A stretch of 64,000 nucleotides of DNA, from NCBI GenBank assembly GCA_035416665.1, contig DAOLNQ010000003.1, forward strand, positions 7,475 through 71,474, given 5' to 3'. Both the position numbers and the translations under genes were made by a program. A model generated the notes under the pieces. That model saw nothing but the letters and a program-made list of their open reading frames with translations, made no database searches and was not told where the DNA came from. The DNA is from Candidatus Saccharicenans sp. GTDB lineage: Bacteria > Acidobacteriota > Aminicenantia > Aminicenantales > Saccharicenantaceae. Every line of letters begins with the position of its first letter. Within the stretch, counting starts at the first letter, position 1. Below are positions 1-64,000 of the stretch, in pieces.

Positions 1-107
1 CAAATTAAATCTTTCTTGACAGCAGAAAGACTTAAATTGTATGCTGAAGGCTCAATCAAGGCAAAAAATTAAATTATTCTGCTACAAAAATACTAAAGGA
101 TGGATCA

Positions 108-1697
108 ATGGAAAAAGTTGTTTTACTGGGCGACGAGGCGGTTGCTCTTGGAGCTATCCACTCCGGTTTAACCGCTGCTTATTCCTATCCAGGCACACCG
201 GCCTCAGAAATCATGGAATTTCTGATCAGGCAATCAGCTGGTGGCAAAAATTTTGTAGCCAAATGGTGTGTCAATGAAAAGGTAGCTACAGAAGAAGCCC
301 TGGGCGTTTCCTTTGCCGGCCAGCGGGCCATGGTCTCCTTCAAGCATGTTGGTCTCAATGTTGCTGCTGACCCTTTTATCAATGCCGCTATCACCGGAGC
401 CAACGGCGGTCTGGTCATCGTCACAGCCGATGATCCTGGCTTCCATTCTTCTCAAAATGAACAGGATAACCGCTTTTATGCCGATTTTGCTCACCTGTTG
501 TGTTTTGAACCGAGCAGTCACCAGGAAGCCTATGATCAAACGCGAGAAGCCTTTGACCTCTCAGAAAAATTCGGCCTGCCGGTAATGATCAGACTGGTCA
601 CCAGGCTGGCCCACAGTCGGGCGCCGGTGGCGGTAGGAGAGCCAAGAGGGAAAAATCAGGGTTTTAAGTATGGCTACGGGCCGGACTGGACTCTCCTCCC
701 GGCCAATGCCAGGCGTCGCTATGGTGATTTGCTGCAGAAGCAAAAAGATCTGCAGTCATACGCCGAAGAATGTCGTTTTAACCAATTTTCTCCCCCCGAG
801 CCAGGCCAGCGGCTTGGAGTCGTTGCTTCTGGTCTGGCGGCCAGTTATTTTCGTGAAGTTGTCAACCGACTCGAAACCAGGCCGGCTTTTCTAAAAATTT
901 CAACCTATCCTTTTCCTCAGAAAAAGCTCCTCGAGTTGATTGATCAGGTGGATGAAATTCTGGTCATAGAAGAAGGCTATCCTTTCTTAGAACGGTTTAT
1001 CCGCGGCGTCACTGGCCTTCCCGGTAAGGTCATCAAAGGTAAGATGGATGGAACACTTCCTGCCTCTGGTGAGCTGAGGCCAGAGATCGTGGCCAGGGTG
1101 CTCGGGCTGCCGGTAAGGAATGGAGTCAGCCTGGGTGATTTCAAACTGCCGGCCAGACCGCCTCAGCTCTGTCCTGGTTGTCCTCATGCCGATACTTTCA
1201 AAGCTCTGAATGAAGCTCTGCAGGGTTATGAGCGGGGCAACGTTTTTTCTGACATCGGCTGCTACACGCTGGGTGCACTTCCACCTTACCGTGCGATTCA
1301 AAGCTGCGTCTGCATGGGAGCCAGCGTGTCGATGGCCAAGGGAGGAGCCGAGGCCGGTGTTTATCCTTCGGTAGCCGTCATCGGCGATTCGACTTTTGCC
1401 CATTCGGGTATAACGCCACTGCTTGATGCCGTCTATTCTCAGACCGACATGACCGTTGTCATCCTTGATAACAGTACGGTCGCCATGACCGGTGCTCAAC
1501 CCAGCTTCGGCACAGGCCAACCGCTGGACAGAATGCTGGTTGGACTGGGAGTTTCTCCGGAGCATATCCGGGTCATCACCCCTTTGCCCAGAAATCACCA
1601 GCTCAATGTCGGGATTATCAAAGAAGAACTGGCCTATCACGGCCTGTCGGTGATCATCGCCCGGCGAGAATGCATCCAGATTCTTGGTAACAAATAA
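108..1697 (+). CDS. iorA: indolepyruvate:ferredoxin oxidoreductase, alpha subunit (TPP-binding)
   Basis: 529-aa ORF. The N-terminal MEKVVLLGDEAVALGAIHSGL and the TPP-domain motifs are typical of IorA. A Cys cluster CPGCPH is present. It is followed 14 nt later by a beta-subunit-like gene. Confidence 0.85.
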   Translation: MEKVVLLGDEAVALGAIHSGLTAAYSYPGTPASEIMEFLIRQSAGGKNFVAKWCVNEKVATEEALGVSFAGQRAMVSFKHVGLNVAADPFINAAITGANGGLVIVTADDPGFHSSQNEQDNRFYADFAHLLCFEPSSHQEAYDQTREAFDLSEKFGLPVMIRLVTRLAHSRAPVAVGEPRGKNQGFKYGYGPDWTLLPANARRRYGDLLQKQKDLQSYAEECRFNQFSPPEPGQRLGVVASGLAASYFREVVNRLETRPAFLKISTYPFPQKKLLELIDQVDEILVIEEGYPFLERFIRGVTGLPGKVIKGKMDGTLPASGELRPEIVARVLGLPVRNGVSLGDFKLPARPPQLCPGCPHADTFKALNEALQGYERGNVFSDIGCYTLGALPPYRAIQSCVCMGASVSMAKGGAEAGVYPSVAVIGDSTFAHSGITPLLDAVYSQTDMTVVILDNSTVAMTGAQPSFGTGQPLDRMLVGLGVSPEHIRVITPLPRNHQLNVGIIKEELAYHGLSVIIARRECIQILGNK

Positions 1698-1711
1698 AGG
1701 AGCCAGGGACC

Positions 1712-2290
1712 ATGTATAACATTATAATTTCCGGAGTTGGCGGCCAGGGAATTCTATCCATAGCTTTTGTCATTGATCAGGCAGCCCTGGCAGAAGGACT
1801 TTATTTTTTGCAGTCGGAAGTTCATGGCATGTCGCAGCGGGGCGGGGCGGTTGAGTCTCATCTCCGACTTTCTGAGACAGAAATTTTCAGTCCGCTTATC
1901 CCGCTGGGAGAAGCTGATCTAATTTTAAGTGTGGAACCGCTCGAGGCTCTGCGCTATTTTTCTTTTCTCAAACCGGAGGGGACAGTCATCTCCAGCCGCA
2001 CTCCTTATGTCAATATTCCCGATTATCCACCCCTTGAGGAGGTTTTCAGAGAGATAAAAAAAGTCAGAGAAAGCTGGCTGATTGAAGCTGGCCAGCTGGC
2101 CAAACAGGCGGGTAGCATGAGGGCGGAAAACATGGTTGTCCTCGGAGCTGCCTCCCGCTATCTTCCTCTTCATGAGGACAATCTGAAAAAGTTTATCAGG
2201 GTTTTATTCCAGTCAAAAGGCGAGAAGGTGGTGGAAACCAATCTTAAGGCTTTTGACCTCGGCCGCCAGGCGGCAGAGAGCCAGTCCTGA
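1712..2290 (+). CDS. iorB: indolepyruvate:ferredoxin oxidoreductase, beta subunit
   Basis: 192 aa. MYNIIISGVGGQGILS is the hallmark N-terminus of the IorB / pyruvate-ferredoxin oxidoreductase gamma-like family. The gene sits tightly behind iorA. Confidence 0.8.
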   Translation: MYNIIISGVGGQGILSIAFVIDQAALAEGLYFLQSEVHGMSQRGGAVESHLRLSETEIFSPLIPLGEADLILSVEPLEALRYFSFLKPEGTVISSRTPYVNIPDYPPLEEVFREIKKVRESWLIEAGQLAKQAGSMRAENMVVLGAASRYLPLHEDNLKKFIRVLFQSKGEKVVETNLKAFDLGRQAAESQS

Positions 2291-2347
2291 GTTTCTGCAC
2301 AGTTGGCGGGAGAGGTAATTTATATAAATAAAATGAGGCCAGTTAAA

Positions 2348-4666
2348 ATGGAAAAAAATAATTCAGTGCGGGCGAGAAGAATTCTGGAAAGAGCAGAGAG
2401 TGAGGGTAGAAATTTTCTGCTGGAACCTGAGGTCTATGCGCTCTTAAAGCTTTTTGGTTTCAAAGTTCCATCTCATATCTTTTTAAAAAGTGGAGAAAAA
2501 CTCAAAGCTGATGACCTGAAAAAAATTAAAAGTAAAGAGGCGGTGGTCAAGGTTGTTTCGCCTCTTATTCAGCACAAGTCTGACGTGGGTGGTGTAGCCC
2601 TGGTCAAAAATTCCAGGCGCGAGATTGAACTGGCCATAAACGATATGAAGAAGCGGGTGGGTGTGGCCTTTTCTCGCCTGGATAAAAGCCATAAGATTTC
2701 TCCGGCGGAGGTGGAAGAATCAATCCGCGGATTTTTAATTGTCGAGCGTGTGAATTATCTTCAGGTTGGCTTCGGCTCAGAGATACTTCTCGGCCTCAGG
2801 ACAAGCAATGACTTTGGCCCGGTCATTACCTTTGGCGGTGGTGGACTGGATGTTGAATATTTAAATGCTCATTTTAAAACTGGCCATAATCTGGCTATTT
2901 TACCTTCCTCGCCGCTGCCGGCAACAGTGATGAAAGCCATCCTGGCCAGGACGGCCATTTATGGCAAAATAGCCGAAGAATTCCGGGGACAAAAACCTCT
3001 TCTCCAACCTGAAAAACTTCTGGAAGCAATCAAGATATTTCAGATTATCGGACAGAGTTTTTCTCTTTTCAATCAGAAGGAAACCTATACGATTGAAGAG
3101 CTCGAAACCAATCCGCTGGTTATGGCTGACGGTAACCTTTTACCGCTCGATGGTCTGTGCCGTTTTTCCAGACGTAAAATAGAACTGACGGTCAGGCCGG
3201 CCGAGCAGATTAAAAAGCTCCTCGAGCCTCAGACGATCGCCATTATCGGCGTTTCGGAGAAGATGAATACAGGCCATATTATTCTGAACAATATTCTGAA
3301 GAATGGTTTCCCGGCGGAAAATATCTATGTGGTCAAACCAGGAGTTCAAATGATCGAAGGCTGCCGCTGTGTGCCGAGTGTGGCTGAGCTGCCGGTGACG
3401 GTGGATCTTTTTATCCATTCGCTGGGAGCGGAACAGGTTTATCCGGTGATGAAAGACCTGGTTGAGCATGAGAAGGCTTATTCAGTGATTGTCATTGCCG
3501 GCGGCCTGGGTGAAAAAGCAGGAACTGAAGGCCTGGAAGCCAGCCTGAGAAATCTCTTAAAAGAAAAAAGGCAGGAAGGGAAAATTGTTCCGGTTGTTAA
3601 TGGCGGGAATTGCCTGGGCGTTATTTCCAAACCGGGAAGATATGACAGCATTTTTATTCCGGACTACAAACTCAAAAGACCGCAGGGTGTCAAAGCAGGC
3701 CTGGCCATGGTCAGCCAGAGCGGCGCCTTTATGCTGTCCAGGATGAGCAATGAAGGACGTCTTGAACCGGTCTATTCAATTTCTATCGGCAATCAGCTGG
3801 ATCTGACCGCGGGCGATTATCTGCAGTATCTTCAGGGCCGCCCGGAAGTAAAAATCATCGCCCTGTACCTGGAAGGTCTTCAGCCTGGAGATGGCTTGAA
3901 TCTTCTCGACGCCGCGAAAAAGTGTCTTGCCGCGGGCCAGAAAATTGTGGTCTATAAAGCCGGACGCAGTCCGGAAGGACGTAAAGCGACCTCGAGTCAT
4001 ACAGCTTCAGTGGCCGGCGACTATGCGGTGGCTTCGACCTTGATGTCTCAAGCCGGAATGATTGTCGCCGAAACCATTGATGAGTTTGAAAGCCTGATCA
4101 AGGGCCTGGCTTATCTGGCTGATAAGAAAGTGAACGGGAATCGAGTTGGTCTTATGACCAATGCCGGCTTTGAGTCAGTGATCATGGCCGATAGTCTCCG
4201 GGGAGAAAATGGCGAGCTGGTGCTGGCTGAATTTTCCGTGGAAACCGTCAGGAAGATAAATCAGGCCCTGGCGCCAGCTGGTATTGACCGCCTGCAGGAT
4301 GTCCATAATCCTCTGGACGTGACACCGATGGCCGATGATGCCACTTTCGGAGCCTGTGTCGAAGCTCTGCTCGAAGAAAAGAATGTTGACTGTGCCGTAG
4401 TCTCAATTGTTCCTGTAACGGCTGCTCTTCAAACTTTACCGCCAGGTGAAGGCCATGCAGAAAATATCTATGCCGAAAATAGTTTGGCCGGTTATCTCCT
4501 CAGAGCCTTCGAGAAGACAGATAAGCCGCTCATAATCAATATTGATGCCGGTGAGCTCTATGATCCGCTGGCCGCTTATCTCGAAGATCATGGACTGCCG
4601 GTTTTCCGTCGCTGCGATCGAGCGGTGAGCTTTTTAAGAAGATTTGTAGCCGTACAAAAAGGCTGA
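2348..4666 (+). CDS. ADP-forming acyl-CoA synthetase with fused ATP-grasp and CoA-binding/ligase domains (acetate--CoA ligase family)
   Basis: The ORF runs from 2303. A GAGG RBS favours the ATG at 2348 (MEKNNS); 2333 is an alternative. The N-terminal ATP-grasp region (LLEPEVYALLKLFGFKVP) is followed by a CoA-binding Rossmann segment (IAIIGVSEKMNTGHIILNNI) and a succinyl-CoA-synthetase-like region. It lies in an operon with iorAB. Confidence 0.75.
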   Translation: MEKNNSVRARRILERAESEGRNFLLEPEVYALLKLFGFKVPSHIFLKSGEKLKADDLKKIKSKEAVVKVVSPLIQHKSDVGGVALVKNSRREIELAINDMKKRVGVAFSRLDKSHKISPAEVEESIRGFLIVERVNYLQVGFGSEILLGLRTSNDFGPVITFGGGGLDVEYLNAHFKTGHNLAILPSSPLPATVMKAILARTAIYGKIAEEFRGQKPLLQPEKLLEAIKIFQIIGQSFSLFNQKETYTIEELETNPLVMADGNLLPLDGLCRFSRRKIELTVRPAEQIKKLLEPQTIAIIGVSEKMNTGHIILNNILKNGFPAENIYVVKPGVQMIEGCRCVPSVAELPVTVDLFIHSLGAEQVYPVMKDLVEHEKAYSVIVIAGGLGEKAGTEGLEASLRNLLKEKRQEGKIVPVVNGGNCLGVISKPGRYDSIFIPDYKLKRPQGVKAGLAMVSQSGAFMLSRMSNEGRLEPVYSISIGNQLDLTAGDYLQYLQGRPEVKIIALYLEGLQPGDGLNLLDAAKKCLAAGQKIVVYKAGRSPEGRKATSSHTASVAGDYAVASTLMSQAGMIVAETIDEFESLIKGLAYLADKKVNGNRVGLMTNAGFESVIMADSLRGENGELVLAEFSVETVRKINQALAPAGIDRLQDVHNPLDVTPMADDATFGACVEALLEEKNVDCAVVSIVPVTAALQTLPPGEGHAENIYAENSLAGYLLRAFEKTDKPLIINIDAGELYDPLAAYLEDHGLPVFRRCDRAVSFLRRFVAVQKG

Positions 4667-4729
4667 AAAGGTGCCAGGTAGTTTATAAACACCCTTGAAA
4701 GGCTGGACTCGGAAAAGGTAGGGCGAACA

Positions 4730-5356
4730 ATGGAACCAGAGAACAGGGAAGAGGGCAGTCAGGTTCTGTCTAAAATAGCCAGAAGAAAGGAACTTCAGGC
4801 ACAATATGGATATGACCTTGACCGGGAAAGATTGGCTGTGATCGAAGCGGCCAGGCCACTTGCTGGCCGGATGCTTGAAGCCGGAACAGGTCGAGGGCAT
4901 TTAGCCCTCAATCTGGCCAGGCTAGGCTACCGGCTGGTGAGTTTTGATCAATCAGCTGAGCAGCTGGAGTTTGCCCGTCAGAACCTCGAAGCCCATGGTC
5001 TGGCCGGGCTGGTGGAGCTCAGGCAAGAAGATGGAGAAAAGCTGTCTTTGGCGGATGATTCCTTTGATATCATTTTTGCGGTTAATTTAGTTCATCATTT
5101 AAAAAACCCTTATCGTGTCCTGGATGAACTCCAGCGCGTGCTGGCTCCCTCCGGCCGGCTGGTCATAAGTGATTTTAATGAACGCGGTCTCGCCATGATG
5201 GCTGAAATTCATCGCCTGGAGGGAGATGAACATGAAGTTTCCGGCGTCAGTCTGGAGGCAGTTGAGGCCTATTTGCAGGCTAAAGGAATGAATATAAAAA
5301 AGAGCTCGACTGATTTTGAGCTTATCCTGGTCGCCAGCAGCCCGGGTAAACTTTAA
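4730..5356 (+). CDS. class I SAM-dependent methyltransferase
   Basis: 208 aa. A SAM-binding motif I is present (LEAGTGRGHLALNLARLGYRLVSFD), followed by an acidic post-I residue and the FAVNLVHH motif. Confidence 0.7.
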   Translation: MEPENREEGSQVLSKIARRKELQAQYGYDLDRERLAVIEAARPLAGRMLEAGTGRGHLALNLARLGYRLVSFDQSAEQLEFARQNLEAHGLAGLVELRQEDGEKLSLADDSFDIIFAVNLVHHLKNPYRVLDELQRVLAPSGRLVISDFNERGLAMMAEIHRLEGDEHEVSGVSLEAVEAYLQAKGMNIKKSSTDFELILVASSPGKL

Positions 5357-5447
5357 TTGCAATGTTTTTGCCTGCTAGATATTTGACGGTACATTTAACG
5401 ACATTTTTTAAAATAGATTTCAGATTAAATCGGCCGTGGAGGAAAAA

Positions 5448-7382
5448 ATGAAGAATAATTTCAAATCAGGTCGGGGAAAAAGCTGGAAGGAAAGATTGTC
5501 TGTGACGCTTGGTCTCTTGCTGGTAGGGGTGTTCTTTTTGAACTCGCTGCTTCTGGCCGGAGCAGAGAAGAGTGGCGAAGAAAGGCGCTTCGGATCGGGC
5601 CGCATCGACTTAAATCTTTCTGTCCCATCTCAGGCTTCGGCCGAAAGTTTATCTCTCCCTCGACCGGAATATCCACGTCCTGATTTCACTCGCTCAAGCT
5701 GGCTCAATTTAAACGGCGAGTGGGATTTTACCTTTGATTTATCTGATTCAGGCGAAGAACGGGGGCTGCCGCAGGGAGAAGGATTTGATCGGAAAATTCT
5801 TGTTCCTTTTGCGCCGGAAAGTAAACTCTCCGGAATTGGCTTTACCGATTTCATGGCTGCTGTCTGGTATAAAAAACTGCTGACCATTCCCGAGGGGTGG
5901 CAGGGACAGAGAATCAAGTTAAATTTTGAAGCAGCTGATTATGAAACAACTGTCTGGATTAACGGACAGAAAGCTGGAACTCACCGTGGCGGTTATACTC
6001 CCTTTTCCTTTGATATTACTGACCTCTGTCAGCAGAAGGAGAATGTCCTGGTTGTCAGATGCCGGGATGATGTCCGCAGCGGGCGTCAGCCGTCCGGCAA
6101 ACAGAGTGAGCGTTATTATTCTTATGGTTGCATGTACCGGCGGACAACAGGTATCTGGCAGACAGTCTGGCTGGAGCCGGTCCCGGCGGTGAGAATAGAA
6201 AAATACCGCGTTTATCCTGACCTCCGGAACGGGCAGGCTGTCCTCCAGGTTTATCTCAATGAGGAGCCGGTCAGCGGCTTTCTGACCCTGGCTGTGGCCG
6301 ATGGTCAGAAAATCGTTTTTAAAGAAACAAGACCGGCGGCGCGACTAACCGGCTTTGTGGTCAGATTGAAGAATCCAAAACTCTGGAACATCAGAAACCC
6401 TTATCTTTATGATTTTACTCTGGAATTGAGCACCGCTGCTTCTGGCCCGGCTGTAGATAGCGTCCAGGGCTACTTCGGTCTTAGAAAGATAGAAGCGCGC
6501 GGCGAGAAAATTTATTTTAATAAAAAGCCACTTTTTATGCGCCTTGTTCTCGATCAGGGATTTTATCCCGATGGAATATATACTGCTCCCTCTGATGAAG
6601 CGCTGCGCCATGATATAGAAATTTCTCAGGCGGCGGGGTTCGATGGGGCGAGATTGCATCAGCGGGTTTTTGAGCGGCGTTTTCTCTACTGGGCCGACCG
6701 CCTGGGCTATCTCGTCTGGGGAGAATTTGCCGACTGGGGACTCGATTTAAGCCGCCCTGAAGCTCTCATTACTTTTCAGTCTGAGTGGCTGGAAGCAGTC
6801 GAACGAGATTTCAACCATCCGTCCATCATCGGCTGGTGCCCCTTTAATGAACGCTGGGGTGATAACTTTCCCGGTGTGATGGAGAGTATCTTCCATCTGA
6901 CTAAAGCTCTCGATCCAACGCGACTTATGATCGATGCTTCTGGCGGCTATCATCTGGTCATACCGGATGTTTATGATTCTCACAATTATGAACAGAATGT
7001 GGCTAAGTTTAAAGAAGCCTACGATGGCCTTCTTCTTTCGCCACCTAAGGTTTTCGTCAATGGCAGTAGAGAACGGCATACTCCTTATCAGGGGCAGCCC
7101 TATTTCGTGAGCGAATATGGCGGAATCTGGTGGAACCCTGGACAGCAGGATGATAAAGCCTGGGGCTATGGTGACCGGCCCAGGAGTTCGGAAGAATTTC
7201 TGGAACGCTATAAGGCTTTAACCGAAGTTCTGCTCTTTAACAGGCGAATAGCCGGCTTTTGCTATACCCAGCTCTATGATATCGAACAGGAAGTCAATGG
7301 CCTTTATACTTTTGAACGACAGCCGAAATTTGACCCGGCTTTCTTCTTCAAAGTTAATCAGCAAAAAGCAGCCATCGAATAG
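5448..7382 (+). CDS. glycoside hydrolase family 2 protein (beta-galactosidase/beta-mannosidase-like), secreted
   Basis: The ORF runs from GTG 5436. The ATG at 5448 lies 5 nt after a GGAGG RBS. An N-terminal signal/TM segment is present. The GH2 sugar-binding, Ig-like and TIM-barrel architecture is recognisable (WQTVWLEPVP, NHPSIIGWCPFNE). Confidence 0.75.
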   Translation: MKNNFKSGRGKSWKERLSVTLGLLLVGVFFLNSLLLAGAEKSGEERRFGSGRIDLNLSVPSQASAESLSLPRPEYPRPDFTRSSWLNLNGEWDFTFDLSDSGEERGLPQGEGFDRKILVPFAPESKLSGIGFTDFMAAVWYKKLLTIPEGWQGQRIKLNFEAADYETTVWINGQKAGTHRGGYTPFSFDITDLCQQKENVLVVRCRDDVRSGRQPSGKQSERYYSYGCMYRRTTGIWQTVWLEPVPAVRIEKYRVYPDLRNGQAVLQVYLNEEPVSGFLTLAVADGQKIVFKETRPAARLTGFVVRLKNPKLWNIRNPYLYDFTLELSTAASGPAVDSVQGYFGLRKIEARGEKIYFNKKPLFMRLVLDQGFYPDGIYTAPSDEALRHDIEISQAAGFDGARLHQRVFERRFLYWADRLGYLVWGEFADWGLDLSRPEALITFQSEWLEAVERDFNHPSIIGWCPFNERWGDNFPGVMESIFHLTKALDPTRLMIDASGGYHLVIPDVYDSHNYEQNVAKFKEAYDGLLLSPPKVFVNGSRERHTPYQGQPYFVSEYGGIWWNPGQQDDKAWGYGDRPRSSEEFLERYKALTEVLLFNRRIAGFCYTQLYDIEQEVNGLYTFERQPKFDPAFFFKVNQQKAAIE

Positions 7383-7634
7383 CAGAAGGAGAATATCGAG
7401 TTAGGTGGTGGCCACAACAGCCGTTTTGGTTGGTTAAAGAGAAAGCTTGTTTGCTTGATTGAGCCTGAGGGAAACTCAGCTAGCAGCTGAGGAGTTCATC
7501 CACTTGACGGTCCGGTGGAACATGGACCGACCCGGCGAGAAAGGGTGGCCTGGTTCAGGAAAGGCGATTCCAGCTCATTTTTAGTTTGACATTGCCTGTC
7601 AGCCTGGGGTAAAAGGTCTTAAGGGGAGGACAAA

Positions 7635-8669
7635 ATGAACCAGGCCGTTTCTCTGTCAGCTATTTTTTTATTTTTATTAAATTTGCCCTTCGGTCAGCAG
7701 CAGCTCCATACACCATTTGAAATTCTGAAAATGCTGCAGGAATCAAAAATTGAGTATGAGATCAGGATCCTGGAGGAAAAGATACCTCCGCCCGATTATT
7801 CGGATCGGCTGACCTCCAATTACTGGTATCGTCAGGATAAAGAGGGCAAAATAAAATCAGAGGAATACCGGATAAAGCCAGAGACGCAGAGCTGGCTGGA
7901 TAAAGCTGAACAGGAGTTTAGAAATCACAGTGACCGGCAGGCCAGGGAATATTACCTTAAGGCTCTGGCCAGTCAGCCAGAAGTGGCAGTGATCATGACT
8001 TACATCGGGCAAACCTATGAGCCCGAAGGGGATTTTGATCAGGCGGTGGAGTGGTATCAGAAGGCCCTGGCCGCCAATCCTGCTGACTATATGGCCCACT
8101 GGTTTCTGGCTGACGCTTTGGTTGCTAAAGGCGAGAAGGAACGCGCCCTGCAAGAGCTGACTCTGGCTCAAATTTTCAACAGAAATAATCCCAGAATGAA
8201 AAAATCAAGGGAGTTTATCTATAAAAGTTGCGGTCTAAAGGTCGAGGACTGGGTCTTCAATCCGCAATATAAGCTCGAAAAGACTGGAGATAATCAGGTA
8301 GTGATAAGCGCCGCCCCGGCCTGGTTAGCCTATGCCATGGCCAAGGCCTTATGGACGTATGAGCCAGGTTACGCTGCCTCCAGGGGTAAGCCGGCGTCTG
8401 CGGGCCTTTATTCAAGAGAAGAAGAGGAGTCGCTGGCGGCCGAATATGGCTACCTCAGCAGCCAGCCTCCAGAGCAGTTCAAAGATTATCCTGATTTAAA
8501 TGTTCTGAAAAGAGCCATTGAAGCCGGGAAAATTAGTGAGTATGTAATTTATGAAGTTCTGCTTCCTCAGTATCCCAGACTGGCTTTTGAATTGCCACCG
8601 GACATCATTGACTCTTTAAAACAATATGTTCTCGAAGTCAGGATAGAAAAAGAAACAGCAGCTCAATGA
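7635..8669 (+). CDS. TPR-repeat protein, secreted, function unknown
   Basis: 344 aa with an N-terminal signal peptide and TPR-like repeats (YYLKALASQPEVAV, AVEWYQKALAANPADYMAHWFLADAL). A GGGGAGG RBS is present. Confidence 0.5.
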   Translation: MNQAVSLSAIFLFLLNLPFGQQQLHTPFEILKMLQESKIEYEIRILEEKIPPPDYSDRLTSNYWYRQDKEGKIKSEEYRIKPETQSWLDKAEQEFRNHSDRQAREYYLKALASQPEVAVIMTYIGQTYEPEGDFDQAVEWYQKALAANPADYMAHWFLADALVAKGEKERALQELTLAQIFNRNNPRMKKSREFIYKSCGLKVEDWVFNPQYKLEKTGDNQVVISAAPAWLAYAMAKALWTYEPGYAASRGKPASAGLYSREEEESLAAEYGYLSSQPPEQFKDYPDLNVLKRAIEAGKISEYVIYEVLLPQYPRLAFELPPDIIDSLKQYVLEVRIEKETAAQ

Positions 8670-8778
8670 CCTGCCCGGGCTAAATTGATCAATTATTTCT
8701 ATTGAACCGGACTTGCTCTGCAGGTCGTTTTCTTATAAATTATAAAAAGGAAAAGGGTGAATAACGGAGGAATTGACG

Positions 8779-9234
8779 ATGCCAATTTATGAATATCGCT
8801 GCCGCCAATGCGGTCAGAAATCATCCTTTCTTCTCCTGTCTATTAAAAGCCAGTTTGAAGCTCGCTGTCAGCACTGCGGTAGCCCTGATCTGGTCAGGCT
8901 AATTTCCAGGGTGGCCGTGCTGAAATCAGAGGAAGAACGACTGGAAAGTCTGGCTGATCCCTCCCGGCTGGGTGATCTGGATGAAAACGATCCTCAAAGC
9001 CTGGCCCGCTGGATGAAAAAATTTGGCCGCGAAATGGGCGATGAACTGGGTCCCGATTTTGAGGAAGAGATAGATCAAGCTCTGGCTGAAGCTGAAAAAG
9101 AAAAAGCCGGTGAGAAGCTGGCCGAAGAGGACTCAGGTTCTTCTTTTTCTGATTATGATTCTGGTTCCGAGCTGGACGATGATTACGGGGCCGTGAGCGG
9201 AACAGGCCCAGAAGGGGAGACAGATCTGGATTAA
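8779..9234 (+). CDS. FmdB-family zinc-ribbon protein with acidic C-terminal tail
   Basis: MPIYEYRCRQCG...CQHCGS is the FmdB-type CxxC...CxxC zinc ribbon. The ATG at 8779 lies 8 nt after GGAGG; the ORF track starts at TTG 8773. The C-terminus is rich in D/E. Confidence 0.6.
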   Translation: MPIYEYRCRQCGQKSSFLLLSIKSQFEARCQHCGSPDLVRLISRVAVLKSEEERLESLADPSRLGDLDENDPQSLARWMKKFGREMGDELGPDFEEEIDQALAEAEKEKAGEKLAEEDSGSSFSDYDSGSELDDDYGAVSGTGPEGETDLD

Positions 9235-9323
9235 AAAACTCACCTGGCCAGTCCGCCTGTTAATTGAGCCAGCACTAAATCTAAAAAACGTTGGTGAACC
9301 TGGCAGGAAAGGGAGAATATTTG

Positions 9324-10598
9324 ATGAATCTATTATTAGCTTTTGTTCTGGGAACTGCTTTCGGTGCGATTCTTGTCCTTATTATTAATTATTTCTATCA
9401 AAAGAGGAATAAAGCTCTGGCTCAGCAGCTCGTTTCTCAGGCCCAGGCGGAAAAAACACAGGAACTGGAGATATTGCTTAACAGGGTGCGTGACTCTTTT
9501 GGCCTTCTTTCTATGGAGGCCCTCAAAAAAAATACTGACGAGTTTTTAAAACTGGCCAATGAAAAATTCAATGGTCAGGCAGAGCTGGGCAAAAAAGAAC
9601 TAGAAGGAAAGAAGGAGCTGATTGACCAGACGCTCGAAGGAATTAAAGCTGACCTGATGAATTTCCGGAATTCAATAACTAAATTTGAGAACGAGCGGGC
9701 AACTCAATTTGGTCAACTCGACAATCAGCTGCGGCAGGCCCTGGAACAAACTAGCCGCCTCCAGGAAACTACCAATCAACTGCGGCAGGCCCTGTCTAAT
9801 ACCCGGGCCCGCGGTCAATGGGGCGAAAGAATGGCTGAAGATATCCTGCGGCTGATGGGTTTTGTTGAAGGGCTGAATTATCAGAAACAGGCCACAAGTG
9901 ACAGCGGCGAGTCACGCCCCGATTATACCTTTTTCCTGCCTCAAGGACGGAAGATAAATATGGATGTGAAATTCCCCCTGGATAATTATCTCCATTACCA
10001 GGAAGCCTCCAATGATCGGGAAAAAGAAGATTATAAGCAGCGGTTTCTGAAAGATGCCAGGGCCAGAATAAAAGAGGTGACCACTCGCAATTATATCGAT
10101 CTCGAAAACAACACTCTCGATTATGTCCTGATTTTTATTCCCAATGAGCAGGTCTATGCCTTTATTAATGAAAGTGACCCGGCCCTGCTGGATGAGGCTC
10201 TGAAGAAAAAAGTCATTCTCTGCTCTCCAATTACTCTCTATGCAGTTCTGGCCATTATCCGTCAGGCCATGGAGAATTTTAATTTGCAGAATACGGCCGG
10301 CCAGATTTTAAACCTGCTGGAGTCCTTTTATAAGCAGTGGCAGGCCTTTGTCAAATCTTTAGAAAGAGTAGGCAAAAAAATCGATGAAGCCCAGGCCGAG
10401 TTTCAGATCCTGAATTCAACCCGCAGAAATCAACTGGAGAAACCCCTGCGCCGGATCGAAATCATCAAAAAACAGGTCCAGCCAGAAGGGCTGGAAGCCG
10501 GCGTGATCGAGGCCGAAGCTGAGCTGCTGGAAAATGTGGAAAATGAAGAAAAGGACGAGAGGGAAGACTCAGCAGCGCTCAAAGCTGAGGAAGATTGA
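9324..10598 (+). CDS. rmuC: DNA recombination protein RmuC
   Basis: An N-terminal TM helix is followed by a long coiled coil and the conserved RmuC C-terminal domain (RPDYTFFLPQGRKINMDVKFPLDNY, VLIFIPNEQVY). The ATG at 9324 is preferred because it follows an AAGGGAG RBS; the ORF is open from 9291. Confidence 0.8.
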   Translation: MNLLLAFVLGTAFGAILVLIINYFYQKRNKALAQQLVSQAQAEKTQELEILLNRVRDSFGLLSMEALKKNTDEFLKLANEKFNGQAELGKKELEGKKELIDQTLEGIKADLMNFRNSITKFENERATQFGQLDNQLRQALEQTSRLQETTNQLRQALSNTRARGQWGERMAEDILRLMGFVEGLNYQKQATSDSGESRPDYTFFLPQGRKINMDVKFPLDNYLHYQEASNDREKEDYKQRFLKDARARIKEVTTRNYIDLENNTLDYVLIFIPNEQVYAFINESDPALLDEALKKKVILCSPITLYAVLAIIRQAMENFNLQNTAGQILNLLESFYKQWQAFVKSLERVGKKIDEAQAEFQILNSTRRNQLEKPLRRIEIIKKQVQPEGLEAGVIEAEAELLENVENEEKDEREDSAALKAEED

Positions 10599-10742
10599 TA
10601 TTCTCTGGCCAGAAATCGAGGGCGAGGTCAGAATTTCCTGTTTTAACAAACAGCGAAGGAAGATAAGGCTGACCCTTCATTTTATTAAAAAGGCTCCGAT
10701 CGTAATTTACTCTCCGGGTCTGGCTTGGTGATAATAAAAAAT

Positions 10743-12131
10743 TCAGAGAGACTCTGGCTGATTTTCTTCAGCTTTTGGCTGTTTTAGAATTAACATGGCG
10801 GCTGCGGCCAGCAGACAGAGCACACCGGCTATTATAAAAGCCTGGGAGTAATCGCCGACCACCAGGGTTTTAACCAGTTCTCCCTGGCCCGAATGAAACT
10901 CTCTGACTTTAACAATAGCTGAGGTCTTCATCAGGCGGGCGGCAAGATAAGGACCGAGCAGGCCACCTGCTCCGTAGGCACTAAACATCCAGCCATAGTT
11001 GGCACCATAGTGCTCCAGACCAAAAAAATCAGCAGTAATGGCCGGTAAGACAGCCAGTAGCCCTCCGAAGCTCAGCCCGATAATTGAAATGCCTGTTAAA
11101 AAAGATGAAAAGGCCTGCATCTGAGGCAAAAGCAGAAGGCACAGGCCTTCCATAAAAAATATGGCCAGCATAGCCGGACGCCGCCCGGCCATGTCCGATA
11201 TTTTTCCCCAGATAATTCTTCCCAGAGAATTGAAAATGGCCAGGATGGAGACGGCCAGGGCGCCGGCAGAAGCAATACTTTCCAGGCTGATGTTCCCGAC
11301 TCCATCCTTTAAGCTGGATAAAGCCAGTGATTGCCAGATGGGCGAAGCTTTCATAATGATCATCAAACCACTGCCGCAGCCAACTAAAAAGGCCAACCAG
11401 AGAAGCCAGAATTGCCAGGTGCGAAACATCTGAGCAGGACTGTAATTGACTTTAGAAGGACCGGCAACGGTCATTTCTTTCGGTGGGTTCCAGCCAGGTG
11501 GCCGGTAACCTGGTTCCGGATTTTTTAATAAGAAAGCACCGCCAACGACAGTAATAAGGAAAATAAGGCCAAAAATCAGGAAAGTATTAAACAATCCAGC
11601 TGCAGGCAGAGGAAAGAGGTTTTTTCCAAAAAGCTGATAGTAATCACCGGCGATTAACCCCTTAGCTAGAGGTGCAAAAAAGAAAGCCCCAGCTCCAAAA
11701 CCGGCTACAGCCAGACCGGTAATCAGGCCTCTTTTGTCCGGAAACCATTTAACGCAGGTGGCGATCGGGCAAACATAAGCTGCACCGATACCGAGACCGC
11801 CAATAACTGAATAGGTCACTATCAACCAGGAGAGGGCCTTATCGGGCGGAAAATGGGAGGTCAGACTGGCCAGCATTAAACCGGCAGCCAGCATCAACCC
11901 GCCAGCTATAGCCACCGGCCGTGGTCCAGCCTTATCCTGAATGCGTCCGGCAATAATAACGGCCAGAGCGAAGCAGGCCAGAATAATTTGAGCCGGCAAA
12001 GTTACTTGGCTTTCAGTCCAGGCTGGAAAATAAGTCTGCAGCGGGGTTTGAAAAACGCTCCAGATATAAACAGCTCCCAGGCTGACCTGAATAATAATAG
12101 CTCCAATTACAACCAACCACCTGCTCTTCAT
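10743..12131 (-). CDS. MFS transporter (oxalate/formate antiporter-like family)
   Basis: 462 aa with 12 predicted TM helices, an MFS signature loop (GRIQDKAGPRP) and a large central loop. Confidence 0.75.
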   Translation of the reverse strand: MKSRWLVVIGAIIIQVSLGAVYIWSVFQTPLQTYFPAWTESQVTLPAQIILACFALAVIIAGRIQDKAGPRPVAIAGGLMLAAGLMLASLTSHFPPDKALSWLIVTYSVIGGLGIGAAYVCPIATCVKWFPDKRGLITGLAVAGFGAGAFFFAPLAKGLIAGDYYQLFGKNLFPLPAAGLFNTFLIFGLIFLITVVGGAFLLKNPEPGYRPPGWNPPKEMTVAGPSKVNYSPAQMFRTWQFWLLWLAFLVGCGSGLMIIMKASPIWQSLALSSLKDGVGNISLESIASAGALAVSILAIFNSLGRIIWGKISDMAGRRPAMLAIFFMEGLCLLLLPQMQAFSSFLTGISIIGLSFGGLLAVLPAITADFFGLEHYGANYGWMFSAYGAGGLLGPYLAARLMKTSAIVKVREFHSGQGELVKTLVVGDYSQAFIIAGVLCLLAAAAMLILKQPKAEENQPESL

Positions 12132-12191
12132 CAGTCACCTCAACTCATTTAAATCTTAGATTATCAGAATAAAACGAATGTATTCAACAAT

Positions 12192-12866
12192 CTACTGACG
12201 CGGCCCAAAAATTCTGGTTCCCAGGCGGATTCTGGTCGCTCCCTCCTCTATAGCTACCCGGTAGGAATTGGTCATACCCATGGACAGAATGTGGAAATCG
12301 GCTCCAGGCAGGTTGAGTTGCTGGAGATAATCAAATAGCTGCCTCGTCAGGCGAAAATAGGGTCTGGCTTCTTCCGGGTCACCTTCAGCTGGACCCATAG
12401 TCATTAGCCCTGAGAGCTTCAGGTTAGACAGCCCGGCCATCGATCGGGCCAGCTCTTCTGCTTTTTCCGGGAAGACCCCAAACTTTTGAGATTCACGTCC
12501 CGAGTTTACCTCAAGCAGGACGGGCATGACCTTACCTCTGGCGGCAGCTCTTCTGTTGATTTCTTCGGCCAGTTCAACTGAATCCACCGTCTCTATTATG
12601 TCAAAAATCTCTACCGCCCTTTTTATCTTGTTTTTCTGAAGATGACCGATAAAAGACCAGCTGACCCGCTGGCCGATGACCTGGTAAGCAGCCAGCGCCT
12701 CCTGGACATAATTTTCACCGATAATCTTTACTCCTGCCTCAATAGCAGCCATAATTTTTTCTGGTGTCTGTTGTTTGGCTGCAGCCACCAGCTCGACCGA
12801 AGGCGGGAGCTCCTGCAAAATAGCCCTGACATTCTGACGAATATATTCCAGGTTGTCAGTCACCAT
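12192..12866 (-). CDS. yggS: YggS-family pyridoxal-phosphate homeostasis protein
   Basis: 224 aa with an alanine-racemase-N-like fold. The conserved PLP-Lys region is (AAKQQTPEKIMAAIEAGVKIIGENYVQE), and HxIGxLQxNK is present. Confidence 0.8.
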   Translation of the reverse strand: MVTDNLEYIRQNVRAILQELPPSVELVAAAKQQTPEKIMAAIEAGVKIIGENYVQEALAAYQVIGQRVSWSFIGHLQKNKIKRAVEIFDIIETVDSVELAEEINRRAAARGKVMPVLLEVNSGRESQKFGVFPEKAEELARSMAGLSNLKLSGLMTMGPAEGDPEEARPYFRLTRQLFDYLQQLNLPGADFHILSMGMTNSYRVAIEEGATRIRLGTRIFGPRQ

Positions 12867-13099
12867 TGCTTAATTGGCCTAGACCGATATTACTTTGAGA
12901 CCAAATATTATACTTAAAGCTTTTATTTCACTCAACTTCTTTTATTCAGACTTTAGCCTTTATTTAAATAAATAATAACTATTAGAAATTTTAATTCCCA
13001 ATATGGCTATTTGATTTGCTTAGAGTCATAGCGCCTTTTTGTTAATAGAACAGACGCCCCGAGTTTCATTCAGAACAGGTTGATTTTTTAGGGCTAACC

Positions 13100-13128
13100 T
13101 TGACGTTAATGTTAATCAAGTGTAAAAT
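13100..13128 (+). promoter_or_regulatory. sigma70-like promoter upstream of merR-family gene
   Basis: TTGACG (13100-13105), a 17-nt spacer, then TAAAAT (13123-13128), about 20 nt upstream of the ATG at 13150. The AT-rich spacer contains the short repeat ttaatgttaat. Confidence 0.4.
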
Positions 13129-13149
13129 CCATAAAACAATGGAATTGCC

Positions 13150-13572
13150 ATGAGTGATAAACTTTATAAAATCGAGCAGGTTTCTAATATTACTGGCCTG
13201 ACTAAAAGGGCCATCAGATATTATGAGGATCTAAACCTCATTTGTCCGCAGAGGACCGAATCTGCCTATCGGCTTTATACTGAGGAAGATATAGAAAAAA
13301 TTAAAAGCATTGTCTCTCTGAAGCAAGCGCTGGCTTTTAGCCTGGCCGAGATCAAGCAAGCTCTGGAATTAGATCAAGAAGTAGAAAATATTCTTTCCGC
13401 GGAGACAGCCAGCCCGGCTACCATCAATAGTTATATCGAAATGATCAGGGGGCAGATTAAATTAATTGAGGAAAAAGTCAGTCAGCTGCTGGCCACCAGA
13501 AAAAAATTTGAGGATCTGCTGATGCGGTTGAGCAGCCTGGGAGAGAAGGTTAGAAAGGAAGAACTTGGATGA
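13150..13572 (+). CDS. MerR-family transcriptional regulator
   Basis: The N-terminal HTH (YKIEQVSNITGLTKRAIRYYEDLNL) is typical of MerR, and the C-terminus is a coiled coil. The stop overlaps (ATGA) the start of the downstream MFS efflux gene. Confidence 0.8.
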   Translation: MSDKLYKIEQVSNITGLTKRAIRYYEDLNLICPQRTESAYRLYTEEDIEKIKSIVSLKQALAFSLAEIKQALELDQEVENILSAETASPATINSYIEMIRGQIKLIEEKVSQLLATRKKFEDLLMRLSSLGEKVRKEELG

Positions 13573-15020
13573 AAAAGATTGAATATAAATGGATTGCTTT
13601 ATCCTGCACAACACTCGGGGCACTTTTTTCTGTTTTAAGTGGCAGTATGCTGATGATTTCTCTGCCCGATATTATGAAAAGCTTGAATACCAGCTTTTCT
13701 ATTATTATGTGGATAGTCATGGGCTATATGCTTTGTCTGACTATACTTGTGCCTTCCATCGGCCGAGTAGCTGATATGTTTGGTCGGAAAAAGCTATATG
13801 TCTCTGGCTTTGCTCTTTTCACACTGACCTCGCTTTTATGTGGAATGTCCAAAACCGGTGAGCAGCTTTTAATTTTCAGATTAATACAATCAGTAGGCGG
13901 TTCGCTGATGATTGCCAATAGCACGGCTATTGTGACTGATGCTTTCCCCAAGAACGAGCTGGGCAAAGCTCTGGGCATTAACAGTATGGTCATCAGCATC
14001 GCCTCTGTTATTGGTCCAATTCTGGGTGGTTTTCTTTCTCATCTGGGCTGGCGCTATATATTTTATGTCAATGTACCGGTTGGAATTGTGGGCACCATCT
14101 GGGCGGCTATTCAGCTAAAAGAACTGGCTAAGATACCACGCGGTCAAAAATTTGACTGGGCAGGAACTCTTTTGTTTACGTCTGGCTTGCTGCTTTTTCT
14201 GGTAGCTTTATCATTCGGCGGCTTTTCTGGTTGGACCAGCCTGCGGGTTATTCTGCTATTTGCCATTTCTGTCCTTATTATGGTGGCTTTCGTTTATGTA
14301 GAAAACAATACAGAGCAGCCCATGCTAGATTTAAGATTGTTTAAAACCAGAATCCTGGCTTTTGCTTACAGCAGCATCTTGCTCAACGGTATAGCCAGAG
14401 GTGCAGTTACTTTCCTTCTAATTTTTTACTTTCAGGGTGTTAAAGGTATGGATCCCTTACAGGCCGGAATTTTCCTGACTCCATTTGCAGTGTCGATGAT
14501 GATAGTCTCGCCGATCAGCGGCACGCTCTCCGATAAATACGGGGCCAGGGGGTTAACTTCACTGGGACTCTTAATTTCAGCTTTTGGCCTGCTGGGCTTT
14601 ATCAGTATTTCGCCTCAGACTTCGCTTAGTGAACTGGTCGTCTGGATGATCATTATGGGTATTGGTTCGGGGATGTTTAATTCGCCGAACACCAGCGAAA
14701 TAATGGGTTCGGTGCCCCCGGAAAGGCGGGGAATAGCAGCTGGAACAAGAACCATGATGAACAACGCCGGCCAGGTCATCAGCATTGCTCTGTCCATGGC
14801 CATTGTTTCTTCGAGTATAAATATCCAGTCCATGCAAGATTTGTTTGCAGGTCATCGAGCTGGCTCGGCCAGTCTGGCTGTCAATGAATTTGTTTCTGGA
14901 GCCAGACATGCCTTTTTGATTTCCATGATTATCACCATCATCGCTGCCTTTATTTCTTATCTGAGAGGACCCAAGCCAGAGTGGACTGAAAATCTAAAAG
15001 AAATAAAAGAAGAGGTCTGA
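13569..15020 (+). CDS. MFS transporter, DHA2 (EmrB/QacA-like) multidrug efflux family
   Basis: 483 aa with 14 TM helices and MFS motif A (GRVADMFGRKKLY). It is translationally coupled to the MerR regulator gene. Confidence 0.8.
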   Translation: MKKIEYKWIALSCTTLGALFSVLSGSMLMISLPDIMKSLNTSFSIIMWIVMGYMLCLTILVPSIGRVADMFGRKKLYVSGFALFTLTSLLCGMSKTGEQLLIFRLIQSVGGSLMIANSTAIVTDAFPKNELGKALGINSMVISIASVIGPILGGFLSHLGWRYIFYVNVPVGIVGTIWAAIQLKELAKIPRGQKFDWAGTLLFTSGLLLFLVALSFGGFSGWTSLRVILLFAISVLIMVAFVYVENNTEQPMLDLRLFKTRILAFAYSSILLNGIARGAVTFLLIFYFQGVKGMDPLQAGIFLTPFAVSMMIVSPISGTLSDKYGARGLTSLGLLISAFGLLGFISISPQTSLSELVVWMIIMGIGSGMFNSPNTSEIMGSVPPERRGIAAGTRTMMNNAGQVISIALSMAIVSSSINIQSMQDLFAGHRAGSASLAVNEFVSGARHAFLISMIITIIAAFISYLRGPKPEWTENLKEIKEEV

Positions 15021-15166
15021 GCTACAGAACTGGAAGGGCATCAAAAATTTTATATTCCCGTCATTAAAACAGACTTCCAAGCAGTGGTGAAAACAGTTGA
15101 GAGAAGGCCTTTGAGCCGACAGATTAACGCTTCAGCAACCAGAACTGCTGGCAAATAAATCCAGAT

Positions 15167-16366
15167 TCAGTCCTTGTTATCTGCCTTTTTGCCCGGTCTG
15201 AGCAAAACCAGTTTTTCCTTTGAGACCAGGTCCTTAACTTTTTTCAGAATATCCGGGCTTAAGGTTTCTTCCAGGATAGCTTTTTCCAGGCTGTTAAGGT
15301 CCAGGCTGCTCAGAGCAGACCACAGGCCAGCTTCTCTTAGAATATCTTCCAGTTTTTGCCTTTCAGCCCGACCTCTGGAGGGAAATCTGATGATATCTTT
15401 CCTGGTCAGGGTCAGAGAATATTGACTGCCATTTATTCTGGCCAGTTCCTGATCATCAGCATATTTAATTATTGCTTCCTTCAGCTTCTCAAGTTGCTCT
15501 TCGGCCTGTTTTTTCTGGTCAAGATAGCTCATATACTTATCAACCAGTACCACTCCTTCTTCTCCCAGATATTCGTTAGCTGCCAGTTTCTGGAGTTTGA
15601 CAGCGTGTTTTTTCAGCGGGCAATAAGACCAGTAACCGCACCAGTCACAGAGCGCGCTTTCCCGCGGCTCGAATTCCCGGTCAGCTTCTATTTTGTCTAT
15701 AAGTTCGGCGATTCTCCTTTTCAGCTCTTCCAGCTGTTCCGGTGTTCTGGTGGAGGAAATTTCCTGGTCAAAAGCAACATGATGCCAGACGAGTTTGAAC
15801 CTTTCTGCCCAGGGCCATTTCTGCTTGATGCCCAGCTGATAGAGAGCTAGCTGGCGATCGGTATCGGCCGCTTCCTGGGGCGGTAACTTTGAGCCCGTTT
15901 TGTAATCGTGGATTTCTATGATGCCTTCTGGCGTCTGGTCAATGCGGTCAGCAAAACCGATTAAACGGTAGCGCCCGTCGCCGTAAAGGTCAATTTCCAG
16001 CTTCTCCTCCAGCCCGAGAATTCTGTTCTGGTTAAAGGGATAATAATGCTGGTAATAGTCCTCTAGAAACTTTAAGCCCAGCCGAAAATAATCTTCTGCT
16101 GTCCGGTCTGGTTCGGTTATCTTTAGTTTCTCCATCTTCTGCTTGAAATTCTTCTGCCAGGTGTCTTCATAATAAGCTTTAAGCTCATCAAGGCTCATCA
16201 GCCGGAAAGGAAGTTCACGATAAAGCTTCTCCATGGCTTCATGGAAGCAGCTGCCGAGAAAAGCTTCGATGCTTTCTTCTTCTGGCGCCAGATGATCAAG
16301 ATAGGAGAATTTATACTTTCTCGGGCAGGTTTCATAAGTTTCCAGTGCCGAATGGGAGTAGGTCAT
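15167..16366 (-). CDS. PD-(D/E)XK nuclease family protein with Cas4/AddB-like Fe-S cluster Cys ligands
   Basis: The N-terminus reads MTYSHSALETYETCPRKYKFSYL. A core IHDYKTG (D/E-x-K) motif is present, and the C-terminus carries CDWCGYWSYCP. Together these give the Cys-x(n)-Cys-x2-Cys-x5-Cys arrangement of RecB-family Fe-S nucleases. The ATG at 16366 follows an AGGAGGG RBS; the ORF is open to 16390. Confidence 0.65.
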   Translation of the reverse strand: MTYSHSALETYETCPRKYKFSYLDHLAPEEESIEAFLGSCFHEAMEKLYRELPFRLMSLDELKAYYEDTWQKNFKQKMEKLKITEPDRTAEDYFRLGLKFLEDYYQHYYPFNQNRILGLEEKLEIDLYGDGRYRLIGFADRIDQTPEGIIEIHDYKTGSKLPPQEAADTDRQLALYQLGIKQKWPWAERFKLVWHHVAFDQEISSTRTPEQLEELKRRIAELIDKIEADREFEPRESALCDWCGYWSYCPLKKHAVKLQKLAANEYLGEEGVVLVDKYMSYLDQKKQAEEQLEKLKEAIIKYADDQELARINGSQYSLTLTRKDIIRFPSRGRAERQKLEDILREAGLWSALSSLDLNSLEKAILEETLSPDILKKVKDLVSKEKLVLLRPGKKADNKD

Positions 16367-16535
16367 ATTTCCCTCCTGTGCTCGCTTCACCTATTACCAG
16401 GATATCAATTCCAGAAATTAATTTACACCTTGATGATAAGCAGAGCCAGCTGAATTTCCTGTAATCTTTTCAATTTTTTCTAGAATTTTTAAGCTACTTT
16501 TTTTAATTTATTATTTTTAATTTGTTCTCCTGCCC

Positions 16536-19457
16536 TTATCTGTTACCGCTGCTGTTTTTGAGCTGTTTCACCCGCTCTTTCAGATGGTCCTTGAGCTTCA
16601 GGTAGGGGACGCCTTTTTCCCACCAGTCAGGAGCTGGCTTATCCAGCAGGAAATGATCAAAAAATTCTTTCATCCTGACTGTATAATCCTTCTGATTGGC
16701 TGGTTTTTGCAGTCCGTGGTTTTCGCCGACATATTCCAGCATGACCACTGGCTTTTTCAGCCGCCGCAGGGTGTTGTAATATTCAATTCCCTGGTTAAAA
16801 TCAACTGCTCCATCTTTATCATTGTGAAGGAGTAAAAGAGGAGTTTTTACCCTTTGGGCGCTAAAGACAGGAGAATTTCTGATATAAGCCTCAGGATTTT
16901 CCCAGTAACCACCGGTGAAGCGGCCCTGGGTACTTTCGAAAATTGCTTGATTGGTCATCCCGGTATTCCAGTAAATAGAACTGTACATGGAAATCATGTT
17001 GGTCAGCGGGGCACCGGCGGCAGCTGCCCGGAAGGCGTCGGTCTGGGTGATAAGAAAGGCTGTTTGATATCCGCCCCAGGAATGACCCTGAAGTCCAACT
17101 CTTTCCCCATCAACCACTCCCGAAGCAATAGCTGCTTCGACGGCCGGCAGAACGCACCAGACTGCTGACTGGCCCGGATCATTGAGGACATAAGTTATAT
17201 CGGGCATCAGAACGGCATATCCCTGGCTGGTGTAATAGGATTTATTGAAACCGTTGGCGGTAGGGAGAAAATAGCGGTTCAGGTTCTGAGACAACCGTTC
17301 GTAAATGTAAACTATAGTTGGGTATTTTTTGCCTTCCTCGTAACCGGCCGGCAGAAACAGAGCAGCCTGAAGTTTTTTACCCTTAGCACTGACATAATCA
17401 ATAAGTCGTACTCCTGAGGACCAGAGAAACTCTTTTTGCTGGGGATTGGCTTCGGTTATTCTGGTGGCATTTTGGAGCAAGGCATCCGCCACATAAAAGT
17501 CGGGAAAATCGCGGTAAGTCTCCCTGGTGAAAAGATAGCGATCAGCCCTTTTAGCTTTCAGCAGCCGGTTGAACTGGGCATCTTCGAAGAATAGAAGTTT
17601 AACTGTTTTTCTGGCGGCTTCAATTCTGGTTAGGCCTTGTTTTTTGTTCCATTCGCCATAGGTCAGAAAGTATTGCGGCTGGCTCAGATCGATGCCCTTT
17701 TCTTCCGGATCAAGGATGAAACGCCGCTGGTAGCGGATTTGATCCTTAACACCATTTCCGGTCAGGTTAAAGCCCTGACGGCCGCGGGCTTCTACCTGCC
17801 AGACATCCCAGCCATCATAGAGAAGGACATAGTGGCTATCTTTTGACCAGCCGAAAGGTATATCGGGAAGTAATTTCACGTTGTAGTCAACATCTTCATC
17901 CGCAAAAGACGCGGGCAGGCCGGCCGTTAAGTTATAACTCTGGCCGGTGGCCAGTTCATAGCTGAAAAAATGTCCATCTTGATAGTAAAGCAAATACCGT
18001 GTGTCGGGAGAAAGACCGAACGACCAGCGATTTTTCTCGAGAGCCAGTTTTCTTTCTCCTGTCTTGAGGTCAACCACATAAATATCCTGATAACTGGCAC
18101 CGGTCAGGCTGAATTCCAGTTCATATGGAGATTGATCGCGACCAATGGCTAGATCAGATTTGCTGCCTAAGACCACCCGGCGTAGATTATCATCAGCCAG
18201 GCGAACAAACTTTTTTTCCAGCGGGCGATAAAGGGACAAATAGCTGAAGGTGGTGTCCTGGACTTCTTCAACCTGTTGCTGGGATTGGAGCCTGGGATCC
18301 TGCCAGTGCCAGAGGATAAGGTCGGGGAGGTCGCTATCATCAATATCATCAGGCTTAGCGGCAGTGGAGACCTCTTTCTCCGCCTGTTCTTTTTTCTCCG
18401 AGGAAGCAGAAGGCGAGGATTTGGCCTTAAGCTGCTTTATGCCGAAAGCCAGGGCCTGATAATCCTCCAGCCAGTAAGGGGTAAAATCCGGGCTAAGGCT
18501 AAAGCCGGCCGGAAACGTATTATCTTTTTCTGGTTCATATTCAATTTTTTGTGGCTGCTTGGATTTTTTTTCAAATTTAAAAGCCAACAAACCATAAAGT
18601 TTGTCCTGGTATCTGTCATCCTGGCGGCCCTTAAGTACTGACAGGGCCTGACCTTTTTCGTCCCACTTCAGGTTTTTGTAGAAGAAATGACCGGAATCAA
18701 GGACCTGAAGTTCATTGCTGGTGAGGTTTTTGAGTATTAAACCATTACCGGCCATATCCCGGGCATCAACCACCAAAGCCAGCCAATCGCCCGAGCGGTT
18801 AAAGGCAAATTCAGAGATGTTGCCCAGGCTCATCTCCTGACTTGAGTGGAGATTTTTTAAAACCAGGTCTGAACCTGCCCATCTGTCCTTATCTTTTTCC
18901 TGGCTTTCTGGAGCCAGACGATGAACAGCGAGATAAGTCGAACTTTCTCCGGAAAAAGCGATTTTCCGCACGCCCGGCCAGTCTGTTTTCTGACCGGTAG
19001 TTAGCTCCACCAGGGAAGCTTTGGGCTCGATCCTTTTCTTGTCTTTGCGCAGTTTCTTAGTCTCTTCAAAAGAGGGGTAAGAGATGAAAGCCAGCCGACG
19101 GCAGTCATCTGAGATGATAATAAGATCATAGAGATTTCTGGGGGCCTCACCCAGGCTAAATCGGTATTCTCTGCTTCCATCAACCTCTTTGATAACCAGT
19201 TCACTATCTCCCTCATTTGGTGTAAGCGAATAGACAAACCATTTCCCATCGGCTGATATCTGGGCCGAACTGATGCTTCTCCAGGCCAGAATGTCTTTAA
19301 TTTCCAGTGGCTGGGGGGCGAGCGGTTTAACTGCTTCTTGTTTCGGGCTGGCCTGAAGCGATGGGACTAAGCACAGACGGGTGAGTAAAAGAGAAACAAA
19401 CAGGAGGGACAAAACTCTGGCCAGCGGCTGACTCTTAACTTTAATATTTCCAATCAT
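16536..19457 (-). CDS. S9-family serine peptidase (prolyl oligopeptidase / dipeptidyl-peptidase-like) with N-terminal beta-propeller, secreted
   Basis: 973 aa. An N-terminal signal peptide is followed by long beta-propeller regions. The C-terminal alpha/beta-hydrolase domain has the nucleophile motif GHSWGGYQTAF and catalytic Asp/His. Confidence 0.8.
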   Translation of the reverse strand: MIGNIKVKSQPLARVLSLLFVSLLLTRLCLVPSLQASPKQEAVKPLAPQPLEIKDILAWRSISSAQISADGKWFVYSLTPNEGDSELVIKEVDGSREYRFSLGEAPRNLYDLIIISDDCRRLAFISYPSFEETKKLRKDKKRIEPKASLVELTTGQKTDWPGVRKIAFSGESSTYLAVHRLAPESQEKDKDRWAGSDLVLKNLHSSQEMSLGNISEFAFNRSGDWLALVVDARDMAGNGLILKNLTSNELQVLDSGHFFYKNLKWDEKGQALSVLKGRQDDRYQDKLYGLLAFKFEKKSKQPQKIEYEPEKDNTFPAGFSLSPDFTPYWLEDYQALAFGIKQLKAKSSPSASSEKKEQAEKEVSTAAKPDDIDDSDLPDLILWHWQDPRLQSQQQVEEVQDTTFSYLSLYRPLEKKFVRLADDNLRRVVLGSKSDLAIGRDQSPYELEFSLTGASYQDIYVVDLKTGERKLALEKNRWSFGLSPDTRYLLYYQDGHFFSYELATGQSYNLTAGLPASFADEDVDYNVKLLPDIPFGWSKDSHYVLLYDGWDVWQVEARGRQGFNLTGNGVKDQIRYQRRFILDPEEKGIDLSQPQYFLTYGEWNKKQGLTRIEAARKTVKLLFFEDAQFNRLLKAKRADRYLFTRETYRDFPDFYVADALLQNATRITEANPQQKEFLWSSGVRLIDYVSAKGKKLQAALFLPAGYEEGKKYPTIVYIYERLSQNLNRYFLPTANGFNKSYYTSQGYAVLMPDITYVLNDPGQSAVWCVLPAVEAAIASGVVDGERVGLQGHSWGGYQTAFLITQTDAFRAAAAGAPLTNMISMYSSIYWNTGMTNQAIFESTQGRFTGGYWENPEAYIRNSPVFSAQRVKTPLLLLHNDKDGAVDFNQGIEYYNTLRRLKKPVVMLEYVGENHGLQKPANQKDYTVRMKEFFDHFLLDKPAPDWWEKGVPYLKLKDHLKERVKQLKNSSGNR

Positions 19458-19686
19458 CTATTTCTCCTCGATTAAATTTCAGAGTCTGGATAAAATAAAA
19501 AAACTCTTTCCACCATACTACTTTGTTGCCGGAATGGTCAAGGCAGAAAGAAGATGCTCTGGAAGCCGGGTGCCTGGACAGGTAGTGATTTTAGTTTTAA
19601 GATAAGATAAAATTAAAAATAAAACAAAGAAATTTCTATCCATAAAACAGACCGGGGAAAAACAGCCTGGAAATGGAGGCAATAGG

Positions 19687-28571: not shown

Positions 28572-29678
28572 ATGGGAAAAAGAGTAATAGGTGTATGCAT
28601 TTTTATTATATTTATAGCAAGTTCTCTATCTGCCCTGGAAATAACTTATGAAGGGAAAGTTCAGCTTGTTCAGAAAGAAGGCTTTTTTATTGGATTTCCT
28701 CGTGGTTTTGTCGTTACCGAAGACGATTTTATTGTCGTCTGTGATATCCGGGCTTCGGATTTTAAGATCTTTAATCAGGAAGGCAAGGCACTCAGTGTTT
28801 TTGGCCGGAAAGGCTATGGGCCAGATGAATTTGCCGACCCCTGGCTTCACGATTATAAAAATGGGAAATTGCTCATTTCAGATACCAGCACCAAGAAATT
28901 GTATATTTATAGTGTTGATAAAGACTTAAAATTTCAGCAGACTAAGCAGACAATTGTAACTTCAGTTATGGACGCAAAATTGATAGATGAAAAGGATATG
29001 GTTTTAATAGCCAGAATGCCTATTAAAGATAGTCCTTCTCCTACTGCTTACGTCCTCTTTGTTCTGGATATTACGAGAGGCAGCCGTGATCATCTTGTAC
29101 CCTTTGAGCTTCAACTGGGGGAAAATGAAAAGCCGGTGGATTTTGATAAACTTAAAAAAACGAATCCCTCGGATTTTCCCGATTGGATGATCTTACCCCC
29201 GTGGAAGTACTGTGACTACTCTGGAGATAACGTTTATTTCGTCTGGGCGGCTAACCTGGATATCATCAAAATTGACCTGACTACCAAAGCCCACACCAGA
29301 TTTTCGCGCAAGACCGAAAAATATATCCAGCCTAAAGTCTCTCGTGAATTTAAAAAAGCTTATAATGAACATAATTCAAAAGAATATAGGGGTTGGGTTC
29401 AAAAGATGTCCTGGGTATGTAAGGTCTTTGCGGATTCAGACATGGTGGGGATCGTTTATACCAATTTTGACAACAAAACTTCAAGGTGGAACTCTTTTCT
29501 CCAGATATATGATCACAATGGAACCTTTCTCAAAGAAGCCCCTTTAGAAAATTTCAGTAGTACTTCTGAGCGGCCTAATCTCTATTATGATAGGAACAAA
29601 AAAATACTTTACTGCCTCTCTGAAGAGTCGATAGGCACTGAAGGTGTTTATACGGTCTATAAGTACAGGCTGAGATGA
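28572..29678 (+). CDS. secreted NHL-repeat six-bladed beta-propeller protein, paralogue 2
   Basis: 368 aa. The signal peptide is MGKRVIGVCIFIIFIASSLSA. An NHL-like repeat signature is present (GRKGYGPDEFADPW), and the hydrophobic/Gly periodicity fits propeller blades. There is a 213-bp tract identical to paralogue 1. Confidence 0.7.
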   Translation: MGKRVIGVCIFIIFIASSLSALEITYEGKVQLVQKEGFFIGFPRGFVVTEDDFIVVCDIRASDFKIFNQEGKALSVFGRKGYGPDEFADPWLHDYKNGKLLISDTSTKKLYIYSVDKDLKFQQTKQTIVTSVMDAKLIDEKDMVLIARMPIKDSPSPTAYVLFVLDITRGSRDHLVPFELQLGENEKPVDFDKLKKTNPSDFPDWMILPPWKYCDYSGDNVYFVWAANLDIIKIDLTTKAHTRFSRKTEKYIQPKVSREFKKAYNEHNSKEYRGWVQKMSWVCKVFADSDMVGIVYTNFDNKTSRWNSFLQIYDHNGTFLKEAPLENFSSTSERPNLYYDRNKKILYCLSEESIGTEGVYTVYKYRLR

Positions 29679-30172
29679 AGAAAAATCTGATAATACTGTT
29701 CCTCATTTGCTCGCTAATAGTAGCTCTAAGCTTTTGTTATAAATACCATAAGCTTAGCTCATACCCAGAATTCCCATTAGAACCTGAGTCGGCAAAAAAT
29801 AATGAGGTATTACCATTCTATTTATTTTTATATTTTCATTCTCATGATTGCCCTCAGTGTTTAAGGGTCATAAATGTTCTCAACAATTTGCCACCGGAGT
29901 ATATTGTCAGGGGCATAATTCCTGACGAGGAGATAGAGGACAGCGAGAAGATTAAGGAGATAACTGGTGCTAGATTCGAATTTGAACCAGTTAGTAAATA
30001 TAAGAAGTTTAGGCCGCCGATAAGCCCGTGTTTAGTTGGCGTTTCGAAAGAAAAAGTAATATTGTTTGTCTTACCGTCAGTTCCTGACCAGGAAAAATAT
30101 TTACAGGAGTTTTTAGGGTCGTTCTACTATAGCCGTGTATTTTTTGGGTATGAAGAGCATATGTTAAATTAG
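29675..30172 (+). CDS. membrane-anchored thioredoxin-like CxxC protein
   Basis: 165 aa. The ATG overlaps the propeller stop as ATGA, which indicates translational coupling. An N-terminal TM anchor is present. The motif FHSHDCPQCLRV (Cys59-x2-Cys62) sits in a thioredoxin-fold context. Confidence 0.6.
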   Translation: MKKNLIILFLICSLIVALSFCYKYHKLSSYPEFPLEPESAKNNEVLPFYLFLYFHSHDCPQCLRVINVLNNLPPEYIVRGIIPDEEIEDSEKIKEITGARFEFEPVSKYKKFRPPISPCLVGVSKEKVILFVLPSVPDQEKYLQEFLGSFYYSRVFFGYEEHMLN

Positions 30173-30744
30173 ATAGGACAAAGTCTTAGGCTTAGGGCAA
30201 TAAGACCGATATTGGGAGTCAGAGAAAACTTCTGTTAATCTTTTCTTTTGGGGAAAAGAAAAAATTAGAATTAGCCTGGTTATTTTAAGTTATTTTAAGG
30301 CGTTAGCCAGCAACTATATTTTTTAGTTAGTGTTTGCGGCTTGCTTCTCGGCGAAAGTAAGAAATATGAATGGCCAAAATGCGGAGGATAATGAAGATCG
30401 GCCCAGATAATTTGTGAACATTTAATTGATTTAGTGAAATACCAGGCAATCTTACCTGATGGGGAGAACCAGGTCGGATTGATTGGGTGCTCCGCTTGTT
30501 TTTTCTGTAAGAAAATGTATTTTTTTACTATTGGTAATTTTTAAGCAATTATCACTTAAGATTGAATTGAAGCCTATTAGCCACTCTTGATGAACTATCG
30601 TCTCGAGACCAGGATAGAAAAGTCCAGATTATTAATAAAATTCAGTTGAAAAAGTTTTTTTAATCAGCTAATAAATAAATATAAGTTTGATTTTTATGCC
30701 TGGCGAGAATGATCGGGAAAAAATCTGGGATAGGGGAGGCGATT

Positions 30745-31131
30745 ATGGACTTTGAAAGAATTACTGAAATCTTTGTTATTCTCGAAAATAAGCCATCGGT
30801 TCTGGGAGAGATGCTGAGCCAGCTAGCTGAAAATGATATTAATGTCGAAGCTATTGGCGTTTTTCAGGATACGGCTAAAATTTATGTTAAAAACCTCAAT
30901 AAGGCGGTCAAAATCCTGAGCAAGCTGAATTATACGACCGAGCTCCGGGATGTTCTGCTGGTCCATCTTGAAAACAAGCCGGGGGCCTTAGCCGAAGTGG
31001 CGACGAAGATAGGTGATGAAGGGATTAACGTTGAATATTGCTATGGCACCCTGAGTCAGGTAGCCGACAAAATTTCGGTTATCCTGGATGTGTCAAACAT
31101 TGATGGGGCCATCAAGGTGCTGGAAAAATGA
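30745..31131 (+). CDS. ACT-domain protein (tandem ACT domains)
   Basis: Two repeated ACT-like segments are present (ILENKPSVLGEMLSQLAENDINVEAIGV and HLENKPGALAEVATKIGDEGINVEYCYG). The ATG at 30745 follows a GGGGAGG RBS. Confidence 0.65.
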   Translation: MDFERITEIFVILENKPSVLGEMLSQLAENDINVEAIGVFQDTAKIYVKNLNKAVKILSKLNYTTELRDVLLVHLENKPGALAEVATKIGDEGINVEYCYGTLSQVADKISVILDVSNIDGAIKVLEK

Positions 31132-31286
31132 AGGTGTCAGGTAAATCTAGACAAGGCAGCCTGGCTGGTGGGGGCTAATTCTAACGCCTTTGGCCAGGGT
31201 AGAGAGTGGATATTTATTATTATTGGGGGGCACATGTTTACCGGGCGGTATTTTTCAGGTAGAATAAAAATTCAGGAGGAAATGAG

Positions 31287-31976
31287 ATGTTTTATTTTGA
31301 TTACACGATCTGGCTGCTGATACCAGTTTTTATTTTTGCTATTTATGCCCAGAACAAGGTTAAATCGACCTTTTCCCGATTCAGCCAGGTTGTCTCTTCT
31401 TCGAGACTGACCGCGGCCGAGGCGGTTGGTGAAATTTTAAAATACAGCCCGGCTAATGGAGTCAGGATAGAAAAAACCAGGGGCCATTTGACTGACCATT
31501 ATGATCCGAAGGCCAAAGTACTTCGGTTATCTGAAGATGTTTATGATAGTTCGTCGATCGCCGCTCTGGGTGTAGCTGCTCACGAAGCCGGTCATGCTAT
31601 CCAGCATGCTCAGGGCTATGCTTTCCTGGCTTTGAGGAATATTATTTACCCGGTGGCCAGTCTTGGCTCGAATCTGGCTTTTCCACTTTTTTTCATCGGT
31701 CTGCTGTTTAGCGGGCATGGTCCAAGTGTCCTGATGGATATTGGTATTCTGCTTTTCAGTGCAGCGGTTCTTTTTACCGTCGTCACTCTGCCTGTTGAAT
31801 TTAACGCTTCCCACCGGGCGCTGGTTATACTTCAGGAGCGAGGTTTTCTGAATGCCAAGGAGATTGATGGAGCAAGGAGCGTGCTGAAAGCGGCGGCTAT
31901 GACTTATGTAGCTTCAACCGCCATGGCCGCTATCCAGCTGCTGCGGATGATTCTCATCCGGAATTCTCGCGATTAA
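31287..31976 (+). CDS. membrane zinc metallopeptidase (Zn_peptidase_2 / putative neutral zinc metallopeptidase family)
   Basis: 229 aa. An N-terminal TM helix is followed by an HExxH zinc site (AAHEAGHAIQH) and C-terminal TM helices. Confidence 0.7.
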   Translation: MFYFDYTIWLLIPVFIFAIYAQNKVKSTFSRFSQVVSSSRLTAAEAVGEILKYSPANGVRIEKTRGHLTDHYDPKAKVLRLSEDVYDSSSIAALGVAAHEAGHAIQHAQGYAFLALRNIIYPVASLGSNLAFPLFFIGLLFSGHGPSVLMDIGILLFSAAVLFTVVTLPVEFNASHRALVILQERGFLNAKEIDGARSVLKAAAMTYVASTAMAAIQLLRMILIRNSRD

Positions 31977-32450
31977 TGGGGTCGGGCCAGCGGATTCCTT
32001 TTATTATCAATAATATAACAAATATAAGGTCAGTAATCTAAGTCTAATAACCTGAGGACCCTTTATTAACGGCTCATAAATATCATGGCCGTATTTTTCA
32101 ATTCGTTCATTTTTTATTGCTTTACTTCCGTCGATTTGCTTGGGCTTTAACAATTAGTCTTTTTATATTTCTTCTTCTTCTTAGATGCTACAAATGTTTT
32201 TTCGTGTCTCTTGCCTTCACTCTACAATTGAGAGCTGAGGGCTTAGAGCAGGAGCCGGAGCTTGGGCTGTCGGGTCGGGTTAACCTGCAGAAAATAGCGT
32301 TTTACAGATTTTCTGGCTTTTCCTATCAGTGTAAAAACCTAAATAAATTGATCAGAACATTAACCATAAGTCTGGTTCTGATGTTATAGCATTCTAAGAG
32401 AGCTTGATAACAGATTGATAATAAAAGAAATCGGCTGGCCCGACCCCATT
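31975..32450. mobile_element. MITE-like non-autonomous element bounded by 22-bp terminal inverted repeats
   Basis: The left inverted repeat aatggggtcgggccagcggatt (31975-31996) matches the right one aatcggctggcccgaccccatt (32429-32450) at 21 of 22 positions. The two flank about 430 bp of AT-rich sequence with no convincing ORF. The element lies in the gap between two peptidase genes. Confidence 0.4.
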
Positions 32451-32510
32451 TTGATTGACTTGCCACGGCCAGAATAGTAATAAGATATTAATTCGCAGTT
32501 AGGAGGAGTC

Positions 32511-35129
32511 ATGTTAGATAAAAAATTTTGCGGCTTAAAACCAGTCATATTTATAGTTTTATCACTGGTCATTTTTGTTTTCCCATATTTTCTTTCAGCT
32601 CAGACGCCGCCTGATAAATTTCTGGGTTTCAGAGTTGGCGAGGATAGAAAACTCGCTGATTACAATCAGATTAAAGCCTACTTTGAGCTGCTGGACAAAG
32701 AGTCTTCACAGTTCACTGTTCTTAATATTGGCCAGACTACCCTGGGCAAAGACATGATCATGGCTGTTATTTCCAGTGAAGATAATTTAAAAAACGTCGA
32801 TCGCTACCGTGAAATTGCGCGGCGCTTGAAGGAAGCCAGAGGTCTAACACCCGAACAGGCCCGGCAGCTGGCCCGGGAAGGTAAGGCCATTTTGCTTATT
32901 ACCTGCAACATCCATTCGACCGAAATAGCTGCCTCTCAAATGGCGATGGAGCTGGCTTATGACCTTATCACCGGTACGGCCTTTTTCGATATGAAGCAAG
33001 CTCTCAATGACGTTATTGTTCTTCTCTGTCCTTCCATCAACCCTGATGGCCAGCAGATGGTTGTCGATTGGTATCGTAAGTATCTCGGAACTGAGTATGA
33101 AGGCAGCAATATGCCCTGGCTTTACCATCATTATGCCGGCCATGATGACAATCGCGATTTCTTCATGCTGAATCTGGCCGAAACCAGGGCGGTCACCCGT
33201 GTGCTCTACCATGAGTGGTTTCCTCAGATTCATATAGATGAACATCAGATGGGTTCTAATGGGGCCAGAATCTTTGTTCCACCCTTTATGGATCCACCTC
33301 TGCCCAATATCCAGCCCTTGCTCTGGCGGAGCGTCAATCTCTGCGGTGTTAATATGGCCTATGATTTGCAGAAACATGGCTATAAAGGTGTGGTTAATGG
33401 CCGGAGCTACACCGGCTGGTGGATTGGTTCCTGTGATGATACTTCCTGGCTGCATAATGTAGTCGGCCTGCTGAGTGAGGCGGCTTCGGTCAGAGTAGCA
33501 ACGCCAATTTACATTGAACCAACAGAAGTTTCAAAAGACTATTATGAAAAAAGAATGGATTTTCTTGATCCCTGGCCAGGTGGCTGGTGGCGTCTGCGTG
33601 ATATAGTTGACTATGAGCTGCTTCTATCGAAAAGCCTGGTCAAGACAGCCTGGCTGAACAAAGAGGATTTTCTTTATAACTCCTATTTGATGTCAAAGCA
33701 GAGTATCGAGGTTAAAGACCGCAATCAACCCTATGCCTTTGTCATCACTAAAGACCAACCGGACTATCTCACCACCCTCAAGATGATTGAAATTCTGCAG
33801 CTGGGTGGAGTAGAAGTGCATCAGGCCACCAGGGATTTTATTGCCGATGGCAGGTTTTATCCGGCCGGTTCTTTTGTTGTTCTGGTTGCCCAGCCCAATA
33901 AAGCTTATACCTGGGCGCTTCTGGAAAGACAAAAATATCCTGATCTGCGCCAGTATCCGGGAGGTCCACCCGTTCCCCCTTATGACAATGCTGCCTGGAC
34001 GCTGCCTCTTCAGATGGGTGTCCGCTGTGATCAGATTGATAAACCTTTTGAGGCGGCACTGAATAAAGTGGATAGAGTTCAATATCCTGAAGCCAATATA
34101 CCTGATTCAGCTTACCTGGCCCTCGATCCCAGGCTTAATGCTTCTTACGCCGTAGCTTTTGGTCTTCTTAAGAATAAAGCCGAAATGTGGCGGGCAAAAA
34201 ATGGAATTAAAGTGGGACAGGCAGAGTTACCAGCTGGAGCTTTCTTAATCAAAAATTCGCCGGCTGTCACTCAGACTCTCTCCGGGCTACTGGAAAAGTG
34301 GCCAGTTTCAATTGAATCTGTTGCCGATATATCTTCTATTGATAGGGCCTCCATTAAATTTCCCAGACTTGCTATTTACCAGTCGTGGCGCGGTAATGCC
34401 GATGAAGGCTGGACGCGTTATATGCTCGATGATTTAGGCTTCACCTATACTGTCCTCCATAATCAGGATTTTAAGGGGACCAGGGCCAAAAAAGTCGATC
34501 TCAAGGCGAGCTTCGATGTCATTATTCTGGCCAGCGAGAATCCGGAAATTATTAAAACCGGTCGCTTTCAGCGTCCAGGGCAATCGGCCCGGTTTTTTAT
34601 GAGTCAAATGCCGCCCGAATACGAAGGAGGCATCGGGCAGGAGGGAGTTGATGCCCTGAAAGCTTTCGTCGAGGCCGGCGGAATACTGGTCACTCTTAAT
34701 CAGGCCAGCGAACTGGCCATGAGTGAGCTGGGCGCTCCGGCCAGAAATTCGCTGAGTGGTGTTGACCGCAACAAATTTTTCTGCCCAGTCTCTATTCTGA
34801 GGCTCAAAGTCGATAATACCACGCCGCTTGGCTATGGGCTAAGCGAAGAAGCAGCGGCTCTTTTCAATCAGAGTCTGGCTCTTGACACCTGGGCACCGAC
34901 TTCTTCCAGGATGAATAGAAAAGTCGTGGCTTTTTATCCTGAAGATAATATTTTGCTGAGTGGCTGGCTGCTGGGTGAAGACTATCTTAGCCGGAAAGCA
35001 GCTGTGGTGGATGTTAAAAGCGGCAACGGGCATATCGCTCTTATTGGCTTCAGGGCCCAACACCGGGCTCAATCTCACGGCACCTATAAGTTTGTGCTGA
35101 ATGCCATCTTTTACCCGGAAGGGATGTAA
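32511..35129 (+). CDS. M14-family zinc carboxypeptidase, large secreted multidomain protein
   Basis: 872 aa. A signal peptide is present. The M14 zinc ligands and motifs are recognisable (ITCNIHSTEIAASQMAMEL...HHYAGHDDNRDF...HIDEHQMG). A long C-terminal extension follows. Confidence 0.8.
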   Translation: MLDKKFCGLKPVIFIVLSLVIFVFPYFLSAQTPPDKFLGFRVGEDRKLADYNQIKAYFELLDKESSQFTVLNIGQTTLGKDMIMAVISSEDNLKNVDRYREIARRLKEARGLTPEQARQLAREGKAILLITCNIHSTEIAASQMAMELAYDLITGTAFFDMKQALNDVIVLLCPSINPDGQQMVVDWYRKYLGTEYEGSNMPWLYHHYAGHDDNRDFFMLNLAETRAVTRVLYHEWFPQIHIDEHQMGSNGARIFVPPFMDPPLPNIQPLLWRSVNLCGVNMAYDLQKHGYKGVVNGRSYTGWWIGSCDDTSWLHNVVGLLSEAASVRVATPIYIEPTEVSKDYYEKRMDFLDPWPGGWWRLRDIVDYELLLSKSLVKTAWLNKEDFLYNSYLMSKQSIEVKDRNQPYAFVITKDQPDYLTTLKMIEILQLGGVEVHQATRDFIADGRFYPAGSFVVLVAQPNKAYTWALLERQKYPDLRQYPGGPPVPPYDNAAWTLPLQMGVRCDQIDKPFEAALNKVDRVQYPEANIPDSAYLALDPRLNASYAVAFGLLKNKAEMWRAKNGIKVGQAELPAGAFLIKNSPAVTQTLSGLLEKWPVSIESVADISSIDRASIKFPRLAIYQSWRGNADEGWTRYMLDDLGFTYTVLHNQDFKGTRAKKVDLKASFDVIILASENPEIIKTGRFQRPGQSARFFMSQMPPEYEGGIGQEGVDALKAFVEAGGILVTLNQASELAMSELGAPARNSLSGVDRNKFFCPVSILRLKVDNTTPLGYGLSEEAAALFNQSLALDTWAPTSSRMNRKVVAFYPEDNILLSGWLLGEDYLSRKAAVVDVKSGNGHIALIGFRAQHRAQSHGTYKFVLNAIFYPEGM

Positions 35130-35347
35130 CTAAACACAGGCTAAACTTCGCCAGAGGCGAGCGACAATTTTTTGGCAGCTTCATACCTGGGCCACAATTC
35201 ACCGTTGTAGCTATCAAATAGAGCCTTCTCAGGAAAAGTTATTATGATTTTACTTTTCCTGACCTCTACCACTAGTCAGAGCAAAACACTAAATTTTACT
35301 TTAGCCGCTGATAGCCGAAGGGTTGAGTTTTTAATTCAGATGAAAAC

Positions 35348-35599
35348 CTAAGCTTTTGCCTTTTTCCCCATCTTTGGCACCAGGAGAATCAATACATAAA
35401 GGGTAGCAAGGCCAACCAGAATATAAACTATTTTGGTCAGTGTGGACATGGCTCCAAAGATGCCTGCTACTAAATCGAACTCGAATAATCCAACCAGCAG
35501 CCAGTTAAGGCCCCCGACGATGACCAGAATCAGGCAAATCCAATCCAGTGTGTTTAATTTGCCCATATTTGCCCTCCTTTGGGTTTGAGAAAAACCCAA
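35348..35599 (-). CDS. DUF378-family small membrane protein
   Basis: 83 aa. DWICLILVIVGGLNWLLVGLFEFDLVAGIFG is characteristic of DUF378, and there are two TM helices. Confidence 0.65.
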   Translation of the reverse strand: MGFSQTQRRANMGKLNTLDWICLILVIVGGLNWLLVGLFEFDLVAGIFGAMSTLTKIVYILVGLATLYVLILLVPKMGKKAKA

Positions 35600-35703
35600 T
35601 CTTTTATTTGATTATCTTTTATCTCAATGAAAATTAATAGTCAAGGAAAACTTTTCTACTAACTGTTGTCGGGTTTTTTCTTAACTTTATGCTATAATTT
35701 TAA

Positions 35704-35988
<285 letters not shown>

Positions 35989-36234
35989 AACTTAAAGGCA
36001 GGAAATAAAGATGACTAAAGGAAAGATCAGCCCTCCGTTATCATAGTCGGCAGAACTAAAAGCTAAGAATAGCTCTCCCGGATAATTATCTGAGGGCCGG
36101 CAAGATTTAAATTAAGTGCTTTTGATGAGCTTAATTGATATAAAAGACTTCTTTTGATAGCATATAAACATAGATCATGAATTTGACTGGTGGCAGTCTC
36201 ATTTATTCAATAAAACAAAGAAAAGGAGAGGGAA

Positions 36235-37065
36235 ATGAATGTTTTCTTCGATATCCTGATTCTGTTCTTTATGATCTCGGCTTTGCAGCCGCTGATCAAA
36301 CAGGAATTTCTTAAGGCCTCACGCCAGAATGTAATCTCTCGCATCGAAAAGAAAACAAGATCCAGAGTTATCACTCTCATCCATCGTCAGGAAACGATGA
36401 GCATTCTGGGTTTTCCCGTCATGCGCTATATCGATATTAATGACTCGGAAAAGGTTATCCGGGCGATCCAGACAACTGATGCCGATACCCCTATCAGTTT
36501 AATTCTCCACACGCCAGGCGGTATCGCTCTGGCTGCCCTGCAAATTGCCAGAGCAATTAAGAGCCACAAAGGAAAAGTTACTGTTTATGTGCCCCATTAT
36601 GCTATGTCAGGCGGAACGCTGATTGCTCTGGCTGCCGATGAGATAGCCATGGGTGAGCATTCGGTACTGGGACCGGTTGATCCTCAAATAGATAAATATC
36701 CTGCTCCCTCTATTGTCAATGTCCTCAAGCAGAAGCCCATAGCCGAAATTGACGACGAGACTTTAATACTGGCCGACATTTCTCAAAAAGCTATCAGTCA
36801 GCTGGAACACAGCATTATTGATTTGTTACCTGATAGCTATTCTGAAGAAGACAGGAAAAGAATTTCTGATGCTTTAACCAGGGGACACTGGACTCATGAT
36901 TTTCCCATTTCTGTTGATGTCGCCCGCCAGCTGGGTTTGAAGGTGACCACAGATGTCCCGGCTGAGGTCTTTCAGTTAATGGATTTATTCCCGCAGCCGG
37001 TCAGGAGCACACCCTCCGTGGAGTTTGGGCCAGGTCCAAATTATCCGCGGGGCCAAAAAAAATAA
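36235..37065 (+). CDS. ClpP/crotonase-fold serine protease (SDH / NfeD / SppA-like periplasmic protease)
   Basis: 276 aa. An N-terminal TM helix is present. The ClpP-class motif is recognisable (LHTPGGIALAALQIARAIKSHKGKVTVYVPHYAMSGGTLIALAADEIAMG). Confidence 0.65.
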   Translation: MNVFFDILILFFMISALQPLIKQEFLKASRQNVISRIEKKTRSRVITLIHRQETMSILGFPVMRYIDINDSEKVIRAIQTTDADTPISLILHTPGGIALAALQIARAIKSHKGKVTVYVPHYAMSGGTLIALAADEIAMGEHSVLGPVDPQIDKYPAPSIVNVLKQKPIAEIDDETLILADISQKAISQLEHSIIDLLPDSYSEEDRKRISDALTRGHWTHDFPISVDVARQLGLKVTTDVPAEVFQLMDLFPQPVRSTPSVEFGPGPNYPRGQKK

Positions 37066-37344
37066 CAAGACAAGCAGACAGACACAGGCGGATTATAGTC
37101 ACTTAGGCATTTATGAATTACTATTTGCGTAAAAAATAGTCATTGTCTATTTTTTAATCTTTCTTGGTTGACCAGGGGGAGAGCCCGGTTAATTTGTCCA
37201 TATTCCTAACTTCAGACATCACTGACTTAAAATGGATAAAAACCAGCGGTTGTTTTTTTAATCTGTTTCTGATCTATAAAGGTCTTATTAGATTTGAGGT
37301 CCGGACTTTATAACCACGTCGGTAAGCACTTTAACTCTCTTAAC

Positions 37345-37373
37345 TTGACATCGGGTTTTGCTTTACTTAACAT
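37345..37373 (+). promoter_or_regulatory. sigma70-like promoter upstream of cytochrome operon
   Basis: TTGACA (37345-37350), a 17-nt spacer, then TAACAT (37368-37373), about 40 nt upstream of the AAGGAGG RBS and ATG of 37413. Confidence 0.4.
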
Positions 37374-37412
37374 ATAGGATATATAGGGAATTGAGAGAGA
37401 AAGGAGGGCATT

Positions 37413-38783
37413 ATGAAACAATTTTCGAGATGGTTAGCAGTTGGTTTACCCCTTATTCTGGCTATTTCTCTGGGGTTAATAACGTCTTCCAGCCTGCAAA
37501 AGGCTGGAGATGAAGCCCTCGGCTCAAGAAAATATAGCGACTATCAGACTCCGGCTTTCTGCGGAATTCAATGTCATAATGATATTTACCAGCAGTGGAA
37601 GCAGGCCATGATGTCTCAGGCCTATACCCATCACTGGGACGAAATTGAATATTTCAAGCTGGCTGTTCCCCAGGCTGAAAAAGACCCGGTGGTGGCCGGT
37701 GTTAAGGCTGGCTGCAACGGTTGCCACACACCCCTGGCCTTTTTAGCCGGCGATATTCCTCCGGCCGTTCCGGCCAAAGGTACCAGAGCTAATGAATCTG
37801 TTTCCTGCGAAGTTTGTCATACCATAACAGGAATGGCTGGTGATACCCCGTTTAATTTTAACTGGGTATCGGAGCCGGGCAAGAATAAGTATGGGCCGCG
37901 GCAGAATGCCAATTCTCCTGAGCATAATTTAGTCAAGTCGGATTTTCTGGCTAAGGCTGATTTTTGTGGAACCTGTCATAATGAAAAAAGCCCCTATGGT
38001 GTCTGGGTTAAATCTACTCATCTCGAGTGGAAAGCCGGGCCGTATGCTGAAGAAGGGGTTAAGTGCCACGATTGTCATATGACCTATGCTCCAGGCAAGA
38101 GCGCTTCGATGGGGACTGCCTATCCTGACGTCCGTCAGCATCTATTCCATGGAGCTCATGATCCGGGTAAAGTCCGGGGGACAGTTGAACTAAGAATTCA
38201 TCCTGATGTCAATGAGGCGGTACCAGGAGACAAAGTTAAATTCACGATTGTTCTATTTAACCAGAAGACCGGCCATAAGTTTCCGACCGGCTCAGTTGAG
38301 GACAGAATAGTCTGGATGCATGTTGAAGCAGTTGATGCCAAAGGCAATGTTTATCATCTGCCCGTCGATAAAAAAGGCTTTGAAGGTGAAGAATACACCA
38401 TTGCTGCTGACACCCTGGCTTATCAGGATATGGGTCTAGCTCTTAACGACCCGAATTTTAAGGGGGTCCAGAGAGATGGTGTGCCAGCCGGTGACCGCAT
38501 TTTCCGCCTGCCTTATTTTGATCCGCAGGGAAGGATGACCATTCAGCAATGGAACACCAAGAGCCAGGGTGTTGATTATCGAATTGGTCCGAAGGAAACC
38601 AAGATCGAAACCTGTACCTTTGCTCTGCCCGATAACGTTCCAGCTGGACCCTTAACAGTCAGGGCCACCCTTTATTATCAGCGTCTGGTTAAACCGGTGG
38701 CCGATTTTCTGGGTGTCCCGGCTGATGAGACAGAGGTAATTGAAGTAAACAAGCACCAAACGACGATAAATGTTGTCGACTGA
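37413..38783 (+). CDS. periplasmic multiheme (pentaheme) c-type cytochrome
   Basis: 456 aa with a signal peptide. Four canonical CxxCH motifs are present (CNGCH, CEVCH, CGTCH, CHDCH), plus one Cx3CH (CGIQCH) near the N-terminus. Confidence 0.8.
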   Translation: MKQFSRWLAVGLPLILAISLGLITSSSLQKAGDEALGSRKYSDYQTPAFCGIQCHNDIYQQWKQAMMSQAYTHHWDEIEYFKLAVPQAEKDPVVAGVKAGCNGCHTPLAFLAGDIPPAVPAKGTRANESVSCEVCHTITGMAGDTPFNFNWVSEPGKNKYGPRQNANSPEHNLVKSDFLAKADFCGTCHNEKSPYGVWVKSTHLEWKAGPYAEEGVKCHDCHMTYAPGKSASMGTAYPDVRQHLFHGAHDPGKVRGTVELRIHPDVNEAVPGDKVKFTIVLFNQKTGHKFPTGSVEDRIVWMHVEAVDAKGNVYHLPVDKKGFEGEEYTIAADTLAYQDMGLALNDPNFKGVQRDGVPAGDRIFRLPYFDPQGRMTIQQWNTKSQGVDYRIGPKETKIETCTFALPDNVPAGPLTVRATLYYQRLVKPVADFLGVPADETEVIEVNKHQTTINVVD

Positions 38784-38805
38784 AGACTTTTAGCGGAGAG
38801 AAAAA

Positions 38806-39978
38806 ATGAAAAAGCTTACAGGAATGATTTTACTCTCAGTGGTTTTAATTTTTATTCTGGCTTCCGAAGCCTGGTCAATTCCGGCTTTTGCCCGCAAATA
38901 CAGTATAAGCTGTAAGGTCTGCCATAACCCTTTTCCACGCCTCAAGCCCTATGGTGATGAGTTTGCCGGGAATGGCTATGTGATTAAGGACAAAGAAACA
39001 CCACGCTATAATATTGATACCGGCGATAGTACGCTTTCACTCTTGAGAGAACTGCCTATTGCCATCCGGTTTGATGGCTTTCTGAGTTTCAACAATGCTC
39101 ACAATAAGCGGCTTGATTTCTCGGCGCCTTATATCATCAAGTTGATGTCAGGTGGAGAAATCGCCAAGCACATTTCCTATTATTTATACTTTATTTTCAC
39201 CGAAGGAGGCGAGATAGCCGGGCTGGAAGACGCTTTTCTCATGTTCAATAATCTGTTCAAAACTAACCTGGGCTTTTTTGTTGGCCAATTTCAGGTGGCA
39301 GACCCGCTCTTTAAGAGAGAGTTGCGCTTAACTTATGAAGATTACCGAATTTATGGAGTTAAAGTCGGGCAGGCCAGGGTTGATCTGACCTATGACCGGG
39401 GAGTAATGCTGACCTATGGGCTGCCTACTGGTACTGACCTGACGCTGGAGGTCGTTAATGGCATGGGCCTGGATCCAGTCGATGATTTTGGAACTTTTGA
39501 TAATGATAAATATAAGAACTTTATGCTGCGAGTTTCACAGGATTTATCGCCGGAACTCAGAGCCGGGGCTTTCGGCTATGTCGGGAAGGAGCGGCAGGAT
39601 AACGTCAATGACAGCCTGTGGATGGCTGGCGGGGACCTGACCTGGTCTCAGCCTAAATTCCAGTTCAACGCGCAATACCTTTATCGAGAGGATAAGAATC
39701 CCTACTTTTTAATAGCCGAAGCGGAGAAAATTCAAACCCAGGGTGGATTTGCTGAACTGCTCTATTTTCCTCATGGCGATGATTCGCGCTGGTATACAGT
39801 AGCGCTTTTTAACTGGGTTGATTCAGATCAGCCCGACCTGGATTACACTTCGGCCGGCCTCCATTATGGTTACCTTTTACGAAGAAATGTCCGGGCGACG
39901 ATTGAAGCTACCTATGTTTTTAAGAGTGATTTGCCCAAGCACTTGCGGTTCGGTCTGGGATTAATTACGGGCTTCTAA
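38806..39978 (+). CDS. outer-membrane beta-barrel protein with N-terminal heme c-binding site (CxxCH)
   Basis: 390 aa with a signal peptide. The mature N-terminus reads SIPAFARKYSISCKVCHNPFP, which gives one CxxCH. The remainder shows alternating hydrophobic/aromatic beta-strand periodicity rich in Y and G, and the C-terminus ends in ...GLGLITGF with a terminal Phe. The gene starts 22 nt after the stop of the cytochrome gene. Confidence 0.6.
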   Translation: MKKLTGMILLSVVLIFILASEAWSIPAFARKYSISCKVCHNPFPRLKPYGDEFAGNGYVIKDKETPRYNIDTGDSTLSLLRELPIAIRFDGFLSFNNAHNKRLDFSAPYIIKLMSGGEIAKHISYYLYFIFTEGGEIAGLEDAFLMFNNLFKTNLGFFVGQFQVADPLFKRELRLTYEDYRIYGVKVGQARVDLTYDRGVMLTYGLPTGTDLTLEVVNGMGLDPVDDFGTFDNDKYKNFMLRVSQDLSPELRAGAFGYVGKERQDNVNDSLWMAGGDLTWSQPKFQFNAQYLYREDKNPYFLIAEAEKIQTQGGFAELLYFPHGDDSRWYTVALFNWVDSDQPDLDYTSAGLHYGYLLRRNVRATIEATYVFKSDLPKHLRFGLGLITGF

Positions 39979-40451
39979 TCGCGAAGAAAGGGCTTAAAAG
40001 ACAGAACTGGATTAGCTGAAAAAGGCTAGACCTCAACCTGAGCGACGGGGAGCCCGGGGTCCTGGCTTCATGACGAGGCTTAAAACTACAATAAGAAAAA
40101 TGGTCCGAGCTGGAGATAGATCCTCTGCCCGCAATTGAAAAGTAGTTAACTCTTATATCATTAAAACACTTAAACAATGGAAGATTTTGGCTGTTCCCTA
40201 TTTATATTAATCTTGTTTATCATCTTAAGCAGCCTTAGAAATTTTTAGCAGAAGAGCCACCGCCTCTTTCTACGGAATCAGAACTAAGCGGCGAAACCGT
40301 GGATCAATCTATCACTCATTATAGTCACGGATAAGGGGCAGAGGCCGAGGGTAAAGATAGCAGCTCCTTTCTTAAGGCGCCAGTGCTTTTTAACCCAGGA
40401 TTTTTATTGTTAGAATTGAGTCAGAAGTGATATATTCGAACCAGGTCGAAA

Positions 40452-41222
40452 ATGTTAGAGCTAAAAGGGATAAGCAAAAAGTATCAGTTTCTAAAAGTCG
40501 TGGATAACATCAGTTTTACGATCAAACCAGGGGAGTCGGTCGGCTATCTTGGTCCGAACGGGGCCGGCAAATCCACCACCATCAAAATGATTGCCGGTCT
40601 GCTCAAGCCATCAGAAGGCGAAATTTTCTATGGCGGACGTAATGTCTGGAAGAATCTGGTCTGGTTCAAGCAAAGGCTGGGTTATGTGCCAGAAGAACCA
40701 GCTATTTATTCCCATCTCAGCGCCTATGACTATCTGCTCATGGTGGGCAGATTGCGCGGTCTGAAAGAATCAGTTCTTAAAGCCAAAATCAAAGGCTTTA
40801 TGGAGGTCTTTGACCTGGCTGGCGATATGTATTCAGAGATTGCCTCTTTTTCTAAAGGCATGACCCAGAAGGTTTTAATAACGGCTGCCCTCCTTCATGA
40901 CCCGGAGATTCTTCTCCTCGATGAGCCATTGTCAGGGCTGGACGTTTCCACCATTCTGATTATTGAAAAACTGGTGCGTCGGCTGGTGTCTGAAGGCCGC
41001 CTTGTCATTTATTCTTCGCATATTCTGGACATTGTCGAAAAAGTGGCCAGTCGGGTGCTGATTCTTTATCAGGGTAAGGTTCGGGCGGATGATTCGGTCG
41101 AGAATCTGCGTCAGTTGATGAAAGTTCCATCACTGGAAGAGGTTTTTAATCAGTTAGTTGTTCAGGAAGATCCGGAGGTGGCAGCTTCAGAGTTACTTTC
41201 TTTGATGAAGAAAAATGCCTGA
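40452..41222 (+). CDS. ABC transporter ATP-binding protein
   Basis: Walker A GPNGAGKST, the signature LSGL... with a Q-loop, and Walker B ILLLDEPLSGLD are present. Confidence 0.8.
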   Translation: MLELKGISKKYQFLKVVDNISFTIKPGESVGYLGPNGAGKSTTIKMIAGLLKPSEGEIFYGGRNVWKNLVWFKQRLGYVPEEPAIYSHLSAYDYLLMVGRLRGLKESVLKAKIKGFMEVFDLAGDMYSEIASFSKGMTQKVLITAALLHDPEILLLDEPLSGLDVSTILIIEKLVRRLVSEGRLVIYSSHILDIVEKVASRVLILYQGKVRADDSVENLRQLMKVPSLEEVFNQLVVQEDPEVAASELLSLMKKNA

Positions 41223-41247
41223 AACTTAAGTCGGCTGAAATAAAAAT

Positions 41248-42969
41248 ATGAATGGCCTCAAAAAGCTTCAGTTCAAAGAGACTTCCTTTGTCGTTTTAAC
41301 CCGTCATTTCTTCCAGCGTCTTTTTCTGAATGAAACCGTCTTTTTTGAAGAGCAGATGGCTGGCAAGGTAATAAGCATCATAGCTATCCTGTCAATTTTT
41401 CCAGCTTATGTGGCTGATAACCTTTTGTTTGTTTACCTTGTTATCCCTGGCAAACCCCAGGCCTGGGCTGAAATCTCGGAATTTACCAGCCTGATCATGC
41501 TTCTCATCGGGCTCGTCACCATCTTTGTCTGGGATGTGATTTTTCTTGACCGGCAGGATTTTTTGAATCTGATGCCTCTGCCCTTAAAACCGCTGACCAT
41601 TTTTTCTGCCAAATTTGCCAGCCTGGTCCTGTTTGTCGGGCTATTTGCAATCGGTCTTAATGCCCTGTCGTCAATTGTTTTTGTCTTGTTTTTAGGGCAG
41701 GCCAGTTACTTTGGGTTTCTATCCACTGTTATCTTATTTCTGACCCATCTTCTCGTTATGTTTCTGGCGAGTGCCTTTATGTTTTTTGCCCTGGGCTTTA
41801 TTGCCGGGTTTTTCAATATCCTTCTTCGGGGTAAAATCTTTCAGCGGATTTCAGATCTGCTGCGTCTTAGCCTGATCGTCGTTCATATTTTTATTCTTTA
41901 TTTTTTCCTGATGGATACGCATTTTATTCAAAAGCAGTTTGAAAGCTTTAAAGCCCTGCAGGAGAGTCCAACTACCTTGATGATGAACTTTCCCCCGCTC
42001 TGGTTTACCGGTCTTTATGAGGTTTTGCAGGGAAACCGCCAGCCCTTCTTCCGCCAGCTGGCCTGGAGGGCGATTTTAGCTCTGGTCATAGCGGTGGCTG
42101 CTTTCTTTCTGATTACTCTAATTTCCTACAGCCGGCACCTCCAAAAAATATCACCGGAAGGAGCCAAACATTATCGGCCGTCAATTCTACGAAGGCTGGC
42201 TGAACCACTCTTTAATCTGACGATTTTAAGACAGCCGGCAGAAAAGGCCGTTTTCTGGTTTTATGGGAGTGCCCTGAGACGCAGCCGTCTCCACCGCACC
42301 AGGATTCTGTCTTATCTAAGTGTTGGTTTCGGCATTAGTCTTATTATGATCGTCTCCACTGGGAAAATGTTCTGGAAAGCTCAATCGGGCAATATGCTTT
42401 CTCTGCCGTTGGTTTTGAGCTTCTTCCTGGTTCTGGGAATAAGAGATGCCACCAATATCCCGCTCAACTTGGAAGCTAACTGGATTTTTGAAATAACAGA
42501 AACACCGCGGCGCTGGTCTTATTTTTCAGCCCTGCGGAAAAGTATTTTCGTTTTTGCCCTTATTCCGCTCTATCTTCTGCTTTTTGTTTTTTATGGTTTT
42601 ATCTGGAACTGGACCACTTCCGGCCTTCATTGCCTTTATGACCTGGCTCTGGCTGTTTTGCTGGTGGAAGCCCTGTTTTTCCAGCACCGGAAATTTCCTT
42701 TTGCCTGTTCTTATCTTCCAGGGAAAAGCAAGCTCTATATTTTCTGGATTGTTTATGTTCTGTTATTCCTTGGCTATATTTTCATCCCGCGCTGGATTGA
42801 ACCCTATTTCCTGGCCAGGCCCTCCCGATTGATCGGTTTTTATGGGGTTATTATTTTGATTATCGCCGGGCTCTGGCTTTATCACCGCTACTTTTTCTAT
42901 GAAAAGAATCAAATATTGTATGAAGACAATCCCGAACCCGCTCTACTCGAACTTTTCCATGCTACATGA
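41248..42969 (+). CDS. polytopic membrane protein, probable permease partner of upstream ABC ATPase
   Basis: 573 aa with at least 12 predicted TM helices. No recognisable canonical ABC transmembrane-domain signature was found. It lies 25 nt downstream of the ATPase gene. Confidence 0.5.
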   Translation: MNGLKKLQFKETSFVVLTRHFFQRLFLNETVFFEEQMAGKVISIIAILSIFPAYVADNLLFVYLVIPGKPQAWAEISEFTSLIMLLIGLVTIFVWDVIFLDRQDFLNLMPLPLKPLTIFSAKFASLVLFVGLFAIGLNALSSIVFVLFLGQASYFGFLSTVILFLTHLLVMFLASAFMFFALGFIAGFFNILLRGKIFQRISDLLRLSLIVVHIFILYFFLMDTHFIQKQFESFKALQESPTTLMMNFPPLWFTGLYEVLQGNRQPFFRQLAWRAILALVIAVAAFFLITLISYSRHLQKISPEGAKHYRPSILRRLAEPLFNLTILRQPAEKAVFWFYGSALRRSRLHRTRILSYLSVGFGISLIMIVSTGKMFWKAQSGNMLSLPLVLSFFLVLGIRDATNIPLNLEANWIFEITETPRRWSYFSALRKSIFVFALIPLYLLLFVFYGFIWNWTTSGLHCLYDLALAVLLVEALFFQHRKFPFACSYLPGKSKLYIFWIVYVLLFLGYIFIPRWIEPYFLARPSRLIGFYGVIILIIAGLWLYHRYFFYEKNQILYEDNPEPALLELFHAT

Positions 42970-43104
42970 GGAAATAGGCAAAGCCCGGCCTTAAAACGGG
43001 AAACGCCTGACTGCCTTTTATTTTAAATTTTCGGCTTGATAATCTAATCAGTTCTGGCTCTGGCGCTTATCCTTTTGTTCAGTTTTATTAGAAACCCCGC
43101 CTTT

Positions 43105-43995
43105 TCAGCTAATAATCTTAAGCTCATGTAAAAGAGAATCAATCGTTTTTTTAGCTTTCTCTTCCAGTGGCAACAGGGGAGAACGGCAGGGGCCGCCAAA
43201 AAAACCACGGCGGTCTAAAGCATATTTAACAGCCGCAATGCTGTACGTTTCAGTCACAGCCCGGTTGAGCGGAATAAGCTGATGTTGAAGCTCACGGGCT
43301 TCGTCTTTTCGGCCGGCTTGAAATAACTCATAAAGCTTAACACATAGTTCCGGCGCAACATTGGCTAAAGCCAGAATAGCTCCAGAAGCACCCAGCTCTA
43401 AGGCCGAATAAAAAACACTGCCTGAGCCAGTAAAATAAAAGAAATCAGCCGGGACTTTCTTGATAACTTCACCCAGAAAAGCAATATTACCACCGCTTTC
43501 TTTCAGACCGATGATATTTTGGTGACCGGCCAGCTCCACCACCAGCTCCAGCGGCAGCTGAATTTGTGTATTCTGGGGAATGTTATAAAGAATGACCGGG
43601 ATTTTAACACCATCTGCTACCCTGAGATAAAAATCCCGGAGGGCGTCATAATTCATTTTCGCCTTGTAATAAGAAGGCGGCCTGACCAGAGCAGCCTCAG
43701 CCCCGGCTTCGGCCAGGCGATTGGTGAATTTTATCGTCCAGTCGGCCGATTCACGGGCTGTGCCAGCAATAATTACTTTTCCTCTGTCCGCTGATTTTCT
43801 GGCTTCCAGAATAAGAGCTTCTGATTCCTGGTCGTCGAGGAAGGGAGCTTCTCCGGTTGAGCCGAGGACAACATAGCCGGTTAAACCGGTTTTATTAAAT
43901 TTTTCGATATTTTCCCTGAAGTTTTCCTTCGAAACCTCGCCATTAACAAAGGGCGTGGTCAGAGCAGCATAAACACCTTTTAAAATTTTAGCCAT
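43105..43995 (-). CDS. DapA-family (dihydrodipicolinate synthase / N-acetylneuraminate lyase family) class I aldolase
   Basis: 296 aa. The N-terminus MAKILKGVYAALTTPF and the GSTGE, Schiff-base Lys and GLK motifs are typical of this family. The exact substrate cannot be assigned from sequence. Confidence 0.75.
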   Translation of the reverse strand: MAKILKGVYAALTTPFVNGEVSKENFRENIEKFNKTGLTGYVVLGSTGEAPFLDDQESEALILEARKSADRGKVIIAGTARESADWTIKFTNRLAEAGAEAALVRPPSYYKAKMNYDALRDFYLRVADGVKIPVILYNIPQNTQIQLPLELVVELAGHQNIIGLKESGGNIAFLGEVIKKVPADFFYFTGSGSVFYSALELGASGAILALANVAPELCVKLYELFQAGRKDEARELQHQLIPLNRAVTETYSIAAVKYALDRRGFFGGPCRSPLLPLEEKAKKTIDSLLHELKIIS

Positions 43996-43996
43996 C

Positions 43997-44401
43997 TTAT
44001 TTCTCCTTTTCAGACTTTTTGGCGATTATTTTTATTCTTCTCGCTTCAATTTCTCTTAGTGTTTTTTCCTCCAGGCCAAAGTAATGACCAATTTCATGGA
44101 GCAGAACTTCTTCAATCCTCTCTCTGACCGCCTCTTCGGTCGAACAAAAGCTTTCAATCGGGACCTGGTATAATACTATAACATCGGGAGGTACATTGCC
44201 ATAATAAGAACCGCGGTGATTCAGCGGAACGCCGTGGTAGAGCCCCAGAAGATTCTGACCCGGTGGTGGATAATCTTCGACCAGAATAGCCACATTTTTT
44301 ATCTGCCTGAGATATTTCTTCGGGATCACTTTCATTGATTCCTGGACAAGTTGCTGAAATCTATCTCTGGTGAGTTTCATGATATCACTTTCTTTTGACA
44401 A
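43997..44401 (-). CDS. zincin-like metallopeptidase family protein (Zincin_1-type)
   Basis: 134 aa. The HEIGHYFG zinc-binding motif is present. Confidence 0.6.
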   Translation of the reverse strand: MSKESDIMKLTRDRFQQLVQESMKVIPKKYLRQIKNVAILVEDYPPPGQNLLGLYHGVPLNHRGSYYGNVPPDVIVLYQVPIESFCSTEEAVRERIEEVLLHEIGHYFGLEEKTLREIEARRIKIIAKKSEKEK

Positions 44402-44734
44402 CTGAATTATTATAAATACAAAAAATTAAATGGCAATTACTATCCGGCGCGCAAGTTTTGACTGAACTGCCAGGTCGGAAGGTCACCCTCCCTCTCCAGA
44501 ACTCGTGGCCATGAGGCGGGGAACAAACGGAACCGATTTGCCTGGTCAGGGACAGGGTGAAGCAGCGCTATCTGGATATTTCTTATTGCCATGTTTGCTA
44601 AAAGCCTACCTGGCCGGAACAGGCAAGGCTGATAATATGGATGCTGATTTCCTCTGGCTGAAAAGGTAATCGTCTGCTTCTGACCAGCGGGCATTTGCAT
44701 CATCTTCTGAACCAGCTGGTTAATACGAAGATCA

Positions 44735-45301
44735 CTATTTCTCAATACCTTTCCTGGCTCTAACTCCTTTATCATAGTAATGTTTCCGGCAAACCATTTC
44801 TGTCACCAGATCGGCCCGGTCTATAATTGACCGGGGAGCATATCTTCCGGTCAGAACGATTTCGACAGCTTCCGGCTTCTGGTCGAGAAACTTCTGCATT
44901 TCTTCTTCTTTGATCAATCCCAGATTCAGGGCAACATTGATTTCGTCCAGGATGACAATTTGATACTGACCGCCAAGCATCGCCTCCAGGCATTTTTTGA
45001 GGCCTTCTTCAGCCAGGCGATAATCTTCTTCCTCGAAATCTTCAGTTACCTTGATAAATTTCTGGCGGCCGAATTGTTCGATGGTGATCAGTGGCTGAAG
45101 TTTTTTCGCTGTCTGTAACTCACCACTGGGTTGCCCCTTTAAAAATTGACCGATATAACTCCTGAAGCCATGGCCAGCCGCTCGGAAAGCCAGACCGAGG
45201 GCAGCGGTGGTCTTACCCTTGCCGTCTCCGGTATAAACTTCAACCAGGCCCTTAAATTGGGCTGATCTTTCTTTTGAGCTGATTTGCTTTTGGCTCGCCA
45301 T
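44735..45301 (-). CDS. cobO: cob(I)yrinic acid a,c-diamide adenosyltransferase
   Basis: The conserved CobO/BtuR N-terminus is present (KGLVEVYTGDGKGKTTAALGLAFRAAGHGF) with a P-loop. The preferred start is the Met at 45301 (MASQKQ), giving 189 aa. The ORF track extends a further 99 codons upstream with a non-homologous hydrophobic extension. Confidence 0.8.
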   Translation of the reverse strand: MASQKQISSKERSAQFKGLVEVYTGDGKGKTTAALGLAFRAAGHGFRSYIGQFLKGQPSGELQTAKKLQPLITIEQFGRQKFIKVTEDFEEEDYRLAEEGLKKCLEAMLGGQYQIVILDEINVALNLGLIKEEEMQKFLDQKPEAVEIVLTGRYAPRSIIDRADLVTEMVCRKHYYDKGVRARKGIEK

Positions 45302-45532
45302 AGTCTTTATCCTTATCTGCAGATATTTCTGAAATAAAGTTAAACTATAGGCAAAGATTAAGCTTGAGTCAAATTTTAATGGTATGTTATAAGTAAAAGG
45401 TAAGCGTCGAGGGCAGAGTATAAGAAGATGGCTGGAAATTTTTGCGAAGCCTAAGAGTTCAGTTGGGATAGAATGGCTAAAACAGGAAAGGCAAAACTCG
45501 ATCTGATGAAAGATAAAATAACTGGAAATTGA

Positions 45533-46519
45533 ATGAAAAAAATAAATAAAGCCTTGATTGAGGAAGCCAACCAGCGCCTCAAGCGATATGCGATTCATAC
45601 TGATCTGACTTTTTCACCGCGTCTTTCGGCTGTACTCGGCGGCCAGCTTTATTTTAAGTGGGAAAGCCATCAGCCAACTGGTTCTTTTAAGATCAGGGGT
45701 GCAGCTTCAAAGATTCTGGCTAACCTTGAAGACTGCCGGGGGCGGGGGGTAGTAGCAGCCTCGACCGGTAATCATGGAGCGGCCACTGCCTATATCTGTC
45801 AGCAGGAAGGCCTGAGGCTAACCCTTTTTGTCCCGGCCACCATCGCTCCCTTTAAGCGCCAGAAACTGGAGAGAACCGGAGCGAAGGTAATTTTAGTTGA
45901 TGGCCCCTGTGAGCAGGCGGAGTCGGAAGCCCGTCAGACAGCAGAAGTTAACCATCAGGTTTTTGTTTCCCCTTACAATGACGAACTGGTCATTGCTGGA
46001 CAGGGCACCTGTGGACTAGAAATCTTTGAGGACTGGCCAGAGGTGGAAGAAGTAGTTGTGCCTGTCGGGGGAGGCGGGCTAATGGCGGGGATAGCCGTTT
46101 ATCTAAAAGAGAGTAAGCCCACTATAAAGATAACTGGCGTTGAGCCTGAGAACTCGGCCTTTATAAAGCACTCCTTGAGTCTGGGTTACCTGAATAATGA
46201 TTTTCCGGAAAAACCGACTATCGCCGAAGCTGTGGCCGGCGGTCTGGAGCCAGATTCAATGACCTTTGATCTCATCAAGCATTATGCTGATAGCTGGCTG
46301 ACAGTTTCAGAAGAACATATTGCGCAGGCAATGAAAATTATTTATGAACATCATCAAGAAGTGGTAGAGGGAGCCGGTGCTCTGTCTCTGGCTGGCCTGC
46401 TGGCCTATCCTGAACTCTTTAGCGGTAAAAAGGTCGTTGGTCTGGTATCGGGTGGCAATATCCAGCTCTCTCGCTGGCAGGAGTTGACCGGCGCGAATAA
46501 ACCTTCATCTGAAAAATAA
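45533..46519 (+). CDS. PLP-dependent threonine/serine dehydratase (threonine ammonia-lyase-like, fold type II)
   Basis: 328 aa. The PLP-Lys motif is SFKIRGA, and the Gly-rich loop is GGGGLMAGIA. Confidence 0.75.
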   Translation: MKKINKALIEEANQRLKRYAIHTDLTFSPRLSAVLGGQLYFKWESHQPTGSFKIRGAASKILANLEDCRGRGVVAASTGNHGAATAYICQQEGLRLTLFVPATIAPFKRQKLERTGAKVILVDGPCEQAESEARQTAEVNHQVFVSPYNDELVIAGQGTCGLEIFEDWPEVEEVVVPVGGGGLMAGIAVYLKESKPTIKITGVEPENSAFIKHSLSLGYLNNDFPEKPTIAEAVAGGLEPDSMTFDLIKHYADSWLTVSEEHIAQAMKIIYEHHQEVVEGAGALSLAGLLAYPELFSGKKVVGLVSGGNIQLSRWQELTGANKPSSEK

Positions 46520-46530
46520 CTGAATAAAAA

Positions 46531-47616
46531 ATGTTTGGGATAAATAGGTATCTGATGAGAAAAAATCTTGAGACCAAACGTCTTTCTTCTATGAAAATTA
46601 TCCTGGCGGTGACCTGTCTGTTTCTGACTATGACCGGTTGTCAGAAAGAACAGCTAAAAGAAGGACAATCCCTGGTCAGCTACCGCCTGGGTGTTCTTCT
46701 TGCCTATGATTCACCGTCAGCCAGGGAAGTCTTTCAGTCAATGAACAGAAAACTTCTTGAATATCAGCAAGGAAGACAGGAAATAATTGATATAGAATTG
46801 AAAGAGGCTCACGGCGATGTCTCCATTTTACCTGATCAGGCCAGGAAACTTGCCCCGGAGGTTGATCTAATTGTGGCTATCTCCACTCCGGCTCTGCAAG
46901 CAGCGATGATTGAAACCAGGAATATGCCAATTGTTTTTTCCGCGGTGGCTAATCCTTATATTATCAAGGCAGGAAGAACAGCTGTTGACCATGACCCACG
47001 GATTACCGGGGTTTGCTCCACCGCTCCTATCAAGCAGGTCATCGAACTTATCCACCAGGTAAAGCCGGAGGTCAGAAAAATTGGCACCATCTGGACACCT
47101 TCTGAGATAAACTCTGAATATTATTTGGGATTAATGGAAGAAGCTGCGGCCGAATATGGTCTGGAAGTGATGGTTCAACCAATTTCTGCTGCCCAGGACC
47201 TGGTTCAGGCTGTCCAGACCCTGGTCAGACAACAGGTGGAAGTTTTATTTCCTGTTTCGGATAATACTATTAATGCTAATTTCGATTTGATAGGTGAACT
47301 GGCCGAAGCCAATAGAATTCCACTTTTTGCAGCTTTTTCGACCGGAGCCGAATTCGGGGCGTGCGCCTCCCTGGGTTTTGATTTCACCGATATCGGGATA
47401 AAGACAGCTGAGCTGGTTATCAGGATAAAGGAAGGTGAAAGTCCGGCCCGCATTCCATTCCAGTATATTGATCGGTTGAGATTCTTTATCAACGAAGAGG
47501 CTGCTCAAAAACAGGGGGTAAAATTTCCAGAAAAAATTATTAAAAAAGCTGATCGTCTGGTTTCAACCCGGGCCAGGCGAGAGATTCCATCCCTGGCCGA
47601 ATTAGGAAGTGCATAA
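46531..47616 (+). CDS. ABC transporter substrate-binding lipoprotein (ABC_sub_bind / BMP-like family)
   Basis: 361 aa. A lipobox-like LTMTGC follows a signal peptide, and the fold is periplasmic-binding-like. The true start may be an internal Met. Confidence 0.6.
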   Translation: MFGINRYLMRKNLETKRLSSMKIILAVTCLFLTMTGCQKEQLKEGQSLVSYRLGVLLAYDSPSAREVFQSMNRKLLEYQQGRQEIIDIELKEAHGDVSILPDQARKLAPEVDLIVAISTPALQAAMIETRNMPIVFSAVANPYIIKAGRTAVDHDPRITGVCSTAPIKQVIELIHQVKPEVRKIGTIWTPSEINSEYYLGLMEEAAAEYGLEVMVQPISAAQDLVQAVQTLVRQQVEVLFPVSDNTINANFDLIGELAEANRIPLFAAFSTGAEFGACASLGFDFTDIGIKTAELVIRIKEGESPARIPFQYIDRLRFFINEEAAQKQGVKFPEKIIKKADRLVSTRARREIPSLAELGSA

Positions 47617-49961
47617 TGAAAATAAAAAGATTTATAGGGCAGGTCTTTCTCTCATTTTTGTTACTGGTCCTTGGTCTGGCTGCCGGACTATATTTTTTAT
47701 TATCTTCTTCCCAGCCTAAAACTCAAGAGAGCCTGGTCATGGAGGGGCTCCAGGCCGAGGTCTCGGTTACCTGGGATCGGTGGGGTGGGCCTCACCTTAA
47801 AGCTCAAAGCGAAGAAGACCTCTTTCTGGCTGCCGGCTATATCCAGGCCAGAGAACGACTATGGCAAATGGAGCTGTTCAGGCGTCTGGCTAAGGGACGT
47901 CTGTCTGAAATCGTGGGAGAAGCTGGCCTGAATTATGACCTGAGGAGCCGGGTCCTGGGGCTACCTGTGGCTATCGAGCGCGACCTGGAAAAACTGCCAG
48001 AAAAGATGAAGATGATTTTTTCAGCTTATGCCAGGGGAGTCAATGCTTACATCCGCCAGAGAAAATGGGATTGGCCACCAGAATTTATTTTGCTCCGCTT
48101 TAGACCGGAGCCCTGGACGGTTGAAGACAGCCTGTCTATAAAACATCTTCTGGCCATGTATCTGGCCGCGGATTACACCTCAGAGCTGGCCAGAATAAAC
48201 CTGATCAGAGCAGCTGGGCCCAAGGCGGTTGAACTGCTTGAACCCGGACTGAATCTTCTACCCGATCCAGAAGTCAAGCTGGATGTTCTTAATTTCGGTC
48301 TGACAGAACTTATAGATCAACCCGGGGCCGGTTCCAATAATTGGGTCATCGCTGGAAATCTCACTGCTACCGGTCAGCCTTTTCTGGCTAATGATCCTCA
48401 TCTCATGATCAATGTCCCGCCGATCTGGCTGGAAATGGGGCTGGAGTGCCAGGAATTTAAGGTCAGTGGTCTGACCATTCCTGGCGTCCCGCTGGTGATT
48501 ATCGGTCATAACCAGCATCTGGCCTGGGGTATAACTAATTCTTATGCTGATGTTCAGGACCTGTATATTGAAAACATTAATTGGGAGAAAAAATCCTACC
48601 TGCGTCAGAATGAATGGAAACCTCTAACCGAAAGGAACGAAACCATTAAAATCAGAGGGAAAAAGAATCCCAGAATAATAACCGTTAGCTGGACAGAAGA
48701 AGGGCCGATTCTTAATCCTTTCCTCTTAAATTGCGAACTGCCTATTTCTCTGCGCTGGACTCTGTATGAAGGTGACCGAACCGCCGAGGGCTTGTATTTG
48801 ATCAATACAGCCAGCGATTGGTCTGATTTTTCTCAGGGAGCAGAACTTTTCGATAATCCTTCTCAAAATTTTGTTTATGCCGATACAGGCGGGAATATTG
48901 GCTATTATCTCTCCGGAAAAATTCCAATAAGATCAAAGGAAAGTGCGATCTATCCTTATCCTGGCTGGCGGGAAGCCAGCAACTGGAGCGGTTATTTAAG
49001 GCCTGAGGATAAGCCGAATATTTATAATCCACCATCTGGCCTGATTGTGACTGCCAATAATAATATTATGCCTGAAAATTATTCTCATTATCTGGGCTTT
49101 GACTGGATATCACCCGATCGAAAAAATAGAATCGAAGAGTTGCTTCAGGCTAACAGCCAGAACTCACTCCAGGAAATGACGGCCATTCAGAATGATGTCT
49201 TCTCCAGGCGGGCGGCCAGGCTCAAACAGGTCCTGAGCCAGATTAAAATGAGCGATTCGGCGGCGGAAGAGGCCAGGCAGATCCTGCTCCAGTGGTCAGG
49301 TGAGGTAAAAGAGGGACTGGCTCCGGCTATCTATGAAGTTTACTGGAAAAAACTGGAAGAGCTGACTTTTAGTGATGATTTCAGCTTTTATTATCAAGAT
49401 CTTATCAGATACATGGAGAGTCGGCAGGCCGGGCTGGAAAGAATTCTTGACCAGCCAGACTCTACCTGGTTTGATCGAAGCGAAACGCCGGCTAAAGAAA
49501 CCAGAGATGACATCATGGAAAAAGCCATGCTGGAAGCTTTAAAGGAATTGACTCAAACATTTGGTAAAAACAAGAACAAGTGGGACTGGGCCAAACTCCA
49601 TGGCCTGAGCTATAAACATACCCTGGGACAAAAATGGTATTTAAGCTTTTTAAACATTGGTCAATATCCGATGATTGGCGATGGCCAGACTGTCCGGGCC
49701 AGTCATAGCGGGCTCAACTATAAAACGGTGGCTGGAGCCTCCGGTCGGCTGGTTTTTGATTTAGGCGATTTTGACCGCTCGCTCTCGGTTTTAACCTCAG
49801 GGGAAAGTGGTCATTTTCTAAGTCCACATTATGATGACCAGGTTTCACTTTACCTTAACAGCCTTTATCACCCGCTCAGCTTTTCCGACGGGGCCAGGAA
49901 TGAGGTTAAAGAAAGCCTGACCAGGTTGGTTCCAAAAATCAATCGGACCAAGAAAACTTAA
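47616..49961 (+). CDS. penicillin amidase / acyl-homoserine-lactone acylase family (S45 Ntn-hydrolase)
   Basis: 781 aa. An N-terminal signal/TM segment is present. The GSNNWVIAG autoprocessing site places the nucleophile Ser at the beta-subunit N-terminus. The start overlaps the stop of the upstream SBP gene. Confidence 0.8.
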   Translation: MKIKRFIGQVFLSFLLLVLGLAAGLYFLLSSSQPKTQESLVMEGLQAEVSVTWDRWGGPHLKAQSEEDLFLAAGYIQARERLWQMELFRRLAKGRLSEIVGEAGLNYDLRSRVLGLPVAIERDLEKLPEKMKMIFSAYARGVNAYIRQRKWDWPPEFILLRFRPEPWTVEDSLSIKHLLAMYLAADYTSELARINLIRAAGPKAVELLEPGLNLLPDPEVKLDVLNFGLTELIDQPGAGSNNWVIAGNLTATGQPFLANDPHLMINVPPIWLEMGLECQEFKVSGLTIPGVPLVIIGHNQHLAWGITNSYADVQDLYIENINWEKKSYLRQNEWKPLTERNETIKIRGKKNPRIITVSWTEEGPILNPFLLNCELPISLRWTLYEGDRTAEGLYLINTASDWSDFSQGAELFDNPSQNFVYADTGGNIGYYLSGKIPIRSKESAIYPYPGWREASNWSGYLRPEDKPNIYNPPSGLIVTANNNIMPENYSHYLGFDWISPDRKNRIEELLQANSQNSLQEMTAIQNDVFSRRAARLKQVLSQIKMSDSAAEEARQILLQWSGEVKEGLAPAIYEVYWKKLEELTFSDDFSFYYQDLIRYMESRQAGLERILDQPDSTWFDRSETPAKETRDDIMEKAMLEALKELTQTFGKNKNKWDWAKLHGLSYKHTLGQKWYLSFLNIGQYPMIGDGQTVRASHSGLNYKTVAGASGRLVFDLGDFDRSLSVLTSGESGHFLSPHYDDQVSLYLNSLYHPLSFSDGARNEVKESLTRLVPKINRTKKT

Positions 49962-50076
49962 TTATATAAATCATCAACCTGTCGTTAGCCGCAGATTATA
50001 ACTTTATCAAGGGAAGGTGTTCTGACACCTCTTCCAGCTCTTATTTTTTCTGCTTGTAGTATGTTAAAATCTTGTC

Positions 50077-50361
50077 ATGAAAGCCAGGTTGCATGCTTAT
50101 ATTTCCGGTCGGGTGCAGGGAGTTGGGTTCCGTTTTTTAGCCCAGCATGTGGCCAGGATGCTGGGGTTAACTGGCTGGGTGAGAAACCTGTATGATGGTC
50201 GGGTTGAAGTGGTGGCGGAAGGCGAATGTGAGCAGCTGGAACAATTCCTGGCCGAATTAAGGAAGGGGCCAAGATTGGCCAGGATAGAAAAGGTGGAGGT
50301 TTTCTGGGAAGAATATAGAGGAGAGTTTTCTGAGTTTTCAGTTGAATTTTCAGGCTATTGA
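50077..50361 (+). CDS. acyP: acylphosphatase
   Basis: 94 aa. The motifs VQGVGFR and [13 protein letters not shown] are typical of acylphosphatase. Confidence 0.8.
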
Positions 50362-50371
50362 CTGTCGATCT

Positions 50372-50638
50372 TTATTGTTTCTTTTTTCTTTCCTGAATAA
50401 ATTTTTGACGGCAGGCTGGTGAGCAAAAATAATAAGTATGTCCGTCTTTAACTTCCTTCAATGCTTCATCTTCCGGTATGTAGGTATTGCACATCTCATC
50501 TTTGACCATCACTTTACTGCCAGGCTGAGTTCGCTTCCGGTATTTCTGTGGGCTGGTTTCTCCCAGTCTTTGAAAAAACTTGACTAGTCGGTAAATGATA
50601 TAAAAAAGGATGCTTATCAGGATGATGCGGCCAAGCAT
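50372..50638 (-). CDS. YHS-domain membrane-anchored protein
   Basis: 88 aa. An N-terminal TM helix is present. The C-terminal motif HTYYFCSPACRQKF is a YHS/TRASH-type motif. Confidence 0.6.
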   Translation of the reverse strand: MLGRIILISILFYIIYRLVKFFQRLGETSPQKYRKRTQPGSKVMVKDEMCNTYIPEDEALKEVKDGHTYYFCSPACRQKFIQERKKKQ

Positions 50639-50963
50639 TCTTCCAATTTATCTGATCGACTCATTTCTGTCAAATAAGAGTTCAATCTGACTGATTTTGA
50701 GCAGCTTGCTATAAAGGCTAATACTTTGTATAGTGGTAAAAACCTATGAGCTATCGCCTGCAGTCAGTTTTAAAGGCAGCTGTCCTGAACCTGAGCCTGG
50801 CCAAGCAAAATTGGCCATTTACTATCACTTTCCAGATCGACCAGGTCGGATAAAAACCAAAGGACGGGTAAGAGAACCAGGCGGGTGGAACCTGAAGATA
50901 GTCAGCCGCTGCCTGCCGGGCCGGGTTTTAGCCATTAATGGCAATTTAGTCTAAGGAGAAAAA

Positions 50964-51929
50964 ATGAAACTCAGAGATTTTTATGAAAGGGCAGTGGCCA
51001 CGGGCATCAAAAATGATTTACGCCCGCCTCAGGAAATTACCAGACTGCTTGAGACTCAAAAGGGAAAGTACCAGAAGTTAAGCAAGGAAGAAAAGGAAGA
51101 GTTTGACCTCGATGTACTTTTTAATCCTTATGCTGACAGCCGGATACTGACTGGCGATCCCGAACTGGAAGTCAAGCAGCTGCTGGCTGGAATTGATATG
51201 GAAGTGGGCGAAGTGCTGCTGGCCCATGTGCTGAATAAGGAGCGACCAGATAAGTTCGATTTGATTCTGGCCCACCATCCAGAGGGTCGAGCCCTGGCCC
51301 AGCTTTACCAGGTGATGGAACTTCAGGTTGACCTTTACATTCAGGCAGGTGTCACTCCCAGTCTGGCCGAACAGTTGATGGAGAAACGAAAAGCCGAAGT
51401 TGAGAGAAGGTTTCTGCCGCTCAATCACCAACGGACTGTAGATGTAGCCCGCCTTCTCCATCTACCGATGATCTGCCTCCATACGGTCGCTGACAATTGT
51501 GTAGCCAGATATCTTACTGACCTTTTTGAGCAAAAACAGCCGGCCAGGCTCAAAGATGTCCTGACCATCTTGAAGGAAATTCCAGAATATAAAAAATCCA
51601 GTCGGCAGGCTGTGCCGCCGCGTCTTCTCCATGGTTCAGAGGATGGCCGGGCAGGGAAAATTTATGTCGATATGACCGGTGGGACAGAAGGGCCAAAGGA
51701 CATTTTCAGTCAGCAGGTAGCGGCCGGTGTCAGCACTCTGGTTGGGATGCATTTCAGTGAAGAAGCACTGGACAAATGCAAGTCAGCCAGACTTAACGTA
51801 ATTGTCGCCGGGCACATGGCTTCTGATACTCTTGGTCTTAACCTGCTCCTGGACCAGATTGAAAGGGAAGCAAATGAGGAACTGAAGGTGACCGGCATTT
51901 CCGGTTTTGAGAGAATTAAACATCTCTGA
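50964..51929 (+). CDS. Nif3-like dinuclear metal centre protein (tentative)
   Basis: 321 aa. LILAHHPEGRAL and VIVAGHMASDTLG resemble the HHP and GHxxxE metal-ligand motifs of the Nif3/YqfO family, but the overall similarity is weak. Confidence 0.45.
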   Translation: MKLRDFYERAVATGIKNDLRPPQEITRLLETQKGKYQKLSKEEKEEFDLDVLFNPYADSRILTGDPELEVKQLLAGIDMEVGEVLLAHVLNKERPDKFDLILAHHPEGRALAQLYQVMELQVDLYIQAGVTPSLAEQLMEKRKAEVERRFLPLNHQRTVDVARLLHLPMICLHTVADNCVARYLTDLFEQKQPARLKDVLTILKEIPEYKKSSRQAVPPRLLHGSEDGRAGKIYVDMTGGTEGPKDIFSQQVAAGVSTLVGMHFSEEALDKCKSARLNVIVAGHMASDTLGLNLLLDQIEREANEELKVTGISGFERIKHL

Positions 51930-51977
51930 GTTTTGGACCTCATCTGTTTTGAATTTAAAGTCGGTTGATACCTGACT

Positions 51978-52487
51978 TCACTCTGACTGAGCAGCCAGGC
52001 TTAATATCCAGCGAGCAAAAGACCGGGCATCATCCAGATCATTCTGGTCGGGATGATGCCGGGCAGTGACTGCCATTTCTGTCCACAACTCATGCTCGGG
52101 AGACCGGCTGAGTATTTCTATAGCTTCAGGGGAAACCTGGCCGCGGGAGGTAAAAGTGCCCAATATTCTGGCTTTTCCGGCCAGAATTAAAGCCTCTTCC
52201 AGTGCCTCGCGTGATAACCTGGTGCCTGGAATTGAGCCATGAGTCATAAAAATAGCAATTTTCTGGCCAGGGGGCAGCTGCCGAAGAAAATTATCTACCG
52301 GATAAGGAACACTATGAGAATGAACCGGGAAACCGATAAAAACCAGGTCATAATCGGCAACAGATTTTGCTTCTTTTATCTCAGCCAGTTTTTTTAATTC
52401 CTTGGGCTGGGGTAAGGCCTCATAGATAGCCTCGGCTACCTTTTTGGTATTGCCTGTCTGGCTGAAGTAGATGACCAAGCTTTTCAT
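51978..52487 (-). CDS. flavodoxin
   Basis: 169 aa. The N-terminus MKSLVIYFSQTGNTKKVAEAI is the flavodoxin FMN phosphate-binding loop. Confidence 0.75.
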   Translation of the reverse strand: MKSLVIYFSQTGNTKKVAEAIYEALPQPKELKKLAEIKEAKSVADYDLVFIGFPVHSHSVPYPVDNFLRQLPPGQKIAIFMTHGSIPGTRLSREALEEALILAGKARILGTFTSRGQVSPEAIEILSRSPEHELWTEMAVTARHHPDQNDLDDARSFARWILSLAAQSE

Positions 52488-52616
52488 TTAATTTCTCCAC
52501 ACTGATCAGATTTCAGATTATACCATTTTGTCTGAATAGCCATAATATTTTATTTAACCGGTGCCTGATTATAATAATTTGAAGGCCAGAAAAAGCCAGT
52601 TGCCCCAGGGCCATAA

Positions 52617-55600
52617 TCAGCCAGACTGATGATCAACTACCCGCGGAAAAGTTAGCATCACCTTTGTCCCCAGCCCTGGCTGGCTTTCAATTTTAATTGA
52701 TCCTCCATTCTCTTCCACAATTCTTTTGCAGATGGCCAGTCCCAGGCCGGTGCCTTTTTCCTTGGTTGAGAAATAGGGATCGAAAACGCGCTCGAGGATA
52801 TCGGCTGGAATTCCGCTTCCATTGTCTTTAATTTCCAGTTTGATGGCCTCAGGTTGTGCTTCCAGGGTAAATTCGATCTGTCCTTTGCCTTTAATGGCTT
52901 CAATCGAGTTAATCAGTAAATTGCGAATAGCTACCTTTATTTTTTCCCGGTCGGCAGTCAGCCCAAAATCTTCTCCAGACTTCTTAAGAATGATACTGAT
53001 CCGCCCTTCCAGAGTGCTTTGGTAAGGCTCAAGCAATTCCTCCACCAGCTTGACCAGATCAAATTTTTCACGATGTGAATCTGATTCCCTGGCAATCGTC
53101 ATAAATTCCTGAGCTATTCGCCTCAGGTTTTCCACTTCTGAGATTATGTATGAAATCGATTCTTTAAGAATACGATCAAATTCTGGATGCTGATCTTCAT
53201 GAACCTTGAGGATATGTTCAGCTGACAGCTGGATAGGAGTCAGTGGATTCTTAATTTCATGAGCTACCCGCCTGGCCATTTCCGCCCAGGCCACTTTCTG
53301 ACTGAGTTCAGCCAGTTCTTTTTCATGTGCTTTCAGATTTTCAACCATGCTGTTAAAGCCATCGATTAAGCTTTTTAATTCGTCCTGAGCCTGATGATCA
53401 ACTTTTACGTCGAGATTGCCCAGGCCAACTTCCTGGGTAGCGCTGATTAATTTATTAATCGGAATGATGATCATCTTTTTGATGGTGCTGGCAAAAAAGG
53501 CAATTAGACCAATAAAGAATATTGAGGAGAAAATAAAAAACTCCAGCAGTTCGCCGGTAGCCTGCGATATTTCCTGTCTTTCAAAGGGGAAGGGCAGGCT
53601 CAAAAGATAAATTTCCTGCTGATATTGATAGGGGATGGTGAGAGTCTGGTAAGAAAATTGCCCAAATGATTTTCGGCTGACGGCCAGAGGCTGATGGCCA
53701 AAGATAATCCGACTGTAAACCTCACCGTCAATCAGATCAGATAAAATCCCAGTTTCAAAAAACTCCCGGCGGCTGGAGGAAACAAATACTCCTTTTCGAT
53801 AAAGGTTGACATCATTATTGATAGTAGAACTGATCCAGAAAACCAGATCCTCGGGTAAATCGACCGGCTGTTGCTCAGCTGACTCAGGCAGACTGGTAAA
53901 ATCATAGAGGATACTGCGTGCAAAATAGGCTCGGCTGGTAGCTTCGTTGACAAAACGATCGGCGAATATTCTTTCGACCATGGCCTGGGTAAAAAAGATA
54001 AAGAAAAAGAGGGGGACGATAGCCACAGTAAAAAAGGCTAAATATACCCTGGCTGAAAAAGAATGGAGATCAGGCCTCCATTCTTTTCTTCTGGCAGCCA
54101 TCGGGATGAAAAGCAAAAAAGAAAAAATCATCAAGAGAAAGAAAAGCTTAAGAAAACCAGTAATCAGCTGCCGGCTTGATTCTGCTGGCTGATAGAAAGC
54201 ATAAAAATGGTCATTGCCGAGAGTCAGGCAATAAGCGTGATAATTTTTGCCGTTAATGTTGAGAAGAGTCCAGAGACCAGCCGGTTGCCCTTTTATCTTT
54301 TGTCTGAGCTCAGGGGTAAGAGAGAAAACCGGCTGCGATTGACGAAAGAGTGGCTGGCCTTCTGCATCAAAAATGGCCAGGGAAACAGGAAAGTGCTGAA
54401 GGGAAGGAAGGGTATTTAATCGCAGAAGCTCAAAATAAGGATTGGCAGTATTTATGAAGGGCAAGAGGGTTGGGTCGAGACTGACCCAGATAACCAGCCG
54501 GCCAGAAATTTCAGTCTCAATGGCGAAATCCTGGTAGCCGATTAAAAAATGACGCTCTTGACCTAGAATTTCCAGATATTGCTCGGTATAAACAGGCTCA
54601 ACTGACACTTCCAGATCGTCAGTCTGGTCAGCAAAAATCGGCATGTTCAGGGCGAATGATGATAATACCTTTCGATCATTGGACTGGAGATAAAGACAGG
54701 AATTCCAGTTGAGTCTGGCCAGGTAGGTTTTGTTCCAGAGTGAACGGGCAAAATCCTGGTCAGCTGGATAACGGAAAAAAGCATCGATATCCCTGATCTC
54801 TCTTTGTAGCTCCAGAAGCGATTGTTTCAGGGCCATTTCTGCCCAGGTCTTCTGCGAAGAAACCAGATGGACAAGAACATCCTGAGTAAGTTGCCTGGTT
54901 TTTTTAGCGGTAAAGTTTCGAGCGAAAGTGAACTGAACAAGAGCAATAAGAAACAAAGCCAGTACCAGATAGGTCCCCGGTCTCCTGACTAAAACAGCCA
55001 GACAATAAAGCATCAGCAAGAACAACACTGCCAGGAGCGATCCCCATCCAGCCTGTCGGAAAACCAGCTGGGCCAGCCACCCGAACAATACAATTGAGAC
55101 TAAACCGACTACTCGGAAAATTGTTCCTGGCCAGCCAGTCAAAAATATCCTTCTTAAAATAAGAAGAGGAAAGAAGATAAAGCTCAATCCAGCCAGGAAC
55201 AGGCTAAAATAGATCAAAAGTGCGGCTAGACCAAAATTATACTGGATCAAATTATAACTGGTACTGGCCACTATTTTTTTCAGAGTCCAGATAAAGATCT
55301 GAAAGCCCAGGACTAAAAGAAGAGTCCCGGTCAGGACGGCCAGGACTTTATGTCTGTTGCTGGCTGAGGTCAGGCGCTGTTGCCAGGACCAGGAATTGGG
55401 GCCAGCCCAGTTTTTAAGGGTTTTAAGGCTGGCGGCTCCCAAAAAGAAAATCAAAAGGCTGGTCAAAAAAATATCGCCAGGAGAACTGGTTAGATTGCCA
55501 AGAGTTTTAAAACCCGCTTCCTGGGGAGAAAAAACGGACCAATAAATAAACGGCTTGACTGCTGTCAAAAGCAATAGCAGATATCTTATAGCTATAAGCC

Positions 55601-56540
55601 CAATTATGGCTAATAGCCAGTCGACCGGTTTCCCCGTCCAGAAAGACCGGGTCCGGGGCTGACCAAGCCAGAATAAAAAGGAAATCAAGGCTAATATGGC
55701 CAGAACGATAGCCAGGATTTTGATTATCTGGTCTGGATTTAACCTCTGGCCTTCCAGACGATAAGAATTTAAGGTCACCGTGGCCAGAATTTTGCCTTTT
55801 TCGTTTCTCAGCGGGAAATAAAGTGTCCGGCTTTCCCGTTCTTCTCTTTGTTGACTCAGATAAGCATCCTGATTTCGTTCAAATAGACGGTCGAGGGCTT
55901 CTGTCTCATGATAATATTCCCAGAAATCAATATCGGCCCCTGTCTTTTTGAGTGATTTTAACCTGAGATACTGACGCAAATAGGATGATTCAAACTGGGG
56001 TTCAAAAGCCAGCAACTCAAAAATGGCCAGATAGCTATTTTGGCCAGCAGCCTTTAGACTAACCAGATAAGCGGAAGCCTTATCCTGAATCACAAAGCTT
56101 CCGGCCAGAAGATCGGCTAAAAATTTATCCTGACTTGCCGCTAAAGGTTTTAAATTAGCCACACTTCCATACCAGACCTCAGGATTAAGTTTCTCATCAA
56201 AGCTGGCGACTCCTTCCAGAGCTGGATTGAGGTTTTTATCCCTGAAAAATTCAAATCTCGCTCCTGGATCAGAAGGCAAAGCCTGGGCTGCAAATTGAGC
56301 TTGCCTTTTCTGCAGACGATCGAGAAGGCGGGAAAAATCATGCTGAATATCCCTTCTGGCCCGGCTTAAATTAGAAAGGGTAGCTTTTTCAGAAATAGAG
56401 CCAGGCCGGTTAACCCAGAAAGCAGAAATTAAAGCCAGGATGATCGACAAAATAACTAAAATAATGGTCAGGCGCAGCAGGCACTGTCCCTGGCCCTTTA
56501 AAGCTTCAGGCCAGAACCGTAAGCTTGACTGGCGGCTCAT
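52617..56540 (-). CDS. large polytopic sensor histidine kinase (1307 aa), orphan
   Basis: There are many TM helices in the N-terminal 1000 residues. The HisKA H-box is AHEIKNPLTPIQLSAEHI. The HATPase_c motifs are present (NLLINSIEA, DNGSGIP, GTGLGLAICKRIVEENGGSI). No response regulator gene was found within the window. Confidence 0.8.
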   Translation of the reverse strand: MSRQSSLRFWPEALKGQGQCLLRLTIILVILSIILALISAFWVNRPGSISEKATLSNLSRARRDIQHDFSRLLDRLQKRQAQFAAQALPSDPGARFEFFRDKNLNPALEGVASFDEKLNPEVWYGSVANLKPLAASQDKFLADLLAGSFVIQDKASAYLVSLKAAGQNSYLAIFELLAFEPQFESSYLRQYLRLKSLKKTGADIDFWEYYHETEALDRLFERNQDAYLSQQREERESRTLYFPLRNEKGKILATVTLNSYRLEGQRLNPDQIIKILAIVLAILALISFLFWLGQPRTRSFWTGKPVDWLLAIIGLIAIRYLLLLLTAVKPFIYWSVFSPQEAGFKTLGNLTSSPGDIFLTSLLIFFLGAASLKTLKNWAGPNSWSWQQRLTSASNRHKVLAVLTGTLLLVLGFQIFIWTLKKIVASTSYNLIQYNFGLAALLIYFSLFLAGLSFIFFPLLILRRIFLTGWPGTIFRVVGLVSIVLFGWLAQLVFRQAGWGSLLAVLFLLMLYCLAVLVRRPGTYLVLALFLIALVQFTFARNFTAKKTRQLTQDVLVHLVSSQKTWAEMALKQSLLELQREIRDIDAFFRYPADQDFARSLWNKTYLARLNWNSCLYLQSNDRKVLSSFALNMPIFADQTDDLEVSVEPVYTEQYLEILGQERHFLIGYQDFAIETEISGRLVIWVSLDPTLLPFINTANPYFELLRLNTLPSLQHFPVSLAIFDAEGQPLFRQSQPVFSLTPELRQKIKGQPAGLWTLLNINGKNYHAYCLTLGNDHFYAFYQPAESSRQLITGFLKLFFLLMIFSFLLFIPMAARRKEWRPDLHSFSARVYLAFFTVAIVPLFFFIFFTQAMVERIFADRFVNEATSRAYFARSILYDFTSLPESAEQQPVDLPEDLVFWISSTINNDVNLYRKGVFVSSSRREFFETGILSDLIDGEVYSRIIFGHQPLAVSRKSFGQFSYQTLTIPYQYQQEIYLLSLPFPFERQEISQATGELLEFFIFSSIFFIGLIAFFASTIKKMIIIPINKLISATQEVGLGNLDVKVDHQAQDELKSLIDGFNSMVENLKAHEKELAELSQKVAWAEMARRVAHEIKNPLTPIQLSAEHILKVHEDQHPEFDRILKESISYIISEVENLRRIAQEFMTIARESDSHREKFDLVKLVEELLEPYQSTLEGRISIILKKSGEDFGLTADREKIKVAIRNLLINSIEAIKGKGQIEFTLEAQPEAIKLEIKDNGSGIPADILERVFDPYFSTKEKGTGLGLAICKRIVEENGGSIKIESQPGLGTKVMLTFPRVVDHQSG

Positions 56541-56975
56541 TTAACGCCTCTCCGCCCTTATTTCTTTTATGATAAATTTGGTAACCTCATTCCCAGGCTG
56601 CTCATTGACTGGTGTCAGATAAAAATAAAGCCAGAAAAGATATTTGCGCCCGGTAGCTTTATCAATAAAAGACCAGCGCGCCTGAATAATCATTCCCTGA
56701 CGGTCGGCCACAATTTGATTGGCCGGGTCAAGAATAAATTCGACAGTTGAGGTTCTATCCAGGATGCCGGTCAGCAGGAGCAAACTCTGAGCAGGAGAAA
56801 AGCAATCTGAAATCAGGATTGGCTCCGGTAAAGTAATCAGAGTTGGTGAATCCGAGGAAATCAGGGCAGGTAACAGGGCAGAATTATTCTGAAGAAAGCA
56901 CCTGTCAAGCGTCACCGTGAACTGGGACAGAACAGCCAGGATAAAACTTACCACACCGGTCAGAACATAACTCAC
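56541..56975 (-). CDS. hypothetical membrane-anchored protein co-transcribed with sensor kinase
   Basis: 144 aa with an N-terminal TM helix. Its stop directly abuts the start of the kinase gene. Confidence 0.5.
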   Translation of the reverse strand: MSYVLTGVVSFILAVLSQFTVTLDRCFLQNNSALLPALISSDSPTLITLPEPILISDCFSPAQSLLLLTGILDRTSTVEFILDPANQIVADRQGMIIQARWSFIDKATGRKYLFWLYFYLTPVNEQPGNEVTKFIIKEIRAERR

Positions 56976-57049
56976 TTTTTCCTGACTTTTTTGAGCTTAA
57001 CTATATCTATTTCTAGCTGGTCGTGATGCCTGATAAAGATTTTTATAAG

Positions 57050-64000: not shown

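Follow-up and report, generated by a model that had tools for sequence, protein, structure and literature searches.

The transposases of IS200/IS605 elements and the RAYT enzymes act on single-stranded DNA, recognize the termini of their substrates, and leave no target duplication behind. The defining picture of a RAYT system is a single-copy Y1 transposase gene flanked by an abundant extragenic repeat (PMC5581495, PMC3337134). The termini of REP repeats (GTAG) often supply the stop codon of flanking open reading frames (PMC3733652). A variant of this arrangement was described by Di Nocera, De Gregorio, and Rocco in 2013, who reported TIRtrons and TIRYTs, an acidobacterial TIRYT group among them, together with dispersed families of TIRs that occur as singles, dimers, or groups (PMC3733652). 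Some of these TIRs, associated with a subset of TIRYTs, contain the motif GGGGWSAS (PMC3733652). Work on REP/RAYT-type systems has dealt almost wholly with Proteobacteria, and the repeats discussed here provide a clean, well-populated example from uncultured Aminicenantes of anaerobic digesters.

The locus that led to these repeats lies between two peptidase genes in the window, by which we mean the whole 64,000-nucleotide stretch of DNA that was analyzed. Its features are given below by window coordinates.

31287-31976, plus strand: Zn_peptidase_2 gene (PF04298), the upstream gene, whose TAA stop codon (31974-31976) overlaps the left repeat unit
31975-32020, plus strand: left repeat unit of ~45 nt (45.8 bits with the nhmmer unit profile), which contains the inverted-repeat arm 31975-32011
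32021-32403, no strand: interior spacer, locus-specific, non-coding, AT-rich, and not repeated elsewhere (a single flank group, no Rfam match, no covariation)
32404-32450, minus strand: right repeat unit of the same family, inverted (47.1 bits with nhmmer, the hit running from 32404 to 32451), which contains the inverted-repeat arm 32414-32450
32455-32460, plus strand: TTGACT, a conserved -35-like box 4 nt outside the right unit
32511-35129, plus strand: M14 metallocarboxypeptidase gene (PF00246), the downstream gene

The initial annotation of this DNA had drawn attention to a 22-nt inverted repeat at the two ends of a 476-bp segment. A repeat search recovered this repeat and lengthened it: 31975-32011 and 32414-32450 form two arms of 37 nt that are complementary at 35 of 37 positions (95%) and are separated by 402 nt, with the 22-mer making up the outer part of the arm. 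Within the window, the 22-mer has two matches when up to three mismatches are allowed, where 0.00 are expected (none in 100 shuffles). When the full ~45-nt units are considered in place of the 37-nt arms, the interior between them measures 383 nt. Both units carry the sequence AATGGGG at their outward end, to the left in the left unit and to the right in the right unit. The first two A's of the left unit are also the last two bases of the upstream TAA at 31974-31976, which confirms the earlier claim that the left repeat, starting at 31975, begins inside the stop codon of the Zn-peptidase gene. The interior was correctly described as AT-rich (37% GC compared to 46% for the window), and its 90-aa open reading frame (32117-32389) was rightly called spurious because frameshifts or stops interrupt it in each of the four orthologues. 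On the other side of the segment, the end of the right arm is 60 nt from the ATG of the M14 gene. The TTGACT box in this interval is invariant in the window, in four orthologues with units, and in three outgroup loci without units, and it is probably part of the M14 gene promoter. A promoter and terminator scan of the region gave no enrichment over shuffles, and its sole terminator-like match was the right unit itself, on the minus strand. A scan of tRNA and tmRNA genes as possible integration targets returned none. One further claim, that a related palindromic core recurs near 63114-63127, did not survive analysis. The sequence in question is a 14-mer at 63119-63132 with two mismatches to the terminus, which is a chance-level match (by our estimate, 64 kb should contain ~0.4 matches of this quality by chance), and the unit profile detects no unit there.

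The arm sequence was searched for with the pattern AATGGGGTYGGGYCAGCSNAT, a core 21-mer degenerate enough to accommodate all four arms then known. In the species-representative genome collection, this pattern has 86 exact matches at 65 loci, 79 of which are in six Aminicenantes/Acidobacteriota MAGs (26 in UBA1061, 23 in UBA6228, then 12, 11, 5, and 2). The remaining seven matches are singletons in unrelated taxa, which by our estimate is about the number expected by chance. One of these singletons, L078, is binned as Bacillota, yet its flanks are those of Aminicenantes. The same type of scan in metagenomes gave at least 118 stretches, with 80 loci (L079-L158) among the matches listed. The arm sequence is therefore multi-copy, a check that the initial annotation had proposed, with dozens of copies per related genome. 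Each arm in the window is one copy of a ~45-nt unit dispersed through the genomes of Saccharicenans-like Aminicenantes. Alignment of 253 distinct contexts yields the unit consensus AATGGGGTCGGGCCAGCCGATTTyTTTATTATCAATAAGTTAgcaa, which has a sharp outer edge and is lost beyond position ~46. The unit is weakly palindromic, with a 4-bp Watson-Crick stem and additional G-U pairs worth about -7.5 kcal/mol, and 41% of units have an uncompensated G at position 18. No covariation supports the hairpin inside the unit; the 3' half varies and the 5' half is invariant. Additionally, a search of the unit for the GTAG/CGTC tag did not find it, and the unit is therefore not a canonical REP. Variants at positions 18-19 (CG/GG/GC) were considered as possible subfamilies of the Y/Z type known for REPs and were rejected, as they are uncorrelated with gene context.

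The genomic distribution of the unit is also distinctive. Just 19 of 267 distinct units are inside open reading frames of at least 100 aa, so the family is extragenic. When neighboring units called with the unit profile are less than 600 nt apart, 61 of 66 such neighbors have AATGGGG facing outward (the "+ -" arrangement). A scan with the terminal 14-mer counted 128 paired termini, 104 solo termini without a partner inside 1.5 kb, and a further 51 at the edges of contigs. The pairs span from 61 nt to more than 1 kb, and some enclose whole genes: mscL in L043, a 692-aa gene in L014, and a 266-aa gene in L157. At the short end of this range, some family members are 61-nt forms with a 14-bp stem that fit the description of a REPIN. 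Clusters of units occur as well, for example at L075, where seven units are found in 8 kb. Stuttered partial duplications are present at unit termini and are worth specialist attention.

The same units mark the borders of a transposase gene. A unit pair of ~1.29 kb, orthologous in six loci, encloses an open reading frame of 254-270 aa that matches Pfam Y1_Tnp (PF01797) with 32 bits (cutoff of 23) and the NCBIfam model NF047646, "REP-associated tyrosine transposase", with E = 5e-18 over profile positions 2-146 of 146. The score of 65.3 bits misses the NF047646 equivalog cutoff of 80, and the protein is therefore a relative of the curated RAYT model rather than an equivalog. Both characteristic motifs are present, the HUH motif as SNHIHLL and the catalytic Tyr in VYIDLNMVRAG. 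A sequence search of the PDB returned no match at E <= 0.01. In 10 of 10 loci fetched, one unit lies ~250 nt upstream of the gene and another ~190 nt downstream, both with their termini outward, and in 24 of 24 contigs read, its neighborhood is constant (a 666-aa gene, the transposase, an acyl-ACP thioesterase, and a patatin). Across these draft contigs, none of which is a closed genome, the transposase is single-copy at a fixed locus with one flank group and is vertically inherited. Its close homologues (88-98% identity) are confined to the Saccharicenans lineage and form three 90%-identity clusters, with no more above 88% identity. Below this tier, identity drops to ~50% and the search enters a very large family of ~260-aa Y1 transposases, some of which are labeled by their sources as "REP element-mobilizing transposase RayT". 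The nearest named homologues, at ~45% identity, come from Desulfobacterales, Pseudomonadota, and others. Its known carriers are sister lineages and sister samples from the study that yielded the window's own MAG, which is itself a putative carrier. No DDE transposase was found between unit ends, and the Y1/HUH enzyme is the only one that they bound.

Comparison of the locus among relatives provides a view of its history. Exact-protein matches come from metagenomes of the anaerobic-digester type and from the NCBI MAG GCA_035401505.1, and the segment is 100% identical and in the same orientation in seven strain-level contigs. Homologues of the M14 protein assign the source to the Saccharicenans-like Aminicenantes (Acidobacteriota). 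The gene order ACT, Zn-peptidase, spacer, M14 is kept in relatives. Besides the window lineage, four other species-level lineages have both arms and a recognizably homologous interior at the orthologous site, namely UBA6228 (L039), the USCA_maxbin.012 type (L077, L148, L169), the JPMR_maxbin.012 type (L008, L052, L140), and UBA1061 (L055). The interior has the same direction relative to its flanks in all of these orthologues. The window pair has been inherited vertically since before the five species-level lineages split. In more distant relatives, in which the M14 protein has 77-81% identity, both arms are absent from the three outgroup loci and the spacers are nevertheless long (274-503 nt). 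The long spacer must then either predate the arms or be independent of them. Decayed relics of the arms were suspected from the alignment at the borders of outgroup spacers (L009, L010), and this candidate was dismissed after the best unit-profile score came to -0.6 bits, where the 95th percentile of shuffles is 3.5. Over its terminal 17 nt, the left arm shows 100% identity among the five lineages. Conservation is almost as high at the right terminus, where L008 has two substitutions and L039 a tandem duplication of 13 nt. Mean pairwise identity in the same five lineages is 74% for the interior, which contains some conserved blocks, and the flanking coding DNA of the orthologues is 74-89% identical to the window. 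These results indicate that the unit termini are maintained, since they stay nearly invariant while the interior and flanks drift, and such maintenance fits what would be expected of a protein recognition or cleavage site or of recurrent conversion. Complementarity between the arms, which is 35 of 37 positions in the window, decays without compensation to 32, 30, and 25 in three orthologues.

To establish what multiplies, the ends or the segment as a whole, the interiors of all pairs were clustered and their flanks compared. Almost every cluster corresponds to one flank group, that is, to the orthologues of one locus, and the window interior falls in one cluster of 16 sequences from the orthologous locus only. 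What is repeated across the genome is therefore the ~45-nt end and not the 476-bp segment, which taken whole is not an element that is multiplying at present. The suggestion that the segment is a mobile element thus holds in part: the arms are multi-copy terminal repeats derived from a mobile element, but the 476 bp are not a discrete multi-copy MITE. One exception to the clustering result is L075 (UBA1061), which holds three TIR-interior-TIR copies of 272-287 bp with related interiors at three different sites, and whole pairs can therefore be copied. Evidence for movement of lone units comes from a locus that is empty in L186 and occupied by a single unit in L171, L150, L081, and L133, from which we conclude that units are gained singly. 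Next to mscL, L068 has one unit more than L043. Target-site duplications, another check that the initial annotation had put forward, are missing. The window segment is flanked by GCGATT and TTGATT, with no duplication, and among 62 distinct pairs none of at least 3 bp was found beyond chance (0-2 pairs share a flank of a 3-mer or longer).

The position of the left unit at the end of the Zn-peptidase gene is a common one for this family. Units that face a gene 3' end account for 108 of the 267 distinct units, and in 62 of these 108, AATGGGG overlaps the stop codon or adjoins it without a gap (offsets of -2, -1, and 0). The window has the same arrangement, in which a T and the AA of the unit make the TAA stop. 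For solo units with a 3' end on their outer side, the median offset is -1. For units that face a gene 5' end and lie upstream of its start, the distance to the start has a median of 80 nt and varies widely. Liang, Rudd, and Deutscher reportedly dealt in 2015 with REP units that abut stop codons and with ribosome stalling. Read in the sense direction, the unit has the form of a weak hairpin (-7.5 to -9.7 kcal/mol) with a U-rich tract after it, and for this reason the left unit may conceivably have been co-opted to attenuate read-through or to act as a terminator. This idea is weakened by the observation that units near gene 3' ends have hairpins no better than those of other units.

These observations are best accommodated if the window feature is a pair, or dimer, of RAYT/TIRYT-family repeat units that bracket an ordinary resident spacer, and we consider this reading probable. 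We would place about the same trust in the assignment of the repeat system as a whole, which appears to be of the REP/RAYT type, more exactly of its "TIRtron/TIRYT" variant, and native to Saccharicenans-like Aminicenantes. TIRtron/TIRYT is the closest description, given that long TIRs, and not GTAG-tagged palindromes, form the ends. A mechanism for the units can be predicted by homology from known Y1 enzymes. The single-copy Y1 (HUH) transposase gene, at its fixed locus with one unit on each side and AATGGGG outward, would encode an enzyme that recognizes the conserved terminal ~17 nt and cuts them in single-stranded DNA, as the biochemistry of IS200/IS605 and RAYT enzymes suggests. By the same analogy, units and sometimes whole pairs would be pasted elsewhere without target-site duplication. 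The same unit is scattered through extragenic DNA as singles and outward pairs. At the window locus, the pair brackets the resident spacer that separates the Zn-peptidase gene from the M14 gene, with the left unit giving the Zn-peptidase its stop and the right unit ending 4 nt upstream of the conserved -35 box of the probable M14 promoter. The strong bias for outward pairing would have no explanation if units were always inserted singly.

That bias is one of the attractions of a different history for the segment, in which it would be a non-autonomous "mini-TIRtron" (a MITE in the functional sense) that was inserted as one piece, TIR-interior-TIR, in the ancestor of the five lineages, was mobilized in trans by the Y1 enzyme, and has been static since. 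The pairs do copy the end geometry of the transposase locus, the outward-facing bias is strong at 61 of 66, and three whole copies of 272-287 bp at three sites in L075 are what such an element would leave. The presence of both arms in all five ingroup lineages and the absence of both from three outgroup loci are also in keeping with insertion in one step. However, every genome scanned has just one copy of the interior and none yielded a source copy, and units were gained singly elsewhere, as in the L186 comparison and in L068 relative to L043. At least 104 termini stand alone over 1.5 kb, and outgroup spacers of 274-503 nt are already long without the arms. We therefore view a mini-TIRtron as possible but doubtful. 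The initial annotation had favored a classic MITE of the DDE type or the footprint of an IS excision. It is easy to see why, as the segment is small, intergenic, and bounded by terminal inverted repeats that are multi-copy, with an AT-rich, non-coding interior. This reading is now largely refuted and hardly any likelihood attaches to it: there is no target-site duplication, the interior is not repeated, and single 45-nt units occur alone in large numbers. The only enzyme bounded by the ends is Y1/HUH, and the idea of an excision footprint does not fit because this sole transposase is of the RAYT type and no DDE IS is bounded by the repeats.

Two further explanations assign a function to the inverted repeat itself. 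An inverton, in which a site-specific recombinase flips the 402-nt segment and so controls the M14 gene, is suggested by a 37-nt inverted-repeat pair that encloses a few hundred bp directly in front of a gene. Recurrence of this inverted repeat at many loci is also reminiscent of the global invertases of Bacteroides, for which one inverted repeat is shared by many loci. Yet the assembled contigs have one orientation in all seven strain-level contigs and in the orthologues of four other lineages, and a pattern for the flipped junction has 0 matches in the metagenome collection. The conserved -35 box is outside the inverted repeat, there is no promoter enrichment inside it, and the arms have drifted to 25-32 of 37 complementary positions in orthologues. 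An inverton is thus extremely improbable at this locus. The prospects of a structured regulatory RNA clamped by the long-range stem, which had been raised in the initial annotation as the alternative to a mobile element, or of an M14 leader, are similarly slim. A 37-bp stem is thermodynamically strong and the interior does have conserved blocks, but the covariation term from RNAalifold is unfavorable at +3.7, with double changes in 7 of 133 pairs. Changes to the stem in orthologues are uncompensated (C-A) as the arms diverge from 35/37 to 25/37. The probable, conserved M14 promoter lies downstream of the whole segment, and the family to which the arms belong recurs in hundreds of unrelated contexts. 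In Rfam searches, the whole window at gathering thresholds yielded only the SRP RNA, which is elsewhere in the window, and the region at E <= 10 yielded nothing beyond two chance snoRNA matches.

A more speculative proposal has two parts, and we regard it as unlikely. Outward pairs would be general substrates of the Y1 enzyme, such that any DNA they enclose could be mobilized as a single-strand "composite", and a mechanistic link would tie insertion to gene 3' ends, the AA of the unit completing TAA. If both parts were true, the system would shape gene boundaries and intergenic architecture in Aminicenantes and would not be a passive repeat. Candidate cargo enclosed by pairs includes a regulatory spacer, as in the window, and whole host genes such as mscL (L043) and those of 692 aa (L014) and 266 aa (L157).

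The literature searched contained no paper that links Aminicenantes or Saccharicenans with REP, RAYT, or REPIN. What is new here is the host lineage and the sequence of the unit; the kind of system, a repeat family associated with a RAYT or TIRYT, is already known. The family should be useful for studying how repeats spread and persist, given its non-palindromic ends of ~45 nt with an invariant terminal 17 nt next to DNA of ~74% identity, its outward pairs with arbitrary interiors that include whole genes, and its very precise junction with stop codons. There are consequences for annotation as well. The labels MITE, inverton, and RNA gene should be avoided for inverted pairs of this kind, and the stop codon of the Zn-peptidase gene should be recognized as supplied by repeat DNA.

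Bacterial MITEs such as Correia/NEMIS, RUP, and ERIC resemble the window segment in being short, non-coding, TIR-bounded, and intergenic, and in their ability to adjoin promoters and gene ends. However, MITEs are copied as whole elements, generate target-site duplications, and derive from DDE-type IS, whereas here ~45-nt ends are repeated without target-site duplication and the enzyme is Y1. The IS200/IS605 elements share the Y1 HUH fold family (PF01797), the lack of target-site duplications, and probably a single-stranded DNA mechanism. They differ in having no terminal inverted repeats and in being multi-copy as whole elements, whereas here the gene is single-copy and its ends are multiplied. 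The REP/REPIN-RAYT systems are closer, with a single-copy, vertically inherited Y1 gene flanked by inverted copies of the most abundant extragenic repeat and with repeats that persist at orthologous sites across species (Nunvar 2010; Bertels and Rainey 2011, PMC3116915, PMC3337134; Bertels et al. 2017, PMC5581495). A REP is an imperfect palindrome of 20-40 nt with a GTAG/CGTC tag, in contrast to the weakly palindromic unit of ~45 nt without this tag. REPINs have spacers of 34-110 bp and pair along their whole length (PMC3337134), in contrast to the 402-nt non-complementary spacer of the window pair. Complementarity of the window pair stops within the unit and there is no structural covariation, whereas a REPIN is a doublet that forms a hairpin as a whole. 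In terms of overall layout, TIRtrons and TIRYTs provide the nearest match. The unit sequence and the Saccharicenans-like lineage are both absent from the paper that described them (PMC3733652), and pairs in the present family often lie far apart (150-500 nt, and as much as whole genes) and have locus-specific interiors. The terminus here, GGGGTCGG, agrees with the GGGGWSAS motif of some TIRs at 7 of 8 positions, with G for A at position 7. A sharply defined acidobacterial group, with K. versatilis and T. saanensis among its members, is part of the TIRtron description (PMC3733652), and several record names assign Aminicenantes to Acidobacteriota, although our assignment is made by layout. In both cases, a RAYT-like Y1/HUH gene is flanked by long TIRs in place of GTAG REPs, and the TIRs form a moderately abundant dispersed family of singles, dimers, and groups.

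Across the family, 108 units face a gene 3′ end, and 62 of them overlap the stop codon of that gene or lie directly against it, at offsets of -2 to 0; the TAA or TGA stop is often completed by A's of the unit itself. The window's own junction, with the stop codon at 31974-31976, is one case of this overlap. One locus is known both with and without a unit, and there the upstream protein has a C-terminal tail of one length in the empty allele (contig L186) and of another in the occupied alleles (L171, L150, and L133). This suggests that units reshape gene 3′ ends. Target preference and selection are both candidate causes of the junctions.

Directly outside the right unit lies a stretch, window 32455-32506, that is probably the promoter and leader of the M14 gene. 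Its three signals are kept from the window to relatives with just 77% M14 identity:
32455-32460, TTGACT box
about 32475-32483, A/T-rich -10-like stretch
32501-32506, AGGAGG RBS

Immediately beyond many units, the terminus and a few adjoining bases recur as short tandem "stutter" copies. Either the cleavage and joining mechanism or slippage at the terminus could have left these copies as a footprint. Examples from other contigs are as follows:
L039 (UBA6228), about 7016-7042, orthologue of window 32438-32455, GACCCCATTTTGA twice
L100, ACTATTAATGGGGTCGGG twice
L075 (UBA1061), about 1180-1224 and about 4760-4796, for example AATGGGGTCaag / AATGGGGTCGGG
L138, about 743-760
L173, about 3117-3132
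L114, about 375-393

Some outward-facing unit pairs hold whole host genes:
L043 (Go_SlDig_bin_15 genome) 4372-5165 and its counterpart L068 (UBA6228) 4903-5701, mscL-like channel gene
L014 2972-5615, gene for a 692-aa secreted protein
L157 4210-5687, 266-aa gene

Between the left unit and mscL, the UBA6228 contig has an extra unit where the Go_SlDig_bin_15 genome has none. At another locus, L139 has a single unit (4308-4352) in a place that spans 809 nt in five contigs (L195, L177, L131, L099, and L076) with flank identity of up to 100%; either units recombined with loss of the DNA between them, or the repeat was collapsed in assembly. The unit of L078 (JAKPEE010000002.1), labelled Bacillota bacterium JPMR_maxbin.103, has flanks 94-97% identical to the Aminicenantes loci L031 and L130, so this contig is probably mis-binned.

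In the wider neighborhood, the M14 gene is followed at a distance of about 0.6 kb by the bacterial large SRP RNA (window 35709-35975, + strand; a full-length RF01854 match at 160 bits). In the window's species, tandem paralogues of DUF5128 (beta-propeller) type precede the ACT/Zn-peptidase genes, at window 28572-29678 and farther upstream and likewise at L001 1-2392.

In relatives (L008-L013), transketolase and FAD-oxidase genes stand in place of the DUF5128 paralogues, and this swap marks the boundary of a local rearrangement, which lies upstream of the element by about 1.5-3 kb. The outgroup Saccharicenans MAG (L013) has, about 1.5 kb to the downstream side of its M14 gene, an ApeA-like HEPN gene (PF18862/PF18739; 8121-9512), a candidate defense gene that is missing from the window's neighborhood.

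The minimal forms of the family are 61 nt long and consist of one full unit plus the terminal 14-mer alone, inverted:
L061 1072-1132
L138 683-743
L173 3132-3192 and 4005-4065
L191 7861-7921 and 8755-8815

They form a perfect 14-bp stem with a loop of about 33 nt (-28 to -34 kcal/mol as RNA). Of all members of the unit family, these 61-nt forms come closest to REPINs, in which two inverted REPs form a hairpin.

Follow-up and report, generated by a model that had tools for sequence, protein, structure and literature searches.

What function could join a predicted periplasmic multiheme cytochrome to a predicted outer-membrane barrel with a heme site of its own, in a bacterium whose lineage, Candidatus Saccharicenans, is described as fermentative? 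The question is raised by two co-oriented genes, ORF1 (37413..38783, + strand, 456 aa) and ORF2 (38806..39978, + strand, 390 aa), which the ORF listing places 22 nt apart in the 64-kb stretch of DNA that was analysed as a whole (the window). No other ORF of 80 aa or more in the window has a heme-binding motif. The gene content of the window is fermentative and heterotrophic, and no respiratory chain was seen in it. A preliminary description of this DNA had recognized that a gene for a secreted pentaheme cytochrome and one for a barrel carrying its own CxxCH motif make up a two-gene unit, and both ORFs proved to be exactly as described there.

ORF2 is assigned to the Cyc2 porin family

The features of ORF2 are as follows.

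38806..39978, + strand: ORF2, Cyc2-family fused monoheme cytochrome-porin, 390 aa (motif criteria, fold and homology)
38806..38877, + strand: predicted signal peptide, aa 1–24, with predicted cleavage between A-W-S and IPAFARKY (by eye)
38881..38943, + strand: Cyc2 signature block PAFARKY-SIS-CKVCH-NPF-PRL, aa 26–46 (match to the motif of Keffer et al. 2021)
38911..38925, + strand: single heme-binding site CKVCH, aa 36–40, within the signature block
39058..39975, + strand: predicted 16-strand outer-membrane beta-barrel, aa 85–390, with the aromatic C-terminal signal ...GLITGF at its end
39283..39354, + strand: most conserved barrel segment, GQFQVADPLFKRELRLTYEDYRIY, aa 160–183 (alignments A1 and A3)

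The Cyc2 family is defined by a fused heme and porin architecture (Keffer et al. 2021, PMC8406198) and includes Acidithiobacillus ferrooxidans Cyc2, Leptospirillum Cyt572, and Mariprofundus ferrooxydans Cyc2PV-1 (Keffer et al. 2021, PMC8406198; McAllister et al. 2020). The published motif definition is PXFAR[Q/K][T/Y]...CXXCH...PXL, of which PXFAR[Q/K][T/Y] is stated to be unique to Cyc2 (PMC8406198). The N-terminus of ORF2 agrees with this definition. It begins with MKK and 16 hydrophobic residues and continues into the predicted cleavage site, for which the family consensus is A-x-A before IPAFARKY. As in Cyc2, one lone CXXCH follows the signal peptide, some 11 residues into the mature protein, and the only two cysteines of ORF2 both lie in this motif, where a heme would be attached. 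PAFARKY occupies aa 26–32, and the strict Cyc2 motif is present in 71 of the 79 orthologs; PRL, corresponding to PXL, starts at the fourth residue after the heme-motif histidine and is found in 78/79. The length of ORF2 exceeds the 365-aa minimum of the FeGenie/Keffer screen, a size of about 390–440 aa being a further likeness to Cyc2.

The heme site is strongly conserved. Of 47 full-length sequences that represent clusters of the family, 46 keep CxxCH, as do 78 of 79 ORF2 orthologs from genomes. In a set of 46 diverse relatives, P26, C36, C39, H40, and P44 do not vary. The C-terminus of ORF2 reads ...GLGLITGF, and the final residue is aromatic (F or Y) in 77/79 orthologs. Judging from these alignments, the conservation of both CxxCH and the aromatic terminus exceeds chance.

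The predicted structure contained a 16-strand barrel, in agreement with the transmembrane beta-barrel proposed in the preliminary description, and the closest solved fold was that of OprP, an anion-specific porin. The porin part of Cyc2 likewise has 16 strands and structural similarity to OprP/OprO (PMC8406198). The invariant residues of alignments A1 and A3 concentrate at aa 160–183, a segment that is common to the Gallionellaceae-type clade (conserved loop GQFQVSD..F.RE.RLT) and that was modeled as short helices with low pLDDT. By analogy with loop L3 of porins, this segment is probably a constriction loop folded into the pore.

No Pfam or NCBIfam family matched ORF2, and every one of its more than 4,670 homologs, which form 1,640 clusters at 50% identity, is named hypothetical. 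Homology was apparent over the full length with a Gallionellaceae protein (31% identity, E = 1e-50), and a profile-profile comparison of the ORF2 clade with the Gallionellaceae-type clade gave a probability of 100% (E = 1.5e-55, 360 columns). The clade homologous to ORF2 includes proteins of Gallionellaceae, Acidiferrobacterales, and Thiobacillaceae. Three things tie ORF2 to Cyc2: its agreement with the published motif, its fold, and its homology to a clade that is known by taxon names only. We conclude that ORF2 is a member of the Cyc2 family with an already known architecture and is not a new kind of protein, so that the heme-bearing barrel, which the preliminary description had regarded as an unusual new variant, loses its novelty.

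cyc2 homologs in Aminicenantes have already been reported by FeGenie surveys (PMC7005843, PMC7914226), and those in Ignavibacteriales and Zixibacteria MAGs were placed in cluster 3 by a FeGenie survey (PMC8478452). The function of Cyc2 homologs outside Cluster 1 is held to be uncertain (Keffer et al., PMC8406198). The ORF2 clade differs from the Gallionellaceae-type clade in sequence (about 31% identity), in its hosts, which are not classical iron oxidizers, and in the pentaheme gene that almost always precedes it.

ORF1 is assigned to the c552/ExtKL pentaheme family

The features of ORF1 are as follows.

37413..38783, + strand: ORF1, predicted secreted pentaheme c-type cytochrome of the c552/ExtKL 'PHC' family (ORF listing; Pfam, NCBIfam, and PDB matches)
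37413..37493, + strand: predicted signal peptide, about aa 1–27, without a lipobox cysteine (by eye)
37560..37577, + strand: heme site 1, CGIQCH, aa 50–55, non-canonical CxxxCH (alignment A4)
37713..37727, + strand: heme site 2, CNGCH, aa 101–105, invariant
37806..37820, + strand: heme site 3, CEVCH, aa 132–136, invariant
37965..37979, + strand: heme site 4, CGTCH, aa 185–189, invariant
38064..38078, + strand: heme site 5, CHDCH, aa 218–222, invariant
38184..38780, + strand: C-terminal beta-rich domain, about aa 258–456, which probably corresponds to the Ig-like domain of PHC proteins (AlphaFold2 model)

The N-terminus of ORF1 was judged by eye to consist of MKQFSR followed by a hydrophobic stretch, and its homologs possess AxA-like cleavage sites directly before a conserved KAGD..ALG motif, suggesting export. 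The preliminary description had counted five heme motifs; the count is correct, and what it had overlooked is that four are CxxCH and the first is CxxxCH. In alignment A4, which comprises ORF1 and 31 homologs, the C-G-x-x-C-H of this first site (C50, G51, C54, and H55) is invariant in all 32 sequences, and 55 of the 66 full-length ORF1 orthologs possess four CxxCH and one CGxxCH. Ten of the 11 cysteines of ORF1 lie within the heme motifs, which would bind five hemes; the sole non-heme cysteine, C401, is C, F, or L in the homologs. Alignment A4 also revealed 15 invariant histidines, enough for bis-His ligation of the five hemes, and extended stretches without variation, among them QHLFHGAHD and NQKTGHKFPTGSVEDRIVW.

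The PHC family includes c552, ExtKL, Gsu2801, and the sPHC/lPHC of cable bacteria, which are composed of a heme domain and an Ig-like domain (PMC11976967). ORF1 matched Thermochromatium tepidum c552 (PDB 5ze8_A) with an E-value of 4.5e-5 as a single sequence (phmmer) and 5.8e-8 with a profile. The matched stretches are scattered between the N-terminal region and a point close to the C-terminus, the significant ones lying in the heme domain; the third covers the C-terminal part of 5ze8 and, at 1.8 bits, is non-significant on its own. The two proteins share five heme sites, a similar length (435 aa in c552 and 456 aa in ORF1), and probably the order of an N-terminal heme domain and a C-terminal beta-rich (Ig-like) domain, whereas the similarity is low and patchy and the first heme motif is CxxCH in c552 but CxxxCH in ORF1. 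Pfam gave NapC/NirT, c554, and c7 heme-motif matches, and the match to NCBIfam ExtKL was weak (39.9 bits against a cutoff of 250, aa 130–313). The AlphaFold2 model of ORF1 was poor overall (mean pLDDT 44.5), with C-terminal beta strands of which some reached a pLDDT of at least 80, and a Foldseek search returned generic Ig-like or beta-sandwich matches only. The C-terminal half is predicted to be beta-rich and may correspond to the Ig-like domain of PHC proteins. Taken by its sequence matches, ORF1 is a member of the c552/ExtKL (PHC) pentaheme family.

Two other assignments were rejected. Some databases name homologs of ORF1 as NapC/NirT quinol dehydrogenases. The NapC/NirT Pfam match covers only aa 180–228 of ORF1 and profile positions 34–78 of 174, and the score against NCBIfam napC_nirT is 18 bits, far below the cutoff of 310.6. 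The second candidate was the subfamily of MccSep (ExtKL, GSU2937-2936), a multiheme seleno-enzyme that acts as a polysulfide reductase (bioRxiv 10.1101/2025.11.18.688581). Like ORF1, MccSep is a periplasmic pentaheme protein with an Ig-like domain and belongs to the same broad family. Its subfamily is characterized by a strictly conserved heme-2-ligating Cys (C239) and a catalytic Sec/Cys (U325) (bioRxiv 10.1101/2025.11.18.688581). ORF1 possesses neither the heme-ligating Cys nor a Sec/Cys at the catalytic loop, contains no in-frame UGA, and scores well below the ExtKL cutoff as given above.

The two genes occur together almost without exception

An ortholog of ORF1 was found directly upstream of the ORF2 ortholog, on the same strand and at a gap of about 12–423 nt, at 78 of 81 genome loci. 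Two of the 81 loci are cut by a contig end, so that the pentaheme gene is directly upstream at 78 of the 79 assessable loci. When metagenome loci were found from the ORF1 side, the barrel gene was directly downstream of the pentaheme gene in 75/75 assessable cases. Recurrence of the pair in other genomes, a check that the preliminary description had proposed, is thus well borne out. The identities of the two proteins co-vary (r = 0.83, 143 pairs), and the pentaheme protein is more conserved than the barrel in every one of the 143 pairs (median identity 73% versus 53%). More than 2,600 homologs of ORF1 were found, with 73–100% identity among the 120 matches listed, and its conservation across several phyla amounts to 57–95% identity.

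The hosts of the ORF2 clade are Aminicenantes, Ignavibacteria, Bacteroidota, Zixibacteria, and Gemmatimonadota, and the orthologous pair is carried by Melioribacter roseus (L037) and Rosettibacter primus (L036). The pentaheme gene is absent at the Gallionellaceae locus examined and beside the more distant ORF2 relatives P0249, P0261, and P0272. No third gene conserved with the pair was found, the flanking genes varying by lineage. The linkage of this Cyc2 clade and the pentaheme cytochrome is therefore near-obligate and co-diverging, and it extends over several phyla. PHC relatives have not been reported beside a Cyc2-type gene, ExtKL being clustered with the heme-free barrel ExtI (PMC11976967), and we found no paper describing the coupling of a Cyc2-type barrel with a pentaheme cytochrome. 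The new part of the present result appears to be this near-obligate coupling of a Cyc2 clade to one very conserved pentaheme protein.

A cytochrome gene tightly linked to a barrel gene, with presumed electron transfer across the outer membrane, is also the arrangement of MtrAB, MtoAB, PioAB, and Geobacter Pcc. Taking the barrels of such complexes to be heme-free, the preliminary description had read the pair as a minimal conduit of this kind, in which the barrel would have gained a heme independently. We regard this reading as extremely unlikely. MtrCAB and PioAB/MtoAB have a 26-strand barrel through which a decaheme cytochrome is inserted (PMC8406198), while ORF2 has 16 strands, its own heme site, and a five-heme partner. 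From the strand count and the work of Keffer et al. (PMC8406198), a 16-strand barrel would be too small to be threaded by a multiheme cytochrome, and a pentaheme partner with an Ig-like domain would be too bulky for its pore, so that the comparison with MtrAB/PioAB does not seem apt. Furthermore, ORF2 is homologous to the Cyc2 family over its full length, heme domain included, which makes the heme an ancestral trait of a known family and not a new acquisition.

Proposed role of the pair

Our preferred explanation, to which we assign a probability of roughly 0.6, is that the pair is an operon for a Cyc2-type porin and its dedicated PHC redox partner, which together form a six-heme outer-membrane electron conduit, most probably for Fe2+. 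A conduit role, already suggested in the preliminary description, accordingly remains the best reading. ORF2 would be a 16-strand outer-membrane porin fused to a small N-terminal monoheme cytochrome domain, and ORF1 a soluble periplasmic pentaheme protein dedicated to redox exchange with it. The pore would admit a small redox-active solute, Fe2+ being the most probable, which would trade an electron with the Cyc2 heme. Docked where the barrel opens to the periplasm, the pentaheme protein may relay electrons to or from inner-membrane or periplasmic partners, so that the six hemes together would provide a route across the outer membrane into the periplasm. These partners would be encoded away from the pair. 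The known periplasmic partners of canonical Cyc2 are Cyc1/c4-type cytochromes (PMC8406198) and rusticyanin, not PHC-type multihemes; this difference in type was counted against the explanation.

As for the direction of the electron flow, we lean toward uptake by Fe(II) oxidation, because all three biochemically tested Cyc2 members oxidize Fe(II) (PMC8406198) and because a hydrated ion is well matched to a heme buried in a narrow channel. On the other hand, the window contains fermentative genes and no respiratory chain, and together with the host lineage this means that lithotrophic iron oxidation is no obvious fit. A serious alternative, which we judge unlikely, is hence an outward flow, in which reducing equivalents of fermentative or anaerobic metabolism would leave the inner membrane by way of the pentaheme protein, reach the Cyc2 heme, and be handed on to a small soluble acceptor inside the pore, for example chelated Fe(III) or a different small oxidant, serving electron disposal by mostly fermentative or iron-reducing hosts. 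The hosts are indeed mostly anaerobic or facultative heterotrophs and include Fe(III)-reducer lineages (Melioribacter, Ignavibacteria). In addition, 5ze8 is called low-potential in the title of Chen et al. 2019 (via PMC11976967), and a similar potential in ORF1 would make the transfer to a higher-potential Cyc2 heme downhill. Against the outward flow, the three tested Cyc2 members are Fe(II) oxidizers, as noted above, and none is known to act as a reductase; Fe(III) is insoluble at neutral pH; and chelates and humics would probably not fit through a 16-strand porin narrowed by a constriction loop. If electrons do flow outward, Aminicenantes, Ignavibacteria, Zixibacteria, and Bacteroidota would shed them on small soluble acceptors.

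The high conservation of the pentaheme protein and its 15 invariant histidines fit an enzyme as well as an electron shuttle. By analogy with MccSep/ExtKL, ORF1 could be a periplasmic enzyme and the barrel its dedicated substrate channel for small inorganic sulfur, nitrogen, or metal species, with the barrel heme as an auxiliary redox or gating site. The identity of ORF1 across several phyla, always above that of the barrel, and its long invariant blocks would suit this possibility, as would the anion-specific porin OprP being the nearest structural relative of the barrel. The PHC family moreover includes a proven enzyme, whose gene clusters with the barrel gene extI, and the literature leaves open by which way the MccSep substrate gets through the outer membrane. 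However, both catalytic residues of MccSep are missing from ORF1, where the lone non-heme cysteine is variable; the invariant histidines suffice for bis-His ligation of all five hemes; and the strict conservation of CxxCH in the barrel would be unexpected for a mere channel. We therefore consider an enzyme with its channel very unlikely. The broader proposition that the PHC–Cyc2 pair is a distinct, obligately coupled six-heme system, operating as an electron outlet or as an enzyme plus channel instead of in canonical lithotrophic Fe(II) oxidation, is in our view less likely than not.

Implications for the use of cyc2 as a marker

cyc2 is a widely used metagenomic marker of microbial iron oxidation, and its homologs beyond the classical oxidizers are acknowledged to be functionally uncertain. 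In one large clade of such homologs, the barrel gene is regularly coupled to the gene of one particular pentaheme protein of high conservation, and the pairing suggests a definite electron path that can be put to the test. The pentaheme gene can serve as a second marker that separates the paired clade from stand-alone Cyc2, and the cultured carriers M. roseus and R. primus allow testing. The pair also connects Cyc2 with the c552/ExtKL pentahemes, two families for which few physiological partners are established. Should the pair depart from Fe(II) oxidation in direction or in substrate, conclusions about the iron cycle drawn for communities of the subsurface and of sediments would need revising; in particular, were the pair an electron outlet or an enzyme with its channel, many metagenome calls of iron oxidation based on Cyc2 in the host lineages would be misassigned.

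Putative control elements

Three candidate control elements precede the two genes.

37345..37373, + strand: promoter-like TTGACA–17 nt–TAACAT, about 40 nt 5' of the ORF1 start codon (consensus scan, 10/12)
37401..37408, + strand: putative Shine-Dalgarno-like ribosome-binding site of ORF1, AAGGAGGG, 4 nt before the ATG at 37413 (sequence reading)
38795..38800, + strand: putative Shine-Dalgarno-like ribosome-binding site of ORF2, GGAGAG, inside the 22-nt intergenic gap (sequence reading)

The preliminary description had placed a sigma70-type promoter at 37345–37373. The site is present and, matching the consensus at 10 of 12 positions, is the top-scoring one of the region, but the scan as a whole showed no enrichment (7 sites versus 5.1 expected in shuffled sequence). 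The element is kept in the two closest relatives (L002 and L089), in which the flanking DNA has diverged, and this phylogenetic footprint together with the pattern suggests a putative promoter. The more distant relatives possess another conserved element, TTGCC...TG(T/A)GGTAAT, at the same location.

Gene organization of the locus

The ORF listing recovered two co-oriented genes separated by 22 nt, at the positions given in the preliminary description: ORF1, encoding a secreted pentaheme c-type cytochrome, and ORF2, whose product carries the reported single CxxCH (CKVCH, aa 36–40) and the C-terminus ...GLITGF. The five heme motifs reported for ORF1 are all present, but the first is a CxxxCH rather than a CxxCH. 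Among the ORFs of 80 aa or longer in the whole 64-kb window, these two alone carry a heme motif.

Features of the locus (window coordinates)
36235–37065: gene for an SDH-type ClpP-like serine proteinase (Pfam E 4e-112; NCBIfam equivalog), directly upstream of the pair, with a 347-nt intergenic region between
37345–37373: promoter-like site, TTGACA-17-TAACAT
37413–38783, + strand: ORF1, 456 aa, preceded by a Shine-Dalgarno-like sequence; heme motifs at aa 50, 101, 132, 185, and 218
37560–37577 (aa 50–55): heme site 1 of ORF1, CGIQCH
38806–39978, + strand: ORF2, 390 aa, preceded by a Shine-Dalgarno-like sequence
39283–39354 (aa 160–183): most conserved stretch of the ORF2 porin part, GQFQVADPLFKRELRLTYEDYRIY
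39979–40451: 473-nt intergenic region between ORF2 and an ABC-transporter ATPase gene downstream

The putative promoter proposed for the pair is present and is the best match in its region. Both of the closest relatives retain it despite divergence of the adjoining DNA, which is supportive but is no evidence of transcription. The host is one of the Aminicenantes, near Candidatus Saccharicenans, and the best protein matches are 86–88% identical. The proteinase gene is not conserved beside the pair in other genomes. Downstream of ORF2, no terminator-like hairpin was found on the + strand within the intergenic region, and an Rfam scan of the locus and its long intergenic regions, this one included, returned no RNA family. 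Elsewhere in the window, positions 26000–30000 have a G+C content of 0.38–0.40, compared with about 0.44–0.50 in the remainder, and the ORFs located there are poorly characterised (26587–27735, a weak match to the DUF5128 beta-propeller; 28572–29678, no Pfam family). This stretch may be a horizontally acquired island.

ORF2 and the Cyc2 family

Pfam and NCBIfam assigned ORF2 to no family, the sole match being a sub-threshold BBP2 porin (E 0.044), and a sequence-profile search of the PDB gave no match. Homologs are nevertheless abundant: a word-indexed search gave more than 4,670 matches, and an exhaustive search of a library of 1.8 billion proteins yielded a family of 1,640 clusters at 50% identity. 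Keffer et al. (2021) described the fused cytochrome-porin family Cyc2 by a signal peptide, one CXXCH, and a minimum length of 365 aa, together with the motif (A)XPXFAR[Q/K][T/Y] upstream of the CXXCH, which they called unique to Cyc2, and a PXL motif four residues past it; the porin part has 16 strands, as modelled on OprP/OprO (PMC8406198). All of these features that are testable here were found in ORF2, whose mature N-terminus is IPAFARKY-SIS-CKVCH-NPF-PRL and whose two cysteines both lie within the heme motif. Of 47 full-length representatives, with identities as low as 28%, 46 retain the signature, and the strict motif occurs in 71 of 79 genome orthologs. This conservation rules out a chance occurrence of the CxxCH.

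As a stand-in for labelled Cyc2 proteins, we used the relatives of a distant homolog, P0342 (E 7e-34 against ORF2 in the library of 1.8 billion proteins), a clade known by taxon names only. The close relatives of P0342 (62–67% identity) come from Gallionellaceae, Acidiferrobacterales, Thiobacillaceae, Chromatiales, and Nitrospinota, and cluster 1 of Cyc2 is assigned to Gallionellaceae in published FeGenie work (PMC8478452). ORF2 aligned over its full length with a Gallionellaceae protein, P0431 (31% identity, E 1e-50), and profile-profile comparison of the two clades gave a probability of 100% (E 1.5e-55, 360 columns). Both clades contain a strongly conserved internal segment, GQFQVSD..F.RE.RLT..D, and the most conserved stretch of the ORF2 porin part, GQFQVADPLFKRELRLTYEDYRIY, is common to the Gallionellaceae-type clade. 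In the ORF2 model, this stretch forms short helices rather than strands, at low confidence; it may fold inward as a constriction loop, lining the pore or touching the heme domain.

Earlier FeGenie surveys have named Aminicenantes as carriers of cyc2 (PMC7005843, PMC7914226), and cluster-3 cyc2 genes have been reported in Ignavibacteriales and Zixibacteria MAGs (PMC8478452). One of the loci retrieved here, from a Zixibacteria MAG, bears the isolate name DeMMO3_3, which points to the study site of the latter work. The Cyc2 features, the homology, and these earlier reports therefore identify ORF2, on sequence grounds, as a member of the known Cyc2 family and not a new kind of protein. The preliminary description had regarded a heme-carrying barrel as unusual; this view overlooked Cyc2, whose signature ORF2 exhibits.

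ORF1 and the pentaheme cytochrome family

All five heme motifs of ORF1 are invariant in an alignment of ORF1 with 31 homologs (32 sequences), and they account for 10 of its 11 cysteines. Site 1 is C-G-x-x-C-H in all 32 sequences, whereas the residues aligned with it in the pentaheme cytochrome c552 of Thermochromatium tepidum form an ordinary CxxCH. Eleven of 66 ORF1 orthologs have five CxxCH motifs and no CGxxCH. Pfam returned generic multiheme models; the match to NapC/NirT spans 49 residues only, and assignment to this quinol dehydrogenase family was rejected as just a partial heme-motif match. The closest solved relative is the T. tepidum c552 (5ze8; E 4.5e-5 with a single sequence, 5.8e-8 with a profile), the matched stretches being scattered along ORF1, and the NCBIfam ExtKL model matched weakly (39.9 bits, cutoff 250). 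The AlphaFold2 model of ORF1 was poor (pLDDT 44.5), and Foldseek with this model found generic Ig-like domains only. The family to which c552 belongs (PHC) also includes Geobacter ExtKL and Gsu2801 and the pentahemes of cable bacteria, and its members combine a five-heme N-terminal domain with an Ig-like C-terminal domain (PMC11976967). Judged by these matches, ORF1 is a PHC-family member and not a new kind of protein. Both protein families of the pair are thus known, and the claim of novelty in the preliminary description is corrected in this respect.

Recent work has shown that a PHC member, MccSep (ExtKL), acts in the periplasm as a polysulfide reductase. Its activity depends on a Cys that ligates a heme and on a second residue, Sec or Cys, both strictly conserved in the subfamily (bioRxiv 10.1101/2025.11.18.688581). 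We found no conserved Cys outside the heme motifs in the 32 aligned sequences and no internal UGA in the ORF1 reading frame. ORF1 lacks these catalytic residues and therefore is not an MccSep-type enzyme. The pentaheme may still have some other catalytic role, given its unusually high conservation and its 15 invariant histidines, although it lacks the catalytic residues known from the family.

Linkage and co-divergence of the two genes

In a scan of genomes limited to one per species, ORF2 had 306 relatives, and neighbourhoods were counted for the best 80 of these loci plus one additional locus. In 78 of these 81 loci, an ORF1 ortholog lies immediately upstream on the same strand, with an approximate gap of 12–423 nt between the aligned segments. 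Two of the remaining three loci end at a contig edge. The third, in an Ignavibacteria MAG (L023, 5914–7140), is the sole genome locus that has room upstream and yet lacks the pentaheme gene, whose place is taken by a histidine kinase gene and another ORF. In the reciprocal search from ORF1 in an independent JGI metagenome collection, the barrel gene was immediately downstream in all 75 loci with sufficient downstream DNA. Co-occurrence in other genomes, one of the checks proposed for the pair, is thus borne out from both sides.

Measured against the window copies, the identities of the barrel and the pentaheme rise and fall together (Pearson r = 0.83, 143 pairs), and the pentaheme is the better conserved partner in every one of the 143 pairs (median identity 73% versus 53%). 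The linkage weakens with distance: among five relatives 37–44% identical to ORF2 in the aligned segment, the pentaheme gene is present at two loci (L086 and L088) and absent from three (L084, L085, and L087). There is no pentaheme gene at the Gallionellaceae-type locus examined. No third gene conserved with the pair was found across the loci, and the flanking genes vary by lineage. Such tight co-inheritance and co-divergence would fit a specific protein-protein interaction. Literature searches on Cyc2 in combination with a pentaheme, Aminicenantes, Melioribacter, or Ignavibacteria multihemes gave no description of the pairing, nor did a Melioribacter multi-omics study; since most subscription journals lay outside these searches, this absence is not proof. 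The fixed Cyc2-PHC two-gene unit of a large multi-phylum clade appears to be the new part of the present observations.

Possible function of the Cyc2-PHC pair

The pair had been compared with MtrAB and PioAB and read as a possible minimal porin-cytochrome conduit. Following the argument of Keffer et al., a 16-strand porin would be too small to hold a cytochrome that has five hemes and probably an Ig-like domain, and the threaded-cytochrome model of Mtr/Pio would therefore not be applicable to ORF1. A Mtr/Pio-type complex was rejected on homology as well as on barrel size, the barrel being homologous to Cyc2 and probably unable to take in the pentaheme. As the simplest scheme, we instead propose that the heme fused to the Cyc2-like barrel would trade electrons with a small dissolved species in or at the pore, that the soluble pentaheme would dock at the periplasmic face of the barrel, and that it would then ferry electrons, in one direction or the other, between the barrel and partners whose genes lie elsewhere.

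Because all three tested Cyc2 members are Fe(II) oxidases (PMC8406198), and because of the pore size, oxidation of Fe2+ would be favoured as the substrate and direction. The reverse direction of electron flow would agree with the physiology of the hosts, the fermentative genes present in the window, the caveat that FeGenie itself attaches to cluster 3, and the low potential of the solved relative 5ze8, as indicated by the title of a paper cited in PMC11976967. A further departure from the family precedent would be that the Cyc2-PHC clade gains no energy from iron oxidation and serves instead as an electron outlet or an enzyme-plus-channel system, a reading that we consider less likely than not.

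Carriers and lineage-specific neighbours

The carriers of the pair comprise Aminicenantes/Saccharicenans, many Ignavibacteria, Bacteroidota, Zixibacteria, Gemmatimonadales, Holophagae, and Glassbacteria. Among the Ignavibacteria are a MAG of Melioribacter roseus and a cultured strain, Rosettibacter primus 4148-Me. These observations provide this clade of Cyc2 homologs, of openly uncertain function, with a testable partner and cultured test organisms. Nine loci (L004, L005, L009, L010, L013, L015, L022, L047, and L059) come from third-party-annotated MAGs titled 'uncultured Eubacteriales', 'Clostridia', 'Alphaproteobacteria', or 'Hyphomicrobiales'. Their barrels are 57–74% and their pentahemes 65–84% identical to the window copies, and these titles look unreliable as taxonomy.

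After the pair itself, the next commonest neighbours are paralogous histidine kinases and a TPR protein, the latter at 15 loci, chiefly in Aminicenantes. In 19 loci, mostly of Ignavibacteria and Bacteroidota (including L018, L020, L023, L025–L027, L034, L035, L040, L041, and L043), at least one sensor histidine kinase gene lies no more than a few kb from the pair, in no fixed position. At L086, a gene for a 1,033-aa Reg_prop/Y_Y_Y kinase is located immediately 3' of the pair. In another Aminicenantes genome (L001, 6592–8443), genes for an ECF sigma factor, a zf-HC2 anti-sigma factor, and a protein with a weak Secretin_N match immediately precede the pair, and they could represent a dedicated regulatory module in that lineage.
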